Positions 1 through 64,000 of a DNA stretch of 64,000 nucleotides are shown here, one piece after another; the first letter of the stretch is position 1; every line of letters begins with the position of its first letter. The notes under the pieces were generated by a model, which saw only the letters and a program-made list of their open reading frames with translations, did no database searches and had not been told where the DNA came from. Both the position numbers and the translations under genes were made by a program. Where the stretch lies: positions 384,001 to 448,000 of the forward strand of contig OZ219871.1 of NCBI GenBank assembly GCA_964291495.2, given 5' to 3'. Source of the DNA: Dehalococcoidia bacterium (GTDB taxonomy: Bacteria > Chloroflexota > Dehalococcoidia > UBA2979).

Positions 1-245
1 CGCACGGCTATCCGCACGTCGGCCGCGTCGCCGTCCTCGCCGAGCTGCGCGGGCGACACTACGGCGAGCAGATCATGGAGGCGCTGCACGAGGAAGCGCG
101 CCGCCGCGGTCACGCCGGCATCACGCTCGCCGCGCAGGAGCACGCGCTGCCCTTCTACGAACGCCTCGGCTATGTCGCGCGCGGCGGGCTGTTCCTCGAC
201 GCCGGCATCGAGCACCGCTGGATGGACCTGGCGTTCGAGAGCTGA
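1..245 (+). CDS. GNAT N-acetyltransferase (ElaA/YjcF-like), 5'-truncated by window edge
   Basis: Manual translation from position 3: ...HVGRVAVLAELRGRHYG...LAAQEHALPFYERLGY...FLDAGIEHRWM..* (TGA 243-245). Not in ORF track. Confidence 0.85.
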   Translation, partial: HGYPHVGRVAVLAELRGRHYGEQIMEALHEEARRRGHAGITLAAQEHALPFYERLGYVARGGLFLDAGIEHRWMDLAFES

Positions 246-351
246 CGATGGGGCTGCGGACGTGTGCTGCACAGCTGGGTCTTGGTACTTGAATCCAAAG
301 GTTGCGATAATGACGCCGCATAGGACTGGCAACCAGGATGAGGGGGACGCT

Positions 352-1593
352 ATGAAGGGCTTCTGGCTTGGCGCGCCGGGGCGACTCTCGCTACTGTTCG
401 CACTGATCGCGCTGCTCACGCTGGGCGCGGCAGCGTGCGACGACGAGGGCGAGCAACTGAAGATCGGCTACCTGGCCGACTTCTCCGGCCCGCTCGCCGA
501 GTATGGGGCGGACATCGAGACCGGCGTACAGCTCGCGATCAAGCACATCAACGAGGGCGGCGGCGTCAACGGTCAGGACGTGGTCTACGTCACCGGCGAC
601 ACCCGCGTCGACCCGACCCAGTCCGTCGAGGAGGCTCGCCGCCTCGTGGACGTCGAGGGCGTGCACGCGATCGTCGGGCCGCTCGCGAGCACGGCGACGC
701 TCGCGGTGGCGGACAGCGTCACCGGACCGGGCGGCATCCCGCACATCTCGCCCTCGGCGACGTCGCCCGCGCTCACCGACGCCGACGACGACGGCTACCT
801 CTTCCGCACCACCGGGTCGGACGCGGTGCAGGGCGTGGTGCTCGCGAAGCTGGTGGAGAGCGAAGGCCACACCAACGTCGGCGTGATCTTCCGCGACGAC
901 GCCTGGGGCCAGGGCCTCTCCGAGGTCTTCACCGCGAACTACGGCGGCACGGCCACCCTCGCCTCGTACTCGGCGGACGGGCAGCCCAGCTACCTGGCGG
1001 AGCTGCAGCAGGCCGCGAGCGGCGGCGCCGAGGTGCTGGTTGCGATGGGCTTCGCGGAGACCGAAGTCTTCCTCCGCGAGTCGATCGAGAACGACATCTT
1101 CACGCGCTTCATCTTCACCGATGGCAACAAGAGCGAAGACCTGATCGAGCAGCTCGGCGCCGACGCCCTCGAGGGCGTCGTCGGCACGGCGCCCAGCAGC
1201 AACCCCGACAACGCCTCGACCAAGGCCTGGACCGCGGCCTACGTCGCCGAGTACGGGGCGGAGCCTTCTCTGCCATTCGTGCGCGAGGCCTATGACGCCG
1301 TGATCGCGATCGCCCTCGCCGCCGAGGCGGCGGGCTCGACCGACGGCGAGGCGATCCGCGACGAGCTCGCGCGCATCGCCGGACCTCCGGGCGCCACCTA
1401 CGTGGCGGATGCGGCGGGCATCAAGGCGGCGCTCGAGGCCGCAGCGGACGGTGACGACATCAACTACGAGGGCGCGGCGACCCCGATCGACTGGAACGCC
1501 GCGGGGGACGTCACCTCCGGCTTCATGGAGATCTACGGCTACCGTGGCGGCGAACTCGTGACGATCGAGATCCAGCCGTTCAGCCTCGAATAG
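352..1593 (+). CDS. Branched-chain amino acid-type ABC substrate-binding lipoprotein
   Basis: Signal peptide with lipobox (AAAC), LKIGYLADFSGPLA, SPSATSPAL, YLFRT; typical LivJ/LivK-like type I periplasmic binding protein. Confidence 0.9.
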   Translation: MKGFWLGAPGRLSLLFALIALLTLGAAACDDEGEQLKIGYLADFSGPLAEYGADIETGVQLAIKHINEGGGVNGQDVVYVTGDTRVDPTQSVEEARRLVDVEGVHAIVGPLASTATLAVADSVTGPGGIPHISPSATSPALTDADDDGYLFRTTGSDAVQGVVLAKLVESEGHTNVGVIFRDDAWGQGLSEVFTANYGGTATLASYSADGQPSYLAELQQAASGGAEVLVAMGFAETEVFLRESIENDIFTRFIFTDGNKSEDLIEQLGADALEGVVGTAPSSNPDNASTKAWTAAYVAEYGAEPSLPFVREAYDAVIAIALAAEAAGSTDGEAIRDELARIAGPPGATYVADAAGIKAALEAAADGDDINYEGAATPIDWNAAGDVTSGFMEIYGYRGGELVTIEIQPFSLE

Positions 1594-1622
1594 CCGGGGC
1601 AGCCCGGCAGCAGTAGCGAGCG

Positions 1623-1648
1623 AGCGGGCGGCCTCCGGGCCGCCCGCT
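1623..1648. terminator. Hairpin between convergent genes
   Basis: AGCGGGCGGCC-TCCG-GGCCGCCCGCT perfect 11-bp stem. Confidence 0.6.
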
Positions 1649-1674
1649 TCAGGTCTGGAGCCGGGCGAACGGGG

Positions 1675-2781
1675 CTACCCACCCTCGCCGGGCTGGCCTC
1701 GGAGGCGCACCCGCAGCGCGCCGAGCCAGCCGCCGCTGCCTCCGCCGCCACTGCCCCCTCCGCCGTCGCCTCGCGGGGCGAAGCGGCTGACGCGCGGCTC
1801 CTCGGCGAGCAGCCCCTGCGGGCGGGCGAGGATGAAGCCCACGATCAGCAGGCCGATCGCGATCCGCCGCAGCATGAAGACGCGCGACCCGAGGAAGTCG
1901 GGCAGCTCCTCCTGGATGAGCGGCAGCCCGAACCAGACGAAGCCGACCACGAGCGCGCCGAGCATCACGCCGCGGTTGTTGCCGCTGCCGCCCACCATCA
2001 CCATCGTCCAGACGAGGAACGTTGTCAGGTTGTCGAAGGAGTCGGGCGCGATCGTGCCGATGCGGTGCGCCCAGATGGCGCCCGCGAGGCCCATCAGCGC
2101 ACCGCCGAGCACGAAGCTCTGGATGCGGTAGCTCGTCGTCATCTTGCCGACCGACTGCGTCGTCGCCTCGTTCTCCCGGATCGCGCGCAGGACGCGGCCC
2201 CAGGGCGAGGCGGTCGCGCCCCGCACCACGAGGAACACCACGAGCAGCGCCAGCCCGGTCATGATGAGCAGCACCAGGTCGTAGTCGATGTTCAGATCCC
2301 TCGACGCGCCCTCGAGCGGTCGGGGCACGCCGTTCAGGCCGCGCGCGCGGTTGACGAGGCCCTCCTGCGTGTTGGCGATGCTGCGGAGGATGGTGGCGAT
2401 GCCAATCGTGGCGATGGCGAGGAAGTCGTCGCGCAGGCGCAGCGTCGGGAGGCCGACCAGCAGCGCCAGGACGCCTCCGGCGAACATCCCGCCGATCCAG
2501 CCCACGGGGACGGGCAACTCGAGGCCGCCGACGTAGTTCTCGAACTGGCCGGGCGGGTCGAGCGTGAGCAGCGCGCTGACGTAGGCGCCGATGCCGAAGA
2601 AGGCGACGACGCCGAAGTTGATCGTGCCCGTGTAGCCCCACTGCACGTTCAGGGCGAGCGCGACGATGGCGAAGATGGCGGCCGTCGTGAGGAAGCCGAC
2701 CGTCCAGTTCACGCCTCCACCGACCGTGACCAGCAGCGGCAGTTCGCCCGCGAGCGGCGTCAGGGAGTCCAGTGGGAACAT
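1675..2781 (-). CDS. livM: Branched-chain amino acid ABC permease
   Basis: GYTGTINFG, LRLRDDFLAIAT, SPWGRVLRAIRENE; start overlaps livH stop (TGATG). Confidence 0.9.
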   Translation of the reverse strand: MFPLDSLTPLAGELPLLVTVGGGVNWTVGFLTTAAIFAIVALALNVQWGYTGTINFGVVAFFGIGAYVSALLTLDPPGQFENYVGGLELPVPVGWIGGMFAGGVLALLVGLPTLRLRDDFLAIATIGIATILRSIANTQEGLVNRARGLNGVPRPLEGASRDLNIDYDLVLLIMTGLALLVVFLVVRGATASPWGRVLRAIRENEATTQSVGKMTTSYRIQSFVLGGALMGLAGAIWAHRIGTIAPDSFDNLTTFLVWTMVMVGGSGNNRGVMLGALVVGFVWFGLPLIQEELPDFLGSRVFMLRRIAIGLLIVGFILARPQGLLAEEPRVSRFAPRGDGGGGSGGGGSGGWLGALRVRLRGQPGEGG

Positions 2782-3701
2782 CAGCCGGACCCCCCGATCG
2801 ACGAGCCGAAGAGCCCTCGCGGACGCACGATCAGCATCCCGATCAGCAGCACGAAGGGCACGGCGGGCTTGAAGCCGGTGTTGATCCACTCCGTCGAGAG
2901 CTCCTGCGAGACGCCGACGATCAGCCCGCCGACGAGCGCGCCCCAGGGGTTCCCGATGCCGCCGAGGATGACGGCCGCGAACATCGGCAGCAGCAGGAAC
3001 TCGAACCCGGCGTCGAAGCGCAGCTGCGATTGCAGGGCGAACATGACGCCGGCCACGGCGGTCAGCGCCGCGGCGATCACCCAGGTCGCCATCCGCACCC
3101 GCTCGGTGTCGATGCCGCTCGCTTCCGCCAGCGGCGCGTTATCCGCCGTCGCGCGCATCGCAGTGCCAAGGCGGGTGCGGTGCAGGAGCACGTAGAGCGC
3201 CACCGCGAGCGCCGGCATGAGCAGGATCATGAGCAACTGGTCCGCCTTCAACTTGAGCCCGCCGGCAAACGTCCACGCCTCGTGGATCTCGTTGTGGTAG
3301 CGCAGCGGCGTGGAGCCCCAGATCGCCTGCACGACGGCCTGCAGCGCAATGGCGACGCCGAGGGCGGCGATCTCGAGGTTGAGCAGGCCCGTCTGCCGCG
3401 CGCGCAGGCGCCGGTAGATCACCCGGTCGGCGCCCATCGAGACGGCCGCGACGCCCGCCCAGGCGAACAGCACCGCCGCGATCATCCCCCAGCCGAATGA
3501 GAACGGCCCGATGTGACCGCCCGCGATTCCGATGTCGACGTACACGAAGAACGCCAGGTACATCCCCAGCGTCATCAGGTCCGCGTGCGCGAAGTTCGCG
3601 AACTTGAAGACCCCGTAGACCAGCGTCAGCCCCATCGCTCCCAACCCGATAATCGAGCCGACCACGAGGCCGATCAGGACGAGCTGCAGGATCTCCGTCA
3701 T
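2781..3701 (-). CDS. livH: Branched-chain amino acid ABC permease
   Basis: GLTLVYGVFKFANFAH, TRLGTAMRATADN, ILGGIGNPWGA. Confidence 0.9.
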   Translation of the reverse strand: MTEILQLVLIGLVVGSIIGLGAMGLTLVYGVFKFANFAHADLMTLGMYLAFFVYVDIGIAGGHIGPFSFGWGMIAAVLFAWAGVAAVSMGADRVIYRRLRARQTGLLNLEIAALGVAIALQAVVQAIWGSTPLRYHNEIHEAWTFAGGLKLKADQLLMILLMPALAVALYVLLHRTRLGTAMRATADNAPLAEASGIDTERVRMATWVIAAALTAVAGVMFALQSQLRFDAGFEFLLLPMFAAVILGGIGNPWGALVGGLIVGVSQELSTEWINTGFKPAVPFVLLIGMLIVRPRGLFGSSIGGSG

Positions 3702-4432
3702 GCGCCGTTCTCGCCTTCGGCGCTGTCGAGGCCGAGGAACATGCGGCCGACCTCGGGGTTGGCGAGCATCTCCGGGCCCGGCTGCTCGTGCGCGTTGCGG
3801 CCGTCTACGAGGAGGTAGGCACGGTCCGAGATCGCGAGGGCCTCGCGGGCGTTCTGCTCGACCATCAGCAGCGCCACCCCGCCCTCGCGCACGGCTTGCA
3901 GGCGATCGAAGATCTCGCCGCGGCGCACGGGCGAGAGCGCGGCCGTCGGCTCGTCGAGCAGCAGCACCTTCGGGTCGAGCATCAGCGCCCGCGCGATCGC
4001 GAGCGCCTGGCGCTGCCCACCCGAGAGGTGCGAGGCGCGCGCGCCCGGGCGCTCCGCCAGCTCCGGGAAGAGCCTGAGTACCTCGGTGATGCGATCATCG
4101 ACATCGCCGCTGCGCTGGTAGCCGCCCATCGCGAGGTTCTCGCGGATCGTCAGCGACGGAAAGACGTTCTCCGTCTGCGGCACGAACGAGACGCCGAGGC
4201 GCACCATGTGCGAGGGCATCTCGTCGGTGACCTCGTTGCCCTCGAGGCGCACCTCCCCGTCGCTGACGGGGAGCAGCCCGAAAATCGCCTTGAGCAGCGT
4301 GGACTTGCCGGCGCCGTTCGGCCCGATGATCGTCACCAGCTCTCCGCGCTCGAGGCGCAGCGAGACGTCGTGCACGATCATGACGCTGCCGTAGCCGGCT
4401 CGGACGGCGTCGACCTCGAGCAGTGCGCTCAC
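3698..4432 (-). CDS. livF: ABC transporter ATP-binding protein
   Basis: GPNGAGKST, LSGGQRQ, LLLDEP, VEQNA; GTG start overlapping livG stop. Confidence 0.9.
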   Translation of the reverse strand: MSALLEVDAVRAGYGSVMIVHDVSLRLERGELVTIIGPNGAGKSTLLKAIFGLLPVSDGEVRLEGNEVTDEMPSHMVRLGVSFVPQTENVFPSLTIRENLAMGGYQRSGDVDDRITEVLRLFPELAERPGARASHLSGGQRQALAIARALMLDPKVLLLDEPTAALSPVRRGEIFDRLQAVREGGVALLMVEQNAREALAISDRAYLLVDGRNAHEQPGPEMLANPEVGRMFLGLDSAEGENGA

Positions 4433-5193
4433 AGCGCCTGCGCTCCCAGGTAGGCGGCCTGCACCTCGGCGTTCTCCAGCACGTCGTGCGGGTCGCCGGC
4501 GACGAGCACCGTGCCGTCGGCCATCGCGATCAGCCGCTCGGAGAGGCGCATCATCAGGTCCATATCGTGCGCGATCACGAGGAAGGTGATGCCGAAGCGA
4601 TCGCGCAGCGCGCGGATGCGCTCGATCAGGCGCAGCGTCAGGGTCGGGTTCACGCCCGCGCTCGGCTCGTCGAGCAGGATCATGCTGGGGCTCGACATCA
4701 GCGCGCGCGCCAGTTCCAGCAGCTTGCGCTGGCCGCCGGAGAGGTTCCCGGCCTGGTTCTGCGCCTCGTGGGCGAGGTCCACCTCGGCGAGCACCTCGTG
4801 CGCTCGCTCGGCGATTTCGCGCTCCTGCGCGGCGACACGCCAGGGCCGCAGCCAGCTCTCCTGGATGCGCTCGCCTGCCTGCTCCTCCGGAACCACCATC
4901 AGGTTCTCGAGGACGGTGAGGGCACCCAGCTCCTGCGGGATCTGGAAGGTACGGATCAGGCCGCGGCGGAACACCCGGTACGAGGGCAGGCCCGTGATGT
5001 TCTCGCCGCCGAAGCGCACGCTCCCGCCGTCCGGCCTGAGCGCACCTGCGATGCAGTTGAAGCAGGTGGTCTTGCCCGCGCCGTTGGGGCCGATCAGCCC
5101 GGTGATCGATCCGCGCTCGACCGCGAAGGTCGCGCCGTCGACGGCGACGTGGCCGCCGAAGCGCTTCATCAGGCCTGAGACTTCGAGCAGCAT
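4429..5193 (-). CDS. livG: ABC transporter ATP-binding protein
   Basis: KRFGG, GPNGAGKTT, RTFQ, LSGGQRK, ILLDEP, AYLG end. Confidence 0.9.
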   Translation of the reverse strand: MLLEVSGLMKRFGGHVAVDGATFAVERGSITGLIGPNGAGKTTCFNCIAGALRPDGGSVRFGGENITGLPSYRVFRRGLIRTFQIPQELGALTVLENLMVVPEEQAGERIQESWLRPWRVAAQEREIAERAHEVLAEVDLAHEAQNQAGNLSGGQRKLLELARALMSSPSMILLDEPSAGVNPTLTLRLIERIRALRDRFGITFLVIAHDMDLMMRLSERLIAMADGTVLVAGDPHDVLENAEVQAAYLGAQAL

Positions 5194-5307
5194 GTCCACG
5201 AGCGCCGTCCTCGAGTGCGATGCTAACGTGCCTCGCGAGGCGGCGACACATACCGGCGCGATGTGGCGAGTGAGGCAGCGGATGCGGCCGATCCTCAAGA
5301 CCCGGCG

Positions 5308-7455
5308 ATGAGCCGCGCGGGCGCCGCGCTGCGGCTGGTGCGCGCCGCGCCGAGGCCGTTCGTTTCGTGGCTGCTGCTTGTCGCGGGCGCGCTGTTGCTC
5401 TTCGCCGCGCTGTTCGCACTCTGGGCCGCCGACGCCCTTGTCGACAGCGACGGCTTCTCGGAGCGAGCGGTGCGCGCCCTCGATGACGAGGACGTGCAGC
5501 GGTTCGTCTCCAACTTCCTGGTCGAGGAGCTGATCGAGCAGGGCGAGCCCGGCCTGATCGCGGCTCGCCCGCTGATCGAGGCGGCGGTGCAGGCGGTGAT
5601 CGGCACCCCCGCCTTCGCGCAGCTCTACGAGACGGCGCTCCGCCAGACACACAGCGCGCTCTTCTCCGACGAACCGATCGTGCTCCAGCTCGTGGACGCC
5701 GCGATCGCCGTCGAGGTCACGGTGGCCCGCTTCAACCCGGATCTGGCCGCGGAGCTGCCCTCGCTCGACAGCGCCGTGATCGAGCTCGCCGACTCCGAGT
5801 ACGTCGACAGCGCGCTCGGCATCGCCCGCGCCATCCGCTTCCTGTCGGCGGTGCTGCCACTGCTCGCGCTCGCCGCCTTCGCGGGCTCGTGCGCGATCGC
5901 GCGAGGGCGGCGTCGCGCCCTCCTGCGCATCGGGCTCACCGTCGCGATCGTCGCCGCGCTGACGATCGTGGCGCTCGATGCCGGCAAGGCGGCGCTCGAG
6001 GAGCTCGCCGGTGGCGGCCTGCGCGGCGCGGCGGGGGCGGGCGTGTGGGACGCCTTCCTCGGCGACTTGCGCGCGTGGAGCTTCGCGCTCGGCGCGGGCG
6101 GGCTGGTGCTCGCCGCCGCCTCCAGCTCGCGCCTCGCCGGCCTCGACGCGGGCGAGACACTGCGGCGCGTGTGGCTGCTGGCGACCGCTCCGCAGTCGAA
6201 CGCCGGGCGGCTCGTCCGCGCCGTCGCGGCCGTCGTGCTTGGCTGGCTGGCGCTGTTCCGCACGGACGACCTCGTGACAGTCGTGGTCGCCGTCGCGGGC
6301 CTCGCCGCCCTCTACCTCGGGCTGATGGAGCTGATGCGCCTGCTCTGGAAGGAGCGCGCCGCCACCGCGAGCGATGTTGCACGGGTCGCCACAGCGCCCG
6401 AGCTGCGGTCGCAACTCTCCCCGGTCGTGCGGATCGCCGCGTTTGCCGCGCTCCTCGCCGGGGGCGCCGCTGGCGTCGCGCTGCTGCTCGCCGGCCTCGG
6501 TCTGCTCGGAGGCGACGACGGAGGCGACCGGGTGACGGTCTGCAATGGCCACGCCGCGCTCTGCACCCGCCCGCTCAACGAGGTCGCGTTCGCCGCCACG
6601 CACAACTCGATGTCGGCGGCCTCGGAGGAGGGTTGGCTCTTCGCCGCGCACCGCGACGGGATCGCCGAGCAGCTGGACGGCGGCGTTCGCGGGCTGCTGA
6701 TCGACGTCTGGTTCGGCTTCCGCTCCGTCACGGGCGTCGCCACGGAGCTGCTCGGCAAGGACCGCGCAGCGATGGTCGAGCTGTACGGCGCGGAGGTCGT
6801 CGAGGCGCGCGAGCGCATCGCCGCGGGGCTCGGACCGCTCGAGGATCGCGAGTTGTACCTCTGCCACGGCTTCTGCGAGGTGGGTGCGACGCCGCTGCGC
6901 GAGGCGCTGCAGGACATCCGCCGCTTCCTCGGGACCAACCCGGGCGAGGTCCTGATCGTCTTCATCCAGGACGAGGCGCCCGCCGAGGACATCGCCGCCG
7001 CCGTTGTCGAGGCCGGCCTCGAGCGCTACGCCTACGCGCATCCCGGGCGTGATGCGCCGTGGCCGACGCTCGGCGAGCTGGTCGACCGCAACGAGCGGCT
7101 GATCGTGATGACGGAGCACGCCGAGCGCGCGCCCGTCCCGTGGCTGCATCGCGGCTTCGAGCTGACGCAGGAGACACCGTTCGCCTTCCGCTCGGTCGAC
7201 GACCTCAGCTGCGCGCCCAACCGCGGCGCGGCGGACGCGCCGCTCTTCCTGGTCAACCACTGGATCGAGGACGTTGCCCCAACACCGAAGGACGCGGAGC
7301 TGCTCAACGCGCGCGAGGTGCTGCTGCCGCGGCTGCGCGAGTGCGCGGCGGAGCGCGGACTGACGCCGAACCTGGTGGCGGTGAACTTCTACCGCAGCGG
7401 CGACCTCTTCGCCGTCGTCGACGAGATCAACGGCGTTGGCGCGGCCGCCGAGTAG
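5308..7455 (+). CDS. Multi-pass membrane protein with C-terminal PI-PLC-like phosphodiesterase domain
   Basis: Many hydrophobic helices, then CNGHAALC..L..VAFAATHNS, QLDGGVRGLLID, LCHGFCE, FL..NPGEV, LFLVNHW, PNLVAVNFY. Confidence 0.75.
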   Translation: MSRAGAALRLVRAAPRPFVSWLLLVAGALLLFAALFALWAADALVDSDGFSERAVRALDDEDVQRFVSNFLVEELIEQGEPGLIAARPLIEAAVQAVIGTPAFAQLYETALRQTHSALFSDEPIVLQLVDAAIAVEVTVARFNPDLAAELPSLDSAVIELADSEYVDSALGIARAIRFLSAVLPLLALAAFAGSCAIARGRRRALLRIGLTVAIVAALTIVALDAGKAALEELAGGGLRGAAGAGVWDAFLGDLRAWSFALGAGGLVLAAASSSRLAGLDAGETLRRVWLLATAPQSNAGRLVRAVAAVVLGWLALFRTDDLVTVVVAVAGLAALYLGLMELMRLLWKERAATASDVARVATAPELRSQLSPVVRIAAFAALLAGGAAGVALLLAGLGLLGGDDGGDRVTVCNGHAALCTRPLNEVAFAATHNSMSAASEEGWLFAAHRDGIAEQLDGGVRGLLIDVWFGFRSVTGVATELLGKDRAAMVELYGAEVVEARERIAAGLGPLEDRELYLCHGFCEVGATPLREALQDIRRFLGTNPGEVLIVFIQDEAPAEDIAAAVVEAGLERYAYAHPGRDAPWPTLGELVDRNERLIVMTEHAERAPVPWLHRGFELTQETPFAFRSVDDLSCAPNRGAADAPLFLVNHWIEDVAPTPKDAELLNAREVLLPRLRECAAERGLTPNLVAVNFYRSGDLFAVVDEINGVGAAAE

Positions 7456-7519
7456 CCGAGCCGCGCGCGACGTGACAGATTGCGCGCGTCCACCCGCGCG
7501 CAACCGACGGACCGCCACC

Positions 7520-7942
7520 ATGACCAGCGAGCGAACGATCGAAGACCCCGAGATCGCCGAGTACCTGGACCGCCGCAGCGAGTGGGCCGTGCTCACCACC
7601 ATCGGCGTGGACGGCTACCCGCACAGCGTCGCCCTCGGCTACTACCGGATCGGCGACGTGCTCTACGTCGGCACCCCGGCGCACACGCGCAAGGTGCGCA
7701 ACGCCGAGGCGAACGGGCACGGCTCGCTGCTGGTCACGGGCTCGAAGGCGTCCGGCGACTGGAGCGGCGTGCTGGTGCAGGGCGACCTCGAGATCGTGCG
7801 CGACGATGCCGAGCGGCTCGCGATCGAGCGCGAGGGCCGCCGTCAGCGCGGCGTACCGGAGGAGGAGCTGCCGGACACGCCCCGCGAGGGCGAGGTGATC
7901 GTGCGGCTGCACCCGCGCCGCACGATCACCTGGAGCTACTGA
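7520..7942 (+). CDS. Pyridoxamine 5'-phosphate oxidase-like split-barrel protein (possibly F420-binding)
   Basis: LTTIGVDGYPH, RKVRN, VLVQG, ITWSY. Confidence 0.8.
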   Translation: MTSERTIEDPEIAEYLDRRSEWAVLTTIGVDGYPHSVALGYYRIGDVLYVGTPAHTRKVRNAEANGHGSLLVTGSKASGDWSGVLVQGDLEIVRDDAERLAIEREGRRQRGVPEEELPDTPREGEVIVRLHPRRTITWSY

Positions 7943-7965
7943 GCAGGACTCCGCGAGCGCGCTCG

Positions 7966-8277
7966 ATGACCTCGCCGCCCTCGCCGACGCCTTCCACGCC
8001 CGTGCGCGACCCCGCGCAGCACGAGCGCACGCTCGATGAAGCGCTGCCGCCCCACCGCGTGATCCTGCACAACGACGACGTGAACGAGATGGGGCACGTG
8101 GTGCGCGCGCTGCTCGCCTCGGTGCCGGAGCTTGATGTGCGCGGTGCGACGGAGATCATGCTGACGGCGCACCTCCAGGGCCGCGCCGAGGTGATCGCCT
8201 GCCCGCTCGAGCGCGCCGAGTTGTACCGCGACCGCCTCGAATCCCATGGCCTAACCGCGACAATCGAGCGGGTTTGA
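7966..8277 (+). CDS. clpS: ATP-dependent Clp protease adaptor ClpS (paralogue 1)
   Basis: HRVILHNDDVNEMGHV...IMLTAHLQGRAEV..CPLERAE...LTATIE. Confidence 0.85.
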   Translation: MTSPPSPTPSTPVRDPAQHERTLDEALPPHRVILHNDDVNEMGHVVRALLASVPELDVRGATEIMLTAHLQGRAEVIACPLERAELYRDRLESHGLTATIERV

Positions 8278-8350
8278 GGCGCTGCCCCCCGGCCAGCCAC
8301 GGGGCGGCCGTCCAGAGCACGCAGCCTACGGACTATAACGTTCGAGTAAG

Positions 8351-8379
8351 TTACAAATACGATGCAAACGAGGTACAAT
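8351..8379 (+). promoter_or_regulatory. sigma70-type promoter in AT-rich patch
   Basis: TTACAA-N17-TACAAT. Confidence 0.55.
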
Positions 8380-8385
8380 ATACCA

Positions 8386-8552
8386 GGTATCACTACTGCG
8401 ACGAATGAGGAGCTGTGAAGTGCAGTTCACCACCGACTCCGGACAGAGGGTGGACACCTCCCCGGAGCCCTAGCACGCCCCCCAAAACCCCGTCGCCAGT
8501 CGGCGGGGCTGAGGAAGGAGGCCGTCGCGAGACGCCAGCGGCGGCCTCCCCT
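8386..8552 (+). ncRNA. Candidate structured small RNA / small-peptide transcript
   Basis: Four successive hairpins downstream of the promoter; the next gene appears to have its own leaderless promoter. Confidence 0.35.
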
Positions 8553-8629
8553 CTACCCGGAACTCCTCTGCTCCCCGCCTTCCGAGCTTGCATGAGACGC
8601 GGTCGCGCGGAACGTCGTAGGCTAGGCGC

Positions 8630-9865
8630 ATGCGCAGCCTGACCACCGCCTTGCTCCTCCTGCTGCTCGCCTCGGGCGCCCTGATCGCCTCGTCCTGCGA
8701 CGGCGCTGGCGAGGAGGACGAGCAACTGCGAGTCGGCTACCTCGCCGATCGTTCCGGCTCCCTCGCGGAGCTCGGCGACGTGGTCAGCGTCGGCGTCGAG
8801 CTCGCCGTGCAGCACATCAACGAGGCCGGCGGCGTCAACGGCCGCGACGTCTTGCTCTTCAGCGGCGACACCAAGGTGAACCCAACCCAGGGTGTCGAGG
8901 AGGCGCGCCGCCTCGTGGACGTGGAAGGCGTGCAGGCGATCGTCGGCGCGATCTCGAGCACGGTCACGCTCGCGGTGACGGAGAGTGTGATCGGGCCCTC
9001 GGGCGTCGTCATGATCACGCCGTCCGCCTCCTCCCCGGCGCTTTCGACATCGAACGACCGCGACTTCCTCTTCCGCAGCGCCCCCTCCGATGTCGCGAAG
9101 GGCGTGATCCTCGCGGCGCTCGCGCGCGAGGAGGGGCTCGACAACGTCGGCCTGCTCTACCGCGACGACGCCTACGGGCAGGGGCTGGCCGAGGTCTTCA
9201 CGCAGCACTTCGGCGGCACCGTGTCCGCCGCCTCCTACTCGGCGCTCGGCCAGCCCTCGTACGTGGCCGAGCTGCAGCAGGCGGCGAGCGGCGGGGCGGA
9301 CCTGCTGGTGGTCGTCGCCTTCCCGGGCGAAGCCGAGGTGTTCCTGCGCGAGTCGATCGAGAACGACATCTTCACGAAGTTCGTCTTCGCGGACGCGACG
9401 CGCAGCGAGGACCTCGCAGCCAAGATCGGCCCGGAGCACCTCGACGGCTCGAAGGGCACAGCGCCCGGCAGCGGACCCGACGAGCCCTCAACGGCGGCCT
9501 GGAACCGCGCGTACGTCGTGCAGTTTGGCGAGGAACCGGCCCGCGCCTACGTGCGCGAGGGCTACGACGCCGTGATCGCCATCGCGCTCGCCGCCGAGGC
9601 CGCCGGCTCCACCGACAGCGCCGCGATCCGCGACCAGCTGCGCAACGTCGTGCAGCCCCCCGGCCGCACCGTGATCGCCGGGCCCGAGGGCGTCGCGGCA
9701 GCCCTCGAGGCCGTACGCAACGGCGAAGAGATCGACTATGACGGCGCGGCCTCGCCGCTCGACTGGAACGCCACGGGCGACCTCGTAACCGGCTTCGTCG
9801 AGATCTGGGAGTACCGCAACGGCAAGATCGTTCCGCTCGAGTCGCGTTCGTTCGACCTCCGCTAG
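8630..9865 (+). CDS. Branched-chain amino acid-type ABC substrate-binding lipoprotein (paralogue of 352-1593)
   Basis: Lipobox ASSC; shares blocks EEARRLVDVEGV, FLRESIENDIFT, YDAVIAIALAAEAAGSTD with the first copy. Confidence 0.9.
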   Translation: MRSLTTALLLLLLASGALIASSCDGAGEEDEQLRVGYLADRSGSLAELGDVVSVGVELAVQHINEAGGVNGRDVLLFSGDTKVNPTQGVEEARRLVDVEGVQAIVGAISSTVTLAVTESVIGPSGVVMITPSASSPALSTSNDRDFLFRSAPSDVAKGVILAALAREEGLDNVGLLYRDDAYGQGLAEVFTQHFGGTVSAASYSALGQPSYVAELQQAASGGADLLVVVAFPGEAEVFLRESIENDIFTKFVFADATRSEDLAAKIGPEHLDGSKGTAPGSGPDEPSTAAWNRAYVVQFGEEPARAYVREGYDAVIAIALAAEAAGSTDSAAIRDQLRNVVQPPGRTVIAGPEGVAAALEAVRNGEEIDYDGAASPLDWNATGDLVTGFVEIWEYRNGKIVPLESRSFDLR

Positions 9866-9868
9866 CCC

Positions 9869-10405
9869 CTAGCGCCCCCTCAGGGGCGACAGCCCGTGCT
9901 CGCGGCGGCGCTCGTTGAGCGCGCGCCAGGCGGCGCGGTCGGCCTCGAGGAAGCGGGTCAGGGAGGCGTTCGTGACGCCGAGGGTGCGCGCGGCCTCGCC
10001 CGGCCGCCACCCGGTCGCGGCGAGCAGGTCGAAGAGCGCCGCCAGCATCGGCGGGTAGCGCGCGTCGCGGCGGCCGAGCGCGAGCCTGCGCTCCTTCGTG
10101 CGCGCCGCGGCGAGCTCCGAAGCGGGCGCGTAGCCCTCGAGGCTCACGGGCGCGCGTAGTTGCAGCGCGATCGCGTGGCGCAGGCGGCGCAGGGCGCGCG
10201 CCCGGTTCTCGTGCTGCGAGCGCGACTCGACGGCCTCGGTGCTGACGCCGGAGGGGCGGTGCCGCAAGCGCACGGCGGAGTCCGTGACGTTGCGCTTCTG
10301 CCCGCCCGGCCCGCTCGCGCGGAAGCGGTCGAAGTCGCACTGGCGCAGCAACGCCGCGTCATCGAGGTGCAGGAACTCGCGCCAGTCCGGCTGCTCCGCG
10401 CTCAC
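9869..10405 (-). CDS. Peptide chain release factor-like (RF-1/GGQ domain) protein
   Basis: RASGPGGQKRNVTDSAVRLRH.PSG...SRSQHENR..AL; GTG start inferred. Confidence 0.85.
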   Translation of the reverse strand: MSAEQPDWREFLHLDDAALLRQCDFDRFRASGPGGQKRNVTDSAVRLRHRPSGVSTEAVESRSQHENRARALRRLRHAIALQLRAPVSLEGYAPASELAAARTKERRLALGRRDARYPPMLAALFDLLAATGWRPGEAARTLGVTNASLTRFLEADRAAWRALNERRREHGLSPLRGR

Positions 10406-10428
10406 GCCCGCGACCGTAGCACGCCGCG

Positions 10429-12981
10429 TCAGCCCGGCAGGACCTCGTCCGGGTAGCGCGTCCCGACAATGCCGCGCTCCACCATCGCGTCGTACTCCTC
10501 GCGGGAGTAGCCGAGCAGGTCGAGGTACACGTCCTCGTTGTGCTCGCCGAGCCGGGGAGGCGGGAGCCGCACCTCGTCCGAGGTGTTGCGCATCTTGAAG
10601 ATGTACCCGGGGTAGCGGTGCGTGCCTACCGTCGGCATGTGGATCTCGCGGAACCACTCGCGCGCGTTGAGCTGCTCGTCTCCGAGGATCTCGAGGGAGT
10701 CGCGCACCGGGGCGGCACAGACGCCCACCGCCTGCAACTCGTGGAAGAGCGTTTCCTTGTCGCGGGCGGCGGTCAGCTCGCCGATGCTTGCCTCGAGCTC
10801 GACGCGGTGCGCCCGGCGGCCCGCCGCGCTTGCGTAGCGCGGGTTGGCGGCGAGCCCGGGGCTGCCGAGCACCCGGCACAGCGCCGCGAACTGCTCGTCG
10901 GTCGCGACGTCGATCGCGATCCACTGGTCCTCGCCGCGGGCCGGGTAGACGCCGTGCGGGGCGTGCCAGCGGTGCGTGTTGCCCTGCGCCGTCGAGTCGG
11001 CGCCGTTCATCACGTAGTCAAGGATGAACTCGCCGACCGTCGGGATGAAGCCCTCGGCGAGCGGCAGCTCGATGAGCTGGCCCTCGCCGGTGCGCGCGCG
11101 GTGGCGCAGTCCCATCATCGCCGCGACCGCGCCGTGGACCCCAGCCATCGCGTCGGCGCTGAGCACGTCGCCGGAGAGCTCCGGTTCGCCGTCGATGTAG
11201 CGGCGGAAGAGCGTCTGACCGACCATCGCCTCGGCGTGGGTGCCGAAGGAGCGGTAGTCGCGGTAGGGCCCCGACAGCCCGAAGGCGGGCATCCGCACCA
11301 TCACCAGCCGCGGGTTCACCTCGCGCAGCTCGTCCCAACCGAGACCCGCGCGGTCGAACGCACGGGGCGAGTTGTTCTCGATCACCACGTCGCTGACGGC
11401 CGCCAGGCGCAGGAACGCCTCGCGGCCCTCGGGGGCGGAGATGTCGACGGTCATCGACTTCTTGTTGCGGGCGTGGGAGTTGAAGTTGGCCGATCGGTTC
11501 CAGCGGTCGTCCTTCGGATCGTGGTCCGGATAGAGCGCGTGCAGGCTGACGCCGTCGCGGATCCGCTCCTCGATCTGCTCCTTCGTGAAGGTGACCTCGG
11601 CGCCGCGAGTGTTCGGGTGGATGCGGTTCATCGGTTCGGCGCGGATCACCTCGGCGCCCCACTCCGCCAGCAGTTGCGTGCTGTGCGGGCCGGCCCAGAC
11701 CACCGTCGCGGCGATCACCCGCACGCCCTCGAGGGGCGGCCGCAGCAAGCCGCCATTCGCGGAGCGCGGCGCGCGAGGGGATCGCGGCGCCTCGCGCTGC
11801 TCCGGCCGGTCCGCCCGGGCCGGCCAGGCCGAGGGCTCCTCGACGGCCGCGTTGTGTTCGCCCAGCAGCGGGGCGCGCCGCGCGGTGGGGCGGGGCGAGG
11901 CGTTCGTGATGAACGGCCGGCCCGGGTACTGGAGCGGCCCGGTGCGCGGGTGGTCGATCGTGTCCCAGGCGCCGCGCTCCCGGAAGTGCGGATTCTCCAG
12001 CAGCTCCCCCATGGTCTGCAGCGCCCCGCCCAGCAGACCGTACTCCTGGGCCTGACGGAGCGCCTCAAGCTTCGGCGTGCGCTGCAGGAACTCGGCGTAT
12101 GACGCCTCCAGCTCCTCGCCGAGATCTTCGGGCCAGTAGTCAAACGGCTGGAACAGCTCTTCCCGGGTCACGAGGTCCTCGCGCCCGATCATGGCGAGGA
12201 ACCCGGGCAGCCGGGCGCCGAGTCCGTGCAGGTTGACGTAGCCGTCGACCGTGGGGCGGACGCCGCTCAGGGGGATCTGGCCGCCGGTCCGGCGCCGCAT
12301 CGTGTGGCCCGCGTAGGCCGCGCCCGTCAGGTCGACGGCGCGACGGTCTCGGAACCCGGCCTGGCACTCGTAGACCGCGAGGTCGATGTAGTCGCCGGCG
12401 CCGCCAGCCTCGACGCGGTAGCGGGCGAGCAGGATCGCGAGCGCCGCCGTCGCCCCGGCCGAGTAGTGCGCGACGTGCCCGGCGTACTTCAACGGCTCCC
12501 GGCTGCGATGCCCGGTGATCCACAGCGGCCCGCCCAGCGCCTGGAGGGTGATCTCGGATCCGAGGTAGTCGCGGTACGGCCCGTCCTGGCCGAACGGCGT
12601 GAGCGAGAGCATCACGAGGTCGTCGCGGCCGCGGGAGAGCTCGTCCCAGCCCCAACCCCACTCGGCGGCGCGTCCGGCCTCGTAGTCCTCGATCAGCACG
12701 TCGCACTCCGCGGCAAGGCGGCGAATCGTCGCCGCGCCGTCCGTGCTTGTGGAATCGACCGTGGCGGAGCGCTTGTTGGTGTTGAGGTGGAGGAACAAGC
12801 CGGACGCCTCGAGGTCCTCGACGTTGCCCGGGAACGGGCCGAAGCGGCGCGCCGGGTCGCCGTCCGGTGGCTCTATCTTGAGCACGTCGGCCCCGTAGTC
12901 GGCGAGCAGCTTCGTCGCGTACGGGCCGGCGACGTTGCGGGTGAAGTCGAGGACGCGGATGCCTTCGAGCGGACCTGCCAT
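10429..12981 (-). CDS. Fused double-domain CoA-transferase family III (CaiB/BaiF)
   Basis: Two repeats of LEG(I/V)RV...AGP...LA..GA.V...NK(R/K)S..., ending P.LGEHN. Confidence 0.9.
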   Translation of the reverse strand: MAGPLEGIRVLDFTRNVAGPYATKLLADYGADVLKIEPPDGDPARRFGPFPGNVEDLEASGLFLHLNTNKRSATVDSTSTDGAATIRRLAAECDVLIEDYEAGRAAEWGWGWDELSRGRDDLVMLSLTPFGQDGPYRDYLGSEITLQALGGPLWITGHRSREPLKYAGHVAHYSAGATAALAILLARYRVEAGGAGDYIDLAVYECQAGFRDRRAVDLTGAAYAGHTMRRRTGGQIPLSGVRPTVDGYVNLHGLGARLPGFLAMIGREDLVTREELFQPFDYWPEDLGEELEASYAEFLQRTPKLEALRQAQEYGLLGGALQTMGELLENPHFRERGAWDTIDHPRTGPLQYPGRPFITNASPRPTARRAPLLGEHNAAVEEPSAWPARADRPEQREAPRSPRAPRSANGGLLRPPLEGVRVIAATVVWAGPHSTQLLAEWGAEVIRAEPMNRIHPNTRGAEVTFTKEQIEERIRDGVSLHALYPDHDPKDDRWNRSANFNSHARNKKSMTVDISAPEGREAFLRLAAVSDVVIENNSPRAFDRAGLGWDELREVNPRLVMVRMPAFGLSGPYRDYRSFGTHAEAMVGQTLFRRYIDGEPELSGDVLSADAMAGVHGAVAAMMGLRHRARTGEGQLIELPLAEGFIPTVGEFILDYVMNGADSTAQGNTHRWHAPHGVYPARGEDQWIAIDVATDEQFAALCRVLGSPGLAANPRYASAAGRRAHRVELEASIGELTAARDKETLFHELQAVGVCAAPVRDSLEILGDEQLNAREWFREIHMPTVGTHRYPGYIFKMRNTSDEVRLPPPRLGEHNEDVYLDLLGYSREEYDAMVERGIVGTRYPDEVLPG

Positions 12982-13210
12982 CGTCGTCACCTCGGATCGC
13001 TTCGAATATCGAGGGCGACGCGCATGATACGTCGCGCCCGGCGGCGTGGGATCGGTGCAATTGCGCATCAGATGATGCTGTTTTAGCGGGCGACAGCAAG
13101 CGAGCACGTTAATAAAGTGAGGAGGACCAAAGTTTAGTATGATGGCTCGCGCTCGTCGCGAGGGAGCCGATCATCGGCTTACGCTAATTCAGGCTGGTAC
13201 ACCCCCGAAG

Positions 13211-13239
13211 CAGACAAATAAAGAAACCATGCATATACT
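13211..13239 (+). promoter_or_regulatory. Putative promoter of the fic gene
   Basis: CAGACA-N17-TATACT in AT-rich region, then AGGAG and GTG start. Confidence 0.45.
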
Positions 13240-13259
13240 TAACTAAGACAGGAGAGGCC

Positions 13260-14459
13260 GTGGACGCCGCCGCATTCACCAACCCATCGGGCCAACTCGT
13301 CACGCAGCGCCCTCGCGGCGGCGGGCGCTACCTGACGTTCGTCCCGAACCCGCTGCCGCCCCCGCCCGAGATCGCGCAGGCCGCGATTGCGAGCGCTGGC
13401 GCGCTGCTCGCCGATGCCGAGTACTGGCTCGGGCAGCTGATCGGCCTCGGCGGCGTACTCCACGACGCGAACGCACTGGCCGCACCGTACATCCGGCACG
13501 AGGCCGTCCGCAGCTCCCAGATCGAGGGCACCCGGACCTCGATCGGCGACCTTGCGGCCTTCGAGGCGGTGCCCGAGTCGCAGCCGCTCGACGGGGACGC
13601 CCAGGAGACGCTGAACTACGTCGCCGCGCTTGACGAGGGTCTGGACCGCATCCGGGACGGCGGCGCGATCGATGCCGACCTCGTTCGCGACCTGCACCGC
13701 ACGCTGATGGCGGGTGCAGGCGACGAGGTGCGCAGTGCCCCGGGCGAGTTCCGGACCGTCCAGAACTACATCACCGCCGGTGGCGCGCCGATCTACACCC
13801 CGCCGCCGCCCGACCGGATGCTCGACTGCCTCGACAGCCTGTTCGGCTACATCGACTCGCAACCGGAAGCACCGCCGCTGGTGGAGATCGCGTGGGTGCA
13901 CTACGCCTTCGAGGCGATTCACCCCTTCCGCGACGGCAACGGCCGTGTCGGGCGGATCCTGATGCCGCTGCTGCTCGCCCGGCGGCGAGGGTTGGAGCAT
14001 CCGCTGCTCTACCTGAGCCCCTACCTCTTCGAGCACCGGCAGGAGTACTACGACCGCCTCTTCGCCGTCAGCGCACGCAGCGACTGGCCTGGCTGGCTGG
14101 CGTTCATGCTGCGAGCCGTCGCTTCGCGCGCGCAGGCATCCGTCGCGACGGCGCAGCGCCTGATGGCCATCGAGGACGAGTGGCGACTGCGGCTCGAGGA
14201 GGCCGGCGCGACTCCCACGGCGCTCCGCCTCGCAGTGCTGATCCGGCGCCAGTCGCTCGCGGTCACCGCACCGCACGCGATCGGCCTGCTCGCCGGGGCC
14301 GGCTCCCCGGTCACCCCGCCGACCGCCTACCAGGCGATCGCCGACCTCGAGCGCGCCGGCATCGTGACCGAGATCACCGGCCGGGCCCGTGGGCGCATCT
14401 GGCTGGCCCGCGAGCTCGTAGACCTGCTCGAAGGCGACGAGGGCGGCGCGGGCTCGTAG
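13260..14459 (+). CDS. Fic family protein (class II-like, N-terminal inhibitory helix, C-terminal wHTH)
   Basis: HPFRDGNGRVGR Fic motif; EAVRSSQIEGT; C-terminal EITGRARGRIW. Confidence 0.92.
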   Translation: MDAAAFTNPSGQLVTQRPRGGGRYLTFVPNPLPPPPEIAQAAIASAGALLADAEYWLGQLIGLGGVLHDANALAAPYIRHEAVRSSQIEGTRTSIGDLAAFEAVPESQPLDGDAQETLNYVAALDEGLDRIRDGGAIDADLVRDLHRTLMAGAGDEVRSAPGEFRTVQNYITAGGAPIYTPPPPDRMLDCLDSLFGYIDSQPEAPPLVEIAWVHYAFEAIHPFRDGNGRVGRILMPLLLARRRGLEHPLLYLSPYLFEHRQEYYDRLFAVSARSDWPGWLAFMLRAVASRAQASVATAQRLMAIEDEWRLRLEEAGATPTALRLAVLIRRQSLAVTAPHAIGLLAGAGSPVTPPTAYQAIADLERAGIVTEITGRARGRIWLARELVDLLEGDEGGAGS

Positions 14460-14532
14460 CCGGGCCGAACCTTCCGGCAGGCGCGCCTGCCGCATATCCT
14501 GCAAGGGGCGGACCTGACCGACGGAGGCCACC

Positions 14533-15585
14533 ATGCGCGTGCAGATCGTCGGGGCGACCGGCTACGGCGGCCTCGGCATCCTCGAACTGCTGCTCCAGCA
14601 CCCCGTGCTCGAGCCTTCGGCGCTGATCGCGCGCGACGACGCGGGCCGCCCGATCGCGGACATCTACCCGCACCTCGCGGGCCGCACGGACCTCGTCGTG
14701 CAGGCGCCGGACGCGGCCGACATCGGCGCGGACTGCGACGTCGTGGTCTTCTCCACGCCCGACCGGGTCTCGATGGGATACGCGGCGGCGCTCGCCGACG
14801 CGGGCGTGCGCTTCCTCGACTACTCCGGCGACTTCCGCTTCCCGGACGAGGCGTCGTACGCGCGCTACGCGGCGGCGCACCCCTCGATCGGCGACGGCGC
14901 GCACAAGGCCGGCGCGCTGCTCGGTAGCGCCTGCTACGGCGTGCCCGAGCTTCACGCCGGGGCGGTCGCCGGGGCGCCGATCGTCGGCAACCCCGGCTGC
15001 TTCGCCGTCGGCATCACGCTCGGCCTCGCGCCGCTCTTTGCCGACGGGCTCGTCGAGGGCGGCTCGGTCGTGGTCGACGGCCTCACGGGCTCGTCGGGCG
15101 CGGGCAAGAAGCCGGCGGCCGCGCAGCACTTCTCACACCTCAACGACAACGTCGTCCCCTACCGCGTGTTCAGCCACCAGCACGTCGTCGAGGCCGAGCA
15201 GACGCTGGGCGGTCTCGCCGGCGGCGCGGCGAGCGTGCTCTTCGTGCCGCACCTGCTGGGGACGACGCGCGGCATCCTCAGCACGATGCACCTCACGCTG
15301 AGCCGCAGCGCCTCGCGCGAGGCGTTGCTCGAGCGCTACCGCGAGTTCTACGCGGGCGCGCCGTTCGTGCGCGTGCTGGACGCGCCGCCTTCGCTGAAGC
15401 AGACGGCCGGCTCGAACTACTGCGACATCTCGCTCGTGAGCTCGCCGGACGAGCGGCGGGTGGTCGTGATCTCCTCGATCGACAACCTGCTGAAGGGGCA
15501 GAGCGGCAACGCGCTGCAGAACCTCAACCTGATGTTCGGCCTCGACGAGACGGCAGGGCTGGAGCGCACGCCCCTCTACCCGTAG
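14533..15585 (+). CDS. argC: N-acetyl-gamma-glutamyl-phosphate reductase
   Basis: GATGYGG, DYSGDFR, YGVPEL, NPGCF, SGAG, HQH, PHL..TRGI, IDNLLKGQSGNALQNLNLM. Confidence 0.9.
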   Translation: MRVQIVGATGYGGLGILELLLQHPVLEPSALIARDDAGRPIADIYPHLAGRTDLVVQAPDAADIGADCDVVVFSTPDRVSMGYAAALADAGVRFLDYSGDFRFPDEASYARYAAAHPSIGDGAHKAGALLGSACYGVPELHAGAVAGAPIVGNPGCFAVGITLGLAPLFADGLVEGGSVVVDGLTGSSGAGKKPAAAQHFSHLNDNVVPYRVFSHQHVVEAEQTLGGLAGGAASVLFVPHLLGTTRGILSTMHLTLSRSASREALLERYREFYAGAPFVRVLDAPPSLKQTAGSNYCDISLVSSPDERRVVVISSIDNLLKGQSGNALQNLNLMFGLDETAGLERTPLYP

Positions 15586-15624
15586 CCGCGACGGCCGTCG
15601 CCTCTAGGGTCAGCGCCCCGAGGG

Positions 15625-17010
15625 TCAGGTCAGCATGCCGGGCGCGGGCGTGCGGAAGCGGCTGACGGTGCGGTCGATCGCCACCGCCAGGACCAACAGG
15701 AACACCGGCGCCACCGTGATCACCGTGTCGACGCCGACGGTGCTCGCGATCGCTCCGAGCAGGAGCAGTGGCGGGATCGCGAAGCCGTCCTTGAGGACCC
15801 CCAGCAGCGCGAACGCGCGACCCTGGATGCGCAGCGGCACCGTGCGGCTGATGTAGGTCTGCGTCGCCACGACCGCGAGCGTCACCCCCGCCCCGAGGAA
15901 CATCGAGAGCAGCGCCGCCATCTCCACGCGCGGCCCCACGCCCGGGATGCCGAAGATCAGCAGCCAGCCGAGCAGATCGGTCAGCGTCGCGACGAGGCCG
16001 AGCGCCGTCACCGCCGAGGAGACGAGCACGAAGCCGAGGATCGCGATCGGGCGCTCTCCCGCCCAGCGGATCAGCAGCGGCGCGAGCGCGAGCGCGGCAA
16101 GCAGACCGACCGGCGCGGGCGCGAAGACGTAGAGCGTGTTCACCGGGTCGACGTCCAGCACCTCGGCGACGTACTGCGGTCCGAGCATCGCGAGGACGAC
16201 GTTGATCGTGCTCGCCAGCGCGGCCAGCACCAGCATCCACATCACCTGCCGTTCGGCGAGCAGCCAGCGCACGACCCCCATCGTCGAGGCCGGTGGGGCT
16301 CCCCGTTCCCCCTCGACGGGTCCGGGGTGCGGCGCCGGGCGCAGGTCGAAGACGCGGCTGGCGGAGAGGAGGAAGAGGAACCCGGCGATGATCGTCACCG
16401 GGTCCACCCCGTAGGCACGCACGATCAGCGGGGCCAGCACGGCCTTGCCCAGCAGGTCCGCCGCCGAGGAGATCAGCCCGAGCATCGAGTTCGCCGCCGC
16501 CAGCTCCTCGGCGGTTGCGACCAGCGGCAGCGTGGACGCCTCGGAGGGTTGCGAGAACTGGTGGAGGATGCGCACGACGAAGATCACGGCCAGCAGTGAC
16601 TGGAAGTCCGAGCCGAAGACGAAGGCGACGGCGAGCGTGAGCACGCCCATCCCCACGTAGGCGCCGGCGAGCGCGACCCGCTTCGGGAGCGCGTCGGCGA
16701 CGGCCCCGCCGTACAACCCGAGCAGCAGGCTCGGCAGCAGGAAGGCGGTGCCAAGCAGCGCCGCCTCGATGGCGCCGCCGTCGCCGCGCGCCGTCGAGAT
16801 CAGCGCGCCGAAGATCAGCGCATTGATCGCGACGTCGGTGAGGAAGCGCGATGCGAGCAGCGCCTGGAACTGCGGGTTCCTCGCCACGGACCCCGGCGGC
16901 AGCCAGAACCAGAGGACGCGAAAGACGCGCGCCTGCCCGGCGTCGAGGGCGCGATCGATGCGCTGGAGGCCTTCGAATGCCGGTTCGTCGAACTGGGGGG
17001 GCAGCGCCAT
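15625..17010 (-). CDS. MFS transporter
   Basis: About 12 hydrophobic helices, GAVADALPKR motif, QGRAFA. Confidence 0.8.
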   Translation of the reverse strand: MALPPQFDEPAFEGLQRIDRALDAGQARVFRVLWFWLPPGSVARNPQFQALLASRFLTDVAINALIFGALISTARGDGGAIEAALLGTAFLLPSLLLGLYGGAVADALPKRVALAGAYVGMGVLTLAVAFVFGSDFQSLLAVIFVVRILHQFSQPSEASTLPLVATAEELAAANSMLGLISSAADLLGKAVLAPLIVRAYGVDPVTIIAGFLFLLSASRVFDLRPAPHPGPVEGERGAPPASTMGVVRWLLAERQVMWMLVLAALASTINVVLAMLGPQYVAEVLDVDPVNTLYVFAPAPVGLLAALALAPLLIRWAGERPIAILGFVLVSSAVTALGLVATLTDLLGWLLIFGIPGVGPRVEMAALLSMFLGAGVTLAVVATQTYISRTVPLRIQGRAFALLGVLKDGFAIPPLLLLGAIASTVGVDTVITVAPVFLLVLAVAIDRTVSRFRTPAPGMLT

Positions 17011-17073
17011 CGCCAGCCATCGTACGGGACGGCGGGTTAACGAACGGAATTCCCGACCAGACAGCCTCCGGCG

Positions 17074-17958
17074 CTAGTCGAAGACGGAGAGCGCCCGCGC
17101 GATGCCTGCGCGATCGTCGGGCGCGGGCGCGAGCACCAGCGTGACGCCCTCGGCGGCCCACGCCTCCGCCTGCTCCCGCACCTCCGAGGGCGTGCCCACC
17201 AGGCAGGCGTCGGCGATGAAGCGCTCGGAGATCGCGGCGAGGCGGGCTTCATCGTCACCGGCCGCGACCGCCGCCCTCGCGGCGGCCACCTCGTCGTGGT
17301 AGCCGGCCTCCTCGAAGTAGGCCTGGTAGTAGGGCCGCGAGAAGTAGAGGAACAGCTTGTCGCGCGCCGCCGCGAGGGCGGCCGCGCGGTTCTCGTCGAC
17401 CGCCGTCGGGATGAAGGTGCCCACGAAGAAGTCGTCGCGCTGCTCGGGCGGGATCACGGCGAGCGAGGTCGCCATGCGCGAGCGGAGGCCGTTGGCCCAG
17501 AGCGCGCCGTCCGCGATCTCGGTGGCGAGGACCGTCATGCGCCGTCGCAGCGTCGCGAGGACGAGGCGAGGGAACGCCGCGCCCTCGGTGTTCGCGCGCA
17601 TCTCGGCAACGTACTCGCGCATGTCCGAGAGCGGCCTGCCGACGCTGAGCCCCAGTTCCGCGTGCGTCGGCTGATGCGAGACGCCGAGCCCGAGCATGAG
17701 CCGCCCCGGGTGGAGCTCCTCGATCAGCGAGCCCGCCTGCGCCATCAGGTGCGGGTGCCGCAGGTAGATGTGCGCGATGCCCGTGGCGACGCTGATGCGC
17801 TCGGTGCGCTCGAGGACGGCGAGCAGGAAGGCGATGTTGTCGCCGCGGCTCGGGGACCAGACGCCGGGGAAGCCGCGCCGCTCCACCTCCTGTGCGAGCG
17901 CGAGCTTGTCCGCGCGTGTGCCGGCCTCGTCCCAGATCCTCAGGTACGGCTTCTCCAT
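17074..17958 (-). CDS. LLM class (luciferase-like) oxidoreductase, tandem copy B
   Basis: TERISVATGIAHIY.RHP, PGRLMLGLGVSH, EIADG. Confidence 0.85.
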   Translation of the reverse strand: MEKPYLRIWDEAGTRADKLALAQEVERRGFPGVWSPSRGDNIAFLLAVLERTERISVATGIAHIYLRHPHLMAQAGSLIEELHPGRLMLGLGVSHQPTHAELGLSVGRPLSDMREYVAEMRANTEGAAFPRLVLATLRRRMTVLATEIADGALWANGLRSRMATSLAVIPPEQRDDFFVGTFIPTAVDENRAAALAAARDKLFLYFSRPYYQAYFEEAGYHDEVAAARAAVAAGDDEARLAAISERFIADACLVGTPSEVREQAEAWAAEGVTLVLAPAPDDRAGIARALSVFD

Positions 17959-17985
17959 CCCCGTCTCCCCTTCCGCCGCTCCGCG

Positions 17986-18870
17986 CTACTCGAACGCGGC
18001 GAGGGCGCGCTCCGCGCCGTCGGGATCATCGGCCGGGGTGGCGAGCACGAGCGTCACGTCCTCGTCCGCCCAGGCCTCCGCCTGCTCGCGCACCTCGGAG
18101 GCCGTCCCCACGAGGCAGGAGTCGGCGATGAAGCGCTCCGAGATCGCCGCGGGCAGCGCCTCGCGGTCGCCGTCAGCGATCGCCGCGCGGGCCGCGGCGA
18201 CCTCGTCGTGGTAGCCGGCCTCCTCGAAGTAGGCCTGGTAGTAGGGCAGCCGGAAGTAGTTGCGCAGCAGGTCGCGCGCGGCGGCGAGGGCGGCCGCGCG
18301 GTCGTCGTCGACCGCCGTCGGGATGATGTTGCCGACGAAGAAGCCCTCGCGCCGCTCGGGCGGGACCCCGGCGAGCGAGCTGGCCATATGCGAGCGGAGA
18401 CCGTTCGCCCAGAGCGCGCCCTCGGCGATCTCGCCGGAGAGCGCGGTCATGCGACGGCGCAGCGTCGCGAGGACGAGGCGCGGCAACGGACCGCCCTCCG
18501 TGCCCGCGCGCATCTCGCCGACGTACCCGCGCATGTCCGCGAGCGGCCGGCCGACGCTCAGCCCCAGCGCCGCGTGGATCGGCTGGTGCGAGACCCCGAG
18601 CCCGAGCAACAGCCGCCCCGGGTGCAGCTCCTCGATCAGCGAGCCCGCCTGCGCCATCAGCTGCGGGTGCCGCAGGTAGATGTGGGCGATGCCGGTGCCG
18701 ACCTGGATGCGCTCGGTGCGGTCGAGGATCGCGAGCAGCAACGCGAGGTTGTCGCCCCGGCTCGGCGCCCAGACGCCCGGGAAGCCACGCCGCTCGAGCT
18801 CCTGCACGAACGCCATCTGGTCCGGGCGAGATCCGGGTTGGTCCCGGATCATCAGGTACGGCTTCTCCAT
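17986..18870 (-). CDS. LLM class oxidoreductase, tandem copy A
   Basis: Same length (294 aa) and long identical blocks with 17074-17958. Confidence 0.85.
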   Translation of the reverse strand: MEKPYLMIRDQPGSRPDQMAFVQELERRGFPGVWAPSRGDNLALLLAILDRTERIQVGTGIAHIYLRHPQLMAQAGSLIEELHPGRLLLGLGVSHQPIHAALGLSVGRPLADMRGYVGEMRAGTEGGPLPRLVLATLRRRMTALSGEIAEGALWANGLRSHMASSLAGVPPERREGFFVGNIIPTAVDDDRAAALAAARDLLRNYFRLPYYQAYFEEAGYHDEVAAARAAIADGDREALPAAISERFIADSCLVGTASEVREQAEAWADEDVTLVLATPADDPDGAERALAAFE

Positions 18871-18914
18871 CGCGGTCTCCCTTCCCGGTCTCTCGCGCTC
18901 GCCGCGCGCGAGGG

Positions 18915-19913
18915 CTACTCGCCCGCCTCGCGGACGGTGTTGCGCAGCGGCTCGCCGCGCGCCCAGCGTACGAGGTTGTCGAAGAAGATCTCGGCCGCGC
19001 GCGGGTCGTTGCCCGCCGAGGCGCCGGAGTTGTGCGGCGTGACGATCACGCGCGGCAGATCCCAGAGCGGCGAGTCCTCGGGCAGCGGCTCCTCCGCGAA
19101 GACGTCGAGGTAGGCGCCGCCGAGCTGCCCCGACCGCAGCGCCTCGATCAGCGCCGGCTCGTCGACGACGGGGCCGCGCGCGACGTTGAGCACGTGCGCC
19201 CCGCGCGGCATCGCCGCGAACGCCGCGGCGTCGAACAGCCCTCGCGTCTCGGCGGTGAGCGGACAGGCGAGCGCGAGCCACTCCGCGCGCGGCAGCAGCG
19301 AGGGCAGCGCGTCGGGGTGGTGCAGCTCATCGACGGGGTCGCCCTCGCGAGCCGGGCTGCGCCGCACGCCGACGACGTGCAGCCCGATCGCGCGGGCGAT
19401 GCGCGCGATCGCCGACCCGATCGCGCCCAGCCCGAAGACGACGAGCGTCTGGTCGAGGAGGTCGGGGCGCCCTCGGTCCTCGGCCGGCTCCCAGGCATGC
19501 CGTTGCTGCGCGTCCGCGTAGGAGGGGAAACCGCGCGAGAGAGCGAGCAGGCCGGCGATCGCCGACTGCGCGATTGGCTCCGCCGTCGCGCCGGCCGCAG
19601 TCGAGAGGGTGACGCCACGCGCCAGCATCCGCCCGAAGATGGGGTGGTCGACGCCGGCGTTGCGCGTGTGCAACCAGCTCAGGCGCGGCGCACGGTGCAG
19701 CGCGGAGAAGAAGCTGCGCGCCAATGGACCGGCGATCAGGTCGGCGCTGTAGTAGGCGAGGTCGATGCGCTCGCACTGCTCGTCGCTGAGTCGTGCGTCG
19801 GGGTCCGGCGGCACGGTGATGACCTCGGCCTCGAGGCCGGCCTCGGCGAGGGCGCCCCGCAGCTGTTCGCCGTAGCGCCCCACGAACCACTCGGACGTGA
19901 GGATTCCTGCCAT
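18915..19913 (-). CDS. D-2-hydroxyacid dehydrogenase family protein
   Basis: GLGAIG, NVARG, LDVFAEEPL, TPHNSG. Confidence 0.9.
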   Translation of the reverse strand: MAGILTSEWFVGRYGEQLRGALAEAGLEAEVITVPPDPDARLSDEQCERIDLAYYSADLIAGPLARSFFSALHRAPRLSWLHTRNAGVDHPIFGRMLARGVTLSTAAGATAEPIAQSAIAGLLALSRGFPSYADAQQRHAWEPAEDRGRPDLLDQTLVVFGLGAIGSAIARIARAIGLHVVGVRRSPAREGDPVDELHHPDALPSLLPRAEWLALACPLTAETRGLFDAAAFAAMPRGAHVLNVARGPVVDEPALIEALRSGQLGGAYLDVFAEEPLPEDSPLWDLPRVIVTPHNSGASAGNDPRAAEIFFDNLVRWARGEPLRNTVREAGE

Positions 19914-20035
19914 GTGCCACTCCTCGCCCGCACGCCTCCCGCGGGCACGATAGCGAGGCTGCGGCGGCCTCACCAGCAGCGCGCGGCGCGCCGGCGCTTG
20001 ACAGCGAGGCGCGCAGGGCGCGAGATCGGCTCGGG

Positions 20036-20623
20036 ATGACCACGACACCGAGCCGCTACCCGGTCGAGCTGCCGCTGCGCGAGGGCGCCGTGCTGCTGCG
20101 CCCGCCCGAGCCCGAGGACCGCGACGCCATCCTCGGCTTCGCACGGTCGCTGCCCTCGCACGACCTGCTGTTCCTGCGCCGCGACATCACACGCCCCGAG
20201 GAGGTCGACGACTGGATCGCCTCGGTCGTGGCGGGCGAGCTGGCGACGGTGCTGGCGATCCGCGAGGAGGCGGTCGTCGGCTACGCCGTCGTCGATCGCA
20301 GCCGCCTCGAGTGGATGCGCCACGTCGCCGAGCTGCGCGTGATGGTCTCCGCCACGATGCGCGGGCAGGGGCTGGGCCGGCTGCTGACGACCGAGGCGTT
20401 CCGCATCGCCTCGGAGATGGGCGTCGAGAAGATGGTCGCGCAGATGACCACGGACCAGCGGACGGCGATCAGCGTCTTCCAGAACCTCGGCTTCGAGAAC
20501 GAGGCCGTGCTGCACGAGCACGTGCGCGACCGCGACGGCAAGAAGTACGACCTGCTGATCCTGCGCCGCGCCGTCTCCGGCTTCGAGTCGAGCGTGATCC
20601 TCGAGGAGTACGGGGTCAGCTAA
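20036..20623 (+). CDS. GNAT family N-acetyltransferase
   Basis: RHVAELRVMV...RGQGLGR...FQNLGF. Confidence 0.8.
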   Translation: MTTTPSRYPVELPLREGAVLLRPPEPEDRDAILGFARSLPSHDLLFLRRDITRPEEVDDWIASVVAGELATVLAIREEAVVGYAVVDRSRLEWMRHVAELRVMVSATMRGQGLGRLLTTEAFRIASEMGVEKMVAQMTTDQRTAISVFQNLGFENEAVLHEHVRDRDGKKYDLLILRRAVSGFESSVILEEYGVS

Positions 20624-21425
20624 AGGCCAGCAGCGCCGTCTGCACGCCGACGAGGAAGATCCCGGCGGCCAGCGCGCGTGTGAGCAGGCCCTCGCCCAGC
20701 CGATCGTGCAGCTTCCGGGCGATCGGCACGGAGGCGATCACGCCGACCGTGAGCGGCGGCATGTCGTTCAGCGGGTCGCCCGTGTGGCCCGCCACCAGGT
20801 GCAGCGCGACGCCGGCGGTCGCGACCGCGGTGATCAAGACCTGCGCGGTCGGCACCGCGAGCGCGTGCGGGATCCGCATCACGCGCACCGCGAGCGGCGT
20901 GTAGAACAGCCCACCGCCGAGGCCGACGAGCGTGCTGGTGCCCGCGGCGCCGGCCGCGGCGACAAGGCTGCGCCAGACCGGCACGCGGTAGCTGAAGCTG
21001 ACGCCCGCCCGATCACGCAGCTCGCGGCTCCAGCCGGAGCGCAGCGGCTCTACGAAGTGCGCCACCGGCCGCCCCACGAGGTAGCCACCGCTGAAGATGA
21101 GCAGCAGCCCGAAGACAAGCGCGAAGGCCGCGCGGGGCATCAGCGACGTCGCCGCCGCCCCCAGCAGCGCGGCCGGCAACGCGGCGACGACCAGCGCGCC
21201 CGAGAGCGGCTGGTCGACGCGCCCGTGCAGCCAGGCGTAGGCCGCGGCGACGGCGTTGGCGAGGGCGACCGCGGCCAGCGTCGCCGTCGTGATCTCCTCC
21301 GGCGGGGCGTCCGGGTACCGCCACAGCAGGATCGGCGCGAACAGGAAGCCGCCGCCCGCCCCGACGGACCCGGCGTAGACGCCGACGACGAAGCCGACGA
21401 CGAGTAACAGGATCCACTCAAGCAC
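20616..21425 (-). CDS. Sulfite exporter TauE/SafE family membrane protein (start uncertain, alt 21452)
   Basis: Two repeats of G.GGG..F.P motif; hydrophobic. Confidence 0.8.
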   Translation of the reverse strand: MLEWILLLVVGFVVGVYAGSVGAGGGFLFAPILLWRYPDAPPEEITTATLAAVALANAVAAAYAWLHGRVDQPLSGALVVAALPAALLGAAATSLMPRAAFALVFGLLLIFSGGYLVGRPVAHFVEPLRSGWSRELRDRAGVSFSYRVPVWRSLVAAAGAAGTSTLVGLGGGLFYTPLAVRVMRIPHALAVPTAQVLITAVATAGVALHLVAGHTGDPLNDMPPLTVGVIASVPIARKLHDRLGEGLLTRALAAGIFLVGVQTALLAFS

Positions 21426-21523
21426 GGGCGCACCCGCCCACGGCCGTTGCATGCCCGCCAGCGCCGAAGGCGCTACCGTGCAGCGGGACGCCCGCCCCGG
21501 CGGGCACACGACGGAGGGTGCCG

Positions 21524-22468
21524 ATGGCGACGATTTCCACCGTGACCGGCGAGGTGGCTCCCGAGGATCTCGGCGTCACGCTCTTCCACGAGCACCTCGC
21601 GATGGTCTCGCCCGGCCTCGAGCTGAACTGGCCGCAGGCCTTCGACCGGCCCGCCGAGGTTGCCAACGCCGTCGAGCTGCTCTCGCGGGCGGCCGCCGTC
21701 GGCGTGCGGACACTCGTCGATCTCACGACCATCGACCTCGGGCGCGATGTCACGATGCAGCAGGAGATCGGCGAGCGCGCCGAGGTCCAGATCATCGTCT
21801 GCACGGGCGTGCACCTCCGGCCCTCGCGCTTCCTGCTGCACGCGCCCGACGAGCGGATCGTCGAGCTGTTCGTCGACGACATCGAGCGCGGCATCGGTGG
21901 TACGAGTATCCGCGCCGGCGCGCTCAAGATCGCGAGCGCCGAGGAGGTGACCGAGGAGAACGAGCGCCTGCTGCGCCTGATCGCGCGCGCGCACCTCGCC
22001 ACCGGCGTGCCGATCATCACCCACAGCGAGGCGCTGACCGAGAGCGGCGCGCGCCAGCAGGAGGTCTTCGCCGACGAGGGCGTCGACCTCACGCAGGTCG
22101 CGGTCGGGCACGTCGGCGACACCATGGACCTCGACTACCTCGAACGGCTCGCGGCGCGCGGCAGCTTCATCGGCATGGACCGCTTCGGGCTCGACGTGGT
22201 GCTGCCCGTCGCCGAGCGCATCGAGACGGTCGCGGCGCTCTGCAAGCGCGGCCGCGAGGCGAGCGTGCTGCTCTCGCACGACGCGGCAACCTCGTACGAC
22301 GCGCTGCCGCGCGGCCTCGAGCTGCCGGACCACCCGCTCTGGAAGTTCACGACGATCCACGAGGTGGTGCTGCCCGCACTGCGCGAGCGCGGCGTCAGCG
22401 AGTCGCAGATCGAGACGATGCTCGTCGACAACCCGCGCCGCCTGCTCACCCCGATCGCTCCCGCCTGA
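21524..22468 (+). CDS. Phosphotriesterase-family metallohydrolase
   Basis: LGVTLFHEH, LKIA, TGVPIITH, GH, DRFG, LSHD, DNPRR. Confidence 0.9.
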   Translation: MATISTVTGEVAPEDLGVTLFHEHLAMVSPGLELNWPQAFDRPAEVANAVELLSRAAAVGVRTLVDLTTIDLGRDVTMQQEIGERAEVQIIVCTGVHLRPSRFLLHAPDERIVELFVDDIERGIGGTSIRAGALKIASAEEVTEENERLLRLIARAHLATGVPIITHSEALTESGARQQEVFADEGVDLTQVAVGHVGDTMDLDYLERLAARGSFIGMDRFGLDVVLPVAERIETVAALCKRGREASVLLSHDAATSYDALPRGLELPDHPLWKFTTIHEVVLPALRERGVSESQIETMLVDNPRRLLTPIAPA

Positions 22469-22480
22469 CGCCGCCGCGGC

Positions 22481-23851
22481 TCACGCCTGCGGCGCCTTGC
22501 CCTCGGCGAGCAGGTCGCGCAGGCCGCTCTCGACGGCACCCGCGAGGTGGTCGAGGTCGGCCTCTGTCATCGCGGTGGAGAGGCAGCCCATGTGTGGCTG
22601 CATGAAGACGCCGTGGCGCAGCAGGTGGCCCTGCAGCTGGAAGATCCAGCCGCGCTCGTCCGGCCGCCACCACGAGTCCCGGTAGTTGCGAATCGGGCGC
22701 GTCGTGAGGTGCAGACGGAAGAACGAGCCCATGCCCGTCACCTGCCCCGGGTAGCCCGCCGACTCGAACGCGCCGCGCAGCGCCTCGCGCGCGTACTCGC
22801 CGAGGGCGTTGAGGCGCTCGCAGGCCTCGGGCGTCAGCAGTTCCATCGCCGCCAGTCCCGCAGTCATCGAGGTGACGTTGCCGTTGAAGGTGCCGCCGTG
22901 CGAGATGCGCGGGCGATCGGCCGGGTCGGGGGCGAAGAAGCTGCCCTCGAAGACGCGCATGATCTCCTCGGAGCCGCCCATCCCGCCGACGGGGAAGCCG
23001 CCGCCGATGATCTTCGCAAAGGTCGTCAGGTCCGGCTCGATGCCGAACTCGCCCTGCGCGCCGCCGTAGCCGAGGCGCAGCGAGACCACCTCGTCGACGA
23101 TGAAGACGATGCCGTGGCGGCGGGTGAACTCGCGCAGCATCGCGATGAACTCGGGCGTCGGCGGCACCAGCGCCGCCACGTCCGAGACCGGGTCGAGCAG
23201 CACCGCTGCGAGCTGATCGGCGTGCGGCTCCAGCAGCCGCTCACCCGCTTCGGGGTCGTTCCAGGGGATCACGATCGTGTCGTCGAGGATCGACTGCGGC
23301 ACGCCGACGGCGTTCGGCACGGGCGCGGGGTCGGGCTCGCCCCAGACGTCGGAGCCGGGCCAGTAGGAGATCTCCGAGTAGTCGTAGGTGCCGTGGTAGG
23401 CGCCCTCGATCTTCGCGATCTTCGGGCGGCCGGTGTAGGCGCGGGCGGTGCGGATCGCCATCATCACCGCCTCCGTGCCCGAGTTGGAGAAGCGCAGCCG
23501 ATCGCAGCTCGGCACGCGCTCCTGCAGCAGCTCTGCGAGGGCCAGCTCCGCCTCGCTGCCGAAGCTGTAGGCGCTGCCTGAGGCGATCTGCTTCGAGACC
23601 GCCTCGACGATCGCTGGGTGCGCGTGGCCGTGGATGAGCGCCGTGTTGTTGTTGTTGAAGTCGATCAGCTCGTGCCCGTCGGCGTCCGTCACCCGCGCGC
23701 CCCGCGCCGAGCGCGCATAGAGCACGTACGGCCCGGGACCCGGCGCCGAGGCAACCACGCGGCTGTAGCCGTTCGCCAGCACCCCGCGCGCACGCGCGAA
23801 GAACTGCGCCGATCTCGAGTCCGGGTCCGGGTAGCGGTACGGCTGCGACAT
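22481..23851 (-). CDS. Class III aminotransferase (GSA aminomutase-like)
   Basis: FSNSGTEA, EGAYHG, DEVV, DLTTFAKIIGGGFPVG, HGGTFNGN. Confidence 0.9.
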   Translation of the reverse strand: MSQPYRYPDPDSRSAQFFARARGVLANGYSRVVASAPGPGPYVLYARSARGARVTDADGHELIDFNNNNTALIHGHAHPAIVEAVSKQIASGSAYSFGSEAELALAELLQERVPSCDRLRFSNSGTEAVMMAIRTARAYTGRPKIAKIEGAYHGTYDYSEISYWPGSDVWGEPDPAPVPNAVGVPQSILDDTIVIPWNDPEAGERLLEPHADQLAAVLLDPVSDVAALVPPTPEFIAMLREFTRRHGIVFIVDEVVSLRLGYGGAQGEFGIEPDLTTFAKIIGGGFPVGGMGGSEEIMRVFEGSFFAPDPADRPRISHGGTFNGNVTSMTAGLAAMELLTPEACERLNALGEYAREALRGAFESAGYPGQVTGMGSFFRLHLTTRPIRNYRDSWWRPDERGWIFQLQGHLLRHGVFMQPHMGCLSTAMTEADLDHLAGAVESGLRDLLAEGKAPQA

Positions 23852-23912
23852 GGCTCCCCCTCGCGGCGATGGTCCGAGCGATGGTAGCGCGGCGCACGGG
23901 TACGATGACCCC

Positions 23913-25547
23913 ATGACGAGCGAGCTGTCCGCGGACGTCGTCGTCGTCGGCTCGGGAGCGGCGGGCCTGAGCGCCGCCGTCAGCGCCTCGGTAACACTGG
24001 CAGAGTCAGGCGAGGGCGGCTCGGTGCTGCTGCTGGAGCGCTCGGACCGCCTCGGCGGCACGACTGCCGTCTCAGGCGGCGTCGCCTGGCTGCCGAACAA
24101 CGACCACATGCGCGAGCTGGAGCTGCACGACTCGCCGGAGCGCGCGCTCGACTACCTGCGCGCGATCTCGCTCGGCCGCGCCGACCCGGCGCTGCTGGAG
24201 GCGTTCGTCGCCGCCGCGCCGGAGGCCGCACGCTTCGTCGAGGCGAAGACGCCGCTGCGCTTCAGCGCGGCGGGGCGCGGCAACCCCGCAGGCGGCGTGC
24301 TGCCCTTCCCCGATTACCAGGCCGATCTGCCCGGCGGGGCGGCCAACGGCCGCTCGCTCGACCCCGCGCCGTTCGACCCGTCCGCCCTCGGCGATCTCAC
24401 CGAGGCGCTGCGGGAGCCGCTGCCCTACAGCGTGAGCTGGTCCGGCGGGGGCCTCGTGCTCGATTCGGGCGAGTGGGTCGGCGGGCGCGGGCTCGTCGGC
24501 GCGCTGCTCGCCGGCTGCCTCACGCACGGCGTCCGCATCGAGCGCGGCGTGCGCGCGCGGCGCCTGCTCGCCGGCGCCACCGGCCGCGTCGCCGGCCTCG
24601 AGGCCGAGCGCGACGGCGAGGCGCTGCGCATCGAGGCACGGCGCGGCGTCGTGCTCGCGGCGGGCGGCTTCGAGTGGGACGCGGAGCTGCGCCGCGAGTG
24701 GCTGCGCGGCCCCGTCGACGCGCTGCTCAGCCCCCCGGGACTCGCCGAGGGCGACGCGCTCCGCATGGCGATGGAGCGCGGGGCAGCGCTCGCCAACCTC
24801 GGCGAGGCGTGGTGGACGCTGGCCGTGCGCCTGACGGGCGAGGGTGCGAGCGCCGATGACGCGCAGGGCGAGCTGCGCTTCCTCTCCGGGCCGCGCTCGC
24901 TGCCGGGCTCGATCCTCGTGAACCGCCTCGGACGGCGCTTCGTCAACGAGGCGGTCAACTACCACGACATCGTGCGCGCCTTCCACGTCTTCGACCCCGG
25001 CGCGTTCACCTACCCGAACCGCCCGGCCTGGTTCCTGTTCGGTGAGTCCTATCGCCGCGCCTACGGCCTGCTCAGCGCCGCGCCCGGCGACCCCGACCCG
25101 CCCTGGCTGGAGCCCTCACCGACCCTCGAGGCGCTCGCCGAGCGCTGTAGCATCGACGCCGCGGGCCTGCGCGAGACCGTCGCCCGCTTCGACGAGCAGG
25201 CCGAGCGTGGCGTAGACCCCGACTTCGGGCGCGGCGAGGGCTCGTACGACCTCGCGACGGGCGACCCGTCGCGCGAGGGCCGTGCGCGCACGCTCGGCCC
25301 GATCGGCGGGCCGCCCTACTACGCACTGGAGGTGCACGTCGCGGTGCTCGGCACGAGCAGCGGTCTGCGCGTCGACGCCAGGGGGCGGGTGCTGGACGTG
25401 CGCGGCGAGCCGATCGCCGGCCTGCACGCCGCGGGCAACACGATCGCCGCGCCGACCGGCCCGGGCTACGGTGGGGGCGGCGGCACGATCGGGCCCGCGC
25501 TCACCTTCGGCTACCTCGCGGGCCGCGCCGCCGCGCGAGACGACTGA
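23913..25547 (+). CDS. FAD-dependent oxidoreductase, 3-ketosteroid delta1-dehydrogenase-like
   Basis: VVGSGAAG, GGTTAVSGG, PDY, VVLAAGGFE, RFVNEA.NY, DFGRG..SYD, GPGYGGGGGTIG. Confidence 0.8.
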   Translation: MTSELSADVVVVGSGAAGLSAAVSASVTLAESGEGGSVLLLERSDRLGGTTAVSGGVAWLPNNDHMRELELHDSPERALDYLRAISLGRADPALLEAFVAAAPEAARFVEAKTPLRFSAAGRGNPAGGVLPFPDYQADLPGGAANGRSLDPAPFDPSALGDLTEALREPLPYSVSWSGGGLVLDSGEWVGGRGLVGALLAGCLTHGVRIERGVRARRLLAGATGRVAGLEAERDGEALRIEARRGVVLAAGGFEWDAELRREWLRGPVDALLSPPGLAEGDALRMAMERGAALANLGEAWWTLAVRLTGEGASADDAQGELRFLSGPRSLPGSILVNRLGRRFVNEAVNYHDIVRAFHVFDPGAFTYPNRPAWFLFGESYRRAYGLLSAAPGDPDPPWLEPSPTLEALAERCSIDAAGLRETVARFDEQAERGVDPDFGRGEGSYDLATGDPSREGRARTLGPIGGPPYYALEVHVAVLGTSSGLRVDARGRVLDVRGEPIAGLHAAGNTIAAPTGPGYGGGGGTIGPALTFGYLAGRAAARDD

Positions 25548-25556
25548 GGGCGCGCG

Positions 25557-25772
25557 CCGCCCCGTGCGAAGCCCTCTCCTCACGACAGCGAGCCCATCCC
25601 TTCCGGTCCCCTCTCCCCGAGGGAGAGGGTCAGGGTGAGGGAGGGTCCGACCTCCGGGATTGCGTTGCGCCATCGGTGCGTTCGGCGGCGCGCGGGAGTC
25701 TTCCCCCTCACCCCCGCCCTCTCCCCAGGGAGAGGGGGCCAGATCGGGCTTGTGGGAGTTCGCAACAATCTC
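25557..25772. mobile_element. MITE-like element with REP-type doublet, copy 1 (left end decayed)
   Basis: Homologous to 33265-33476 and 57545-57759; two CCCTCTCCCC(G)AGGGAGAGGG hairpins; right end GAGTTCGCAACAATCTC. Confidence 0.75.
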
Positions 25773-25814
25773 ATTGCGGCACGAGCCGGCGGACGCCGCA
25801 GCAGGCGCCCGCCA

Positions 25815-26786
25815 CTACGAGGCGACCAGCGCCTCCAGGTCGGCGAGCGTCACCGTGCCCGGCGCGGTGCCCTCGCGGGCGCAGCGGTTGGCGAGCAGGT
25901 TGAGCGCACGGTTGTAGGGTGTCTCGATGCCGTACTGCGCGCCCAGCAACGCCACCTCGCCGTTGATGTAGTCCGTCTCCGCCGTCCGCAGGCCGCGCTG
26001 GATGCCCTGCCAGAGCGAGCCGGCGAAGGGCGGGGCGCCCTCGATCTCCGCCCAGTCGTAGCGCGGCTGGCGGTTCAGGCGCAGCGCCTCCTCGGGCGTC
26101 GGCAGGTCGATGCCGGTGGCCTCGAGGACCGCGCGCGTCTCCGCGACGAGCCGCTCGCGGATCGCCGCCGTGTCGGCGCCGGGGCCGAAGACGCCGGCGA
26201 GAGCGGAGCCGACGTTGATGAGCAGCTTCTCGTGCTTCCAGCGCATCACGTCGGCCTCGGCCTGCCCGTCGAAGCCGCAGGCCGTGAGGTCCGCCGCGAG
26301 CTGCTCCGCGACGTCGTCGACGCCCTCGGGGCAGCGTCCCAGCTCGATCTCGCCGCCGCCCTGGGGTTCGTAGTTCGCGACGACGCCCGGTTCGAGCAGC
26401 ATCCCGGGGAAGCGCACGACCATCCCGTAGACGCGGCGGAAGCGGCGCAGCGCCTCGCGCTCCGTCGCCACCCCGTTCTGCGCGCAGACGACCGGTACGT
26501 TGTCGCCCGCCGCCGCGCGCAGGTCGTCGAGGGCGTCGAAGGCGTCCTGCGTTTTCACGGTGAGCAGCACAGCGTCGTCCTCGCGGAACTCGACCTCGTC
26601 GGGGCGCTCGACCGCGCCCAGCTCCGTGCGCACGGTCTCCAGTGGCGTGCGCAGCGTCAGCCCGTGCTCGCGAATCGCCGCGAGGTGCCGGCCGCGCGCG
26701 ATCAGCACCACCTCGCGGCCGATCCGCGAGAGCGCGGCGCCCATCACCCCGCCCGTCGCGCCCGCTCCGTAGACGACGTAGCGCAT
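25815..26786 (-). CDS. Ketopantoate reductase (PanE/ApbA) family protein
   Basis: YGAGATG, LIARGRH, CAQNG, WKHEKL..N, SLWQ, ETDYINGE. Confidence 0.85.
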   Translation of the reverse strand: MRYVVYGAGATGGVMGAALSRIGREVVLIARGRHLAAIREHGLTLRTPLETVRTELGAVERPDEVEFREDDAVLLTVKTQDAFDALDDLRAAAGDNVPVVCAQNGVATEREALRRFRRVYGMVVRFPGMLLEPGVVANYEPQGGGEIELGRCPEGVDDVAEQLAADLTACGFDGQAEADVMRWKHEKLLINVGSALAGVFGPGADTAAIRERLVAETRAVLEATGIDLPTPEEALRLNRQPRYDWAEIEGAPPFAGSLWQGIQRGLRTAETDYINGEVALLGAQYGIETPYNRALNLLANRCAREGTAPGTVTLADLEALVAS

Positions 26787-26792
26787 GGCGGC

Positions 26793-27626
26793 CTACCCGA
26801 CCTGCTCGGCGATGCGCGCCGCGGCGTCGAAGCCGGCGAGGATGTCGGCGTAGTGCTCCTCCAAGTCGGCGCGAGTGTGGGGGTGGCTGAAGATGTAGCG
26901 CTGGTCCTGCCGGATCGCCTCCAGCACGCGCGGCGCGATGTCCTCGGGGTAGACGGGGTTCGGCTGGCGCGGCACCGGCATTGGCCCGAGGGTGAACGGT
27001 CCGCCGAAGCGCTCCTGGCGATGCCGGCCGGCGTCCTCGATGTCCGTCAGCATTCCGCCGGGGCAGAACACCGAGCACGAGATCTCGCCGTCGTCGGCCT
27101 CCAGCTCGTGGCGCAGCGCGTTGGTGAGCGCGACGACGCCGTGCTTCACCGCCTGGTAAATGCCTCGCTGGTTGCGGCGCGCGATCAGCCCGCTCATCGA
27201 GGCGGTGTTGACGATGTGCGCCTCGCCGCCCTGCGCGCGCATGCGCGGCAGGAAGGCGTGGATGCCGTTGAGCGGCCCCCAGAGGTTCACCGCGAGCACC
27301 CACTCCCAGTCGTTGACCTCGGACTCCTCGATCGTCTTGTGCATCGAGACGCCGGCGTTGTTGAACAGCAGGTGCGCCGCGCCGAACTCGGCGTACGCGC
27401 GCTCGGCGAGCGCCTCGACCTGTGCGCGCTCGGCGACGTCCGTTTCGACGGCGATCGCCTGCCCGCCGCGATCGCGGATCGAGGCGGCGACGACCTCGGC
27501 CGGCTCGCCCTCGAGGTCGGCGATGACGACGCGCATGCCCTCGTTTGCGCACTCGTTGGCCAGCGCCCGTCCGACGCCGTGCGCGGCCCCGGTGACGACG
27601 GCGACCCGATCCCGAAACTCCCGCAT
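26793..27626 (-). CDS. SDR family oxidoreductase
   Basis: TGAAHGVG, NNAG, NTAS, YQAVK. Confidence 0.9.
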   Translation of the reverse strand: MREFRDRVAVVTGAAHGVGRALANECANEGMRVVIADLEGEPAEVVAASIRDRGGQAIAVETDVAERAQVEALAERAYAEFGAAHLLFNNAGVSMHKTIEESEVNDWEWVLAVNLWGPLNGIHAFLPRMRAQGGEAHIVNTASMSGLIARRNQRGIYQAVKHGVVALTNALRHELEADDGEISCSVFCPGGMLTDIEDAGRHRQERFGGPFTLGPMPVPRQPNPVYPEDIAPRVLEAIRQDQRYIFSHPHTRADLEEHYADILAGFDAAARIAEQVG

Positions 27627-27726
27627 CGCACCCTCCCGTCGGCGCCCGCGCAGCGCGGGCGCTGCACAGTCTATGCCGGTAGCCGTTCCAGAACAGGAAC
27701 AACCGCAGCAGGCTATCTGATTAGTC

Positions 27727-27755
27727 TGGTCTGGTCAGACCAAGTAGTGTAGAAT
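27727..27755 (+). promoter_or_regulatory. Toxin-antitoxin operator palindrome and -10 box (leaderless)
   Basis: TGGTCTG-GT-CAGACCA inverted repeat; TAGAAT 6 nt before ATG. Confidence 0.65.
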
Positions 27756-27761
27756 GCCGTC

Positions 27762-28007
27762 ATGGTGATCAACGTGTACGAGGCAAAGACCCACCTGTCG
27801 AAGCTGCTCGACCGGGCGGCGGGCGGCGAAGAGATCGTGCTGGGCAAGTCCGGCAAGCCGCTGGCCCGGCTCGTGCCGTACGGGGAGCCTCGGCAACCCC
27901 GGAAGCCGGGCCGGCTGGCAGGCAAGATCTGGATCGCCCCCGACTTCGACGAGACACCCGAGGACATCATCGCCGCTTTCGAGGGCGACCTTGAGGATGA
28001 TGAGTGA
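27762..28007 (+). CDS. Phd/YefM family antitoxin
   Basis: NVYEAKTHLSKLL...GEEIV..GKPLARLVP. Confidence 0.92.
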   Translation: MVINVYEAKTHLSKLLDRAAGGEEIVLGKSGKPLARLVPYGEPRQPRKPGRLAGKIWIAPDFDETPEDIIAAFEGDLEDDE

Positions 28008-28375
28008 ACCTCCTGCTCGATACCCACGTCCTCCTGTGGTGGGGCGGGGAGCGGGATTTGTCGGGGGAGGCGCTCCGCGAGATCGCCAATCCGGACAACG
28101 TCGTCTACGTGAGCTCGGCGAGCATCTGGGAGATCAGCATCAAGCGGGCTCGGGGAAAGCTGCGCGTCGACGACGCCATCTTTGACGTCGGCGATGACGG
28201 CTTCGAGCCGCTGCCCATTACCCACGCCGACGCTCGCATGGCCGGGGCTCTGCCCGATCACCACCGCGATCCGTTCGATCGGATGCTGATCGCCCAGGCG
28301 CTCACACACGGCCTGGTGCTCGTCACCCGCGACTCGCGGATGGAGTCCTACGAAGCGCCCATCCTCCCCGCCTGA
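28004..28375 (+). CDS. vapC: VapC/PIN domain toxin
   Basis: LLLDTH, SIWEISIK, HRDPFDRMLIAQA, VTRD; GTGA overlap. Confidence 0.92.
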   Translation: MNLLLDTHVLLWWGGERDLSGEALREIANPDNVVYVSSASIWEISIKRARGKLRVDDAIFDVGDDGFEPLPITHADARMAGALPDHHRDPFDRMLIAQALTHGLVLVTRDSRMESYEAPILPA

Positions 28376-28412
28376 CCTTGCGCGGCGGCGCGCCCTCGCA
28401 CACCCTCGCCGC

Positions 28413-29468
28413 ATGCCGGCGCCTGCCTTCGGCCTGAATCGCTTCGAGTTCGGCTCCGTCGCGGCCTTCGCCGCCGACGTGCGACGCGCCGAGGAGCTCG
28501 GCTGGGACTACGCCTTCATCCCCGACTCGCAGCTGCGCCGCCGCGACACCTACGTGATGCTCGCCGAGGCGGCGCGCGCGACCAGCCGCATCCGCATCGG
28601 CCCGCTGATCGCCAACCCGGTGAACCGCCACATCAGCGTCACCGCGTCCTCGATTGCCACCGTCGACGAGCTTGCCGAGGGCCGCACGTTGCTCGGGCTC
28701 GGCATCGGCGACACGGCCGTGCGGCTGGCCGGGTTGCGCCCGGCGCGCGTGCGCGAGCTGGAGGAGGCGACGCGCCTCGCCCGCGGCCTGCTGCACGGCG
28801 AGGCCATCGAGGTGGGCGCGCGCGCCGCGGCGCGGCTGCCGCACGCCCGTCCGGTGCCGGTCTGGATCGCCGCGGGCGGACCTCGGATGCTGCGCGCCGC
28901 CGGGCGCGTCGCCGACGGTGTCTTTATCCGCGTCGGCACCTCGCCCGCGAACCTCGAAGCGGCCATCGAGGCGGTGCGCACGGGCGCGGCCGAGGCGGGC
29001 CGCGACCCCGGCGACGTCGCGCTCGGCGTGGTCTTCCACACCGTGCTCGTCGACGACTCCGAGCGCGCCTTGCGCATCGGCCGCTCGATGGCCGCCGGCT
29101 ATTACGAGTACTCGCCGACGCTGTTCGAGGCGCCGGGCCTGCACTGGGACGGCCCGCCCGTCGAAGAGTTGCAGCAGCAGGTCAGCCCGGACTTCCACCA
29201 CACGCCGGACCTCGAGGGCGCGGGTCGCCTGCTCGATTTCCTCCCGCCGGCCGCCGCCAAGGCGTTCTGCCTGCACGGTGACGCCGAGGCCGTCTCGCAG
29301 CAGCTGACCGAGTTGCTGCGCGCGCTCCCGGTCTTCGAGATCGTCGTGCTGCACCCGGTGCCGGACCCCGTCCACGAGACTCCGGGCGCGCCACCGGACT
29401 ACATGGGCCTCGTCGCGCGCGAGGTGCTGCCGCGCGTCCGGGCTGCCCTCGAGGAGCCTCGCAGCTAG
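28413..29468 (+). CDS. LLM class oxidoreductase (Mer-like, probably F420-dependent)
   Basis: AEELGWD...PDSQ, GRTLLGLGIGD, AAGGPRML.AAG.VADG. Confidence 0.85.
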   Translation: MPAPAFGLNRFEFGSVAAFAADVRRAEELGWDYAFIPDSQLRRRDTYVMLAEAARATSRIRIGPLIANPVNRHISVTASSIATVDELAEGRTLLGLGIGDTAVRLAGLRPARVRELEEATRLARGLLHGEAIEVGARAAARLPHARPVPVWIAAGGPRMLRAAGRVADGVFIRVGTSPANLEAAIEAVRTGAAEAGRDPGDVALGVVFHTVLVDDSERALRIGRSMAAGYYEYSPTLFEAPGLHWDGPPVEELQQQVSPDFHHTPDLEGAGRLLDFLPPAAAKAFCLHGDAEAVSQQLTELLRALPVFEIVVLHPVPDPVHETPGAPPDYMGLVAREVLPRVRAALEEPRS

Positions 29469-30757
29469 CCGACGATGCCCGCCTCGCGTAGCGCGGCGAT
29501 CTCCCCGGCGCTGTAGCCGCCGAGGTTCGCGAGCACGTCATCGCTGGCGTCGCCGGGGAGCGGCGCCGCGCCCCCGATCGAGGTCGGCGTGCGCTCGAGG
29601 TCGAACATCGGGCCGACGAAGCGCTGCGGGCCGGTGATCTCGTGCTCCAGCTCGACGAAGTGCCGCGCGCCTTCCTCGTGGTCCGGGACGTCCTCCGGGA
29701 AGAGCACGGGCGCGACCGGCGCGCCGACCGCGTCGAAGCGCTCCATCCACTCCGCGACCGTCCGTTGGCGCACGATCTCCGCGACCCGCACCTGCAGGGC
29801 CTCGACGATGTCGGCGCTCTCCTCGGCGAACTGGTTGTAGTCGGGGTCGTCCGTCGGGTCGCCCTCGATGCCGAGCACGCCGCGGATCGCGTCGCGGTTC
29901 TCCTTCGTGACCGCGCCCATCACGAGGCCACCGTCGGACGCCGAGTAGCCGCGCCAGTAGGTGGTGAGCGGCGCGCCGGAGCGGAACGACCCCTCGCGCG
30001 TCTCGATGAGCCCGCGGTAATCGGCGCCGGCGGCGCGCGCGCGCCCGAGCTCGGCGAGCATCGGGTCGCGGCCATAGGCGTCGTGCCCGGGCTCGACGTT
30101 GACGTAGTAGCAGAGCATCCCCAGCACTGAGCGCAGCAGCGAGACCGAGACGCGCTGGCCCTCGCCGGTGCGCTCGCGGTGGTAGAGCGCCGAGATCAGC
30201 GCGATCGCCGCCGAGAGCCCCGCCGGGAAGTCCGCGATCACGACCGGCGGCCAGACCGGCGCGCCGTCGTCGGTGAGTTTGGCGTTGAGGGCGATGCTGC
30301 CTGAGTAGGCCTGCGCGATCATGTCGGCGGCGGGCTTCTGCTCGTACGGACCGCCCGGGTCGAAGCCGCTGACCTCGGCGTAGATCAGGTCCGGCCGGAC
30401 CTCCTTCAGCGTCTCGTAGTCGATGCCGAGCCGCTCCGCCACGCCCGGGCGGTAGTTGATCAGCACCACGTCGAACTCGGGGAGCAGCCGGTAGACCACC
30501 TCGCGCGCCTCGGGCTTGCGCAGGTCCAGCTCGAGGCTGCGCTTACCGCGGTTGACGGACTGGAAGATCTTCGCGTTCTGCGGCACGGCGGCGAAGAGGT
30601 TGCGGAACGGCTCGCCGCCCGGCGGCTCGACCTTGACCACGTCCGCCCCGAGGTCGGCGAGCTGCAATCCGGCGAACGGCGCCGAGAAGATCAGCGAGAA
30701 CTCAAGCACCCGCACCCCGTGCAGCGGGCCCCGCGGGCCCTCGGCGGTCTCGCTCAT
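29465..30757 (-). CDS. CoA-transferase family III (CaiB/BaiF)
   Basis: LADLGADVVKVEPPGG, NRGKRS, NYRPG, IADFPAG. Confidence 0.9.
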   Translation of the reverse strand: MSETAEGPRGPLHGVRVLEFSLIFSAPFAGLQLADLGADVVKVEPPGGEPFRNLFAAVPQNAKIFQSVNRGKRSLELDLRKPEAREVVYRLLPEFDVVLINYRPGVAERLGIDYETLKEVRPDLIYAEVSGFDPGGPYEQKPAADMIAQAYSGSIALNAKLTDDGAPVWPPVVIADFPAGLSAAIALISALYHRERTGEGQRVSVSLLRSVLGMLCYYVNVEPGHDAYGRDPMLAELGRARAAGADYRGLIETREGSFRSGAPLTTYWRGYSASDGGLVMGAVTKENRDAIRGVLGIEGDPTDDPDYNQFAEESADIVEALQVRVAEIVRQRTVAEWMERFDAVGAPVAPVLFPEDVPDHEEGARHFVELEHEITGPQRFVGPMFDLERTPTSIGGAAPLPGDASDDVLANLGGYSAGEIAALREAGIVG

Positions 30758-30868
30758 CGTCCCCTCCCGTCGCGCGCATCGATCGAGGCTCCGGCCCGGC
30801 GGAGGCGCGGACTCCGCCGTCCTGTATACCACCCGCGGCGGGTCGGATCGGCCTCGTGGCGAGGGCCG

Positions 30869-30897
30869 GGAACCAAAGCGGGGCGTGCGTCGTCATA
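30869..30897 (+). promoter_or_regulatory. ECF-sigma-type promoter
   Basis: GGAAC-N17-CGTCATA. Confidence 0.5.
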
Positions 30898-30900
30898 GGA

Positions 30901-31015
30901 GTGTCGCGCCCGTCCGTCCGAGGTGGACGAACCGCCGCGACGGACGGGGCAGCGGCAAGACGCGGTCCCTCCTCCCGCGACGCGGAAGCCGGCGGGGGCT
31001 CGGCCCCCCGCCAAC
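30901..31015 (+). ncRNA. Candidate three-hairpin sRNA or structured 5' leader with CCUCCUCCC loop
   Basis: Stems 30909-18/30939-48 (10 bp perfect), 30961-65/30975-79 with loop TCCCTCCTC, 30991-98/31005-12. Confidence 0.4.
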
Positions 31016-31098
31016 AGTGAGCGAGTCCTCGCCGGCCAACGCGTAGCCCCGATGCCGATCCGCTAGTCTGGCCTCCCCCGAAGCGAGAGGGCAGGCGC

Positions 31099-32199
31099 AT
31101 GAGTCGAGGGCGCACCGCGCTGGCGAGGACCGCACGAGCCGCGGCGCTCCTCGCGATCCTCGTCGCCGCGCTGACCCTCGGCCCTCGCGGCGCGCAGGCG
31201 CAGACCGAGGGCGGCTCGGTCGCCTCGGACCGCGAGGCGCTGATCGCGCTCTACCATGCGACCGACGGGCCCAACTGGATAGACAGCACCAACTGGTTGA
31301 GCGACGCGCCGCTCGGCGAGTGGTACCGCGTCATCACCAACGAGGACGGGCGGGTGGTGAGACTCGGCCTGGACAGCAACCGACTAAGCGGTGAGATACC
31401 GCCCGAACTCGGCGACCTCACCAATCTCGAAGAACTGTATCTCTGGAGCAACAATCTGATCGGGGAGATCCCGCACGAATTGGGTAACCTCTCCAATCTG
31501 ATTCATTTGGATCTCACCCGCAATCAGTTGAGCGGAGCGATCCCGCCTCAGCTCGGCAAACTCGCGAACATGAGGTGGGTGTCCCTCGCGGACAACCGGC
31601 TCTCCGGAGAGATTCCGCGAGAGCTGGGGAGCCTCGCCAATTTGCAGAGATTGCCTCTCAGCAGCAATGAGTTGACCGGAGAGATCCCGCCGGAACTGGG
31701 GAACCTGGGCAAGCTGAAGTGGTTGTCGCTCTCAGACAATCAGCTGACCGGAGAGATTCCGCGCAAACTCGGTCAGCTTGCCAATCTCGAGTATCTGTAC
31801 CTCACCAACAACAGTCTGACGGGTGAGATCCCGCGTGAATTGGGTGGCCTCGCCAAGCTGAGAGAACTGAGGCTCGCGCGCAACAGGTTGGTCGGGGAGA
31901 TCCCGCGTGAACTGGGCAATCTCGAGAACCTGGAGCTGTTGTACGTCACTGGCAACAATCTGACCGGGTGCATTCCGCCTGGTCTGCAATCCGTGGAGTA
32001 CAGCGATTTGCTTGGCTCCGGCCTACGGTCTTGCGAGACGACGCTCGAACTCCCGAAGCCCGGCAACGCTGGGCTGCTGCCCCCGCCACCACAGCCCGCC
32101 GGCGCCCTCCCGCAACTCGCACTCCTCGCGCTGCTGGTCGCAGCCTGCGCCGGCGTCCGCCGCGCCGTCCGAGGCGCCGCCGGCGCTCCGCCGCCGTAG
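31099..32199 (+). CDS. Secreted leucine-rich repeat protein (plant-type 24-aa LRRs) with C-terminal anchor
   Basis: Signal peptide (AQA), N-cap DREALIALYHATDGPNW, 8 full + 1 partial LxLxxNxLxGEIPxELGxL repeats, LPKPG + hydrophobic helix + RR. Confidence 0.92.
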   Translation: MSRGRTALARTARAAALLAILVAALTLGPRGAQAQTEGGSVASDREALIALYHATDGPNWIDSTNWLSDAPLGEWYRVITNEDGRVVRLGLDSNRLSGEIPPELGDLTNLEELYLWSNNLIGEIPHELGNLSNLIHLDLTRNQLSGAIPPQLGKLANMRWVSLADNRLSGEIPRELGSLANLQRLPLSSNELTGEIPPELGNLGKLKWLSLSDNQLTGEIPRKLGQLANLEYLYLTNNSLTGEIPRELGGLAKLRELRLARNRLVGEIPRELGNLENLELLYVTGNNLTGCIPPGLQSVEYSDLLGSGLRSCETTLELPKPGNAGLLPPPPQPAGALPQLALLALLVAACAGVRRAVRGAAGAPPP

Positions 32200-32292
32200 T
32201 CAGCCCCGCGCACCGCTGCTAGCCTCCGCCACGCGCGAGGCGGCCCCGCGAGCGGCCGCCCTCGCCAGCTCGCGACGCGAAGGAGGCGCATC

Positions 32293-33228
32293 ATCACCAT
32301 CGCAACCGAAACCACCACCCCCGACGAGCTGCAGGCGATCTTCGACGCGGTCTCCAACTGGGGCCGCTGGGGCCCCGAGGACGAGCGAGGCGCGCTCAAC
32401 CTGATCACCGCCGAGAAGCGCGCCGCCGCGACCTCCCTCGTGCAGGAGGGCGTCACCGTCAGCTGCGCGCTGGAGCTCGCGAAGCACCCGCACGCCGACA
32501 ACCCGACGCCCGTGCGGCACACGATGCTCGTCGCCGGCGACATCACCCGGCCTCAGAACCTGCAAGGGTCGAGCGACTACTTCTCGATCGCGCCGCACGG
32601 CGTCGCGAACACGCACCTCGACGCGCTGTGCCACATCTTTCGCGACGGCAAGATGTACAACGGCTTCGACCAGGCCGAGGTCACCAGCGTGGGCGCGCGG
32701 CGCAACAGCATCATGGCCGGCCGGGACGGCGTCGTCAGCCGCGGCGTGCTGCTCGACATCCCCGCCCTGCACGGCGTGCCCTACCTCGAACTCGGCACGC
32801 GCATCACCGTCGAGGACCTCGAGGCCGCCGAGGCGCGCCAGGGCGTGACCGTCTCCGAGGGCGACATCCTGCTGATCTGCATCGGACGCGACGCCCGCCG
32901 CGAGGAGCACGGCTACTGGACGTCCGGCATCGACGGCATCGCCGGGCTCTCGGTGACGTGCGCGCCCTGGATTCGCGACCGCGGCGTCGCCGTCGTCGGC
33001 TGCGACGGGATCACGGACGCGATGCCGCACCAGATCGAGGGCTGGGACACGCCGATGCACCAGGTGCTGATCGTCTCGATGGGCATCCACCTGATCGACA
33101 ACATGCAGCTCGGCCGCCTCGCCGCGGCCTGCGAGGAGCGGGGCCGCTGGGAGTTCCTGCTCACCCTCGCCCCGTTACGCCTCGACCAAGGCACCGCCTC
33201 CCCCGTCAACCCGATCGCGATGTTCTAG
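32293..33228 (+). CDS. Cyclase family (kynurenine formamidase-like) protein, apparent ATC start
   Basis: SNWGRWGPEDERGALN lies upstream of the first GTG (32440); HG..THLDALCH, RGVLLD, SPVNPIA; SD AAGGAGG at 32280-86. Confidence 0.85.
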   Translation: MTIATETTTPDELQAIFDAVSNWGRWGPEDERGALNLITAEKRAAATSLVQEGVTVSCALELAKHPHADNPTPVRHTMLVAGDITRPQNLQGSSDYFSIAPHGVANTHLDALCHIFRDGKMYNGFDQAEVTSVGARRNSIMAGRDGVVSRGVLLDIPALHGVPYLELGTRITVEDLEAAEARQGVTVSEGDILLICIGRDARREEHGYWTSGIDGIAGLSVTCAPWIRDRGVAVVGCDGITDAMPHQIEGWDTPMHQVLIVSMGIHLIDNMQLGRLAAACEERGRWEFLLTLAPLRLDQGTASPVNPIAMF

Positions 33229-33264
33229 CCGTAGCTGGAGCGTTTCCGCTCCCTCTCCCCTGGA

Positions 33265-33476
33265 GAGACCTTCGCGTAACCCCCTTCGGGGCAGCGAGCG
33301 CATCCCCTCCGATCCCCTCTCCCCGAGGGAGAGGGTTAGGGTGAGGGAGGATCCGCCCGCTGAGTTTCGTTGCGCCATCGGGGCTTTCGAAGGGGCGCGG
33401 GAGTCCTCCCCTTACCCCCGCCCTCTCCCCAGGGAGAGGGGGCCGGATCAGGCTTGTGGGAGTTCGCAGAGGCCTC
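33265..33476. mobile_element. MITE-like element with REP-type doublet, copy 2
   Basis: Ends GAGACCTTCGCGTAACCC ... GGGAGTTCGCAGAGGCCTC are imperfect inverted repeats; internal hairpin doublet. Confidence 0.8.
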
Positions 33477-33511
33477 GCGGGGAGAGGGGACCGGAGGGTA
33501 CCCTCCCGCCC

Positions 33512-34726
33512 CTACCCCCGCGGCAGGCCGAGGCCGCGCGTGGCGATGATGTTGCGCTGGATCTCGGAGGTGCCCGCGCCGATCGTGTGCGGGATCGTCG
33601 TCAGGTAGCGCTGCGTGAAGTCGGCGCGCGCCGGCGAGCGCTCGTCCTCCGGATCCCAGAGGTTCGAGTAGAGCCCGAACGCGCGCATGCCCGTGCGCGA
33701 GATCGCCTGCAGCGTCTCGCTGATACGCAGCTTGCCCATCGAGGCCTCGTAGTTCGGGATCAGCCCCACGGCCTGCATCGAGATCACGCGCAGCGAGAAG
33801 TTCTCGCAGACCGCCGTGTCGATCGCGCGGTCGGCGATCTCGGCGCGGACGGTCGGCAGGCCGCGCACCGAGCCCGGCGCGCGGGGCTCTTGCACCTCGC
33901 CGAGCAGCTGGTTGAACTGGCGGCGCACGTTCGTCGCCTGGCGCACGCCGGAGCGCTCGAAGTCGAGCAGCGTCATGGCGACGTACCAGCCGCGGTTGAC
34001 GTCGCCCACGACGTTGGTGGCGGGGACGCGCACGTCCTCGAAGAAGACCTCGTTGAAGCCGTGCTCCCAGGCCATGTTGACGAGCGGGCGGACGCTGACG
34101 CCCTCGGCGGTCATGTCGTCGATCAGCAGGAAGCTGATCCCGCGGTGCTTGGGCGCGTCCGGGTCCGTGCGCACCATCGCGAAGATCGCGTCCGCGTGGT
34201 GGCCGTTCGTGGTCCAGATCTTCTGCCCGTTCACCACGTACTCGTCGCCGTCGAGGACGGCGCGCGTCTGCACCGAGGCGAGGTCGGAGCCCGCGCCCGG
34301 CTCCGAGTAGCCCTGGCACCAGACCATCTCGCCGCCGAGGATGCGCGGCAGGTAGGCGCTCTTCTGCGCGTCGCTGCCATGCACGACGAGCGTGGGCGTC
34401 AGCATCTCGACGGAGTGCGAGCTGCCGACGACTGGCGCGCTGACGCGCGCCATCTCCTGGTTGTAGATGAACTGCTCCCACTTGGAGAGGCCGCCCCCGC
34501 CGTACTCGGTAGGAATGTGCGGGGCGACCCAGCCGCGCTCGCCGAGGGCCAGCGCCCACTCGCGGGCGGCCTCGCGGCGCTCCGGCTCAGGCGCCTTGCG
34601 GTCGGCGACCCACTCGTCGGGCGCGCCGGGCGGGCGATCGCGGTAGTGCCTCGGAAGGCGCGCTTCGATGAAGCCGCGCACCTCGCTCCGGAACGCGGCC
34701 TGCTCGGGGCTGTCTTGCCACTCCAT
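33512..34726 (-). CDS. Acyl-CoA dehydrogenase
   Basis: WCQGYSEPGAGSDLAS, NGQKIWT, FNEVFFEDVRVP, TIGAGTSEIQRNIIA. Confidence 0.95.
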   Translation of the reverse strand: MEWQDSPEQAAFRSEVRGFIEARLPRHYRDRPPGAPDEWVADRKAPEPERREAAREWALALGERGWVAPHIPTEYGGGGLSKWEQFIYNQEMARVSAPVVGSSHSVEMLTPTLVVHGSDAQKSAYLPRILGGEMVWCQGYSEPGAGSDLASVQTRAVLDGDEYVVNGQKIWTTNGHHADAIFAMVRTDPDAPKHRGISFLLIDDMTAEGVSVRPLVNMAWEHGFNEVFFEDVRVPATNVVGDVNRGWYVAMTLLDFERSGVRQATNVRRQFNQLLGEVQEPRAPGSVRGLPTVRAEIADRAIDTAVCENFSLRVISMQAVGLIPNYEASMGKLRISETLQAISRTGMRAFGLYSNLWDPEDERSPARADFTQRYLTTIPHTIGAGTSEIQRNIIATRGLGLPRG

Positions 34727-34782
34727 GGACGTCCTCCTGCGCGGCTAGGGTAGCCGAAACGCGCGAGGGCCGACGCGCCCCT

Positions 34783-35649
34783 TCAGGCGTGAGGCTCGGG
34801 AGTCGCGACCGGCTCCCAGGCGTAGCCCGTCTCGACCCGCCGGACCCGCCCGAGCGTAGGGATGCCGAAGTGGCCGCCCGTCACGAGGGCGTCCCGCGCG
34901 ATCGCCAGCTCGGCGACCTTGCGGCGCGACCGCTCGGCCTCGGCGGGGTCGTGCTCGAGGAAGGTGCGCCACTCCGGCCGCACGACGTGGGCCGGGTGGT
35001 AGGCGACGTCGCCCGTGATCAGCAGGCGCTCGCCACCCGAGGAGAGGAGCAGCGAGCAGTGGCCGGGCGTGTGGCCGGGCGTCGGCACCATCGTCAGCGA
35101 GGGCGAGACTGTCGCCTCACCGTCGACGGGCTCGATGCGATCGGCCTCGTGCGCGGGCAGCACACAGCGCCGCACGAACTCGAGGCGCTGCGGGTCCGCC
35201 TCGGGGCCGAGCCAGTGGTCGAGCTCGGTCCGCGAGACATAGACCGTGGCGTTGGGGAAGGTGAGCGCGTTGTCGCGGTCCTCGTCGATCAGCCAGCCGA
35301 CGTGGTCCGGGTGCAAGTGCGTCTGCACGACGGCGTCGATTTCCTCGAGGGCGACGCCCAGCTCGGCGATGCGCTCGAGCAGCTCGCCGCAGCCCGGTGT
35401 GCCGAGCGTGCGCCCGAAGACGCCGTAGCCGGCGTCGACGAGCGTGGTGCGGCCGTCGCCGCGGATCAGGAAGCTGCCGAGGTTGAACGGGACCGGGTCG
35501 CTCGGGCTCGTGATCCCGACCTCGCGCATCCACTCGGCCGGGTCGGTGCCCGGGAGGTGCCGCTGGAAGTCTGTGACGTCGGGCGCGCTGTCGCTGATCG
35601 CGGCGACCTCGAGCGAGCCGATGCGAACGGTCTCGCTGAGCCTCGACAT
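34783..35649 (-). CDS. MBL-fold metallo-hydrolase
   Basis: THLHPDHVG, TPGHTPGH, GD, GGHF. Confidence 0.9.
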   Translation of the reverse strand: MSRLSETVRIGSLEVAAISDSAPDVTDFQRHLPGTDPAEWMREVGITSPSDPVPFNLGSFLIRGDGRTTLVDAGYGVFGRTLGTPGCGELLERIAELGVALEEIDAVVQTHLHPDHVGWLIDEDRDNALTFPNATVYVSRTELDHWLGPEADPQRLEFVRRCVLPAHEADRIEPVDGEATVSPSLTMVPTPGHTPGHCSLLLSSGGERLLITGDVAYHPAHVVRPEWRTFLEHDPAEAERSRRKVAELAIARDALVTGGHFGIPTLGRVRRVETGYAWEPVATPEPHA

Positions 35650-35660
35650 GGGCGGGCGCG

Positions 35661-36491
35661 CTACCCCAGCTCGGCGGCGATGCGCTCGCCCGCCTCGAAG
35701 TCGTCGAGGATCTGCTGGTAGTAGGCCTCGACGGTGGGACGGGTGTGCGGGTGGCTGAAGATGTAGAGCCGGTTCTCGCGCACTGCGGCGAGCACGCGCC
35801 TCGCGACGTCGTCCACGGTCATCGGGTTGGGTTCGCGGGGTACGGGCCGCGGCTGCTCCGGGTAGGGGCCGCCGAAGCGCTCCTGCCGGTTGCGGCCGGA
35901 GTCGCGCATGTTCGTGAGCATCCCGCCCGGGCACCAGCAGGAGACGACGATGCCCTCGGGAGCCAGCTCGTCGTGGAGCACGGCGCTTACGCCGACGAGG
36001 CCGTGCTTGATCGAGGTGTAGATGCCGTTCACGTTCGGCCGCGCCACGAGGCCGGAGACCGAGGCGGTGTTGATGATGTGCCCCGGCCCCTCCTGCTCGC
36101 GCATGCGCGGCACGAAGGCGTAGATGCCGTACATCGGCCCCATCAGGTCGACCGAGGTGAGCCAGTCCCAGTCCTCGTCGGGGGCCTCGGCGATCGGGTT
36201 GCGCTTGCTGACGCCGGCGTTGTTGAAGAGCAGGTTGACCTCGCCGAACTCCTCATAGGCGCGGGCCGCGAGGGCCTCGACGGCGGCGCGGTCGCTCACG
36301 TCGGTCTGCACGGCGATCGAGGCCGCCCCCGCCTCGCGCACCTCGGCAGCCACTTCCCCCGCTGGCCCGGCCTCGATATCGGCGATGACGACGCCACGCG
36401 CCCCCTGGCGCGCGCACTCGAGGGCAATGGCGCGGCCGACGCCGCTGCCCCCGCCGGTGATCACGGCGACGCTGCTAGCGATGTCGGTCAT
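35661..36491 (-). CDS. SDR family oxidoreductase (paralogue of 26793-27626)
   Basis: TGGGSGVG, NNAG, NTAS, YTSIK; shared CPGGMLT, QERFGGP, YIFSHPHTR. Confidence 0.9.
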   Translation of the reverse strand: MTDIASSVAVITGGGSGVGRAIALECARQGARGVVIADIEAGPAGEVAAEVREAGAASIAVQTDVSDRAAVEALAARAYEEFGEVNLLFNNAGVSKRNPIAEAPDEDWDWLTSVDLMGPMYGIYAFVPRMREQEGPGHIINTASVSGLVARPNVNGIYTSIKHGLVGVSAVLHDELAPEGIVVSCWCPGGMLTNMRDSGRNRQERFGGPYPEQPRPVPREPNPMTVDDVARRVLAAVRENRLYIFSHPHTRPTVEAYYQQILDDFEAGERIAAELG

Positions 36492-37858
36492 CCTGCGATC
36501 CCTTCCGCCACCGCCCCGGCGGCGATCTCCCGTCCGTCCCACTGATACTTACCCAAGTCGACGCGGCCGTCGTCGCTGACAAGCACGCCCTCCTCGCGGA
36601 GACGCTCGCCCTGATCGCCTCGCGAGTCCGGAGCGCTCAGCTGTCCCTCCGCGTTGATCACGCGGTGCCACGGCACGTCGGTGTCGTCGGGAAGGGCGAG
36701 CATGGCGCCTCCGACCGCCTGTGCCGCATCCGGCGATTCCAGGGCGTCGGCGATCCGCGCGTAGGTCACGACCTGGCCCTTAGGCACTCTCCGGACGTAC
36801 GCCCACACCCGCTCCCAGAAGTTCCCGCTCGGCGACGCGGGATTCCAGTGCTCCAGCGCAGTCTTGACGAACCGCACGAGCCCGGCTCGCCGCTCGCCCC
36901 ACTCCTCCGCGTTGTTGATCCAGAGGGCGTAATCCCTACCATTGTCTTCCGCGCGCCATCTGCACTGGACTGCCTCGGTCCTGAGCGAGTCGAGCGCGTC
37001 CGGGCTGTAGTACGACTCCGGGTACCACCTGACCACCAACCCCGCCTTCTCTTCGACCCAGAGGTGACAGAAGCGACGACGGCCGTTGCCCGCGCGCAAG
37101 CTATAGCTGATTCCCCAGGATCCGTGATTCTGCGCGGAGTCGGGGAGGGATGTCCGTAGCGCCTTGTCAACGTCCTCGAAGAGTTCGGCCAATCCTCGCT
37201 CGACCAGTCTCTCCTGGAGCTCAAGGCGGCGCTCGGCGGCGCTCCGGTAGGTCCGCCGCCCGGTGCGCGCGACCGCGTCCCGTTCGACTTCCACCTGACG
37301 GGCGAGCAATGTCTCGCCGCTGTGCTCGAAGCCGTGGAAGGTGAGCACCGAAATGTCGATGCCGCCCTTTGAGAGGAACCTCGCCATCCGTTCCGCTCGC
37401 TCGTCGGCACCGAGCCCCACAAGCGTGAGTCGCGGCGGCAGGAGGTCGTCGAGTTCGTTTTCGGCGAATCGATCCTGGTACCACTGCTCGAAGCCATCGA
37501 TCTTCTCGATGCCCTCGCTCCCGGAGTGCTCGGTGATGAACTCTGCCAGCTCCTTTGGCGTCATCTCGTCCAGCGCCGAGGCGTAGTCGATGCACTGCGT
37601 CACGGCTTCGCGGGTCAGCTTCTCCCGCTTCAACTCGAACACGACCAGCCGCCCGCCCTGATCGACGCCGAGCAGGTCCAGCGGGCCGCCTTCTGTTGGC
37701 GTCTGTCGCCCGACAAGATGAAGCCCGTTCTCCAGCATCTCGGGGCGGCTGACCAAGGTCGCTTCGAGAATGTCCTCGAGCTTCACGCCCGTCACGCTCT
37801 CAACGGCCTCGACTTCGTTGCCGTCGCGCAGGGCCCAGATCTTGAGTTCATCCGTCAT
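36488..37858 (-). CDS. NucS-like PD-(D/E)xK endonuclease fused to alkyltransferase-like (ATL) domain
   Basis: N-term LE..L...VGRQ..TEGGPLDLLGVD..G.LVVFELK...Q.IDY; C-term VP.GQVVTY..IA..L..P.AAQAVG.AM...VPWHRVIN..G...Q..RL..EG. Confidence 0.85.
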   Translation of the reverse strand: MTDELKIWALRDGNEVEAVESVTGVKLEDILEATLVSRPEMLENGLHLVGRQTPTEGGPLDLLGVDQGGRLVVFELKREKLTREAVTQCIDYASALDEMTPKELAEFITEHSGSEGIEKIDGFEQWYQDRFAENELDDLLPPRLTLVGLGADERAERMARFLSKGGIDISVLTFHGFEHSGETLLARQVEVERDAVARTGRRTYRSAAERRLELQERLVERGLAELFEDVDKALRTSLPDSAQNHGSWGISYSLRAGNGRRRFCHLWVEEKAGLVVRWYPESYYSPDALDSLRTEAVQCRWRAEDNGRDYALWINNAEEWGERRAGLVRFVKTALEHWNPASPSGNFWERVWAYVRRVPKGQVVTYARIADALESPDAAQAVGGAMLALPDDTDVPWHRVINAEGQLSAPDSRGDQGERLREEGVLVSDDGRVDLGKYQWDGREIAAGAVAEGIAG

Positions 37859-37870
37859 CTCTTCGCCCCA

Positions 37871-38866
37871 TCACTTGCCGGACAGCGCCAGACGCTCAAC
37901 CTCGGCGACGAACTCGTCGACGCCGATCGAGCCGGGCTCGATGCCGTTGCGGACGCAGTGGTTGGCTGCCTGCTGGAGGGCGCGGTTCCACGGCGTGGGG
38001 ACGCCGTGGAGCGCGCCGATCAATACGATCTCGCCGTTGACGTAGTCCGTCTCCACGCTGCGGTTGCCCCGTTGCACTCCCTGCCAGACAGAGCTGGTGA
38101 ACTCGCCGTGGCCGGGGATCTCGCCCCACTCGAAGCCGGGCGCACGCCCGGCCGCCGCCGACTCCTCGCGTGAGGCGTAGTCGATGCCTGCGGCGTCGAA
38201 GACCGCCTCCGTCTCCGCCTCGAGGCGCGCGCGCAGCGCGGCGGTGTCCGCGCCGGGGCCGAAGACGGCGGGGAAGGCGGCTCCGAGGTTGCGGATCAGC
38301 TTGTGGTACTTCCAGCGCATCACCTGCGCCTCGACCTCGCCGCGGAAGCCGGCGGCTGTCAGGTCGGCGGCGATGGAGCGCACGAGGTTGTCGGCGCCCT
38401 CGGGGTAGCGGCCCATGACCAGCGTGCCGCCGCCGCTCTTGTCGTAGCTGAGCACCAGGCCGGGCTCGACGAAGGAGGTGGCGACGAGCACCTCGACGGC
38501 GTAGACGCGCTCGAAGCGGCGCAGCGCCATGCGCTCGTTCTCGATGCCGTTCTGGGTGCAGACCACGGGCAGGTCGGCCCCGCCGGCCAGGCGCAGCTCG
38601 TCGAGGGCGTCCGTGCAGTCCTGCGATCGCATCGTGAGGAAGACGACGTCGTCCTCCCAGAAGTCGACCTCATGCGGGCTGGCGACGGCGGGGATGCGCA
38701 GCTCGAGCGTGTCGGCGGGCGTCTTGACCGTGAGCCCGCGCTTGCGGATGGCGTCGAGGTGCGGGCCGCGCGCGATCAGGACCACCTCGCGACCGCTGGC
38801 GAAGAGCCGCGCGCCGATGGTGCAGCCGATGCCGCCGGCGCCGTAGATCACGTAGCGGTTGGGCAT
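37871..38866 (-). CDS. Ketopantoate reductase family protein (paralogue of 25815-26786)
   Basis: YGAGGIG, CTQNG, WKYHKL, VFGPGADTAA, ETDYVNGE. Confidence 0.85.
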   Translation of the reverse strand: MPNRYVIYGAGGIGCTIGARLFASGREVVLIARGPHLDAIRKRGLTVKTPADTLELRIPAVASPHEVDFWEDDVVFLTMRSQDCTDALDELRLAGGADLPVVCTQNGIENERMALRRFERVYAVEVLVATSFVEPGLVLSYDKSGGGTLVMGRYPEGADNLVRSIAADLTAAGFRGEVEAQVMRWKYHKLIRNLGAAFPAVFGPGADTAALRARLEAETEAVFDAAGIDYASREESAAAGRAPGFEWGEIPGHGEFTSSVWQGVQRGNRSVETDYVNGEIVLIGALHGVPTPWNRALQQAANHCVRNGIEPGSIGVDEFVAEVERLALSGK

Positions 38867-39009
38867 GCGTCCTCCCTCGGGCATTGGTAGGCGACGGCGC
38901 GGCGCTTGTCCAGCCTGCGCAGCGCGCGCCGGGGCGCGGATCGCGTCGCCACGACGCGCCGCGTGCTGTAGAGTGCGGCGCGGCAAACACACAGGGAAGG
39001 ACGGCACTC

Positions 39010-40254
39010 TTGACTAAAGGCTCAGGCTTGCTTCGAGGCAAGTACGCAGTCGTCGGCGTTGGCGAGACCGAGTACTCGCGCAACTCCGGGCGCACCACGC
39101 GGCAGATGGGCGTGGAGGCGGTGAAGAAGGCGATCGACGACTCCGGCCTCGACTACAACAGCACCAGTTGGGGCACGACCTGCTACCAGGTCGGCGACGC
39201 AGCCGGCTCGGAGATTGTCTTCTCCGACCTCGGCGTGCGGTTGGACTACCAGGTGGACACCTGGGGCGGCGGGTCGTCCTCGGAGACGCTGATCGGGCTT
39301 GCGATCGGTGCGCTCGAGGCCGGGCTCTGTGACGCGATGGTCGTCTACCGGACGATGAACGGCTTCACGGAGATGCGCATCGGCGGCACGCCCGTGGGCG
39401 CGCCGGCGGGGCCGCCCCCGTTCATGACGCGCCACGGCGACCACACGATGCACAGCCGCATCTACGGCATCGCCAGCGCGCTGCAGAACTTCGGGCTGAG
39501 CTTCGTGCGCCACATGTACGAGTACGGCACCACGCCCGAGCAGCTCGCGCACGTCAAGGTGGCGCACAGCAAGGGCGCCTCCAACAACCCGAAGGCGTAC
39601 TACAAGCAGCGCCTCACCGTCGACGACGTGCTCAACTCCCGCTACATCGTCGAGCCGTTCCACCTGCTCGACTGCTGCGTGGAGACGGACAACGCGACGG
39701 CGATCGTGATCACCAACACGGAGCGGGCGCGCGACCTGCCGAGGCCGAACGTCGCGATCCTCGGAACGGGCGGGCGCACCCACAAGTGGGCGCCCGATTA
39801 CCACTGGGGCCACGGGCCGATCAACCAGGTGGGCGGCATCTACACGAAGGACGTGGTCTTCCCCAACGCCGGCATCGGGCCGGAGGACGTGGACATCACC
39901 GGCTCCTACGACGCCTTCACCTTCACGACGCTGCTGCAGCTGGAGGCCTACGGCTTCTGCCCGATCGGCGAAGGCGGCAACTACGTCTCCGACGGCACCA
40001 TCGAGCTCGGCGGCAAGCGGCCCAACAACCCCTCCGGCGGCCACCTCTGCGAGGGCTACACGCACGGGATGAACATGGTCATCGAGAACGTGCGCCAGCT
40101 CCGCGGCGAGGTCGACGACTACTGCGAGGGCGATCACAGCTACGACTACAGCGAGGGCGCCTGCCGCCAGGTGCGCGATCCGGAGATCACGATGAACCTC
40201 GGCTGGGCCCAGCCGCCGACCGGTTCGTCGCTGGTCATGACGAACCAGGTCTAG
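39010..40254 (+). CDS. Thiolase-superfamily SCP-x/Ltp2-like protein (TTG start inferred)
   Basis: VGVGET, HLLDCCVETD, YDAFT, NPSGGHLCEGYTHGMN..E.VRQLRG. Confidence 0.85.
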   Translation: MTKGSGLLRGKYAVVGVGETEYSRNSGRTTRQMGVEAVKKAIDDSGLDYNSTSWGTTCYQVGDAAGSEIVFSDLGVRLDYQVDTWGGGSSSETLIGLAIGALEAGLCDAMVVYRTMNGFTEMRIGGTPVGAPAGPPPFMTRHGDHTMHSRIYGIASALQNFGLSFVRHMYEYGTTPEQLAHVKVAHSKGASNNPKAYYKQRLTVDDVLNSRYIVEPFHLLDCCVETDNATAIVITNTERARDLPRPNVAILGTGGRTHKWAPDYHWGHGPINQVGGIYTKDVVFPNAGIGPEDVDITGSYDAFTFTTLLQLEAYGFCPIGEGGNYVSDGTIELGGKRPNNPSGGHLCEGYTHGMNMVIENVRQLRGEVDDYCEGDHSYDYSEGACRQVRDPEITMNLGWAQPPTGSSLVMTNQV

Positions 40255-40284
40255 GCGACCGGCCAGCGAAGAGGAGCAATATCA

Positions 40285-40794
40285 ATGGCTGAATACCTCG
40301 GGGCCGGCGTCTTCGTCCCGGAGAACGACCCGCAGCATCGCGAGTACCTCACGGAGGCCGCCAAGGGCTACCTCCCGCTGCAGCAGTGCGACGACTGCGG
40401 CGCCAGGATCTACCCCGTGCGCACGATGTGCCCGGAGTGTCGCGGCAGCGACATGACCTGGGTTCCGGCATCGGGCAAGGGCACGATCTACTCCTACTAC
40501 ATCGTCCCGCACCCGATTAATCCTGCGTTCAAGGACTTCGTCCCCTACCCGGTCATCCTCGTCGAGCTCGACGAGGATCGCGGGGCGCTGGGCGAGCATC
40601 GCGCGCTGCGGATTGTCGGCAACCTGCTGGGCGAGGACGGCAACCCCGCGCCTCGCGAGGATGTCGCGATCGGCAAGCGCGTCGAGGTCACGATCATCGA
40701 CCTCGGCGACGGGTGGGGGCTGCCGCAGTGGAAGCTCTCCGGCGAGCCGGACGAGCACGAGGCGTGGCAGATCCCGCACAGCTACCCGCCCTAG
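40285..40794 (+). CDS. DUF35 Zn-ribbon/OB-fold protein
   Basis: QQCDDCG..CPECR, SGKGTIYSY, PY..ILVELDE. Confidence 0.9.
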   Translation: MAEYLGAGVFVPENDPQHREYLTEAAKGYLPLQQCDDCGARIYPVRTMCPECRGSDMTWVPASGKGTIYSYYIVPHPINPAFKDFVPYPVILVELDEDRGALGEHRALRIVGNLLGEDGNPAPREDVAIGKRVEVTIIDLGDGWGLPQWKLSGEPDEHEAWQIPHSYPP

Positions 40795-40829
40795 GAAAAC
40801 CGAGCGCCGGCGGCGCGTCAGGAACACCT

Positions 40830-40857
40830 CGAGGGGGCGGCACGAGCCGCCCCCTCG
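40830..40857 (+). terminator. Hairpin after DUF35 gene
   Basis: CGAGGGGGCGGC-ACGA-GCCGCCCCCTCG 12-bp perfect stem. Confidence 0.6.
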
Positions 40858-40924
40858 CTGTATCCTCCTCGTTGCGCCCGACTCCCCCCACAACGCCCGG
40901 CGCGATGAGGGATGGGATGATCCG

Positions 40925-41632
40925 GTGACGGCTGCGGACCGCCATCCCTCGCGCTCCCTCTTCGCCGGACCGTTACGCATCGCGCATCGTGGCGGCAACA
41001 CACTCCGGCGACTGGCCGACGCACAGCGCTGGGGCGTCGACGTGGTGGAACTCGATCTCTGGCTGCACCGCGGGCGGCTCGACGTCCGGCATGCGGGGGC
41101 GGCGGGAGTGCTCCCGCTGCTGCGCGAGGGCTGGAGGCTGCGGCCTGGGCGGCCGGGCCGCCTGCAACTCGCCGGCGTGCTCAACGCCGCCGGGCCACGC
41201 ACGCGCCTGATGCTGGATCTCAAGGGCCGGAACCCCCGCCTGCCCGGCTCCGCGATCGAGGTCATGGCGCAGCTCCGCCCCGGCGAGCCCTACATCGTGA
41301 GCGCGCGGCACTGGGAGTTGCTCACTCCCTTCCGCGCGCTCCCGCACGTACTGACCGTCTACTCCTGCGGATCCGCCGACGAGCTGATGGCAGCGCTCGA
41401 CCTCGCGCGAGGGGGCGGGCTGCCGGCGGTGGGAGCGCACCGCCGCAACCTCGACGCGAAGCGGGTGGCGGACCTGCGCGAGCAGGTGCCGGAGCTCTTC
41501 GCCTGGGCCGTGGACAGCGGCCGGCACGCCCGCGAGCTCGTCGAGTGGGGCGTGACGGGCATCGTCAGCGACGACTTCCACGTGTTGCACGGCCTGAGCC
41601 AGCTGCGGCGGGAGGAGGCTGTGGTCGGGTAG
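40925..41632 (+). CDS. Glycerophosphodiester phosphodiesterase family protein (start uncertain)
   Basis: IAHRGG, GVDVVELD, MLDLK, AWAVD, GVTGIVSD. Confidence 0.8.
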   Translation: MTAADRHPSRSLFAGPLRIAHRGGNTLRRLADAQRWGVDVVELDLWLHRGRLDVRHAGAAGVLPLLREGWRLRPGRPGRLQLAGVLNAAGPRTRLMLDLKGRNPRLPGSAIEVMAQLRPGEPYIVSARHWELLTPFRALPHVLTVYSCGSADELMAALDLARGGGLPAVGAHRRNLDAKRVADLREQVPELFAWAVDSGRHARELVEWGVTGIVSDDFHVLHGLSQLRREEAVVG

Positions 41633-41683
41633 AGTGCGGGCCGCAGGGCGTCACCGGCGCCGGCACGCACGGGAGGACACACC

Positions 41684-42499
41684 ATGACGACCACCGCGAA
41701 TCCCCAAATCCTCACCGCCCACTACGATGACAAGACCGTCGCATCGCTGCTGTTCGACTTCTTCGCCGTCGACGGCGACGCCGGCCTCGAGGGCTACCTG
41801 GATGATCGGGCGCGGCCGCTGCTGGACGAGGGCACGGCGGCGGCGGCGAACATCTTCGAGCTGCGCGAGCAGGAGGTGCCGGCCACACCGCTCGCGCGCG
41901 GCATCAACCAGGGCCTGACCGAGGCGTACGAGGACCGGCTCTGGCTCCACCTCGATCGCGAGGCGCCGAGCGACGCCGTCCCCGACCGGGCGCGTCCGGC
42001 CGCCGTCTACGGCGCCGCCTACCAGCTCGCCGGTAACGACTTCGGCGCGCTGGCCGCCATGCCGGAGGCCGCGGGACGCTCCGTGATCAGCACCGGCGCC
42101 TACAGCAAGATCATCGACTTTGGCCGACCCGACCCGACGAGCGACGACGCCTTCGAGGGCGCGATGATCGTCTTCACGCACCCGACGGACCTCGGCTATG
42201 TCGAGTCCTTCAACGACTGGTACACGACGAACCACATGATCGATGTCGCCAAGTCGCCGCCGTTCCGCAGCGCGACGCGCTACCTCCTCGAACGCCGCAT
42301 CGAGGGGACGCCGCTGCCCTACCTCTGCATCTACGAGGTGGAGGCGCCGTGGAGCGAGCGGATGCACATCGACATGATGCAGCAGGTGGGCATCGACCCG
42401 TGGCCGCAGCGTGAGTCGCAGCCAGTCACCGAGGGCGGGCAGGGCGTGCTGATGATCGATTTCTGGGGCTACTTCCAGCGCGCCTGGCACGCCTCGTAG
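41684..42499 (+). CDS. Hypothetical protein with EthD/DUF4286-like C-terminal domain
   Basis: SD GGAGG; FNDWY..NHM.DV...PF.SATRY...YLCIYE. Confidence 0.6.
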   Translation: MTTTANPQILTAHYDDKTVASLLFDFFAVDGDAGLEGYLDDRARPLLDEGTAAAANIFELREQEVPATPLARGINQGLTEAYEDRLWLHLDREAPSDAVPDRARPAAVYGAAYQLAGNDFGALAAMPEAAGRSVISTGAYSKIIDFGRPDPTSDDAFEGAMIVFTHPTDLGYVESFNDWYTTNHMIDVAKSPPFRSATRYLLERRIEGTPLPYLCIYEVEAPWSERMHIDMMQQVGIDPWPQRESQPVTEGGQGVLMIDFWGYFQRAWHAS

Positions 42500-42554
42500 G
42501 CGATTCGCCGCGTCGCGCCGTTGACGCGAGGCGACGAGGGCGGACAATGGGCGC

Positions 42555-42893
42555 GTGACCGCCTCCGAGACGACGACGCGCACCGCGCCGGCGGAAACCG
42601 CGACGCCGGATACCGGGCAGCAGCTCGCGCCCCGCTACCACCTGGTGCTGCTCGACGACGACTACCACACGTACGCCTACGTCATCGAGATGCTGGGCCG
42701 CATCTTCGGCTACGGGAAGGAGAAGGCGTTCGCCCTCGCCCGCATTGTCGACACGCAGGGGCGGGTGATCGTTGAGACGGCCGGGCACGAGCAGGTGACG
42801 CGCAACCAGGAGAAGATCCACGGCTACGGCGCGGACCCGCGCATCGCCACCTCGCAGGGCTCGATGTCGGCGCTGGTCGAGGAGGCTCCGTGA
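42555..42893 (+). CDS. clpS: ClpS adaptor (paralogue 2)
   Basis: PRYHLVLLDDDYHTYAYVIEML..IFG...A..VDTQGRVIV; leaderless promoter TTGACG-N16-GACAAT. Confidence 0.8.
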   Translation: MTASETTTRTAPAETATPDTGQQLAPRYHLVLLDDDYHTYAYVIEMLGRIFGYGKEKAFALARIVDTQGRVIVETAGHEQVTRNQEKIHGYGADPRIATSQGSMSALVEEAP

Positions 42894-44461
42894 CGCTCGG
42901 GGCGCCCGGCGTGATCGCGCCCGGGACGGTCGTGCGCGCACCCGTCGAGGGGCCGCTCAACATCGCCCGCGCGTGCCTCGAGGCGCGCGCCCGCGACCCG
43001 GCCTTCGCCGACGAGCCGGCGTTCAGCTTCCTCTACGGCGACCGCACGGAGCGCTGGACCTACGCCGAGGCATGGGCGCGCGTGGAGCGCATCGGGCGCG
43101 GGTTGCTGGCGCGCGGCCTGCAGCCGGGCGACCGCGTGCTGGTGCGCACGCCGCACTCGCCGGACTACGCCTTCGCCTTCTTCGGCGCGAACGCCGCCGG
43201 GCTGGCCCCAATCCCCGCTTCGCCGCAGCTGACGCCCGCCGAGGCCGCGTTCCTCTGCGCCGACGCCGAGCCGCGCGCAGCCGTCACCTCAGCCGACCTG
43301 CCGCTGCCCGGCTTCGACGGCCTTCAGATCGACGCCGCCGACCTCGACACGCTCGACGGCGACGCCGCGCTGCCGCAGACCCAGGCCGAGGATCCGGCGT
43401 TCCTGATCTACACCTCGGGGACGCAGGCCAGCCCGAAGGGCGTGCTGCACGCGCAGCGCACCCTCTACGGGCGCGCGCTGATGTGGGGTGCCTGGGAAGG
43501 CTTCGAGGCCGGCGACGTCGCGCTGCACGCCGGGACGCTGAACTGGTCGTACACGCTCGGCGTCGGGCTGATGGACGTCTGGGCGGTCGGCGGGCACGCG
43601 ATGCTCTACGGCGGCCCGCCGGACCCGGCGATCTGGTCTCGGCTGATCGCCGAGCACGGCGTCAACGTCTTCACCGCCGTCCCCACCGTGTACCGCCAGC
43701 TGCTCAAGTACGGGGCGCCCGAGGACACCGACCTCTCGTCGCTTCGTCACTGCCTCTGCGCCGCCGAGCCGCTGCTACCCGCGCTCGCCGACGAGTGGGC
43801 CGCGAAGGTGGGGACGGAGATGTTCGAGGCGCTCGGCATGACCGAGGTCAGCACCTACATCTCCTCGGGTCCGGCGACGCCCGTGCGGCCCGGCTCGCCC
43901 GGACGGCCCCAGCCCGGCCGCCGCGTCGTGATCCTGCCCGAGGACGGCGCTGCGCCGGGCGCGGACCAGCCGCTGCCGCCGGGTGAGGTGGGGCTGCTCG
44001 CCGTCCACCGAACGGACCCGGGCCTGATGCTCGGCTACTGGCGACGGCCGGACGAGGAGGCCTCGGTCTACCGTGGCGAGTGGTTCGCGGGCGGCGACCT
44101 CGCGGCGATGGACGAGGACGGCTACATCTGGTTCCACGGCCGCGCCGACGACGTCATCAAGTCGTTTGGCTTCCGCCTCTCCCCGGTCGAGATCGAGGCG
44201 GCGATCGAGTCCTGCCCCGGCGTCTCCGAGGTCGCCGTCGTCGGCGTGCCGATCGACCCGACGAAGACGCTCGTCACGGCCTGCGTGGTGCCGCAGGACG
44301 GCGTGCGCCTCGAGGAAGACGCGCTGCGGGCGCACGCCGAGGACAGGCTCGCCGGCTACAAGCAGCCGCACGAGTACCGGCTCGTCGACGAGCTTCCGCG
44401 TACGCGCAACGGCAAGGTGCAACGCAAGGTGCTGCTCGCAAGCCTGCGCGGGGACGTGTAG
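42890..44461 (+). CDS. Acyl-CoA synthetase (AMP-binding)
   Basis: YTSGT..PKG, GMTE, GD, GRADD, PRTRNGK. Confidence 0.92.
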   Translation: MTLGAPGVIAPGTVVRAPVEGPLNIARACLEARARDPAFADEPAFSFLYGDRTERWTYAEAWARVERIGRGLLARGLQPGDRVLVRTPHSPDYAFAFFGANAAGLAPIPASPQLTPAEAAFLCADAEPRAAVTSADLPLPGFDGLQIDAADLDTLDGDAALPQTQAEDPAFLIYTSGTQASPKGVLHAQRTLYGRALMWGAWEGFEAGDVALHAGTLNWSYTLGVGLMDVWAVGGHAMLYGGPPDPAIWSRLIAEHGVNVFTAVPTVYRQLLKYGAPEDTDLSSLRHCLCAAEPLLPALADEWAAKVGTEMFEALGMTEVSTYISSGPATPVRPGSPGRPQPGRRVVILPEDGAAPGADQPLPPGEVGLLAVHRTDPGLMLGYWRRPDEEASVYRGEWFAGGDLAAMDEDGYIWFHGRADDVIKSFGFRLSPVEIEAAIESCPGVSEVAVVGVPIDPTKTLVTACVVPQDGVRLEEDALRAHAEDRLAGYKQPHEYRLVDELPRTRNGKVQRKVLLASLRGDV

Positions 44462-44482
44462 CCGCTCCGACCGCGGCAGCAC

Positions 44483-45544
44483 CTACAGCGCCGCGGGCGA
44501 CTCGGCGAAGACGGCAGGCGTGCGGCGCAGCTGCAGCGCGACGCGGTCGAGGCGCGCGAACTCCTCCCCCGGCCCCACGCGGACGCGCAGTTCCTCGCCG
44601 CCGGCAAGGCGCACGTGCAGCATCTGGTCGTGGCCGTAGAACTCGTGGCCGCAGACCTCGGCGGGGGCTCCCTGCTCGCGCAGCAGCACGTCCTCGGGGC
44701 GGATCACGACGGCGCAGCGGCTCGCCCCGGGCGGCGCGGGCAGGTCGCCGAACGGGGTGCGCACGAGGCCGGCGGCGGCGGGCAGCCGCAGCACCATCGC
44801 ATCACCGATGCTCTCCGCGACACGCAGCGTGCCCGGCTCCAGGTAGATCTGCTGCGGCGTGCCGTGCTGCTCGACGCGCCCGTCCCAGAGGAAGGCGACG
44901 CGGTCGGCGATCGAAAGCGCCTCCTCCTGGTCGTGCGTGACCAGGATCGTCGTCGTGCCCGCGCGGCGCAGGATCTCGCGCAACTCGCCGCGCACCCGCG
45001 CGCGCAGCGAGGGATCGAGGTTGGAGAACGGTTCGTCGAGCAGCAGCAGCCGTGGCCGCGGCGCGAGCGCCCTCGCGAGTGCGGTGCGCTGCTGCTCGCC
45101 GCCGGACAGTTCGTGCACGGCGCGCCTGCCGAGGCCGCCGAGGCCGGTCAGCTCGAGCACCTCGCGCACGCGCGCCGCGCGGTCCGCGCCGCGCGGGAGG
45201 CCGTAGGCGACGTTGTCTTCGACGGAGAGGTGCGGGAAGAGCGCGTAGTCCTGGAATACCATGCCCACGCCGCGGCGCTCCGGAGCCACGAACGCGCCCT
45301 CGCCGGCCACGCGCTCGCCGAACAGCTCGATCGCGCCCTCGTCGGGGTGCTCGAAACCGGCGATCAGGCGCAGCGCGGTCGTCTTGCCGGAACCGCTCGC
45401 GCCGAGGATGACGCACAGCTCGCCGGCGGCGACGTCGAGGTCCAGCCCATCGAGCGCCCGCACGCCATCGAAGTTGCGCACGAGGCCGCGCGCGCGCAGT
45501 GCGGGCGCATCGTGAGTCGCGGCACCGGATACGTGCTCAGGCAT
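44483..45544 (-). CDS. Iron(III)-type ABC ATP-binding protein (FbpC-like)
   Basis: GASGSGKT, GMVFQDYALFPHL, LSGGEQQR, DEPFSNLD, THDQEEA. Confidence 0.9.
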   Translation of the reverse strand: MPEHVSGAATHDAPALRARGLVRNFDGVRALDGLDLDVAAGELCVILGASGSGKTTALRLIAGFEHPDEGAIELFGERVAGEGAFVAPERRGVGMVFQDYALFPHLSVEDNVAYGLPRGADRAARVREVLELTGLGGLGRRAVHELSGGEQQRTALARALAPRPRLLLLDEPFSNLDPSLRARVRGELREILRRAGTTTILVTHDQEEALSIADRVAFLWDGRVEQHGTPQQIYLEPGTLRVAESIGDAMVLRLPAAAGLVRTPFGDLPAPPGASRCAVVIRPEDVLLREQGAPAEVCGHEFYGHDQMLHVRLAGGEELRVRVGPGEEFARLDRVALQLRRTPAVFAESPAAL

Positions 45545-47174
45545 CGCGCCTCCAGAGCGTGAGCAACGCGAGTGGGAGGGCGGAGAGCAGGACCAGCAGC
45601 AGCGCGGGCAGCGCGGCACGTGCGAAGAACGCCTCGCTCGAGGCGGCCCACACCTGTGCCGCGAGCGGCTCGAAGCCGATCGGGCTGAGGATCAGGGTCG
45701 CGGGCAGCTCCTTCATCGTGGTCAGGAAGACGAGCGCCATGCCGACGGCGATGCCTCGGCTGGCAAGCGGGAGCGTGATCGAGCCCAGCACCTGCCAGGG
45801 GCGCCGCCCCAGTCCGCTCGCCGCTTCCTCCATCGAGGGGCTGATCTGCAGCAGCGAGGCGCGTGTCGCTCCGAGTGCCTGCGGCAGGAAGAGCAGCGCA
45901 TAGCCCGCCACGAGCAGCCCCAGCGACTGGTAGAGCCAGCCGCCGAACAGCCCTCCGGCGAACGACTCGCCGTGCAGCGCGGCGAAGACGAGCGCCAGAG
46001 CCACCACCAGCCCGGGCAGCGCGAAGCCGCTGTGGCTCAGCAACTCGATCGGCTGCGTCAGCGCGAAGCGGCGATGCCGCGCCGAGAGCACGGCGACGGG
46101 GATCGCGGCCGCCGCCGCGACCAGCGCGGCGAGACCGGAGGCGGTCAGCGAGTCCAGCACCGCGGCGCCCACGCCGTGCAGCGCCTCCCCGGCCGCCAGC
46201 CCGCGCACCAGCCAGAAGCCGAGCAGCGCGAGCGGCAGGGCGAGCGCCAGCGCGAGCAGCCCCGTGACGAAGCCGAACGCCGGCCAGCGCCAGCGGCCGA
46301 GCGGCGCCACCGAGGCGGGACGCGAGCCGGCTCGCGTGCCGTGGTAGCGGCGCTCGCCGCGCGCCCACAGCTCGATGGCGATCAGCGTGAAGGCGATGCC
46401 GATCAGCACGAGCGCGAGGGCCGAGGCCCCTGAGAAGTCGAACCCGGACTCGTAGCGCACGAACAGCGCCCGCGTCAGCGTGTCATAGCGCAACAGCGCA
46501 ACCGCGCCGAAGTCAGAGATCGCATAGAGAGCGACGAGCAGCCCGCCCGCCGCCAGCGCCGGCCGCAACTGCGGCAGGACCACCCGGCGGAACGTGGTCC
46601 AGCGCCCGGAGCCGAGGCCGCGCGATGTCTCCTCGAGGCGCGGGTCCAGGCCGAGCAGCGCGGGACGCAGCGTCAGCAGCAGGTAGGGGTAGGTGAACAG
46701 CGCGAGCACGAGGGTCGCGCCGGGGAAGCCATAGATCGAGGGCAGGCGCTGCACGCCGAGCGGCTCGAGGGCGTCCTGCACCAGCCCCGTCGGTCCGAAG
46801 GCGGAGACCGCCAGCATCGCGGCGATGTAGGAGGGCACGGCGAGCGGCAGCGCGGCGAGAATTCCCAGCGTGCGCCTGGCGGGCAGGTCCGTGCGCGTCG
46901 TCAGCCAGGCGAGCGGCAGCGCGATCGCGGCGGCAAGCGCCGTCGTGCTCGCGGCGAGTGCGGCCGTGCGCAGCGCCAGGCCGAGCGTCGAGCTCGCCGC
47001 GACGGCCTCCCACGCGGCCTCGGGCGACTGTCCCGCCCGGACCAGCAGATAGACGGGCGGGATCGCACAGAGGGCGCCGACCAGCAGGGCGGGCAGCAGG
47101 ATCACCGGCGGCGGCCAGCCGTGGCCGATCAGCGGCGCACGGCGAGCCGGCAGTGCGATCAGCCGCGCTGTCAT
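45537..47174 (-). CDS. Iron(III) ABC permease (FbpB-like)
   Basis: TDLP.RR, LPLAVPSY, ISDFGAV, EEAA..LG, MKELPATL. Confidence 0.9.
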   Translation of the reverse strand: MTARLIALPARRAPLIGHGWPPPVILLPALLVGALCAIPPVYLLVRAGQSPEAAWEAVAASSTLGLALRTAALAASTTALAAAIALPLAWLTTRTDLPARRTLGILAALPLAVPSYIAAMLAVSAFGPTGLVQDALEPLGVQRLPSIYGFPGATLVLALFTYPYLLLTLRPALLGLDPRLEETSRGLGSGRWTTFRRVVLPQLRPALAAGGLLVALYAISDFGAVALLRYDTLTRALFVRYESGFDFSGASALALVLIGIAFTLIAIELWARGERRYHGTRAGSRPASVAPLGRWRWPAFGFVTGLLALALALPLALLGFWLVRGLAAGEALHGVGAAVLDSLTASGLAALVAAAAAIPVAVLSARHRRFALTQPIELLSHSGFALPGLVVALALVFAALHGESFAGGLFGGWLYQSLGLLVAGYALLFLPQALGATRASLLQISPSMEEAASGLGRRPWQVLGSITLPLASRGIAVGMALVFLTTMKELPATLILSPIGFEPLAAQVWAASSEAFFARAALPALLLVLLSALPLALLTLWRRDA

Positions 47175-47251
47175 CGCCACCCCCGCGTCTGCCTGCAGCG
47201 CACCGGACGCGCTGTCGAGCCTGCCCGAAGAGCATCGTACGGGCGACGGCT

Positions 47252-47285
47252 CGATATTCGCCACACCTAACGTCGTGAAATCGTA
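47252..47285 (-). promoter_or_regulatory. -10 box and possible DtxR/IdeR-like box upstream of iron ABC genes
   Basis: Minus strand TGG-TACGAT followed by TTAGGTGTGGCGAATATCG, a partial match to the TTAGGTTAGGCTAACCTAA-type consensus. Confidence 0.3.
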
Positions 47286-47485
47286 CCAGCATTGCTGGCA
47301 ACGCGCGCGCCACACAGGCGGGTAGCGCGCCCGGACTGACGGACCGGCAACGCCGCGGCTATCCGCCGCCGCCAGTCCATCATGGGCAGCGAGGACAGTG
47401 TCCCCCTCGCCAGGCGTGACGCCCGGCCGCGCAGGCCGTACGCTCGGGTCCACGGCGACTGCCGGTGGAGATGGAGGCGCCTTCG

Positions 47486-47599
47486 ATGAACCTGCTCGAG
47501 GATCCCGGCCGCTTCCACTGGAAGTGGATCGCCATCGCCGTGGGGCTGCTGGTCCTCTACGCGATCGAGCGCACGATCCGCACCGGCGGGCTCTTCTAG
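47486..47599 (+). CDS. Small (37 aa) single-pass membrane protein
   Basis: GGAGG SD; MNLLEDPGRFHWKWIAIAVGLLVLYAIERTIRTGGLF; nearly all codons end in G/C; below ORF-track cutoff. Confidence 0.6.
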   Translation: MNLLEDPGRFHWKWIAIAVGLLVLYAIERTIRTGGLF

Positions 47600-47643
47600 C
47601 GGCCGCTCTCGAACCGGGCCGATCGAGGCGGAGGGCCGTACCG

Positions 47644-48756
47644 ATGCCGTCTGCCGAATCCCACTCGCCGGTCGAACGCTGGCTGCTCGCGAATGCGCCA
47701 CCCGAGCCGCTCGACTCGGCCCGGGGGCTGTACGAGCGCATGCCTCGCCAGCGCGACGGCCAGCTCCCGTTCGTCGACGTTCCCTACGACCCCCGCCGCG
47801 AGCAGCACTGGGCCGACGCCGCGCGCATCGCCGACTACGTTGCGCACCTCCCGCACGCTCCGTCCGCGCACGCGGGCCGCGCCCCGCGCGTGCTCGACAT
47901 CGGACCCGGCGACGGCTGGCCGTCGCTGCCGATGGCGGCGGCGCGCCCGGACGCCGAGGTGCTGGGCGTCGATCCGTCGCCGCGGCGGGTGCGCACATGC
48001 AGGGCGAACGCGGCGCGGCTCGCACTGGCGAACGCGCGCTTTGCAACCGCGGACGCAGCCGCGCTGCCCCTCGCCGACGGCTCGGTCGACCTCGTGACCG
48101 CGGCGGCATCGCTCGAGGAGGCCGCGGCTCCCGAGGCGGTCTTCGCCGAGCTGCACCGCGTGCTGCGGCCCGGCGGGGCTTTGCGCGCTTCCTACCAGCA
48201 CTGGCGGCTCCCCGCCCCGGAGATCGAGAGCGTGCTGCTCTGGGAGGGCGTCGACGCCGCCTCGCGCCCGATCCGCCTCTACAGCTATGTGCGGCGGCTG
48301 CAGGATCCGCCGCTGGAGCGTCGCTACACCCTCGAGCTCCCCGCCGGGGGCGAGGCGGCGCGGCTGCACCAGCAGGCCCTCGAGGCCGCCGCGCTCGGTC
48401 GCCGCGCCTACGGCGAGACGCTGCTGGCCGGCGCCCCCGCGCTCGGCATCGAGTTGCTCGGACGGCTCGCGCCCCACGCGCGGCACAGCACGGTCGTGGA
48501 GCTGCGGCGCTGGACGACCGCGTGGCTGCGCGAGGCGTTGCTGCGGGCAGGCTTCGACGAGGTGCGTGCGACGGCACATCCGGGCGAGTTGGCGCGCCAC
48601 CTCGGGCGCGCGCTGATCGCGGCCTCGCCGGCTGCCGCCGCCGGGCAGCGCGACGCCCTCGAGGCGCTCGCACGCGGCTTCGGCGACTGGACGGCGCGGA
48701 TCGGCGAGGCCGGCGGGACGCTGCCGGGCGACGGGATGATCGCGGCGGTCGCGTGA
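47644..48756 (+). CDS. Class I SAM-dependent methyltransferase
   Basis: VLDIGPGDG, GVDPS, DAAALP.ADGSVD, RVLRPGG. Confidence 0.8.
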   Translation: MPSAESHSPVERWLLANAPPEPLDSARGLYERMPRQRDGQLPFVDVPYDPRREQHWADAARIADYVAHLPHAPSAHAGRAPRVLDIGPGDGWPSLPMAAARPDAEVLGVDPSPRRVRTCRANAARLALANARFATADAAALPLADGSVDLVTAAASLEEAAAPEAVFAELHRVLRPGGALRASYQHWRLPAPEIESVLLWEGVDAASRPIRLYSYVRRLQDPPLERRYTLELPAGGEAARLHQQALEAAALGRRAYGETLLAGAPALGIELLGRLAPHARHSTVVELRRWTTAWLREALLRAGFDEVRATAHPGELARHLGRALIAASPAAAAGQRDALEALARGFGDWTARIGEAGGTLPGDGMIAAVA

Positions 48757-48763
48757 GGCGCTC

Positions 48764-49657
48764 TTAGCGCGAGCCCCGGAGGCGCGGGTCGAGCACGTCG
48801 CGGATGACGTCGCCGAGCAGGTTGAAGGCGAGCACCGTGATGGCGATGGCGGTGCCGGCGGAGATCGCCATCCAGGGCTGCTCCTCCATGAAGATGCGCC
48901 CGTCGCGCAGACTGATGCCCCATGAGACGTCGGGCAGTTGGGTGGCGAGCCCGAGGAAGCTGAGCGCGCCCTCGATCAGGATCGCGGCGCCAAAGCCCGC
49001 TGAAATCAGGATCAGGATGACTGGCATCACGTTGGGCAAGACGTGGCGGACCAGGCGTCGGAGCGGGGAGGCGCCGACCACCTCGGCGGCCTCGATGTAG
49101 ACGTTCTCCTTGACGGAGAACACCGCACTTCTCACCACGCGCGAGTTGCTGGCGGAGACGAACACCGCGATCGCGATGACGGCGTTGGTGGTGCTGGGTC
49201 CAATCACGGCGATGATCGCGATCGTCATCATGAGCGCGGGGATCGCCTGGATGGCGTCGACGAAGCGCTGGATGACGAGGTCGGCCGTACCGCCGGCAAA
49301 GCCGCTCACCAATCCGACGATCGAGCCGACGAGGGTGCCGAAGGTGACGGTCAGGAAGCCGGCGTAGATCGAAATGCGCGCTCCCCGGATCAGCCGCGAG
49401 AGCGTGTCGCGGCCGAGGTTGTCCGTGCCAAGCCAGTGGGAACTGCTCGGGCCCTGGTACGTGTCAACCGAGAACTGGGTGAAGCCATATGGGGATATCC
49501 ACGGACCGAGGACCGCGACGAGGACGAGCCCGATGATCACGGCCAGCGAGGCTGCTCCGACCGGCGTCCTGACGATGTTCCACATCGTGTGGACGATCGG
49601 GTTGCGGGCAGGAGTAGCAAACTGCTGAAGCTCCGTGCGGGTTGTGCTCGCGGCCAC
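48764..49657 (-). CDS. Peptide/nickel ABC permease (DppC-like)
   Basis: WLGTDNLGRD, EAAEVVGAS, HVLPN, EGALSFLG, NLLGD.IRD.LDP. Confidence 0.92.
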   Translation of the reverse strand: MAASTTRTELQQFATPARNPIVHTMWNIVRTPVGAASLAVIIGLVLVAVLGPWISPYGFTQFSVDTYQGPSSSHWLGTDNLGRDTLSRLIRGARISIYAGFLTVTFGTLVGSIVGLVSGFAGGTADLVIQRFVDAIQAIPALMMTIAIIAVIGPSTTNAVIAIAVFVSASNSRVVRSAVFSVKENVYIEAAEVVGASPLRRLVRHVLPNVMPVILILISAGFGAAILIEGALSFLGLATQLPDVSWGISLRDGRIFMEEQPWMAISAGTAIAITVLAFNLLGDVIRDVLDPRLRGSR

Positions 49658-49671
49658 CGTTGCCCCCTGCC

Positions 49672-50751
49672 CTAGCTGTAACGGATCCGCGGGTCGATCA
49701 GCGCGTACGAGAGGTCGACCAGCAGGTTCATGAGGATGAAGGTGATCGAGGTGAGCACCACAACGCCCTGCACCACCGGGTAGTCACGGACCTCGACGGC
49801 GTTCAGGAGCAGCGAGCCGAGTCCGGGAAGCGAGAACACGACCTCGATCAGCACGATCCCACCGAGCAGGAAGCTCAACTGTGTGCCCATGATCGTGACC
49901 ACCGGGATGAGCGCGTTCCGCAGCGAGTGCTTGAGGATGACGGGTCGCTCCTCGAGACCCTTCGCGCGAGCGGTGCGCACGTAGTCCTGGCGGAGCACCT
50001 CGAGCATGGCGGATCGCGTCATGCGCGCGCTGATTGCCGAGAGCCGGTACCCGACGATGAGCGCGGGGATGGTGTACGCCTGCAAGTTGGTCCACGTGTC
50101 GGACCAGAAGGAGAAGTAACCAAATGGAGGTGTCCACCCAACGAAGACCGAAAGGATGTAGAGCAATACCGTCGCGGTGAAGAAGTCCGGCACGGAGAGA
50201 CCCAGGACCGAGAACAGGCGCGATACGTAGTCAAGCCAGCTGTCCTGCTTGACCGCCGCGATGATGCCGAGCGGCAGGGCGACCGAGATCGCCACGACCA
50301 TCGCCATCATCGCGAGTTGAACCGAGACGCGCGCTCGCTTGCCGATCTGTTCGAGGATGTCGCGCCGGCTGTCGAGGGATTGTCCGAAGTCGGCGCGGAT
50401 CAGACCTCCGCCGTCGCACTCGCCCAGCAGCGGCTTCTCGCCCAGGAAGCCGAGGGTCAGGATCGATCCGTCCTTGGGAACCGCGCTGTTCGGATCCTGT
50501 ACGGCAGGGGTCACGGCCCAGTTCAGCAGGTCGCCCACCACCCAGCACTGGTACTGGTGCGGCCAGGTGCGCGTGATGCCGAGGTTGTAGGCCATCAGGT
50601 CGAGTTCTTCTTCGGTGTAGCTGCCGCCCTCTTCGAGGTTGGCCATGAGGACGCTGCCTGGCTGCAGGCGGATCAGTAGCGACACCAGGATTGAGATGAT
50701 GATGATGGTGGGAACGGCAGCAATCAGGCGGCGGATGACGTACCTGTACAT
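49672..50751 (-). CDS. Peptide/nickel ABC permease (DppB-like)
   Basis: YVIRRL, DFGQS, DYVRTARAKGL, EVVF..PGLG, RDYPVVQG, DPRIR. Confidence 0.92.
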   Translation of the reverse strand: MYRYVIRRLIAAVPTIIIISILVSLLIRLQPGSVLMANLEEGGSYTEEELDLMAYNLGITRTWPHQYQCWVVGDLLNWAVTPAVQDPNSAVPKDGSILTLGFLGEKPLLGECDGGGLIRADFGQSLDSRRDILEQIGKRARVSVQLAMMAMVVAISVALPLGIIAAVKQDSWLDYVSRLFSVLGLSVPDFFTATVLLYILSVFVGWTPPFGYFSFWSDTWTNLQAYTIPALIVGYRLSAISARMTRSAMLEVLRQDYVRTARAKGLEERPVILKHSLRNALIPVVTIMGTQLSFLLGGIVLIEVVFSLPGLGSLLLNAVEVRDYPVVQGVVVLTSITFILMNLLVDLSYALIDPRIRYS

Positions 50752-50950
50752 GCTGCCCCGTCTCGCTGCACTCGATGCTGCCCCCGCCCAAGGGAGCCCC
50801 GCTCGGCCGGGTGGCCGCCGCGGCAATCATAGTACGCCGTGGCCCGGATCGGGGGATTTGCCGGGATCGGGGCCGCGGTGGCCTGCCTCGGTTCCGGATT
50901 CCCGCCCCGCGGGCCGAATCTCGTGAAGGCGGTTCTGCCCCCGAACGAGA

Positions 50951-50977
50951 GGGGAGCCGGCCAATGGCCGGCTCCCC
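50951..50977 (-). terminator. Hairpin after SBP copy B
   Basis: GGGGAGCCGGCC-AAT-GGCCGGCTCCCC. Confidence 0.7.
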
Positions 50978-51001
50978 GTGTGTACGGCTTCCCTGCTGCC
51001 G

Positions 51002-52855
51002 TTACTTGTCCAGCCACACGTCCGTGAACGAGTCGCCGAAGCGGTAGAAGTAGTGGTAGCTGATGTACGGCCCGTTGAACCGCACGAAGCGCAGCCACGG
51101 CGGGTACGACGTGAGCGAGAACGTGTGAATCGTCTCGAGCCGGTACGCCTCTGCCACCAACTTGTCGAAGATCTTGCGCTGCGTGTCCGAGCGGCTCTCC
51201 GGATCGAGGTCGATCCGCTGCTCGTCTGCCCACGCGTCGATCTCCGGGTCGTTGATGTACCAGCGGTTGTCCGGCGACTGCGAGTGGACCTGCTCCCAGT
51301 AGAAGCCGTCCGCCGCACCGGTGCTGGACGGGGTCGCCCAGCCGTCGGCCACCTCGGGGTACTCGCCCGGGACCCACTGGCTGTTGAACTCCGTGTAGTC
51401 CACCGAGTTGAAGTTCACCGTGATGCCCAGCTCGCGGAACTGCTCCTGCATCAGCTCGGCGTCGCCGGTGCTGAGGTAGCGGTCCGTGGTGAGCACGGTG
51501 AACTCGAGGTTCTCCTGGCCGGCGGCCTGCAGCAGGCTCTGCGCCTCGCCCGGGTTGTACGTGAACCACGGCGCCAGGATCCCGTTCTCGAACGACGGGG
51601 TCTCGTCGTACACGAACGGCCACGCCGCCGTCGGCAGACAGGTGCCGACGCCGTCGTAGATGATCTGGATCGCCAGGTCGCGGTTGAAGCCCAGGTGCAG
51701 CGCCTGCCGCACGCGCGGGTCGGAGAACCGCGGGTCCGTCAGGTTCATGCCCCAGGAACCACTGTTCAGCACCACCGGGTCCGCCAGGACGATGTAGTCC
51801 GGGTTCGTCTCCAGCAGCTCTGCCGCGTGCCTCGGCGTCGACGGCCAGCTGTAGCAGTAGTCCAGGTCGCCGGTGCGGTAGGCCGCGATGCGCGCTGCCG
51901 AGTCGCGCATGATCCGGAACTCCAGGCCGTCCAGCCACGGCTCGCGGCCGTGCATGTTCTTCTCCCAGTAGTCCGGGTTCTTCTCGAGGATGACGTGGCT
52001 GCCCTCCTCGATCTCCGTGATGATCAGCGGGCCCGTGCCGATCGCCTGCGTCGCGATCAGATCCTGATCCACCAGCTCGCGCGGGTAGATGCTCATGAAG
52101 TGCGTCCCGAACGGAATCAGGAAGTCCGGGCTCGGCGCCGAGAGCGTGAACTGGAAGGTGTTCGCGTCCGGCGTGGCCATGTCCGTGACCAGCCCGAACG
52201 CACCCGTGTTGACGCCCGTCGTCGACTGCCGCTCTGCCCACTGCAGCACGTCGGTGGACGAGAAGTCACGCCCGTTCAGCGGCACGACGTTCTGGAACTT
52301 GACGCCGCTGGCCAGGTTGAAGGTCACCTGCGTGCCGTCCGGGGACCACTCCCAGGACTGCGCCAGCTCGGGCTCCAGCTCGACGCTCAGCTTGCTGCCC
52401 GTGTCCGGCCCGTGCTTGAAGCCGAGCAGGCTGTTGTAGGTGCAGTCCGGCGTGGTGGTGCTGCCGCCCGCCTTCTGCAGCGCGGTGTCCATCGCGCCGA
52501 GGTCCCAGGAGACGCCGATCTTGATGACGCCGCCTTCCTTCGGGTCCCCGGCCGGCTCCGGGTAGTTGTATGGGTAGAGCGAGCCATCGGCCATCGCCCG
52601 CCCGACGTAGTCGTCCTCGACCACCTGCTCCGTCGCGGCTGCCTCCGGCGTCGCCGTCGGCGCCGCGGTCGGCGCAACGGTCGGCGCAGGCGTCGGGGCC
52701 GGCGTGGCTGCCGGCTCTTCCTCGTCGTCGTCACCGCAGCCGATCAGCGCGGCCGCGGCCAGGCCCGCTCCGCCGATGACGCCGCCTCTCAGGACGGTGC
52801 GGCGACTCAAGCGCGTGTTGAGTCCCTCGAACCAGTTTCGGCTGTCTTCTGCCAT
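51002..52855 (-). CDS. Family 5 ABC solute-binding Tat lipoprotein, copy B
   Basis: SRRTVL Tat motif, LIGC lipobox, P/T/A linker, PELAQSWE, GVKFQ, IGTGP, NPDYW, RVRQA. Confidence 0.92.
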   Translation of the reverse strand: MAEDSRNWFEGLNTRLSRRTVLRGGVIGGAGLAAAALIGCGDDDEEEPAATPAPTPAPTVAPTAAPTATPEAAATEQVVEDDYVGRAMADGSLYPYNYPEPAGDPKEGGVIKIGVSWDLGAMDTALQKAGGSTTTPDCTYNSLLGFKHGPDTGSKLSVELEPELAQSWEWSPDGTQVTFNLASGVKFQNVVPLNGRDFSSTDVLQWAERQSTTGVNTGAFGLVTDMATPDANTFQFTLSAPSPDFLIPFGTHFMSIYPRELVDQDLIATQAIGTGPLIITEIEEGSHVILEKNPDYWEKNMHGREPWLDGLEFRIMRDSAARIAAYRTGDLDYCYSWPSTPRHAAELLETNPDYIVLADPVVLNSGSWGMNLTDPRFSDPRVRQALHLGFNRDLAIQIIYDGVGTCLPTAAWPFVYDETPSFENGILAPWFTYNPGEAQSLLQAAGQENLEFTVLTTDRYLSTGDAELMQEQFRELGITVNFNSVDYTEFNSQWVPGEYPEVADGWATPSSTGAADGFYWEQVHSQSPDNRWYINDPEIDAWADEQRIDLDPESRSDTQRKIFDKLVAEAYRLETIHTFSLTSYPPWLRFVRFNGPYISYHYFYRFGDSFTDVWLDK

Positions 52856-52946
52856 GCCCCTCCCCCTTCGCGTGCGGTACTCCGCGTGGGACGCTGACGC
52901 TGAGGACGCTCCGTTTCCACGGCTCGCCCCGCTGCACAACTATCGT

Positions 52947-52963
52947 GATGCTAGCACATCGCG
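52947..52963 (-). promoter_or_regulatory. Conserved extended -10 promoter of SBP copy B
   Basis: CGCGATGTGCTAGCATC (minus strand), identical to 55044-55060 although the flanks have diverged. Confidence 0.6.
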
Positions 52964-53050
52964 ACAGCGGGATGCGCGGGGTCACGCCGGATCCGGCGAC
53001 TGCGCGAACCGCATCCGGCCCTGTTGAGGCCGCCGCGGGCCCAACAAGAA

Positions 53051-53076
53051 GGGAGCCGGCCGATTGGCCGGCTCCC
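53051..53076 (-). terminator. Hairpin plus U-rich tail after SBP copy A
   Basis: GGGAGCCGGCC-GATT-GGCCGGCTCCC followed on the minus strand by TTCTTGTT. Confidence 0.75.
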
Positions 53077-53101
53077 CGTGTGTACGGCTTCCTTGTTGCC
53101 G

Positions 53102-54952
53102 TTACTTGTCGAGCCAGGTGTCCATGAAGGAGTCGCCCCAGCGGTAGAACCAGTGGTAGCTGATGTACGGCCCGTTGTACCGCACGAAGCGCAGCCATGG
53201 CGGGTACGACGACAGCGAGAACGTGTGAATCGTCTCGAGCCGGTACGCCTCCGCCACCAACTTGTCGAAGATCTTGCGCTGCGTGTCCGCGCGGCTCTCC
53301 GGATCGAGGTCGATCCGCTGCGCGTCCGCCCACGCGTCGATCTCCGGGTCGTTGATGTACCAGCGGTTGTCCGGCGACTCCGAGTGGACCTGCTCCCAGT
53401 AGAAGCCGTCCGCGGCGCCCGTGCTGGACGGGGTCGCCCAGCCGTCGGCCACCTCGGGGTACTCGCCCGGAACCCACTGGCTGTTGAACTCCGTGTAGTC
53501 CACCGAGTTGAAGTTCACCGTGATGCCGATTTCACGGAACTGCTCCTGCATCAGCTCGGCGTCGCCGGTGCTGAGGTAGCGGTCCGTGGTGAGCACGGTG
53601 AACTCGAGGTTCTCCTGGCCGGCGGCCTGCAGCAGGCTCTGCGCCTCGCCCGGGTTGTACGTGAACCACGGCGCCAGGATCCCGTTCTCGAACGACGGGG
53701 TCTCGTCGTAGACGAACGGCCACGCCGCCGTCGGCAGACAGGTGCCGACGCCGTCGTAGATGATCTGGATCGCCAGGTCGCGGTTGAAGCCCAGGTGCAG
53801 CGCCTGCCGCACGCGCGGGTCGGAGAACCGCGGGTCCGTGAGGTTCATGCCCCACGAACCACTGTTCAGCACCACCGGGTCGGAGAGCACCACGTAGTCC
53901 GGGTTCGTCTCCAGCAACTCCGCCGCGTGCCTCGGCGTCGACGGCCAGCTGTAGCAGTAGTCAAGGTCGCCGGTGCGGTAGGCAGCGATACGCGCCGCCG
54001 AGTCACGCATGATCCGGAACTCCAGGCCGTCCAGCCACGGCTCGCGGCCGTGCAGGTTCTTCTCCCAGTAGTCCGGGTTCGTCTCGAGGATGACGTGGCT
54101 GCCTTCCTCGATCTCCGTGATGATCAGCGACCCGGTACCGATTGCCTGCGTCGCCAGCAGATCCTGATCCACCAGCTCGCGCGGGTAGATGCTCATGAAG
54201 TGCGTGCCGAACGGAATCAGGAAGTCCGGGCTCGGCGACGAAAGCGTGAACTGGAAGGTGTTCGCGTCCGGCGTGGCCATGTCCGTGACCAGCCCGAACG
54301 CGCCCTTGTTGACGCCAGTCGTCGACTGCCGCTCTGCCCACTGCAGCACGTCGGTGGACGAGAAGTCACGCCCGTTCAGCGGCACGACGTTCTGGAACTT
54401 GACGCCGCTGGCCAGGTTGAACGTGACCTGCGTGCCGTCCGGCGACCACTCCCAGGACTGCGCCAGCTCGGGCTCCAGCTCGACGCTCAGCTTGCTGCCC
54501 GTGTCCGGCCCGTGCTTGAAGCCGATCAGGCTGTTGTAGGTGCAGTCCGGCACCGTGGTGCTGCCGCCCGCCTTCTGCAGGGCGGTGTCCATCGCGCCGA
54601 GGTCCCAGGAGACGCCGATCTTGATGACGCCGCCTGCCTTCGGGTCCCCGGGCGGCTCCGGGTAGTTGTACGGGTAGAGCGAGCCGTCGGCCGCCGCCCG
54701 CGCGACGTAGTCGTCCTCGACCGCCTGCTCCGTCGCGGCTGCCTCCGGCGTCGCCGTCGGCGCCGCGGTCGGCGCAACGGTCGGCGCAGGCGTCGGGGCT
54801 GGCGTGGCGGCCGGCTCTTCGTCGTCGTCGCCGCAGCCGATCAGCGCGGCCGCGGCAAGGCCCGCTCCGCCGATCACTCCGCCTCTCAGGACGGTACGGC
54901 GACTCAAGCGTGTGTTGAGTCCGTCGAACCAGTTTCGGCTGTCTTCTGCCAT
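53102..54952 (-). CDS. Family 5 ABC solute-binding Tat lipoprotein, copy A
   Basis: Near-identical to 51002-52855. Confidence 0.92.
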   Translation of the reverse strand: MAEDSRNWFDGLNTRLSRRTVLRGGVIGGAGLAAAALIGCGDDDEEPAATPAPTPAPTVAPTAAPTATPEAAATEQAVEDDYVARAAADGSLYPYNYPEPPGDPKAGGVIKIGVSWDLGAMDTALQKAGGSTTVPDCTYNSLIGFKHGPDTGSKLSVELEPELAQSWEWSPDGTQVTFNLASGVKFQNVVPLNGRDFSSTDVLQWAERQSTTGVNKGAFGLVTDMATPDANTFQFTLSSPSPDFLIPFGTHFMSIYPRELVDQDLLATQAIGTGSLIITEIEEGSHVILETNPDYWEKNLHGREPWLDGLEFRIMRDSAARIAAYRTGDLDYCYSWPSTPRHAAELLETNPDYVVLSDPVVLNSGSWGMNLTDPRFSDPRVRQALHLGFNRDLAIQIIYDGVGTCLPTAAWPFVYDETPSFENGILAPWFTYNPGEAQSLLQAAGQENLEFTVLTTDRYLSTGDAELMQEQFREIGITVNFNSVDYTEFNSQWVPGEYPEVADGWATPSSTGAADGFYWEQVHSESPDNRWYINDPEIDAWADAQRIDLDPESRADTQRKIFDKLVAEAYRLETIHTFSLSSYPPWLRFVRYNGPYISYHWFYRWGDSFMDTWLDK

Positions 54953-55043
54953 GCCCACTCCCCTTCTCGTGCAGCTCCCGCGCTTGCACCCTTAACGGTA
55001 CGAGCGACCGGCCAAACCGGTTCACTCGCACTTCGAGAGCGCG

Positions 55044-55060
55044 GATGCTAGCACATCGCG
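55044..55060 (-). promoter_or_regulatory. Conserved extended -10 promoter of SBP copy A
   Basis: TGC-TAGCAT within a 17-nt block shared with 52947-52963. Confidence 0.6.
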
Positions 55061-55104
55061 CCCTCACGTTGGGCGTTCTTTTTCCTTATGTGCCATAGTG
55101 TTTG

Positions 55105-55794
55105 TTATGCCTGCGGCCCGGCATTCGCGAGGCCCAGCACGCGCTCCAGCCACTGCGAAAGGTCACGCGCGCTGTGCGCTCCCACCTCGTGCGCCATCGG
55201 ATATTCGCGGTAGTCGGGCTCCAGTCCGAGTCCCGCGAGGCGGTCGCGGGAGGTGCGGCCCTTGTCGACGCTCACGCTCGCGTCCGACGCTCCGTGCTGG
55301 ATCAGCAGCGGCAGCGCGCGCACTGCTTCGCCGGGCGTCTCGCCCTCCGCGAAGACGTCGTCGGGCAGGCTCGTGCTCAGCGCCGCGAGGCCGACGAAGC
55401 GCTCCGGCTCGCGGAAGCCGAGGCGGTAGGCCATCCCGCCGCCCTGGCTGAAGCCGAGCAGCGCGACGCGATCGCGGTCGACGGGGTAGGCCTCGAGGGC
55501 GAAGTCGACGAACTCGCTGACCATCGCGGTGGCGCCCTCGACGACTTCGGGGGAGCCGCGGCCCTCGGGGCCGCTGAAGGCGTGCCAGTTGAAGCCGTAG
55601 AAGCCGGGCTGGATCGGCAACGGCGCCTGCGGGCAGATCATCAGCAGCCGCCCGCCGGCGAGATAAGGGCTGAGGCCGAGCAGGTCCTGCGCGTTCGCCC
55701 CGTAGCCGTGCAGCGCGATCAGCGTCGGCAGCGCCCCTCCGCCGTCTGAGTCATCAAGCGTTCCCGGGTGCGCGACGGCGTGAATGAGTGTCAT
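55105..55794 (-). CDS. Phospholipase/carboxylesterase alpha/beta hydrolase
   Basis: LHGYG, GFSQGG, QHGASD, YPMAHEV. Confidence 0.9.
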   Translation of the reverse strand: MTLIHAVAHPGTLDDSDGGGALPTLIALHGYGANAQDLLGLSPYLAGGRLLMICPQAPLPIQPGFYGFNWHAFSGPEGRGSPEVVEGATAMVSEFVDFALEAYPVDRDRVALLGFSQGGGMAYRLGFREPERFVGLAALSTSLPDDVFAEGETPGEAVRALPLLIQHGASDASVSVDKGRTSRDRLAGLGLEPDYREYPMAHEVGAHSARDLSQWLERVLGLANAGPQA

Positions 55795-55918
55795 GGGGCC
55801 TCCCGCGACGCCCTCGGGGGCGCTCGCTCGCGCAGTATAGGCGGGCGGCACGCCGGCCCCCGACGATGGGTTCGCACCCGCTGCTATCATCGCGGCGCAG
55901 CGGGGGCGGAGGAGCGGC

Positions 55919-56356
55919 GTGGCCTACCACGTGTACTTCGAGGACGTCGAGGTTGGGGACAGCGTCCCGGACTGGTCGCGCACGACGGACTTCATGCACT
56001 GGAACCGCTACGCGGCGGTGAACGACGAGTTCGTCTACATCCACATGGACGACGACGCGGGACGGCGCGGCGCCAACGAGCAGGGCGCCTTCGGCATGGG
56101 CAACCTGCGCTTCGCCTACCTGATCAACATGCTGCGCGACTGGGCCGGCGACGAGGTGGAGGTGCGCGAGCTGGGCGTGCAGTTCCGCGCCATCAACCAG
56201 AAGAACGACACCCTGACCTGCACCGCCACGATCAGCGAGAAGACCATCGAGGACGGCGAGCACCTCGTGCGCCTGGAGATCAACGTGCTCAACCAGGACG
56301 GCCGGGGCACCACGCCCGGCCACGCCGTCGTCGTGCTGCCCTCGCGCGAGGGCTAG
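55919..56356 (+). CDS. MaoC-like hotdog dehydratase
   Basis: YFEDVEVGD, YAAVNDEF..IHMD. Confidence 0.8.
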   Translation: MAYHVYFEDVEVGDSVPDWSRTTDFMHWNRYAAVNDEFVYIHMDDDAGRRGANEQGAFGMGNLRFAYLINMLRDWAGDEVEVRELGVQFRAINQKNDTLTCTATISEKTIEDGEHLVRLEINVLNQDGRGTTPGHAVVVLPSREG

Positions 56357-56377
56357 CGAGCCGCCCCGGCGAGCACC

Positions 56378-57532
56378 ATGATCGCAGCCGAGTTCATCAC
56401 CGAGTCCCCGGAGCAGATCGGCATCGACCCCGCAGGGTTGCAGAGGCTGCGCGACTACGTGCGCAGCGAGGTGGCCTCCGGCCTTCCCAGCGCGCAGCTG
56501 GCGGTCGGCCGGCGCGGCCGGATCGCCGCGGTCGCCTGCTACGGCGAGGTGACGCGGGGCGGCCGCTCGGGCCCCGCCGAGGCGGACACGCTCTACTGCA
56601 TCTACTCGTCGACCAAAGGCATCGTCGGCGCCGCTGCATGGGCGCTGATCGAGGACGGACTGCTGGACATCGAGGAGCGCGTCTCGGCAATCGTCCCCCA
56701 GTTCCTGAGCAACGGCACCGAGCAGGTCACCGTCCGCCAGGTGCTCACGCACACCGCGGGCTTCCCCTACGCGCCGATGCATCCCGACCTCTGGGAGGAC
56801 CGCGCCAGGCGGCAGGAGCGGATGGACTACTGGCGCCTCACCTGGGAGCCAGACAGCCGCTTCGAGTACCACGCGACCTCGGCCCACTGGACGCTCGCCG
56901 AGATCATCAGCCAGCGCACGGGCGAGGACTTCCGGGACTACGTGCGCCAGCGATTGCTCTCGCCGATGGGCCTGCCCGACCTCTGGGTCGGCCTGCCGGA
57001 CGAGCAGCACCACCGCGCCGCCGACGTCGTCTACACCGAGCCACCGGTGGAGCCGGAGGGCGGCTGGACCGAGACCAACCCGGACACCGTGTTGCACTTC
57101 AACCTGCCCTCGCAGCGGCGATCGGGCTGCCCCGGGGCGGCCGGCTTCGGCGGCGCCGGCGAGCTCGCCCTCTTCTACCAGCGGCTGGTCAGCCCGGCCG
57201 AGTCCGGCGACCACGCGCCGCTCGAGGCCGAGACCATCGAGTACGCCACGCGCGTGCTGACGGACGATCGCCATCGCACGCCCGAGGGGCTGCCGGTCAA
57301 CCGCGCGCTGGCGGTCGTGGTAGCGGGCGATCGCCCCGCCGACCGCGGGTTCGCACCGACAGCCTCGGCACGCGCCTTCGGACACGGCGGCGCGGGCGGC
57401 CAGATCGCCTGGGGCGATCCGGAGAGCGGCTTCTCGCTCGGCTTCGTGACGAACGGCTTCGTCCCACCGGAAGCTCAGGAGGCGCGCAGCCGCGAGATCA
57501 ACCGCCTCGCCGGTGAGTGCATGCTCGACTGA
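56378..57532 (+). CDS. Serine hydrolase, beta-lactamase-related
   Basis: SSTK, LTHTAG, FEYH, FGHGGAGG. Confidence 0.9.
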   Translation: MIAAEFITESPEQIGIDPAGLQRLRDYVRSEVASGLPSAQLAVGRRGRIAAVACYGEVTRGGRSGPAEADTLYCIYSSTKGIVGAAAWALIEDGLLDIEERVSAIVPQFLSNGTEQVTVRQVLTHTAGFPYAPMHPDLWEDRARRQERMDYWRLTWEPDSRFEYHATSAHWTLAEIISQRTGEDFRDYVRQRLLSPMGLPDLWVGLPDEQHHRAADVVYTEPPVEPEGGWTETNPDTVLHFNLPSQRRSGCPGAAGFGGAGELALFYQRLVSPAESGDHAPLEAETIEYATRVLTDDRHRTPEGLPVNRALAVVVAGDRPADRGFAPTASARAFGHGGAGGQIAWGDPESGFSLGFVTNGFVPPEAQEARSREINRLAGECMLD

Positions 57533-57544
57533 ATCTCCCTTACC

Positions 57545-57759
57545 GAGACCGTTGCGGAACCCTCCCGTCAGGACAGCGAGCCCATCCTTCCTGTCCCCTC
57601 TCCCCGAGGGAGAGGGGTAGGGTGAGGGAGGGTCCGCCCTCCGGGATTGCGTTGTGCCATCGGAGCTCTCGCAGGCGCGAGGGAGTCTTCCCCCTCACCC
57701 CCGCCCTCTCCCCAGGGAGAGGGAGCCGGATCGGATTTGTGGGAGTTTCGCAAAGGTCC
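57545..57759. mobile_element. MITE-like element with REP-type doublet, copy 3
   Basis: Ends GAGACCGTTGCGGAAC ... GTTTCGCAAAGGTCC imperfect inverted repeats; internal hairpin doublet. Confidence 0.8.
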
Positions 57760-57809
57760 GGTACCGGGCGAGCGTTTCGCGGACTCGGCCCCCTGACCTC
57801 ACACACCCC

Positions 57810-57832
57810 TACCCCCTGGGTGGGGGTATACT
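57810..57832 (+). promoter_or_regulatory. CsoR operator overlapping -10 box
   Basis: TACCCCC-TGGGT-GGGGGTA palindrome, TATACT at 57827-32. Confidence 0.8.
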
Positions 57833-57850
57833 CGTAGTGGAGGTGCAGCC

Positions 57851-58117
57851 ATGGACGCCGATACCAAGGCAGACGTACTGAAGCGGCTCGCCTACCTCGA
57901 GGGCCACCTCGCAGGTGTGCGCCGCATGGTCGAGAGCGACACCTACTGCGTCGACGTGCTCAAGCAGACCTACGCCGTGCGGCGCGCCATCGAGAAGGCG
58001 GAGTCGCGCATGCTCTCCGGCCACCTGCACCACTGCGTCGTCGACGGCGTGCGTGGCGGCGACCAGCACCGGGTCATCGAGGAGCTCGTGCAACTCTACG
58101 AGCTCGCGAACAAGTAG
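57851..58117 (+). CDS. csoR: Copper-sensing repressor CsoR
   Basis: RL..LEGHL.GV.RM, YCVDVL, HLHHCV (C-H-C ligands). Confidence 0.9.
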
Positions 58118-58145
58118 CGCGGCAGGCCCAAAGGGACTTCGAGGC

Positions 58146-60497
58146 GTGACGACCGACCAGCAGGCACTCGGCCCGGAGGCGATGGAGGAGCTGCGGCTCC
58201 CGATCCGCGGGATGCACTGCGCCTCCTGTGTGCGGCGCGTCGAGAGCGCGCTCGCGGCCGTGCCCGGCGTCGCATCGGCGAGCGTGAACCTCGCGACGGA
58301 GTCGGCGACGGTCGCGGCCAGCGGCGCGCCGCTGGCCGCGCTGCGCGAGGCGGTCGACCGCGCGGGCTACGAAATGCGCCTGCCCGGCGACGGCGACGCC
58401 GGCGAGGAGCAAGGCGACCCCCTTGAGGCGGAGCGCCGGGCGGAGCAGGCGGCGCTGCGCAGGCGGGCACTGCTCGCCGGGGCGGTGGCGATCGTGCTCG
58501 TCGCCGCGATGGGCTGGACGCGGCTGCCCGGCCTCGAGGGCGTCGCCGACCGCGTCTGGCATCCGCTGTTCTTCGCCCTCGCGACGCCGGTGCAGCTCTG
58601 GGCGGCGTGGCGCATTCACGCCGCAGCCCTGCGCGCCGCCCGCCACGGCCTCGCGACGATGGACACGCTGATCTCGCTCGGCACCTCGGCGGCCTACGGC
58701 TACTCGCTGCTGGCGACCTTCGCGCCGGGGCTGTTCGAGGGCGCGCGCGGCCTGGAGCCGAACGTCTACTTCGACACGGCGGTGGCGATCGTCGCGCTCG
58801 TGCTCGTCGGGCGGCTGCTGGAGGCGCGCGCCAAGGCGAAGTCGGCGGAGGCGCTGCGTGCCTTGATCGAGCTGCGCCCCCGGCTCGCGCGCATCCTCGA
58901 GGGCGGCGAGGAGTACGAGATCCCGATCGCCGCCGTGCAGCCGGGTGACATCGTCATCGTCCGCCCCGGCGAGCAGCTGCCGGTTGACGGCGAGGTCGTC
59001 GCGGGCGCCTCGGCCGTCGACGAGTCGATGCTCACCGGCGAGTCGCTGCCGGTCGCGAAGCGCGAGGGCGACGCGGTCTACGGCGCGACGCAGAACACGA
59101 CGGGCGCGCTGCGCGTGCGCGCGACCGCCGTCGGCGCGGACTCGGCACTGGCGAGGATCATCGCGCTCGTCGAGCAGGCGCAGGGCTCCAAGGCGCCGAT
59201 CCAGGCGCTGGTCGATCGCGTCGCCGCCGTGTTCGTCCCGGTCGTGATCGCCGTCGCGCTGCTGACGCTCGGGCTGTGGTGGGCGTTCGGCCCGGCGCCC
59301 GCGCTGACCTTCGCGCTTATCAACGCGGTCACGGTCCTGATCGTGGCCTGCCCCTGCGCGCTCGGCCTCGCCACGCCGACGGCGATCATGGTCGGCATCG
59401 GGCGCGGCGCGCGCGCCGGCCTGCTCATCCGCGACGCCTCCGCCCTCGAACTGGCGCGGCGCGTCGACACGGTGCTGCTCGACAAGACGGGCACGCTGAC
59501 CGAGGGGCAGCCCGAGGTCGTCTCGGTCGCCCCGGCGTCCGGCATCGAGCAGGACGAACTGCTGCGCGTGCTGGCGACGGCGGAGCGCGGCTCGGAGCAC
59601 CCGTTGGCCGGCGCAGTCGAACGCGAGGCCGAGCGCCGCGGGCTCCCGCCCGGCCAGCCCGCCGCACTCGAGGCCGCACCGGGCCTCGGCATCCTCGCCA
59701 CCGTCGAGGGCCGCGAGGTCGTCGCGGGCGCGGTCGATCTGCTCACGGCGCACAGTGTGGACACTCGCGCCATCACGGGTGACTTCGAAGCCGCCGCGGC
59801 GCGCGGCGAGACGCCGATCGCCATCGCGATCGACGGTGAGGCGGCGGGCGTGCTCGGCGTCGCCGACCGGCTACGCGCCGACGCCGCCGAGGCGGTCGCG
59901 CGACTGCACGCGCTCGGCCTCGATGTCGCGCTGCTCACCGGCGACCGCATCGAGGCGGGCGAGGCGATCGCGGCGCAGGCGGGCATCGGGCGCGTCGTCG
60001 CGGGCGCGACGCCGGCGGACAAGGCGGAGGCGGTGCGGGCGCTGCAGGGCGAGGGCCGCACCGTGGCGATGGTCGGCGACGGCATCAACGACGCGCCCGC
60101 CCTGGCGCAGGCGGACGTCGGCATCGCGATCGGCGGCGGGGCGGACGCGGCGCTCGGCGCGGCGAGCGTCGCCCTGCTGCGCTCGGACCCGCGAGGCGTC
60201 GCCGACGCGATCGCGCTGAGCCGCTCGACGGTGCGGACGCTGCGCCAGAACCTCGTCTGGGCGTTCGCCTACAACGTGCTGCTGATCCCGGTCGCGGCGG
60301 GCCTCGGCTACCTGCTCTTCGAGAATGCCTCGGTCCCCGCGCTGCTGACGCCGGTGTTCGGCGAGCACGGCTTCCTCAACCCGATCGTCGCCGCCGCCGC
60401 GATGGCCTTCAGCTCGCTCTCAGTGATGGCCAACTCGTTGCTGCCGCGCGGGGCAGCGTGGGCAGGGGTCGCGGCTAGACTTCGCGCAACTCCTTGA
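58146..60497 (+). CDS. copA: Copper-exporting P1B-type ATPase (alt start 58182)
   Basis: [38 protein letters not shown]. Confidence 0.93.
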
Positions 60498-61542
60498 CCA
60501 GCCACTCCAGCCGCTCCTCGCTGGGCTCGGGCGCCCTCGCGTCGCCGCTGGCGTCGCCGCCGTACACGCTCGCACGATCGCGCCGGCTCGGCATCGCGAT
60601 GTGGATGCGATCGGCGTAGTCGAAGTGCTCTCGCGCGTAGCGCGGGAGGTTGTCGTAGGTGCTGGCGTTCGCCATCTCGAGGGCGACCTCGAAGTTGACG
60701 GCCTCGTACATCTCGTCCCAGCGGCCCTTCAGCGAGAGCTCGTGGAGCTGCATACCGAGCGATTCGAGGCCGTGCGCGCGGAACACGCCGTGGTAGGAGC
60801 GGGTGGAGCCGTAGAAGGAGATCGGCCGGCGCAACGCCTCGATCGCTTGCTCGACCTCGGAGTCCGTCTCGCCGAAGGCGTTGAAGCCGCCGACGGAGAT
60901 GCTGATCTCCTCGGGAGAGCGGTCGGCGCGGTCGGCGCCCTTCTGCACGGCGGGGAGCACGGTCTCGCGCAGGTACTTCTCGGTCATGAAGCCGTGCGGG
61001 AGGAGGCCGTCGGCGCAGTAGCCGGCGGCTTCGGCCATCCTCGGTCCGACGCAGGCGAGGGAGATCTTCGGGTAGGGGTAGTCGATCGGTCCCGGGCTGA
61101 AGGCCGGGGGCAGGAGCGTGTAGTTGTAGTCGTCGCTGTGGAACCGGGGTCGCTCGCCCTCCTGCCAGGAGCGCCAGACGGCGCGCATCATCCCGATGTA
61201 GCCCTCCATGCGCCGGGCGGGCGGCGTCCAGTCGCCCGCGAAGCGGCGCACGTTGTGCCCCTTGACCTGGCTCCCGAGGCCGAGGTTGATGCGGCCCTTG
61301 CTGAACTCCTGGAGGTCCCAGGCGGTCTGCGCCATGACGTACGGGCTGCGCGGGAAGGCGATGGTGACGCTGGTCGCGAGCTCGATGCGCTCGCTGTACT
61401 CGGCGGCGAGCGTCAGCGCGAGGATCGAGTTGTGCTTCAGCTCGCCGGTGGAGATGCCGTCGAAGCCGGCTTCCTCGGCGCGCTGCACCTGCTCCCTGAC
61501 GTCGCCCAGCCAGACCTCGCCGTAGCCTGTGAACACCTTCAC
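60475..61542 (-). CDS. F420-dependent LLM oxidoreductase (TIGR03617-like)
   Basis: [28 protein letters not shown]; SD GAGGAG + GTG. Confidence 0.85.
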
Positions 61543-61665
61543 GTTGGACTCCTCTCGCTCGCGGCCATGCCCGGCCGCCGGTTTCTCCGCACACCTCGAT
61601 GTGGCCGCCGCATTGTCGCGCATGATCGCGACATCCGAGGCCGCTCGCAGCAAGGACGCTACTGC

Positions 61666-62052
61666 TTACCAGAGGCGGCGGACGCCGTACCTGTCGAAGA
61701 CCGAGTCGACGGACACGACCGTCAGGTTGCGGGAGAGTGCCTGCGCGATCAGCATCCGGTCGAAGGGGTCACTGTGGGGACCGGGCAGCGCGCCAGCGCG
61801 GGCCCCGTCGTCCACCGTGACCGGCAACTCCTCGAAGTCCTGGCTGTCGATCGTCCCGACGATGTCGAGCGCCAGCACCTCGGCACTCGGCAACTTGCCG
61901 ATCCGATGCTTGGTGGCGATCTCCCACGCTGACGCCGCGCTGATCAGCACGTCATTCGACTCATCCGCTATTGCACGATGCGCCGCCGCCGAAAGTCGCC
62001 GATTCCCCGCGAACCACCAGAGGAACGCGTGAGTGTCGAGTAGCAGTCGCAA
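61666..62052 (-). CDS. vapC: VapC/PIN domain toxin
   Basis: LLLDTH, SAWEIATK, HSDPFDRMLIAQA. Confidence 0.92.
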   Translation of the reverse strand: MRLLLDTHAFLWWFAGNRRLSAAAHRAIADESNDVLISAASAWEIATKHRIGKLPSAEVLALDIVGTIDSQDFEELPVTVDDGARAGALPGPHSDPFDRMLIAQALSRNLTVVSVDSVFDRYGVRRLW

Positions 62053-62055
62053 CAG

Positions 62056-62313
62056 CTATGCCTCGCTCTCCGGCCCCTCGTAGGCTCCCTCCCACGCGGC
62101 CAACTCTTCCTCCGGAAGCGGGTCGAAGAAGCTGTCGTCGATCTCGATGAGGCCCTTCATGGCACCGAATCGCCGCCCTTTGCGTCGCTCGAGCCGGACG
62201 AGCCGGGCCACCGGAGTCCCGTTGCGGGCAATGACCACCTCCTCGCCGTCCTCGACCTGGGCGAGGAGCCGCGAGAGGTGAGTCTTCGCTTCGTGGACGT
62301 TGACCGTTACCAT
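62056..62313 (-). CDS. Phd/YefM family antitoxin
   Basis: VNVHEAKTHLSRLL..V..GEEVVIAR.G.PVARLV. Confidence 0.92.
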   Translation of the reverse strand: MVTVNVHEAKTHLSRLLAQVEDGEEVVIARNGTPVARLVRLERRKGRRFGAMKGLIEIDDSFFDPLPEEELAAWEGAYEGPESEA

Positions 62314-62409
62314 CGTTGAATCCCTGCATGCCAGACGCTTGGCTAAGCGTATGACTAACCACACGCCTCGTCAAGCGAACGGACCGTCGCAGCGAACCGG
62401 GAGGCGACA

Positions 62410-63594
62410 GTGCTGATCCGCAACCTGCGCCTGCTCGACGGGACGGGCGCGCTCCTCGAGGGCGTCGACGTGCGCGTGCACGACGGGCGCTTCGCCGAGA
62501 TCGGCGTCGCCCTCGAGGGCGACGAGCCGGAGCTCGACGCGGGCGGCGGGACGGCGATCCCCGGTCTGATCGACGCGCACACGCACCTCAGCCTCGACGC
62601 CACGCCGCAAGCGCTCGAGCACGGCGCGGAGCGGCCGCACAGCTACCAGGCGATCGACTCGGCGCGGCGCGCCGGGCAGCTGCTCGCCGCCGGCGTCACG
62701 ACGGCGCGCGACGTCGGCGGCGTGGCCCCGGTGATCCTCGGGCTGCGCGACGCGATCGCGGACGGGCTCACGCCCGGGCCGCGCGTCTTCTCGGCGGGCG
62801 CCTGGCTGACCGCGCCCGAGGGCCACGGCTGGCACGTCGGCGCGCTCGCCGAGGGCGAGGACGGGGTCCGGCAGGCCGCCCGCGCGCAGCTCGACGCCGG
62901 GGCGGACCTGCTCAAGCTGATGGTCTCCGGCGGCGTGATCGGCACCGGCCACGGCCCCAACACCGAGCAGTTCAACGAGCGCGAGGTGCGCATCGTCACG
63001 CTGATGGCCCACGCCGAGGGCAAGACCGTCGCCGCCCACGCCCACGGCGCGCCCAGCATCCGCAACGCCGTCGTCGGTGGGGTCGACACGGTCGAGCACG
63101 CCTCGTTCCTCACGGAGGAGCTGATCGAGGAGCTGCTGGAGCGCGGCACGTTCATCGTGCCGACGCTCGCGGTGATCAAGATCGTGATCGAGGCGGCAGG
63201 CGACGCGCTCGGCGCGGAGACGGTCGAGCGCGCGCACGAGGTGGCCGCGGCGCATCGCGAGAACATCAGCGCCGCCTGGCGAGCGGGCGTGCCGCTCGCT
63301 GCGGGCACGGACATGGGCAGCCCCTTTACCGGCCCCGACGCGCTGCACGACGAGATCGCGCAGCTCGCGGACCTCGGCATGACGGCGCACGAGGCGATCC
63401 AGGCCGCCACGCTGCAGGGCGCGCGCGTGCTCGGCCTCGAGGACGACCTCGGCACGGTGCGGCCCGGCCGCCGCGCCGACCTGCTGGTGCTCGACGGCGA
63501 CCCGCTCGCCGACCTCGGCGCGACGCGCCGCATCCGCCACCTGCTGCAGGACGGCGAGCTGCGCATCCGCGACGGCGCGCCGGTCGTGGCGTAG
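62410..63594 (+). CDS. Amidohydrolase family protein
   Basis: PGLIDAHTH, GVTTARD, K, AHAH, EH, GTD, G.RADL. Confidence 0.9.
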   Translation: MLIRNLRLLDGTGALLEGVDVRVHDGRFAEIGVALEGDEPELDAGGGTAIPGLIDAHTHLSLDATPQALEHGAERPHSYQAIDSARRAGQLLAAGVTTARDVGGVAPVILGLRDAIADGLTPGPRVFSAGAWLTAPEGHGWHVGALAEGEDGVRQAARAQLDAGADLLKLMVSGGVIGTGHGPNTEQFNEREVRIVTLMAHAEGKTVAAHAHGAPSIRNAVVGGVDTVEHASFLTEELIEELLERGTFIVPTLAVIKIVIEAAGDALGAETVERAHEVAAAHRENISAAWRAGVPLAAGTDMGSPFTGPDALHDEIAQLADLGMTAHEAIQAATLQGARVLGLEDDLGTVRPGRRADLLVLDGDPLADLGATRRIRHLLQDGELRIRDGAPVVA

Positions 63595-63607
63595 AGCGGC
63601 GGCCTCG

Positions 63608-64000
63608 ATGGCTACCGAGGGGCGACCCGCCTGGCTCTCGGACGCGCTGTACCCGTTCGAAAGCCGCTACTTCCAGACGCCGGACGGGCAGCGGCTGCAC
63701 TACGTCGACGAGGGTGCGGGCGCGCCGATCGTCTTCGTGCACGGCAACCCCTCGTGGTCGTTCGAGTTCCGCCAGCTCATCGAGGGCCGGCGCGGCGACT
63801 TCCGCTGCATCGCGCCGGACCACGTCGGCTTCGGCCTCTCGTCGCGCAGCGACCGCCGCGAGGACCATCACCCGGCCGCGCACGCGGAGCGCTTCGCCGC
63901 GCTGCTCGACCACCTCGAGGTGCGGGACGCGACGCTGTTCATGGGGGACTGGGGCGGGCCGATCGGTCTCGAGTTCGCGCGGCGGCATCCGGAGCGGGTC
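63608..64000 (+). CDS. Haloalkane dehalogenase/OleB-like alpha/beta hydrolase, 3'-truncated
   Basis: Manual translation: LYPFES...LHYVDEG...HGNPSWS...APDHVGFGLS...DWGGPIG. Confidence 0.8.
   Translation, partial: MATEGRPAWLSDALYPFESRYFQTPDGQRLHYVDEGAGAPIVFVHGNPSWSFEFRQLIEGRRGDFRCIAPDHVGFGLSSRSDRREDHHPAAHAERFAALLDHLEVRDATLFMGDWGGPIGLEFARRHPERV

What the first reader, a model, noticed from the sequence alone, without database searches (positions are those of the whole stretch)
36488..37858. NucS-like nuclease fused to an alkyltransferase-like (ATL) lesion sensor: candidate one-protein modified-base-directed nuclease
Seen: one uninterrupted 456-aa ORF. It has an N-terminal PD-(D/E)xK core (LDLLGVD...VVFELK...Q.IDY), an unassigned ~150-aa middle domain, and a C-terminal ~110-aa MGMT-fold domain (about 36829-36491) with PWHRV instead of PCHRV. 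The Arg-finger position (RAVG in alkyltransferases) reads QAVG. Established: PWHR ATL proteins flip and bind O6-alkylguanine but cannot repair it, and they hand the lesion to other repair pathways. NucS-like domains are often coupled to specificity domains. Inference: the fusion could cut DNA at alkylated or otherwise modified guanines, either as a self-contained repair route or as modification-dependent anti-phage restriction. The Gln substitution may change specificity. The gene looks less GC-rich than its neighbours and overlaps the downstream SDR start (ATGA), which suggests an acquired gene.
Basis: partly seen in the sequence, partly recalled or inferred. Interest (0 to 1): 0.8.

Follow-up and report, generated by a model that had tools for sequence, protein, structure and literature searches.

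The report
Defence-type nuclease fused to alkylguanine reader
This is a real, intact gene that joins a DNA-cutting module of a recently described anti-phage family to a DNA-damage "reader" domain whose key arginine has become glutamine, so it may be a nuclease aimed at chemically altered purines, a combination not yet described in print.

Summary
Window 36488-37858 (-) is one open 456-aa frame. It has a NucS-type PD-(D/E)xK module, a ~135-aa middle domain with no family or fold match, and a C-terminal ATL domain (PWHRV).

- The nuclease module belongs to PADLOC candidate PDC-S11 (E 7e-34). A 2026 preprint shows PDC-S11 ('Madara') to be a modification-dependent anti-phage nuclease.
- The fusion recurs in 43 of the 120 best protein clusters. 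All three domains are under purifying selection.
- Gln at the Arg-finger is a clade hallmark. None of 43 fused proteins has Arg, against 120 of 120 nearest standalone ATLs.
- The gene is a ~1.37-kb insertion into the 3' end of a ketopantoate-reductase-like gene. Six genus-mates have the empty site. The last 14 residues and the ATGA overlap are the captured old tail.
- Elsewhere it lies beside a Type I R-M system, transposases or serine recombinases.

Best reading (about 0.5): a dimeric, Type IV-like nuclease that uses a base-flipping ATL reader. Self-contained alkylation repair remains a live rival. I rate it a new variant of a known kind.

The parts
36488..37858 (-). Whole gene: 456-aa nuclease-ATL fusion (P0001), stop codon included
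   Evidence: ORF list and translation. A contig with 0 differences covers it.
37274..37858 (-). Residues 1-195: NucS-type PD-(D/E)xK nuclease module shared with PADLOC PDC-S11. Also the predicted dimer interface (residues 56-57, 83-98, 141, 154-167).
   Evidence: Pfam NucS_C. PDC-S11 PDLC04916, E 7.4e-34, residues 1-200. NucS 2vld and EndoMS 5gke by sequence and fold. Homodimer score 0.42 against best control 0.01.
37628..37678 (-). Catalytic core D61 ... E75-L-K77 (LDLLGVD...VVFELK)
   Evidence: D61 and E75 are invariant and K77 is kept in at least 90% of 82 relatives. They align with the D...ExK of P. abyssi NucS.
36839..37246 (-). Residues 205-340: family-specific middle domain (two helices, a four-stranded sheet, helix, two strands, long helix). 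Unassigned.
   Evidence: AF2 domain model, pLDDT 90. No Foldseek PDB hit at E<=0.001. No Pfam or PADLOC hit. Present in most of the ~350-aa relatives. Tandemly duplicated in P0126, P0130 and P0139.
36533..36823 (-). Residues 346-442: alkyltransferase-like (MGMT-fold) domain
   Evidence: PF01035, E 1.5e-22. vpAtl 2kif 4e-16 and Atl1 3gva 8.6e-14. Fold TM 0.80-0.85 normalised by target.
36719..36721 (-). Gln380 at the Arg-finger position (AAQAVG)
   Evidence: Aligned to Atl1 Arg39. Q in 41, L in 1 and P in 1 of 43 fused proteins, against R in 120 of 120 standalone ATLs.
36659..36673 (-). PWHRV motif (Trp397 in place of the alkyl-acceptor Cys)
   Evidence: PWHR in 31, PWWR in 11 and PWYR in 1 of 43 fused proteins.
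36491..36532 (-). Residues 443-456 (REIAAGAVAEGIAG): captured former C-terminal tail of the upstream reductase gene. It ends in the ancestral ATGA overlap with the SDR start.
   Evidence: In empty sites of six genus-mates the reductase ends ...VEQEIAGTVAEGIAR* and overlaps the SDR ATG. AF2 pLDDT is below 50 for residues 446-456.
36522..37892 (-). Approximate extent of the inserted cassette (about 1.37 kb): new reductase tail and stop, a 9-nt spacer, and the nuclease-ATL ORF. The ends are uncertain by about 6 nt.
   Evidence: A contig joins 36521 to 37893, skipping 1371 nt with 6 other letters between. Junction comparison. No terminal repeats at the ends.
37871..38860 (-). Upstream ketopantoate-reductase-like gene (ApbA family) whose 3' end received the insertion
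   Evidence: ORF. ApbA and ApbA_C among the neighbour tallies. Orthologues at 86-95% identity in genus-mates.
35661..36491 (-). Downstream short-chain dehydrogenase gene. Its ATG (36489-36491) overlaps the stop of the fusion gene.
   Evidence: ORF. adh_short among the neighbour tallies. Orthologues at 88-97% identity.

Best explanation
The gene encodes an accessory, horizontally moving, single-protein nuclease of the PDC-S11 ('Madara') lineage. Its N-terminal NucS-type PD-(D/E)xK module is the cutter, with D61, E75 and K77 as the core, and it probably pairs into a homodimer. The family's own middle domain follows, and then an alkyltransferase-like domain.

I infer that the ATL domain acts as a base-flipping reader, as SRA-like domains do in MspJI or PvuRts1I. 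It keeps the Tyr and the PW(H/W/Y)R pocket motif. The intercalating Arg has been replaced by Gln throughout the clade.

On this inference the enzyme binds DNA carrying an O6-alkylguanine-like or otherwise modified purine and cuts nearby. Its most likely role is modification-dependent (Type IV-like) restriction of invading DNA.

Shown here: the domains, intact catalytic and pocket motifs, purifying selection on all three domains, recurrence of the fusion, insertion and deletion behaviour, and the link to PDC-S11.

Inferred only: DNA cleavage, the ligand, and the defence role.
For: Link to a defence family:
- The nuclease module matches PADLOC PDC-S11 (PDLC04916, E 7.4e-34, residues 1-200).
- The E. 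coli PDC-S11 protein restricts T4 carrying glucosyl-hmC but not T4(C). Its D63A mutant is dead (passages of bioRxiv 10.64898/2026.09.05.749240).

Intact and constrained parts:
- D61 and E75 are invariant and K77 is kept in at least 90% of 82 relatives.
- In 43 fused proteins Tyr366 is kept in 43 and PW[HWY]R in 43.
- dN/dS in the 7 pairs with dS<0.6: nuclease 0.08-0.27, middle domain 0.29-0.54, ATL 0.23-0.45.

Recurrent association:
- 43 of 120 listed clusters are fused.
- A second PDC-S11 subfamily, about 30% identical, in 9 genus-mates also ends in an MGMT-fold domain.

Modular C-termini, as expected for sensor swapping:
- Middle domain alone, duplicated middle domain, middle domain plus ATL, or DUF4268.

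Accessory behaviour:
- Close orthologues occur in 5 of 19 genus genomes.
- In 9 readable sites, 3 are filled and 6 empty. An empty allele is present in the same run.
- The gene is 72-79% identical between genus-mates against 86-97% for its flanks.
- Third-position G+C is lower than the neighbours here and in Tepidiformaceae.

Mobile or defence neighbours in 5 of 6 non-syntenic loci:
- L047: reverse transcriptase, DDE transposase, then HsdM, KAP NTPase, HsdS and HsdR.
- L035, L039, L041: large serine recombinases. L034: Rad52/22 and an IS110 fragment.

Other:
- Housekeeping MutS, UvrA and a canonical PCHRV Ogt are present elsewhere in the genome.
- Homodimer model score 0.42 against best control 0.01. 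That mark was reached by 20 of 30 solved homo-pairs and 1 of 23 single chains. The runs agree in at least 97% of contacts and partner pLDDT is at least 76.
Against: - No biochemical or phage test exists for this protein or any fused relative.
- The PADLOC models cover only the nuclease module. The window's middle domain alone gives 0 PADLOC hits. The canonical PDC-S11 C-terminal domain (DUF4268) is absent.
- In the window, and in 13 further loci of the 20 examined, the neighbours are metabolic genes in conserved order: acyl-CoA dehydrogenase, SDR, AIM24, PdxT-like. They are not a defence island. Over 112 flanking ORFs, PADLOC hits were few.
- The nuclease module is unusually well conserved for a defence gene.
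- The only ligands known for ATLs are alkylation lesions. I know of no natural phage O6-guanine modification (recalled).
- No copy was found in the phage or plasmid collections covering at least 80% of the query.
- The loss of the Arg finger could mean weakened base flipping rather than retuned base flipping.
Confidence: 0.5

Rival explanations
1. Self-contained alkylation repair. The ATL domain finds O6-alkylguanine in the cell's own DNA, and the attached nuclease nicks beside it. This starts excision repair without handing the lesion to UvrABC.
For: - ATLs are known to bind O6-alkylG and pass it to nucleotide excision repair through UvrA and UvrC (passages of PMC7835731; PMC7216122).
- The NucS fold is a repair nuclease fold.
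- In Tepidiformaceae genomes the gene lies immediately upstream of a native standalone ATL (loci L032, L033, L038, L040, L042, L045). In L042 the upstream gene is an unfused form.
- The gene order among metabolic genes is conserved.
- The nuclease module is under strong purifying selection.
Against: - The gene is dispensable and patchy. Close orthologues occur in 5 of 19 genus genomes, and full-length fused matches in 4 of 401 class genomes.
- The genome already has a canonical Ogt, UvrA and MutS.
- The fused ATL has lost the Arg finger, which all 120 nearest standalone ATLs keep.
- One genus-mate (G009) removed the ATL domain in frame and kept the rest of the gene open.
- The nuclease module belongs to a candidate defence family.
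- Some copies lie next to a Type I R-M system, transposases or recombinases.
- The quick tree does not place the adjacent native ATL next to the fused domains, so the adjacency may be historical.
Confidence: 0.25
2. The ATL domain has lost lesion reading and serves as a general DNA-binding clamp or an autoinhibitory or regulatory appendage. Any specificity lies in the middle domain, as in the ~350-aa relatives that lack ATL.
For: - The Arg finger is replaced in 43 of 43 fused proteins.
- The residue aligned to Atl1 Arg69 is Pro in this protein (alignment; the role of Arg69 is recalled).
- Most of the family works without ATL. Only 1 of the 150 best 50%-identity representatives is ATL-fused.
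- G009 lost the domain.
- The second subfamily has a still more degenerate MGMT-like domain without the PW motif.
Against: - The pocket motif PW[HWY]R and the flipping Tyr are kept in 43 of 43.
- ATL dN/dS is 0.23-0.45, which is no looser than the middle domain.
- The modelled fold superposes on the Atl1-DNA complex chain 3gx4 at TM 0.80 and rmsd 2.1 A.
- The change is to one residue (Gln in 41 of 43), not random decay. That suggests retuning.
Confidence: 0.2
3. A decaying passenger. The gene is a functionless remnant of an insertion, kept open by chance.
For: - The C-terminal 14 residues are accidental read-through into an old gene tail.
- Relatives include broken copies: L045 is frameshifted, G335 has stops, and a fragment lies elsewhere in this genome.
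Against: - The 456-codon frame is open.
- dN/dS is well below 1 in all domains.
- Catalytic residues are invariant across 82 relatives.
- 43 fused clusters were found, with source names from several phyla.
Confidence: 0.03

Closest known systems
PDC-S11 / 'Madara' (PADLOC candidate system; E. coli ECOR34 protein, bioRxiv 10.64898/2026.09.05.749240)
   Same: - Single-protein system with an N-terminal NucS-like PD-(D/E)xK module of about 195 residues. The PADLOC HMM match has E 7.4e-34.
- A catalytic Asp lies near position 61-63.
- A C-terminal putative sensor domain follows.
- A dimer is predicted (the preprint shows an AF3 dimer model).
   Different: - The canonical C-terminal domain is absent here. 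The preprint calls it 'EVE-like'. A Tepidiformaceae allele that matches a PDC-S11 HMM over its full length carries DUF4268 in that place.
- It is replaced by an unassigned middle domain plus an ATL domain.
- I could not align to the E. coli protein itself.
Alkyltransferase-like proteins (S. pombe Atl1, V. parahaemolyticus vpAtl, E. coli YbaZ, T. thermophilus TTHA1564)
   Same: - MGMT C-terminal fold with a helix-turn-helix.
- Trp in place of the acceptor Cys (PWHRV).
- Conserved Tyr.
- 37-39% identity over about 100 aligned columns, TM 0.80-0.85.
   Different: - Known ATLs are standalone proteins of about 110 aa that recruit excision repair. This one is the C-terminal domain of a nuclease.
- Gln stands at the Arg-finger position. 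None of the 43 fused proteins has Arg, against 120 of 120 standalone.
NucS / EndoMS mismatch endonuclease
   Same: PD-(D/E)xK domain of the NucS_C family with the D...ExK...Q...Y pattern.
   Different: - No NucS N-terminal domain was found.
- The nuclease sits at the N-terminus.
- The NCBIfam NucS equivalogs score 54 and 30 bits against cut-offs of 216 and 252.
- The genome has MutS.
Type IV restriction enzymes with base-flipping readers (MspJI, PvuRts1I/AbaSI; recalled, not searched here)
   Same: One polypeptide joins a PD-(D/E)xK cutter to a domain that flips and inspects a modified base. No partner methyltransferase is needed.
   Different: Their readers are SRA-like and read modified cytosines.
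AGT-endonuclease V fusion of Ferroplasma acidarmanus (recalled from memory; not found in the papers read here)
   Same: An MGMT-fold domain joined to a nuclease in one protein.
   Different: That protein has an active-site Cys and an EndoV nuclease, and is a bifunctional repair enzyme. Here the Cys is Trp and the nuclease is NucS-type from a defence-candidate family.

Membership tests
PDC-S11 / Madara | N-terminal NucS-like PD-(D/E)xK module matching the PADLOC PDC-S11 models | tested here: met
   PDLC04916, E 7.4e-34, residues 1-200 on profile positions 1-193 of 358. Four further PDC-S11 models score E<=2.7e-7.
PDC-S11 / Madara | C-terminal sensor domain of the family (DUF4268; 'EVE-like' in the preprint) | tested here: not met
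   No DUF4268 hit. The middle domain alone gives 0 PADLOC families. A relative with DUF4268 (L044) matches PDLC04913 over positions 30-368 of 375.
PDC-S11 / Madara | Protection against phages with modified DNA that depends on the catalytic Asp | not testable with these tools
   Only the E. coli member was tested, by others.
PDC-S11 / Madara | Defence-island or mobile-element neighbourhood | tested here: inconclusive
   Of the 20 loci tallied, 1 lies beside a Type I R-M system with a transposase and a reverse transcriptase. Four more lie near serine recombinases or IS/Rad52 genes. The window and the syntenic loci have metabolic neighbours.
Alkyltransferase-like (ATL) proteins | MGMT C-terminal fold with helix-turn-helix | tested here: met
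   PF01035 at 79.7 bits against a cut-off of 27. 2kif and 3gva are the top hits by sequence and by fold.
Alkyltransferase-like (ATL) proteins | Trp (or another non-Cys residue) in place of the acceptor Cys of PCHR | tested here: met
   PWHRV at residues 396-400. PW[HWY]R in 43 of 43 fused proteins.
Alkyltransferase-like (ATL) proteins | Arg finger that fills the gap left by the flipped base (Arg39 of Atl1; its role is recalled) | tested here: not met
   Gln380 aligns with Arg39. Q in 41, L in 1 and P in 1 of 43 fused proteins, against R in 120 of 120 standalone ATLs.
Alkyltransferase-like (ATL) proteins | Conserved Tyr that promotes flipping (Tyr25 of Atl1; its role is recalled) | tested here: met
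   Tyr366 aligns with Tyr25. Y in 43 of 43.
Alkyltransferase-like (ATL) proteins | Binds O6-alkylguanine without repairing it and hands it to excision repair | not testable with these tools
   Known for Atl1, YbaZ and TTHA1564 (passages).
O6-alkylguanine-DNA alkyltransferase (Ogt/Ada/MGMT) | Active-site Cys in PCHR | tested here: not met
   Trp397. The genome's true Ogt, with PCHRV, lies elsewhere.
NucS / EndoMS | Full NucS architecture (N-terminal NucS domain plus C-terminal nuclease) scoring above the NCBIfam equivalog cut-off | tested here: not met
   NF003270 scores 54.3 bits against 216. NF002876 scores 29.5 bits against 252. Only the nuclease part aligns.
NucS / EndoMS | PD-(D/E)xK catalytic residues | tested here: met
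   D61 and E75 are invariant and K77 is kept in at least 90%. They align to the 2vld motif.

The most novel reading that the evidence does not exclude
The Gln-type ATL domain is a reader for a natural purine modification of phage DNA, not for damage. Candidates are 2-aminoadenine (Z) or an O6- or N2-substituted or otherwise hypermodified guanine. On this reading the family would be the first purine-directed Type IV restriction enzymes and the first non-repair use of the MGMT fold. Gln instead of Arg would suit a different orphan base opposite the flipped purine. If instead it truly cuts at O6-alkylguanine, it would be a ready-made 'restriction enzyme' for mapping alkylation damage. That Atl1 tolerates 2,6-diaminopurine is recalled from memory and was not verified here.
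Probability: 0.2. Interest if true: 0.85.

Novelty: new variant of a known kind. Interest (0 to 1): 0.62.

Why it matters
Modification-dependent nucleases described so far read modified cytosines or adenines through SRA, EVE/PUA, YTH-like or winged-helix readers (recalled). An MGMT-fold reader would add a new class aimed at purines.

It would also show a DNA-repair sensor being recruited into a candidate immunity nuclease.

If the enzyme cuts next to O6-alkylguanine, it could become a tool for mapping alkylation damage. MspJI and AbaSI are used in this way for cytosine marks.

The clade-wide Arg-to-Gln change gives a clean handle for asking what the 'finger' does in base flipping.

The locus is also a clear natural example of how a promoter-less gene can lodge inside an operon by capturing the tail of a host gene.

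Tried and rejected
Fold and family of the middle domain:
- Foldseek against PDB gave no hit at E<=0.001. The best was E 0.2. A DUF419/YjbR structure (2a1v) reached probability 0.41.
- hhalign of the middle-domain alignment against a YjbR-MGMT fusion protein gave probability 0.07.
- The ESM Atlas gave nothing above 0.82.
- In the whole-model search, full-length AGTs aligned over about 185 columns. This made me suspect an AGT N-domain-like fold. The domain search did not confirm it, so I dropped the idea.

Origin of the fused ATL:
- I asked whether it arose from the adjacent native ATL of Tepidiformaceae.
- A quick tree (92 rows, 99 columns, SH-aLRT only; the careful search did not finish in time) puts all standalone ATLs, including the native one, on one side of a branch with support 96.
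- The fused domains form an unresolved base. There is no support for that origin, and it remains open.

Mobility signals:
- No terminal direct or inverted repeats at the cassette ends.
- No copy covering at least 80% of the query in 72,556 plasmid records or 50,697 phage records.

Expression:
- No RNA holder was listed for the gene. This says nothing either way.

Word-based search with the ATL region among proteins of similar length found only the same family: 12 proteins among 391 candidates.

Literature:
- No paper holds both 'NucS' and 'alkyltransferase-like', or both PF01035 and PF01939.
- 'Alkyltransferase-like' with 'restriction endonuclease' and 'fused' gave 2 papers. With 'bacteriophage' it gave 8. 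Judged by title and abstract, none concerns defence.
- The loose search listed 15 papers, none of which contains 'alkyltransferase-like'.
- The library lacks most subscription journals, so this does not prove absence from print.
- The Atl1 papers (PMC3503161, PMC2729916) are not held. The residue roles of Arg39, Tyr25 and Arg69, and the diaminopurine point, are recalled.
- Supplements are closed. I did not see the E. coli Madara sequence or its domain figure.

Caveats on my own methods:
- My gene caller for flanking ORFs is a codon-position G+C heuristic. It missed some real genes, for example the MBL-fold gene at 34783-35934. It also over-extends starts. Neighbour tallies are therefore approximate.
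- Alignment A5 is only a container of 112 unrelated flanking ORFs, used so that each could be scanned. It is not a real alignment.
- In the dN/dS table, the N-domain value for pairs with L041 failed ('err'). Pairs below 62% identity were not printed.
- A3 holds 42 of the 43 fused proteins. P0008, which is truncated at the N-terminus, was left out.


Full report
**1. What is in the sequence**

Window 36488-37858 on the minus strand is a single open frame of 456 codons starting with ATG. A contig from a public run covers 36444-37950 with no difference and no indel.

Pfam finds two domains above their curated cut-offs:
- NucS_C on residues 30-97.
- DNA_binding_1, the MGMT C-terminal domain, on residues 346-425.

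Among solved structures the best sequence matches are two alkyltransferase-like proteins, V. parahaemolyticus 2kif (4e-16) and S. pombe Atl1 3gva (8.6e-14). P. abyssi NucS comes next (3.3e-8).

An AlphaFold2 model built on 82 relatives has mean pLDDT 85. Foldseek returns the same two ATLs (TM 0.80-0.85 on the target) and NucS/EndoMS.

The printed alignment to Atl1 places:
- Tyr366 on Tyr25.
- Trp397 on Trp56.
- Gln380 on Arg39, the Arg finger (the residue roles are recalled).

G+C is lower over the gene (0.65-0.66 against 0.69-0.73). Third-position G+C is 0.83 against 0.92-0.97 in neighbours.

**2. The fusion is real and recurrent**

Of the 120 best clusters in the 5.8-billion-protein collection, 43 (430-456 aa) carry both Pfam domains. 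The few that carry source names are MAGs labelled Chloroflexi/Chloroflexota, Dehalococcoidia, Acidobacteria and Gammaproteobacteria. The remaining 77 carry the nuclease domain alone, and most are about 340-375 aa.

A profile search of 1.84 billion cluster representatives finds 252 clusters at E<=1e-30. Most of the 150 best are about 350 aa and match the profile through the middle domain. Only one of the 150 (P0015) is an ATL fusion. Three others carry a tandem duplicate of the middle domain instead.

The ATL fusion is thus one small branch of a large 'nuclease plus middle domain' family.

In an even sample of 401 genomes of the class:
- 35 have the base family at E<=1e-40.
- 4 have a full-length fused match: G000, G008, G201 (two copies) and G235.
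- One further copy (G335) is broken.

**3. The nuclease module belongs to a defence-candidate family**

PADLOC's PDC-S11 model PDLC04916 matches residues 1-200 at E 7.4e-34.

A September 2026 preprint renames PDC-S11 'Madara'. I read passages only. It reports:
- An N-terminal NucS-like PD-(D/E)xK nuclease and a C-terminal 'EVE-like' domain.
- Restriction of wild-type T4 (glucosyl-hmC) but not T4(C).
- Loss of defence in a D63A mutant.

Here D61 and E75 are invariant and K77 is kept in at least 90% of 82 relatives.

The window protein does not have the canonical C-terminal domain:
- Its middle domain alone gives no PADLOC hit.
- A Tepidiformaceae relative with the same nuclease module plus DUF4268 (L044) matches a PDC-S11 model end to end.

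The family therefore swaps C-terminal domains on a constant cutter. The forms seen are middle domain, duplicated middle domain, middle domain plus ATL, and DUF4268. One form has a ParB-like N-terminal extension. This is the pattern expected of sensor-plus-nuclease restriction enzymes.

A second PDC-S11 subfamily is about 30% identical and best matches PDLC04909 (3e-47). It occurs in nine genus-mates and also ends in an MGMT-fold domain, PF01035 at E 1e-6 to 8e-8. That domain is more degenerate: it has no PW motif, and either R or Q stands at the finger position. The pairing of this cutter with an MGMT-fold domain is thus seen in two subfamilies.

**4. The ATL domain is constrained and specifically altered**

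Across 43 fused proteins:
- Tyr is kept in 43.
- The motif is PWHR in 31, PWWR in 11 and PWYR in 1.
- The finger position is Gln in 41, Leu in 1 and Pro in 1. It is never Arg.

The 120 nearest standalone MGMT-family proteins found with the ATL region (at most 53% identical) all have Arg.

Nei-Gojobori dN/dS for the seven gene pairs with unsaturated dS:

| Domain | dN/dS |
|---|---|
| Nuclease | 0.08-0.27 |
| Middle domain | 0.29-0.54 |
| ATL | 0.23-0.45 |

All three parts are under purifying selection. The middle domain evolves fastest.

**5. The gene is an insertion**

In this genus, close orthologues occur in 5 of 19 genomes (G000, G002, G008, G017, and an unfused 355-aa form in G009).

The flanking ketopantoate-reductase-like and SDR genes have orthologues at 86-97% identity. 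In nine loci both flanks can be read:
- In G000, G009 and G017 the nuclease gene lies exactly between them.
- In G001, G004, G010, G011, G012 and G014 the two genes are adjacent.

At the empty sites the reductase ends ...VEQEIAGTVAEGIAR* and its stop overlaps the SDR start in ATGA. Two things follow:
- The last 14 residues of the window protein (REIAAGAVAEGIAG) are the old reductase tail, read through after an in-frame insertion.
- The ATGA overlap predates the insertion.

The same run that holds the filled allele also holds a low-depth contig joining 36521 to 37893. That is the empty form, from a related strain.

The G009 protein keeps the residues on both sides of the ATL domain (...WNPA|WNEREIAG...). 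It is therefore an in-frame deletion of that domain.

The inserted gene is more diverged (72-79%) than its flanks. No terminal repeats mark the cassette.

**6. Context elsewhere**

Twenty distinct loci were compared.

In Tepidiformaceae the gene sits at another fixed place between an acyl-CoA dehydrogenase and a native standalone ATL. That ATL is 109-114 aa, has an Arg finger and PWWRV, and has third-position G+C of 0.89-0.98. The nuclease gene there has 0.71-0.75.

At that place the gene occurs in several forms:

| Loci | Form |
|---|---|
| L032, L033, L037, L038 | Fused |
| L042 | Unfused |
| L045 | Frameshifted |
| L040 | Degraded |
| L044 | DUF4268-bearing |

Six other loci are not syntenic:
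- L047 has a reverse transcriptase, a DDE transposase, the gene, then HsdM, a KAP NTPase, HsdS and HsdR.
- L035, L039 and L041 have large serine recombinases.
- L034 has a Rad52/22 gene and an IS110 fragment.
- L036 is uninformative.

Tallies over 112 flanking ORFs are otherwise dominated by metabolic families. The gene therefore behaves as a mobile accessory gene. In the window itself it is not in a defence island.

**7. How it probably works**

A homodimer model passes its controls:
- Score 0.42 against best control 0.01.
- That mark was reached by 20 of 30 solved homo-pairs and 1 of 23 single chains.
- The runs agree in at least 97% of contacts, and pLDDT is at least 76.
- The symmetric interface is made by helices 83-98 and 154-167 of the nuclease module.

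The known NucS dimer uses its N-terminal domain (recalled), which is absent here. Likeness to that complex is therefore an unlikely source of the pass.

I infer a dimeric cutter whose two reader arms (middle domain and ATL) select the substrate.

The genome has its own MutS, UvrA and a PCHRV Ogt with an Arg finger. The gene is thus not filling a missing repair pathway.

My weighting:

| Reading | Weight |
|---|---|
| Type IV-like, modification-dependent nuclease using ATL as base-flipping reader | about 0.5 |
| Self-contained alkylation repair | about 0.25 |
| ATL reduced to a general DNA-binding or regulatory appendage | about 0.2 |
| Functionless passenger | about 0.03 |

**8. Comparison and novelty**

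The protein works like a Type IV enzyme with a flipping reader. It shares its cutter with PDC-S11/Madara. It is not a canonical member of PDC-S11 (no DUF4268), of NucS (below the equivalog cut-offs), or of ATL proteins (no Arg finger, and fused).

My searches of the held literature found no description of an ATL or MGMT-fold domain in a restriction or defence nuclease. Most subscription journals are outside that library.

I rate it a new variant of a known kind, of real but moderate interest until a substrate is shown.

Noticed in passing
L021:9602-10969 (-), L022:9401-10750 (-), L023, L024, L025:8777-10129, L026, L027 (genus-mates G001, G010-G013, G016, G018; also hits in G002 and G017): A second, roughly 450-475-aa PDC-S11-type family, about 30% identical to the window protein. 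It also ends in an MGMT-fold domain, but a degenerate one (…SSA[QR]AV.GHI…[GA][YH]RVL, no PW motif, extra Cys residues). It sits at its own conserved site and is absent from the window's genome.
   Followed up: partly
L032:5728-6069, L033:11327-11671, L038:5795-6139, L042:11080-11421, L040:11360-11692, L045:11035-11364: In Tepidiformaceae MAGs a native standalone ATL lies immediately downstream of the nuclease gene, whether that gene is fused, unfused or broken. This ATL has an Arg finger, PWWRV and host-like codon usage. A quick tree gives no support for it being the source of the fused domain.
   Followed up: partly
L018/L043:10001-11068 (G009): A genus-mate carries the same insertion with a clean in-frame deletion of the whole ATL domain. 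It keeps the residues on both sides and the captured reductase tail. It is a natural 'ATL-less' control.
   Followed up: yes
P0126, P0130, P0139 (cluster representatives): Relatives of 455-500 aa carry two tandem copies of the unassigned middle domain instead of an ATL. The middle domain therefore behaves as an independent module.
   Followed up: partly
L044:9938-11104 and L046:9194-10594: At the same Tepidiformaceae chromosomal site, other alleles carry the nuclease module with DUF4268 (L044), or a ParB-like N-terminal region joined to a truncated nuclease module (L046). This suggests a hot spot with allelic sensor diversity.
   Followed up: partly
G000:C5:1460501-1460635 (L004), outside the window: A 147-codon open stretch holds a decayed fragment of another NucS-type or PDC-S11-type nuclease (GGPLDLLAIDEQDRWVVIELKR…). 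It is 60% identical to residues 51-95 of the window protein.
   Followed up: partly
window 27762-28007 (+) and 28004-28375 (+): Two small overlapping ORFs look like an antitoxin/PIN-toxin pair by eye (MVINVYEAKTHLSKLL…; VNLLLDTHVLLWW…). They were not scanned against any family library.
   Followed up: no
window 26001-26786 (-) and 26793-27626 (-): A paralogous reductase-like gene (54% identical to the one at 37871-38860) sits next to another SDR-like gene about 10 kb away, in the opposite gene order. The same paralogue is conserved about 10-14 kb from the insertion site in genus-mates.
   Followed up: no
L025:13893-15323 (-): A 476-aa protein has a C-terminal NucS_C domain (E 3e-13), a weak AlwI-like N-terminal region, and PDC-S02 hits. 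It lies about 4 kb from the second-family gene in G016.
   Followed up: no
P0306, P0332 (213 aa): YjbR (PF04237) fused to an active-type MGMT domain (PCHRV, Arg finger present). This is another small MGMT-fold fusion seen among the short hits.
   Followed up: no
L034 and L036 (two contigs of one MAG; G201): One genome carries two fused copies, 90% identical to each other, at two different non-syntenic places.
   Followed up: no
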